This document shows positions 1 through 64,000 of a stretch of DNA of 64,000 nt, one piece after another (within the stretch, counting starts at the first letter, position 1; each line of letters starts with the position of its first letter). The translations under genes and the position numbers were made by a program. Under the pieces are notes generated by a model. That model saw only the letters and a list, made by a program, of their open reading frames with translations. It ran no database searches and was not told the origin of the DNA. This DNA comes from Girardia tigrina. Lineage: Eukaryota. The DNA lies in NCBI GenBank assembly GCA_001938485.1, contig MQRK01250648.1, forward strand, positions 38,002 through 102,001, given 5' to 3'.

Positions 1-2330
1 TATGTTATGTGCTGTCTTTATATTATTTTTAAATTTCTGACGGTGAATGTTTTCTCTTGATTGTTTATTTTTACTGTGACATTACTGTTGTTGGTTTTTA
101 TGATTTGGTATGGTCCTTCATATTTGTCGTCAAAGTTTCTAGTATTTTGTATTTGGACGAAAGCTCTGTTGTTTATGTATCTGTCTGTAGGCGTAATTTC
201 GTTTCTCTGTAATTTTTTTTAAACATATCAAATTTATACTTTGTTTCCGTTAGTTTTTCGAATGGTGTTTTGAGTTCTGTGTTGTAGGATTTCATTTTTA
301 ACACCATGCAAGTTTCTAGGAGCTTTTCTAGCCAGTTACTATTATTGCATTTAGTTCTCAGTGTTTGTTTTTATGTATCTGTAGACGATTTCCACTTTAC
401 CGTTTGCTTGTGGATTGCTGTGGAGTTCTTGGAATTGTTTCGATTGAAATTGTTTCCCTTGATCGCTGATCACTCTTTTGGGTGGTCCATAACGTGCTAT
501 CCAGTTGCTCTCGAATTTGTTGCATATGGTATTTGCGGTGATGTCCTTGAGTTTAATTATCTAAAATCAATTGGTTCCTCTGTCTATGGCTGTTAGCAGG
601 AATCTATAATTTTTGTTTGGTGGTAATGGACCAAGTGTAGATGTTCGAGTTTACCTAATTCCACATAACAGGATGTGATTTTTGTTGAATTGTTCTTGAT
701 ACAATTTGAGCAGTTTTGGATGTAACATTTGATCTGCCTTCTTAGGTTTTTCCAGTATACTTGTTGTTTGAATAGGTGGTATGTTGCTTTTTAATCATAA
801 TGGGTTAATTCATGGATGTTTTTAATGTACGTTGTTCTTAATTCAGCGGATATTAATAGTCTATTGAGTCCCGAAATTGATTGATCGTACCAGATGTTGT
901 TGATTCCTTTTAGTTTGAGTGACTGTTCTTTATACTCTTTTAATGTTTAATCTTGTTTATTTTCCAAGTCTTTGATATTCATGAAGTTGAAGAAGTTGAT
1001 GGCATTGACTGTGTTTCTCGACAGAAAATCTGCGACGATATTATTCTTCCCTGGGATGTAGTTAATGTTACAACTGAACTGTGAAATGTAGCACGTTTGC
1101 TTGAGTTGCCGTGGGCTTGGATTCATTAAGTTTAATGCATGTACGAGTTATGTACGGCTATGGTCTGTGTTTATTGTGAAAGATCTGTGTTCTAGATATT
1201 CTTGGAAGTGTTTGATGGCTCTATATACTCCTAAGAGTTCCCTATTGAATGTAGAATATCTTATTTCTGTGTTATTGATTTTGGCGAGAAGAATGCCACA
1301 TGTATTTCCTTGCCGTTTAGTGTTTGTGATAAGGTTGCGCCGATTGCTATGTTCGATGCATCTATGGTTAGAATTAGTGTTTTGAGTTATGTTGGATCAT
1401 GTGTAGATTGGTTAACATATTTAACTTTTCTTTTATATGATTGAATGTTTTGAAGGTTTCGCCGGTCCATTGGATCTTTTGTAGTTTGCTTTTGTTTTAG
1501 ACCATGTCTGTAAGTGGTGCTAAGATGCTCGAGCAGTGTGGAATGAATCTGTGGTGGAAATTGACCATTCTGCAGAATCTTATTTCTTGAACGTTGTGTG
1601 GTTGTTGGATTAGTTGAATCGTGTCCATCTTCTCTGATTGGATGGATTAGTCCTTTTTCTATTGTATATCCGAGGAAATGGATTTGGTTTTTGTTAAATT
1701 CACATTTGCCTAAATTTAGTGATAGTCCGTTTGTTTTGAGGATCTGCAAGACTATTGCTATATGTTGTTGGTGATCTTTTCTGTTTTTGCTACCGATTAC
1801 TATGTCATCCAGGTACACCACTGTGTAATCTAGCTTGTGAAATAAGTTGTCGATGAACCTTTGGAATGTGGATGCAGCGTTTTTCAGTCCAAAGAGCATT
1901 TTTAAATACTCAGAGTCCGAAAGGGATTATTATTGTGGTTTTTGAGATATCTTCCTCCGGCATTGAAATCTGATGGTAAGCTTTCGTCAGGTCAAACTTT
2001 GTAAAGTATGATGCTTCGCTTAATCTGGTTGTAACATCTTTGATTAAAGGTGCTTGGTACTTTAGTTGTAATGACGTTAAAGCGTCGGTAATCACCGCAA
2101 CACCTCCATGAATTATCTTTTTTCTTTTTCATCAGTAAAGTGGAAGACCAATTGGATGATGATGGTCTAATAACTCCTGTGTCTGTTAATTCTTGGAATA
2201 TTGCTTTAGCCTCTTTTAGTTAATAATCGGGTAATAATCTGACTTTCGTGTGTACTGGAATTCCATTTGTTATTATTTGATGCGTAGTCGAGCTAATAGT
2301 TACGTGCTCTTTGAAAATATGAGTATATGA
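1..2330 (-). mobile_element. Decayed Ty3/gypsy pol (RT, RNase H, integrase), frameshifted
   Basis: Minus strand gives FTKFDLTKAYHQI, FGLKNAASTFQRFID and VVYLDDIVI (RT), TIDASN and YIPGKNNIVADFLSR (RNase H), YWKNL..CSNC (integrase zinc finger), LGPLP and FDDKYEGPYQI (GPY/F tail). Gypsy domain order; many stops and frameshifts. Confidence 0.93.
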
Positions 2331-2339
2331 ATTTCTGGT

Positions 2340-4100
2340 TTTGTGTAGTATTATCGTTTTACACAAACAATTCAATTTTACAATCACAAACCAAATCAAA
2401 ATACAAACAAAAAAATGTCAAACTATATTAACAACTTAAACATCAACTTCAAAAATCCTCACAGACCACAATTTTACAAACATTCATCTGCTAATAAATA
2501 TGAAAGCAAAATACCATTCAACGAGACAATAGTCAATAACACAACAAACAATTTAAATTTTCATCTAATGAATTCTTTTTTCAAGAAGATAGAAAACATC
2601 GAAAACAAAATACTAAAAATAGATATATTTGAATAAAAAAACAACAAAATGAATTAGAAAACCTACTTTGCAAGTACAACAAAAAGATGTTGAAAAACAG
2701 AAACAAAACCAACCAAACATATACTGTTACCATGAAAAATATGGAATTTATGCATAGAAATGCCAAAAGCCTTGTGTTTTCAAACAAAACAGAAAAAACA
2801 TAAACAAACCGAGGATATGAACATATTACAATTGTAAAATTAAAAATGTTCATGAGATAAATTACATTCAAGAAATAACATCACTGATACAAAAAGAAAA
2901 TATCTTACCTAAAAAACTTTACACTATCGAAATCAAAACAGAACTATTCGAAATAAAACAATCAACACAAACTCAAGAAAACCATTCCCATGACGAAATT
3001 TGTCAGAAGAAGCTTTACAAACTAGTAGAAAATGAAACACAAAAAGCAGATAATCAAAGACAAAGAACAGAATAAAAACACAGAACAAATAAGTTCAACA
3101 AGAAAATTCAAACTGAATGTACACCAACCAAAAATTGAAGGATCAGCAAACACAATCAAACGGTACAACAATGATGCACCGTGAAACTTTAAACAATCCA
3201 ATAATATCACACAATCAAGCAATCTAAACAGAAAACACACCGCTAAACAAAACGGAAAGTAGACCAACACAAACAATAAACGAAGAATATATAGATAAAG
3301 AACACATATTCGAAATACACGAATCTCAGATAGAAAATATCATTGAAAATCAAATCACCAATCAGAACTTTCAAGGTGAAACAAAACGTAATAAACAAAA
3401 CAGTTGTAAAATAAAGCAAGATTCGAATTTTGATTGTTTCGTCGATCTTTTTGCTTTAGTTTAAAACAAGATCAACGATACATTTGAAGGACCCTATAAA
3501 GTAATCGACTATCACAAAAAACATATTGTGCTAAACATTGAAGAATCGGAAACAATAATCAATAAAAGAAGAATTAAATTTTACTCTCCAAATTGATTGG
3601 ATGAATTAGATTTTACTTGCCAAGACTCAGACATAAATAAGACAATAAAGTCTAAGTTTTAAAGTCTTTACACAAAATTATAAAGTTCCACTTACAATAG
3701 GGGGGACTAGTGTAATGACACAATATCACTTCTATATACTTATATAAAAATTAAATATATTTATTAGTATATAAATATATAATATATATAATATATAAAT
3801 AATATAATATAAATAATATAATATAATATATATAAATATATATAATATATAAATATTGAAATTGATGAAAAAAATCGATTAATTTAAATCTATTACGTCG
3901 TTTGGAAATTATACCGCGAGTTAGATAATTTCGTTGTCCGAAGATTAATTGCTGAGATTCGAAGATTTCTTTGATATACAACCCCGAGAAGAAATTCTAT
4001 TCTAAAGCTTACTTTCAATTCAAGAATTAATTAGAAAGCAGAATTTCGATCTTTCCAAACCAAATGAAAATAGATTCAGTCGTCATTTATACATTCTACA
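2340..4100 (+). mobile_element. 3' part of a second gypsy-like element: integrase tail, polypurine tract, 3' LTR
   Basis: About 3465-3590 reads NKINDTFEGPYKVIDYHKKHIVLNIEE (GPY/F motif). PPT-like AATAGGGGGGACTAG at 3696-3710 directly precedes TGTAATGAC (3711). A candidate LTR end GTCATTTATACA / CTACA lies at 4093-4100. Confidence 0.6.
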
Positions 4101-4343
4101 AGTGATCTAAACAAGGTAAAATATTTATTCATAAACCTCAATTGACTTCATTTTACCGTCTGCAAATTTTGGAGTTTACAGACCAAGATTTTTTGAAGTA
4201 CTGAATTTGTTATCCATATTTGTTGAAATATTTTTGTTTGTTAAAATTTTTTTTAATTCCATACTCGCTTATATTTTCGAATTTATAAAAAGTTGTGAAA
4301 TCGAGTTAAAGAACTAAGACATGTTCTTTGATTATATATGTTG

Positions 4344-4344
<1 letters not shown>

Positions 4345-4380
<36 letters not shown>
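4345..4380. repeat. (TA)n microsatellite; others at about 6093-6116, 9033-9074, 19664-19728, 37178-37198, 37385-37425, 45132-45165, 61059-61077
   Basis: Read directly from the sequence. Confidence 0.97.
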
Positions 4381-4385
<5 letters not shown>

Positions 4386-6155
4386 CAGGTCAACAGCGGC
4401 AATTCACGGAAAAGATAAAATGTCTGCAACGGCTGCTAGAAAGCTGAATCTTCGAAATGTTTTTCGTATTACCAAACGCCGACCAAAAATACTATGGAAC
4501 GCTAATATTTTGGAATTGCTTTATTCAATCCGGAGAGAAAATTTTGTGATGGTTCTGAGATAGTAGGAGCTATAAGAGATTTAACTTCTGAAGAATTTTA
4601 TTGGGAGCTCCTAACTGATGTTTCGAAGCACCTGAATCAGAAGTAGTGAGAAAAACTAGTACAAAACCAGTTCCCGTTGGCACGTACACTTATCTATAAT
4701 GACCGACCAGGAATGGAAAAATAAAAATAATAGTACAAAAAATACAATTAAAACAATTTTTGATTGAAGCAATTGATAGAAACAATGTTTGATTTTTTTA
4801 AATAAAACACGATTAAAATATTTGTTTATAATTTACTTATTTGCACTGATATTATAATAGGTATTTGATTCAGTGCCGAACAAGAGAAACAATATATAAA
4901 ACATAATTTATGTACATTCATTAAAGAGACTACCCAGTGATAACAGTAAATTCCACTCAATATATTAAACAACTATTAAAAGAAATTTTAAAAAATGATA
5001 ATTGAAATAACTAAATAATTTGAAAGTCGATGAATTGTCTTTTCAAATGTCTGTCTTTGTTCGATATTTTGGGTGTGTGTATTTGGAGAGAGAAATGTGG
5101 GTTTGTGATTTGTTTGTATGTGTGTGAATTCATGTATATGTGATTGAATGAATGGGATAGAAATATATATAAAATGAAAAATAATTAGTTGTTTTTATGT
5201 TGAAATGTTGTTGTAAGTGACAAATTGTAACTAATAAAACTTGTTAAAATTTGAATTTTAGTCAGTTTAAAAAATGTGTGTAAATCGATCGAATTTGTGA
5301 ATTCAAGTGAAAAAAATTATAAAAAAGAGTTCCTCGAGAAATATTTTTTAAAAAAATATACATAAATTAAATCGTTCAATTGGTAAAAAAAGTTTTCCAA
5401 ATTGTCATTGTCAAATTGAATTATAATAATAAAAAATTTTGAATTAACAAAATCAGTTCTCGTTTTTCCTTAATTTAATGATTGGAAAAATTTGAAATAA
5501 AGTACAATGGATAAATCAATATAAAAATATGTCCATTTTTTGCTGGTCAAAACATTCGAAAAGGGCGTATCCCCAATCTAATATGTCGGGACCGTGTCCG
5601 CACTAAATCAATTTATGACTAGAGCCACGTTTCAATAATATCAAAACTTGCCAAAACTACCAATGGATATCATTAAATTGACCCAAGGGTACACAGAAAT
5701 GATGAGATGAGCCATAAGCCACGGAATCCAGAAAGACGTGCTGATCCAAACCGGTAAGAATTTGAGCAATATCAAAGGTTTGAGTTTATTTGTTTTGAAT
5801 GATGAATGTGAATGTTGGGTTTATAAATCATATGTACTGCAATATCTGAGAATGTGTCTGAGATAAAAGAACAACTTTGTAAAACAGAAAAAAGCGGTAA
5901 TCAATTATGATCACTAAAAATCAAGAAAGCTTTTAAAAAGGTTAAAGCTATAAAGGTTAACTAGCTATAGATGGGAATGGCGTTTTTCTTATGTTCCCTT
6001 GAGTTAAAATTGGTTTACAAGTATGCTTCTTATAAGGATTGTCATTATTAAGTATTCTTATGTTACTTTTTGAAATTTTTTTATATTTCGTTTATATATA
6101 TATATATATATATATACAATGTATGGTAAAATCTATATAATAGGGATAAAAACAA

Positions 6156-6196
6156 GACGACGCGTTTCGAGATAATAAAAATCCCATCATCAGGTC
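6156..6196 (-). ncRNA. Minimal type I hammerhead ribozyme (PLE/retrozyme type)
   Basis: Minus strand: GAC-CUGAUGA-U-GGGAU-UUUUAUU-AUCUC-GAAA-CGCG-UC-GUC. Complete catalytic core, stem II GGGAU/AUCUC, palindromic CGCG stem III region, stem I GAC/GUC. Confidence 0.85.
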
Positions 6197-6843
6197 ACAA
6201 AATGTACCAAGGAGGTACACTATATGGAAACATACAGAAAATAAATACAATTTATCCAATAAATTATTGGATGAAAATAACTTTATTTCTCTTTTCCTTA
6301 AAATTAAGAGAGATGCACTAAATGCAATCAATCTCATTCTCGCAAACCAACCATTGGCAGCTATCAANNNNNNNNNNNNNNNNNNNNNNNNNNNNNNNNN
6401 NNNNNNNNNNNNNNNNNNNNNNNNNNNNNNNNNNNNNNNNNNNNNNNNNNNNNNNNNNNNNNNNNNNNNNNNNNNNNNNNNNNNNNNNNNNNNNNNNNNN
6501 NNNNNNNNNNNNNNNNNNNNNNNNNNNNNNNNNNNNNNNNNNNNNNNNNNNNNNNNNNNNNNNNNNNNNNNNNNNNNNNNNNNNNNNNNNNNNNNNNNNN
6601 NNNNNNNNNNNNNNNNNNNNNNNNNNNNNNNNNNNNNNNNNNNNNNNNNNNNNNNNNNNNNNNNNNNNNNNNNNNNNNNNNNNNNNNNNNNNNNNNNNNN
6701 NNNNNNNNNNNNNNNNNNNNNNNNNNNNNNNNNNNNNNNNNNNNNNNNNNNNNNNNNNNNNNNNNNNNNNNNNNNNNNNNNNNNNNNNNNNNNNNNNNNN
6801 NNNNNNNNNNNNNNNNNNNNNNNNNNNNNNNNNNNNNNNNNNN

Positions 6844-6884
6844 GACCTGATGATGGGATTTTTATTATCTCGAAACGCGTCGTC
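6844..6884 (+). ncRNA. Minimal type I hammerhead ribozyme, identical inverted copy
   Basis: gacctgatgatgggatttttattatctcgaaacgcgtcgtc; predicted cleavage after the GUC ending at 6881. It is the reverse complement of 6156-6196. Confidence 0.85.
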
Positions 6885-7037
6885 TTGTTTTTATCCCTAA
6901 TATATATATATATATATATTTTCTTATCATATATATATATATATGATAGATGGAAATTTTGTTTTTAAATATTATATAATATGATATATAAAACTCTGTG
7001 TAATACATTTTTATTACTATATATGATTACTTGAGAT

Positions 7038-7501
7038 TAGGGCTGGTAATTATTGCCTCTGTGGGATATTTCTTTACAAAGCAGTGCTGTAGTCTTAATG
7101 ATAAGACATTGGACAAACTTTGTTTCTTGCGTTATCATTTTAAATCTTTGTTAATTATGTTACCATACCAGCAAGTGCGAAATATGTTTATTGTGTTATG
7201 CTTCCTGTAAATGTTTGTAAATTAAATTTTTGGTTGAATAAATGTTAATTTAATTTAATTTAATCTTATTTTATCTAATTTATGGTGTTGTGTTTATAAT
7301 TAATGTTTTATAAATTAATTTTATTATTATATATGTGTTATTCGTCTTAACAGTAAAAGGGCAGTTTGATTAGTGGATGTCTGATAGTCTAAACTGCTAT
7401 ACGAAATGAAAACTAGGTCAATATATATCAATCCCGGGATTACAAAAAAATAAAATCCCGTAATCCCGGGATTGTAAAATTGACAGGGATTGCCAGCCCT
7501 A
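7038..7501. mobile_element. Non-autonomous hAT element (MITE)
   Basis: TIRs TAGGGCTGGTAAT / ATTGCCAGCCCTA (12/13 match). Perfect 8-bp TSD CTTGAGAT at 7030-7037 and 7502-7509. Subterminal AATCCCGGGATT repeats at the right end. Confidence 0.9.
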
Positions 7502-7893
7502 CTTGAGATCTTCTAGTGATATATTACTTTATCATTAATACAAATTTAATTTCTAATTCATAAGCTTTCTTTATATGTGTTTGAATTTATTCGTCAATTT
7601 TCTTTAATGAAATCGCTTTTTAACTTGAACATTTTTAAATTTCTGATTTTTTTAATCACAACAAAAATCATAAATCACTATTATACATATATTGTGTGTA
7701 TTGTTAGTTAAGCCGTAAATTTATTTCGCTGATTTAATCAAAATCATAACGTCCAGCTTCTATGGATAAAAATATAATAAATATAGTAATATAATAATAA
7801 AAAATATATAATAAAAAAATATATAAAAAATATATAAAATATATAAAAAATAAAATATAATAATAAAAACAAATAGTTTTAAATTACAATATA

Positions 7894-8345
7894 TAGTGTC
7901 GTCCATATTAATGGCATAATTGTTATGTAAATCAAATTTCTCTGTTTTTGAAATATGTGTCTTTGTATATTTGGATATAACTCAATATATGATTAAATTA
8001 ATACAAGAAATTATTTATGCATAAATTATACATGTCTGAATGTGATTTGTTTTATTTTATGCAATTGTTTTAATAATATCTGCTTTGGGGATCGTTCAAA
8101 TTAATGGCATAATCACTTTTATTGAACACTAGATTAAAATGAACACACCAATTTGTATCCGCCAACTTATGATTGAGAAATTCAAAGACGGTCTTATCCA
8201 ATTGTCAGTTGCTGATCAATTACATGTGAATCAATGTACTGTATCCCGCATAATTTCACGGTACAAACAGAAAGGTGGAATTGGTGTCACTAGAAAAGGA
8301 ATATGTGGAAGAAAACGAATGCTTTCTCACAGAATTGATCGTAAA
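7894..8345 (+). mobile_element. 5' fragment of a Tc1-like element (IR/DR end plus paired-like HTH)
   Basis: TA-flanked end TAGTGTCGTCCATATTAATGGCATAA with an inner direct repeat at 8092-8113. ORF 8139 reads SVADQLHVNQCTVSRIISRYKQKG...CGRKRML, typical of a Tc1 N-terminus. Confidence 0.8.
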
Positions 8346-8479
8346 TATATATATTAAATATTTATATTTTTAGAGCTGAAAATCATCGACCTCATTAATC
8401 AATAATGTTGGTGGATAATCTTTCTGAAATCTCATTCTCAAGTGATGATACCGAAATTTATTATAATTAATTTATTAAT

Positions 8480-8790
8480 TCTTTACCAAATAGCTTGTGT
8501 TGGCAAGTTGTATCATTCATCCCGAATCAATTTGATTTCAATGGTGATCCAGGGATGCGAAATATCCCTGATGAAATAAATGATCCAGTGCAATTGTTCG
8601 AATATATATTAAATGATATAATGAAAATTATCGTTGAAGAAACGTACATATTTCAGCAGCAATGTCCGAGGAAGGATATATCCCAAAAGGCAAAATAGAT
8701 CGACACGACAGTATCTGATATGAATGTCTTTAGGCATTAGTAATGTTAACAGGATTAGTGCGAAAAAAATCGATGGATTTTTTTTATGGA
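8480..8790 (+). mobile_element. piggyBac transposase N-terminal fragment (pseudogene)
   Basis: PNQFDFNGDPG...DPVQLFEYILNDIMKIIVEETY...*IDTTVSDM...LVMLTGLVRK matches the piggyBac pattern IV.ETN.YA...W.DTT..E...FLG..ILMG. Confidence 0.8.
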
Positions 8791-9031
8791 TGAAATTTTC
8801 ATTAAAAGTGATAGAACAATATTTGAATTATATCAAGAGTTATTTTATTTAGATTCGTGAATTTGTCAATAAAATCTAAATTTGAATTAATTGAAAGTTT
8901 AGATATTTTCAAAAAAAGTTGAAAAGATAAAAAATATGGCAACGAAGTCGAAGTTTAATGACTTCGAACGAGAATCGTTATCAGGTGAGCTTACCATGAA
9001 AACTGGAAGGAAATGAAACAAAGGGCGATCT

Positions 9032-9078
<47 letters not shown>

Positions 9079-9919
9079 ACACAGTTTTGAGTTTTTCTTC
9101 CAAATTAACCCCAAATCATAGTTTAAATGTTCTTAGAGGACGCTTGAGGGATATCATATATACAAACAAAACAAAGACAAATTATGTACACAAACACAGA
9201 TTAAGAAATTATTAAATGAAGAAAACATTAAAGAACAAAAGCAAATAATCAAAATACAATATTCTGAAGTATTTAAAGCATTAAGTATTAAGAGTATTTT
9301 CAAGAATATAAGTAGTTCCGATTACATTCAAAGTTCAAAGTTTCCTCTCAAATAAATCGAAAACAATTTGTGGATTGCAAGATAATCTGGTTTATTTAAT
9401 CCAAAACGACGTAATTGATTGCCATAACGACGTAATAGATCTATTTTTATAACTAATTTTTATGTAACGCTATTTCATAAATATTATTTAAGTAATATTA
9501 ATATAAAGTATGTTTTTAATTTTTTATATATTTATGTTTACCGTTGTATTTCAGATACCAATCAAAACAAAGATATGGTCTAATATGCAAAGTCTAGTAA
9601 ACAGGTAATAAATTTATTTTTCATAAAATTAAACAAGGAGGATCAAAGTTTAACAAACAAAATTATTTTTTTAAATAATTGACAAAAATTTTGAGTTGTA
9701 TATTTTTGATAAAAACTTTCATACAACATATGTTTATCCGATTTGAATTGATTTTAAAGATTTTACACTTTTCATTAAAATGGAAGTGTAAGAATATTTT
9801 GAAATTGTGTTTGTTTTCATTAGAATTGGAATAAATACTTTGTTTTTAGTACTTTTGTTTGATCTGATTGAAAACAATTAGATGATTGAAGTTAAAAGTA
9901 TCAAACATTCGACATATAT

Positions 9920-11200
9920 GGAAATAATTTTAAGGCAGAATTGAAGAACTATAACAATCTCCCATTATTGGATGTTCTTGTAAAAAGATTGAGTGAAAGA
10001 TATGAAACAGAATGGTTCAAAATCAACAGATACAAGACTTTACACAACATCAAAAAGTTATAGTGAGGAGAGATACAAAGATGGTATGATCAAAGAGTTA
10101 GTTCACAGAATGTGGTCTTTTTCCTATAATTATAAATATGCATACAATAGTCTGGATATTATCAGGAAATGGTTCAATAATAATATTTACCAGAATAAGA
10201 AAATAGAGACTAACACTCAAAAGTTCAATGAAGAAGATTGGGGGAGCGTTCTAAAATTAAAAAACCTAATTTTCTGAAAGACTTGGGAATTTTAAAAATC
10301 CAATATATAAAAAGATCAGCAATGTTAGAATAGTGTCAGTAACATTCAAAGAGAGAATTCTCCTTACAGTGAAGTCGAGAACTGCCAGTACATTGTATAT
10401 AAATTTGAGTGTAACGTGTGTCACAAACCGTACACTGGAGAGACAAATAGTCATCTCAAAACATGGACTAGTGAACACTCACAGCCGAGTCAATCGATTA
10501 TTGTTGTGTTTGTTGTAAGGATAGAACCACTTCATATGCGTCCTTCAAGTCCACAACAAGATTAACCAAATCCAGCGTCAAACCAAAATTAAAATTCAAA
10601 AATTCAATGTCAAGTTGTAAAAGTAATTCTAACTGAATAATATTTCTACTGAGACTATTAATTAAACGTTTTGGTTAACCTAGTTTCTTTCATAAACGTT
10701 AAAATAAAGGACTTATCATCAAGGAGGACTAATATATCAGTTATTTTATACTGATGAAAGATCAGCTATAGAGTAAATACACCCACAATCAAAACCAGGT
10801 GGATTTAGATAATTTGCTAATAAATCTGCTAATAAATCAGCGACTACCAAGTCGTGAGCCAGGATGTTGAGAGACCCCGATACTCTCAGAATCTTTGCGA
10901 TTAATGAAACCGATAATTCAACCAATCATCGAACGTTAAATTCCCGTACGTAAAATTCCCATTTCAAAAGATGAGTTTTCTATTCTTCAAACTAACTTAG
11001 ATTCATATTATGAGAGGTTATATTGTGAATATATGTTAATCAGATACTATAATCCATCAAAAATAGGAACAGTAGGACTGAGAAAATATTAAATATTTTT
11101 AATTAACTCTGTTTCCGTGATTGATTTAATTTTTGTTAACCACTAAAATTAAACACTATCACTAGCTTATAATGATCAATGTTGATCGAAACATGTTCTA
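9920..11200 (+). mobile_element. Penelope-like retroelement 3' part (RT C-terminus, GIY-YIG endonuclease, pseudo-LTR)
   Basis: NNLPLLDVLVKR; STDTRLYT..YKDGMIKELVHRM (thumb/HTH); IVYKFECNVCHKPYTGETNSHLKT at about 10393-10463; ISKDEFSILQ...ERLYCEYMLIRYYNP at about 10961-11056; then a degenerate hammerhead. Confidence 0.88.
11163..11200 (+). ncRNA. Degenerate hammerhead ribozyme motif
   Basis: UAG-CUUAUAA-U-GAUCAA-UG-UUGAUC-GAAA-CAUG-UU-CUA. Stems are intact, but the CUGAUGA core has two substitutions. It lies just 3' of the PLE GIY-YIG. Confidence 0.6.

Positions 11201-64000: not shown

Follow-up and report, generated by a model that had tools for sequence, protein, structure and literature searches.

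A 64,000-nucleotide stretch of Girardia tigrina DNA (the whole stretch that was analysed, here called the window) carries two hammerhead motifs on opposite strands, one beside each of two (TA)n tracts. An earlier note on this DNA regarded them as the ends of one short, ribozyme-bounded element. This raises the question of what the mobile unit at this locus is and how its two ribozymes came to face outward. We compared the locus with its relatives in the Girardia tigrina assembly (1.43 Gb, 255,254 contigs).

The inverted arms and their ribozymes

Sequence comparison showed that 6141-6196 matches the reverse complement of 6844-6899 at every base. The perfect inverted repeat described earlier is therefore real, but its length is set by a stretch of 476 N (6368-6843). 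The right arm starts where this stretch ends, so that 56 bp is a lower bound and not the repeat length of the element, and the left arm extends to 6367. The left arm (6117-6367, minus strand, 251 bp) corresponds to positions 393-643 of a 652-bp unit described below, shows 98.4% identity to a monomer of that unit (L003), and gave 44 scored genomic matches out of 1,346 candidates. The right arm (6844-6899, plus strand) corresponds to unit positions 564-619. The N hide the inner ends of both arms and presumably cover their inner parts and the inversion junction. As for the earlier claim that each arm ends in a TA microsatellite, the right arm has a short, tail-less 3' end and runs directly into the (TA)n tract at 6900-6919 (a second tract lies at 6929-6944), but the left arm has a long 3' end and meets its tract (6093-6116, microsatellite scan) only after a 24-nt tail (6117-6140, minus strand, unit 620-643). 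The tail is present in the left arm only and lies between the two preferred 3' ends of the unit. The tracts are the putative target site. The 476 N separate the two arms, and the genome search found neither an empty allele of the insertion nor a paralog or flank colinearity bridging the gap. By analogy with the arrangement seen in other family members, the two arms probably belong to a single insertion whose head-to-head junction lies in the gap.

The full minimal hammerhead core claimed for each arm was found in both (CUGAUGA, U, stem II, GAAA and CGCGUC, with a 3-bp stem I). In the right motif (6844-6884, plus strand), 6844-6846 and 6882-6884 form stem I, the core at 6847-6853 is followed by an extra U at 6854, 6855-6859 and 6867-6871 form stem II, GAAA occupies 6872-6875, the palindrome occupies 6875-6880, and cleavage is predicted 3' of C6881. 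The left motif (6156-6196, minus strand) has its predicted cleavage 3' of C6159, and directly 5' of it lies a hairpin (6197-6230, minus strand; fold of 6117-6230, z -3.5) that shows a two-sided change from C-G to U-A among subfamilies in variants read by eye. The core pattern matched three times in the window against 0.53 expected, and 2 of 100 shuffles reached three. The conserved core (CUGANGA, GAAA and UH), the extra base at 9-10.1 and the G10.1-C11.1 pair are all present. In an alignment of 13 related motifs, 96% of the cells were paired and two-sided changes occurred in 8 of 11 pairs, compared with 19-59% paired in slid controls; none of 500 shuffles equalled the alignment, which is not a probability because the rows were hand-picked and related. 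An Rfam search of the window region, of L032 and of L010 returned nothing with a useful score, be it a hammerhead, rRNA, snRNA or any other family, and the 56-mer takes a shape other than a hammerhead in its minimum-energy fold (z -1.2). As a sequence motif, the hammerhead is thus supported by core conservation and covariation, not by folding energy. It is of the minimal type, with a 3-bp stem I, and not a canonical hammerhead with loop 1-loop 2 contacts.

A third minimal hammerhead, belonging to another family, lies at 38099-38136 (minus strand) with an intact palindrome and a partly decayed stem II. Elsewhere in the window, reading by eye, we take 1387-1926 (minus) to be a gypsy-like RT fragment, 32457-32960 (minus) a tubulin-like fragment, 39448-40212 (minus) an FCP1-like phosphatase fragment, 42347-42970 (plus) a Helitron-like fragment and 63270-63737 (minus) a Tc1-like transposase fragment.

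The need for dimerisation through the palindromic stem III, which had been proposed earlier, was supported by the models: a monomer cannot close stem III without a forbidden 2-nt loop, and the palindromic duplex in trans has a predicted energy of -7.5 kcal/mol. Cutting would require a dimer, formed in tandem or sense RNA. Since the two window ribozymes lie on opposite strands, they are unable to dimerise together. The RNA of a gapless inverted pair at another locus (L010) is predicted to fold into one hairpin of -569 kcal/mol, and in a read-through transcript of an inverted pair the hammerhead is predicted to pair with the antisense arm and to be buried in double-stranded RNA, which would probably make the inverted copy in the window a dead end. 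These predictions speak against the suggestion that transcripts of either strand process themselves. The strict test for an intact core was passed by 41 of 60 copies and failed by 19. Only 5 of 129 points of 5' truncation fell within unit positions 598-606, versus 40 within 520-597. The lack of a pile-up at the predicted cleavage site suggests that the templates were mostly uncleaved or re-ligated.

The 652-bp unit and its relation to Penelope-like elements

A search for the 41-nt ribozyme found 1,216 exact copies in the genome and none with the reversed control. The family comprises at least 1,216 copies of the 652-bp unit, with one minimal type I hammerhead each, near the 3' end. A full monomer stands between two TA tracts at L003; it measures 643 bp, to which tandems add a 9-nt spacer, and direct neighbours are spaced 648-654 bp where neither N nor a deletion intervenes. 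Searches with exact patterns of unequal stringency found 643 short ends (unit 619, then TA), 345 long ends (unit 643, then TA) and 83 tandem junctions. Natural direct dimers with a complete hammerhead in each unit occur at L034, L037, L046, L057 and L164, and the window locus is not among them. No RT or EN coding and no significant Pfam match were found in the unit, and a candidate GIY-YIG remnant was rejected for want of Pfam or tblastx support. The monomer fold is far more stable than those of its shuffles (z -7.7, reached by 0 of 20). At their 3' side, 26 of 28 distinct non-self loci end in (TA)n, the other two being a tandem junction and another sequence, as read by eye.

These results bear out the earlier description of a young, non-autonomous element that is too small to encode RT and support its targeting of (TA)n. 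The functional unit, on the other hand, is not bounded by two ribozymes but is the 652-bp monomer with its single hammerhead, and the mobile form is the monomer or the direct tandem. The reading of the pair as a doubly truncated stub of an autonomous PLE is contradicted by the monomer at L003. The unit, or a LINE described below, may already stand in Repbase.

Older subfamilies of about 69% identity retain the ribozyme. Relatives whose loop II is shorter, with identities as low as about 69%, were seen at L286, L288, L300, L292, L295, L299 and L304, and in L286 and L300 the downstream ribozyme copy has decayed. A different insert of about 297 bp occupies unit positions 91-110 at two loci (L298:1844-2140 and L165:1215-1496; 89% alike). 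At L301:1777-2094, an AT-rich sequence of about 318 bp splits one arm, and unit 333-393 is repeated on either side of it. Words of the unit are also present in sequencing runs labelled as four organisms and as leaf-litter and biofilm metagenomes (runs X1-X18), of which X1, X3, X4 and X8 were compared with the unit through their contigs. Contigs from a leaf-litter RNA library (X8) cover 29 of 29 unit bins; they were not counted as expression, since contigs cannot reveal transcription.

The unit holds an open reading frame of 173 codons whose ATG lies in the ribozyme and which crosses the tandem junction. It is intact in L037 (285-803), L034 (1356-1874) and L046 (678-1196). The longest stop-free frame measured 165-233 codons in seven monomers compared with means of 77-85 in shuffles, and the length was reached by 1 of 800 shuffles at 174 codons and by none of 1,000 at 173. 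No homolog of the ORF was found among 214 longer candidates, no significant Pfam match was obtained, and the atlas was blank; a search against 1.84 billion representatives returned one match, an 89%-identical copy. There was no synonymous excess (17 of 86 recurrent variants versus 25% expected), and the frame is broken in the old subfamily. An autonomous PLE at L117 likewise opens its ORF through the ribozyme, and comparison of the unit's ORF with the N-terminus of this PLE gave no match (best E 0.17). The likeliest reading is that the ORF is a relic of the parent's coding start.

The genome contains at least five autonomous GIY-YIG PLE families (L064-L127), each with its own minimal hammerhead behind EN. 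These hammerheads are of the same build as that of the unit, which bears out its assignment to the PLE-type minimal hammerheads; their stems differ, and five stem III palindromes occur among them. Among 65 inspected GIY-YIG loci (150 scored, 2,832 candidates) in this fragmented assembly, no autonomous PLE carried the tail of the unit, and 20 core-variant matches likewise yielded no autonomous partner. A 48-bp match of 79% in L064, which sits in AT-rich flank, was rejected as a sign of the partner.

Inverted pairs and how they may arise

Tabulating orientation, spacing and flanks of the motif across the genome, as the earlier note had proposed, showed that outward pairs are common in the family and that the ends lie in (TA)n. 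Among the 28 distinct non-self loci, the 5' side could be read at 19, of which 11 had an inverted arm, and not at the other 9. All fetched loci, the window included, gave 19 outward ribozyme pairs, 16 of them without N between the ribozymes, and 41 gapless inversion junctions were seen among the loci examined for junctions; these counts come from targeted searches, and the loci are not an unbiased sample. The pair at L010 is gapless, spans 767 bp (784 bp in the window) and has TA at either end, and L018 combines a long and a short end as in the window. Strand changes were found at 6 of 15 joints among those listed in contigs of run X1, which is perhaps not independent of the assembly. The inner breakpoints differ from locus to locus, and most inverted arms lack the ribozyme.

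An inverted arm with a one-sided tail is the published signature of PLE insertion: PLE insertions with an inverted pLTR, a tail on one side and a (TA)n bias are described, with a warning of assembly problems, in PMC3846280 and PMC8557442. By this analogy, PLE enzymes are likely to have inserted the pair. We regard it as quite probable that the two arms in the window are the 3' ends, with their hammerheads, of two copies of a 652-bp retrozyme-like unit, likely from one head-to-head insertion made in trans by a PLE RT/GIY-YIG protein. Such a protein would nick both strands of (TA)n, which is self-complementary, so that both strands present the same primer. Each 3'-OH would then prime the copying of element RNA, either uncleaved or re-ligated, by the reverse transcriptase, the cDNA starting at one of two sites, 619 or just past 643, and two 5'-truncated cDNAs would join by their inner ends to give an outward-facing pair with a tail on one arm. 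At short ends an A follows, which is a mismatch to the RNA at 620, and a nick between T and A would account for short and long ends alike, provided that the first T of the long end is templated. According to PMC11167929, the PLE PAc nicks and extends both strands, two adjacent start sites define its tail, its substrate is uncleaved RNA, and its ORF begins at stem II.

The inverted arm may instead arise by fold-back self-priming, or when synthesis switches to the new cDNA or to an antisense template. Self-priming has been proposed for PLE inverted junctions in PMC3846280, and overlaps of 1-7 nt were found at the junctions of many pairs. Near-identical arms, at L301 (219/219, with a rare core variant common to both arms), L157 (224/225) and L010 (328/331), share rare variants as a folded-back copy would, but they fit one RNA primed twice equally well. 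In contrast, the inverted arms of L009, L013 and L019 span parts of the unit that are missing from the sense arm, and those of L004 are not nested either. The two arms of a pair often end at different start sites (L298 and L047 each include one short arm), and arms diverge by about 6-9% in 6 of the 16 compared pairs, like unrelated copies (background median 6.1%). Two-strand priming is therefore favoured, and an origin of the inverted arm by fold-back or template switch appears unlikely.

There is a smaller chance, which we consider slight, that scaffolding joined two unrelated copies at contig ends across the gap. The right arm starts precisely at the edge of the N, and many copies lie at contig ends in an assembly of 255,254 contigs. 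Against such a join, inverted arms form the majority where the 5' side is readable (11/19), the span and ends in the window match those of L010 and L018, and the left flank is single-copy.

That the pair is a purpose-built element with two ribozymes, whose transcripts of either strand are self-processed, is very improbable. Both cores are intact and one sense ribozyme lies near the 3' end of each strand, but the variable inner breakpoints and the general absence of the ribozyme from inverted arms are at odds with this, as are the hairpin predicted to bury the ribozyme and the impossibility of stem III in a monomer. Moreover, no inverted family of fixed length occurred among the loci examined. 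Scarcely credible, finally, are a doubly truncated stub of an autonomous PLE, although such families make the same inverted pairs here (L090, L094, L104, L117, L118, L122), since the left arm matches the RT-less monomer and not an EN coding region, and mobilisation of the unit by the LINE instead of a PLE, although the 3' end of the LINE often adjoins the unit, since the LINE lies antisense within the unit, which resumes behind it, and the ends of the unit bear the PLE tail signature.

A LINE within the unit and comparison with known systems

In many tandem copies the unit breaks off at position 106 and gives way to an RLE retrotransposon in antisense orientation, whose 3' end lies at the break. 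This LINE has a reverse transcriptase (RVT_1, E 1.8e-32), a CCHC knuckle and a C-terminus that matches R2 proteins (E 2.3e-5); its homologs are P0001 (45%) and P0002, which contains RT and Ulp1. An Ulp1-like protease was found in a sister family of about 77% identity (L332, E 1.7e-5) and in the homolog P0002. The 3' end of the LINE has 508 exact genomic copies. Seventy of the first matches listed, a few repeats and near-duplicates being passed over, gave 65 distinct downstream flanks, of which 33 agreed with the target in at least 16 of 22 bases and 39 in at least 14, the remainder being off-target; random window positions gave none and 0.07%, respectively. The on-target share is thus about half to 60%, with some flanks being short and possibly 3' transductions.

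Truncated copies of 36 bp (L260), 99 bp (L192), 123 bp (L257), 249 bp (L203) and about 345 bp (L163) are followed by the unit resuming at 109-114, and further truncated insertions lie in the unit at L272 and L277. The differing 5' truncations, with the unit resuming behind, indicate that the insertions are independent. A 3-kb copy at L317 has the unit resuming at 132, and at L220 and L240 the unit adjoins what appear to be full-length 5' ends; of three long copies, L312 and L320 lie off the target. A subfamily at off-target loci (L218, L223, L225, L226, L243, L215) has a 5' end with a duplicated start and about 35 nt of target. The sister family had no unit beside its 7 readable 3' ends, which represent 6 distinct flanks. 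That the target is a hidden tRNA was rejected because ARAGORN found no tRNA in L032, L003 or L286. Taken together, we lean towards a chain of three tiers, in which an unseen autonomous PLE would drive a 652-nt hammerhead element that primes on both (TA)n strands and keeps a long frame running from its ribozyme, and in which the LINE, unlike its 77% sister, would have specialised recently on one site of this element as a self-renewing landing pad.

Tx1L and Tx2L target other transposons. The LINE resembles the NeSL clade (NeSL-1, R5/LIN and Utopia), as presented in PMC4640811, in its RT, CCHC knuckle, RLE-type C-terminus and site preference with 5' truncation, and its 77% sister family shares the Ulp1 protease of that clade. 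The same text lists rRNA, tRNA, U2 and microsatellites as targets of NeSL-related families and transposons as targets of some non-LTR clades. In contrast to NeSL elements as described there, the target of the LINE is a hammerhead-bearing non-autonomous element and not rRNA, tRNA, U2, spliced leader or a microsatellite, and its specificity is partial. In the literature searched, judged by listings of papers, no RLE element with a retrozyme or a PLE derivative as its target was found.

The window pair is mostly known PLE biology, and the interest lies in the targeting by the LINE and in the use of the family for tests of the PLE mechanism. Targeting by the LINE would extend the RLE targets to a non-autonomous element that bears a ribozyme, and with a targeting LINE and a non-targeting sister in one genome, the gain of target specificity is directly testable. 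The formation of inverted arms and tails of PLEs is named as an open question in PMC8557442, and the family, with over a thousand young copies and two sharp 3' ends, allows a statistical test of it.

The unit resembles EN+ PLEs (Pen2a_Av, PMC3846280; PMC8557442, Fig. 2; PAc, PMC11167929) in its inverted 5'-truncated arm, partial tandems, tail at one end, AT-rich or (TA)n target, hammerhead upstream of the tail and ATG within the ribozyme. It differs in lacking RT and EN, in its stable length of 652 bp with subfamilies down to 69% identity, in its tail of 24 nt (30-40 bp in the PLE tails described) and in having both start sites just 5' of short UA runs. Metazoan PLEs contain minimal hammerheads that are defined in PMC4209133, where dual motifs lie 100-700 bp apart on opposite strands and minimal motifs cleave poorly and as a dimer only. 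The motif of the unit has their extra base at 9/10.1, G10.1-C11.1 pair, palindromic 15.2-16.2 and short stem I, whereas its stem II has 5 bp and it is carried by a defined non-autonomous family, not by a PLE stub.

Animal retrozymes and their origin from PLEs are treated in PMC7229834 and bioRxiv 10.64898/2026.07.22.740005. Like the non-LTR retrozymes of animals, the unit is RT-less, has one type I hammerhead per unit, forms direct tandems and is predicted to give a highly structured RNA, and dependence on PLEs has been proposed for them. Its 652 bp fall within the range of 51-972 bp in the bioRxiv study, and two consecutive units with complete hammerheads, the minimum used there, occur at loci other than the window. 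The unit departs from the animal retrozymes in its minimal hammerhead, where PMC7229834 has canonical ones, and in exceeding 170-400 nt; it is also mostly dispersed, has PLE-type ends, was seen in tandem only as dimers or partial tandems and is known here from DNA. The non-autonomous Chlamys PLEs described in PMC8557442 include MRC1, which, like the unit, is non-autonomous, forms pLTRs, inserts head to tail and favours microsatellites, but these elements mostly lack hammerheads and their 3' end matches an autonomous family. By comparison with published PLEs and retrozymes, the arrangement at the window locus is thus known, and the family member that shows it is new.
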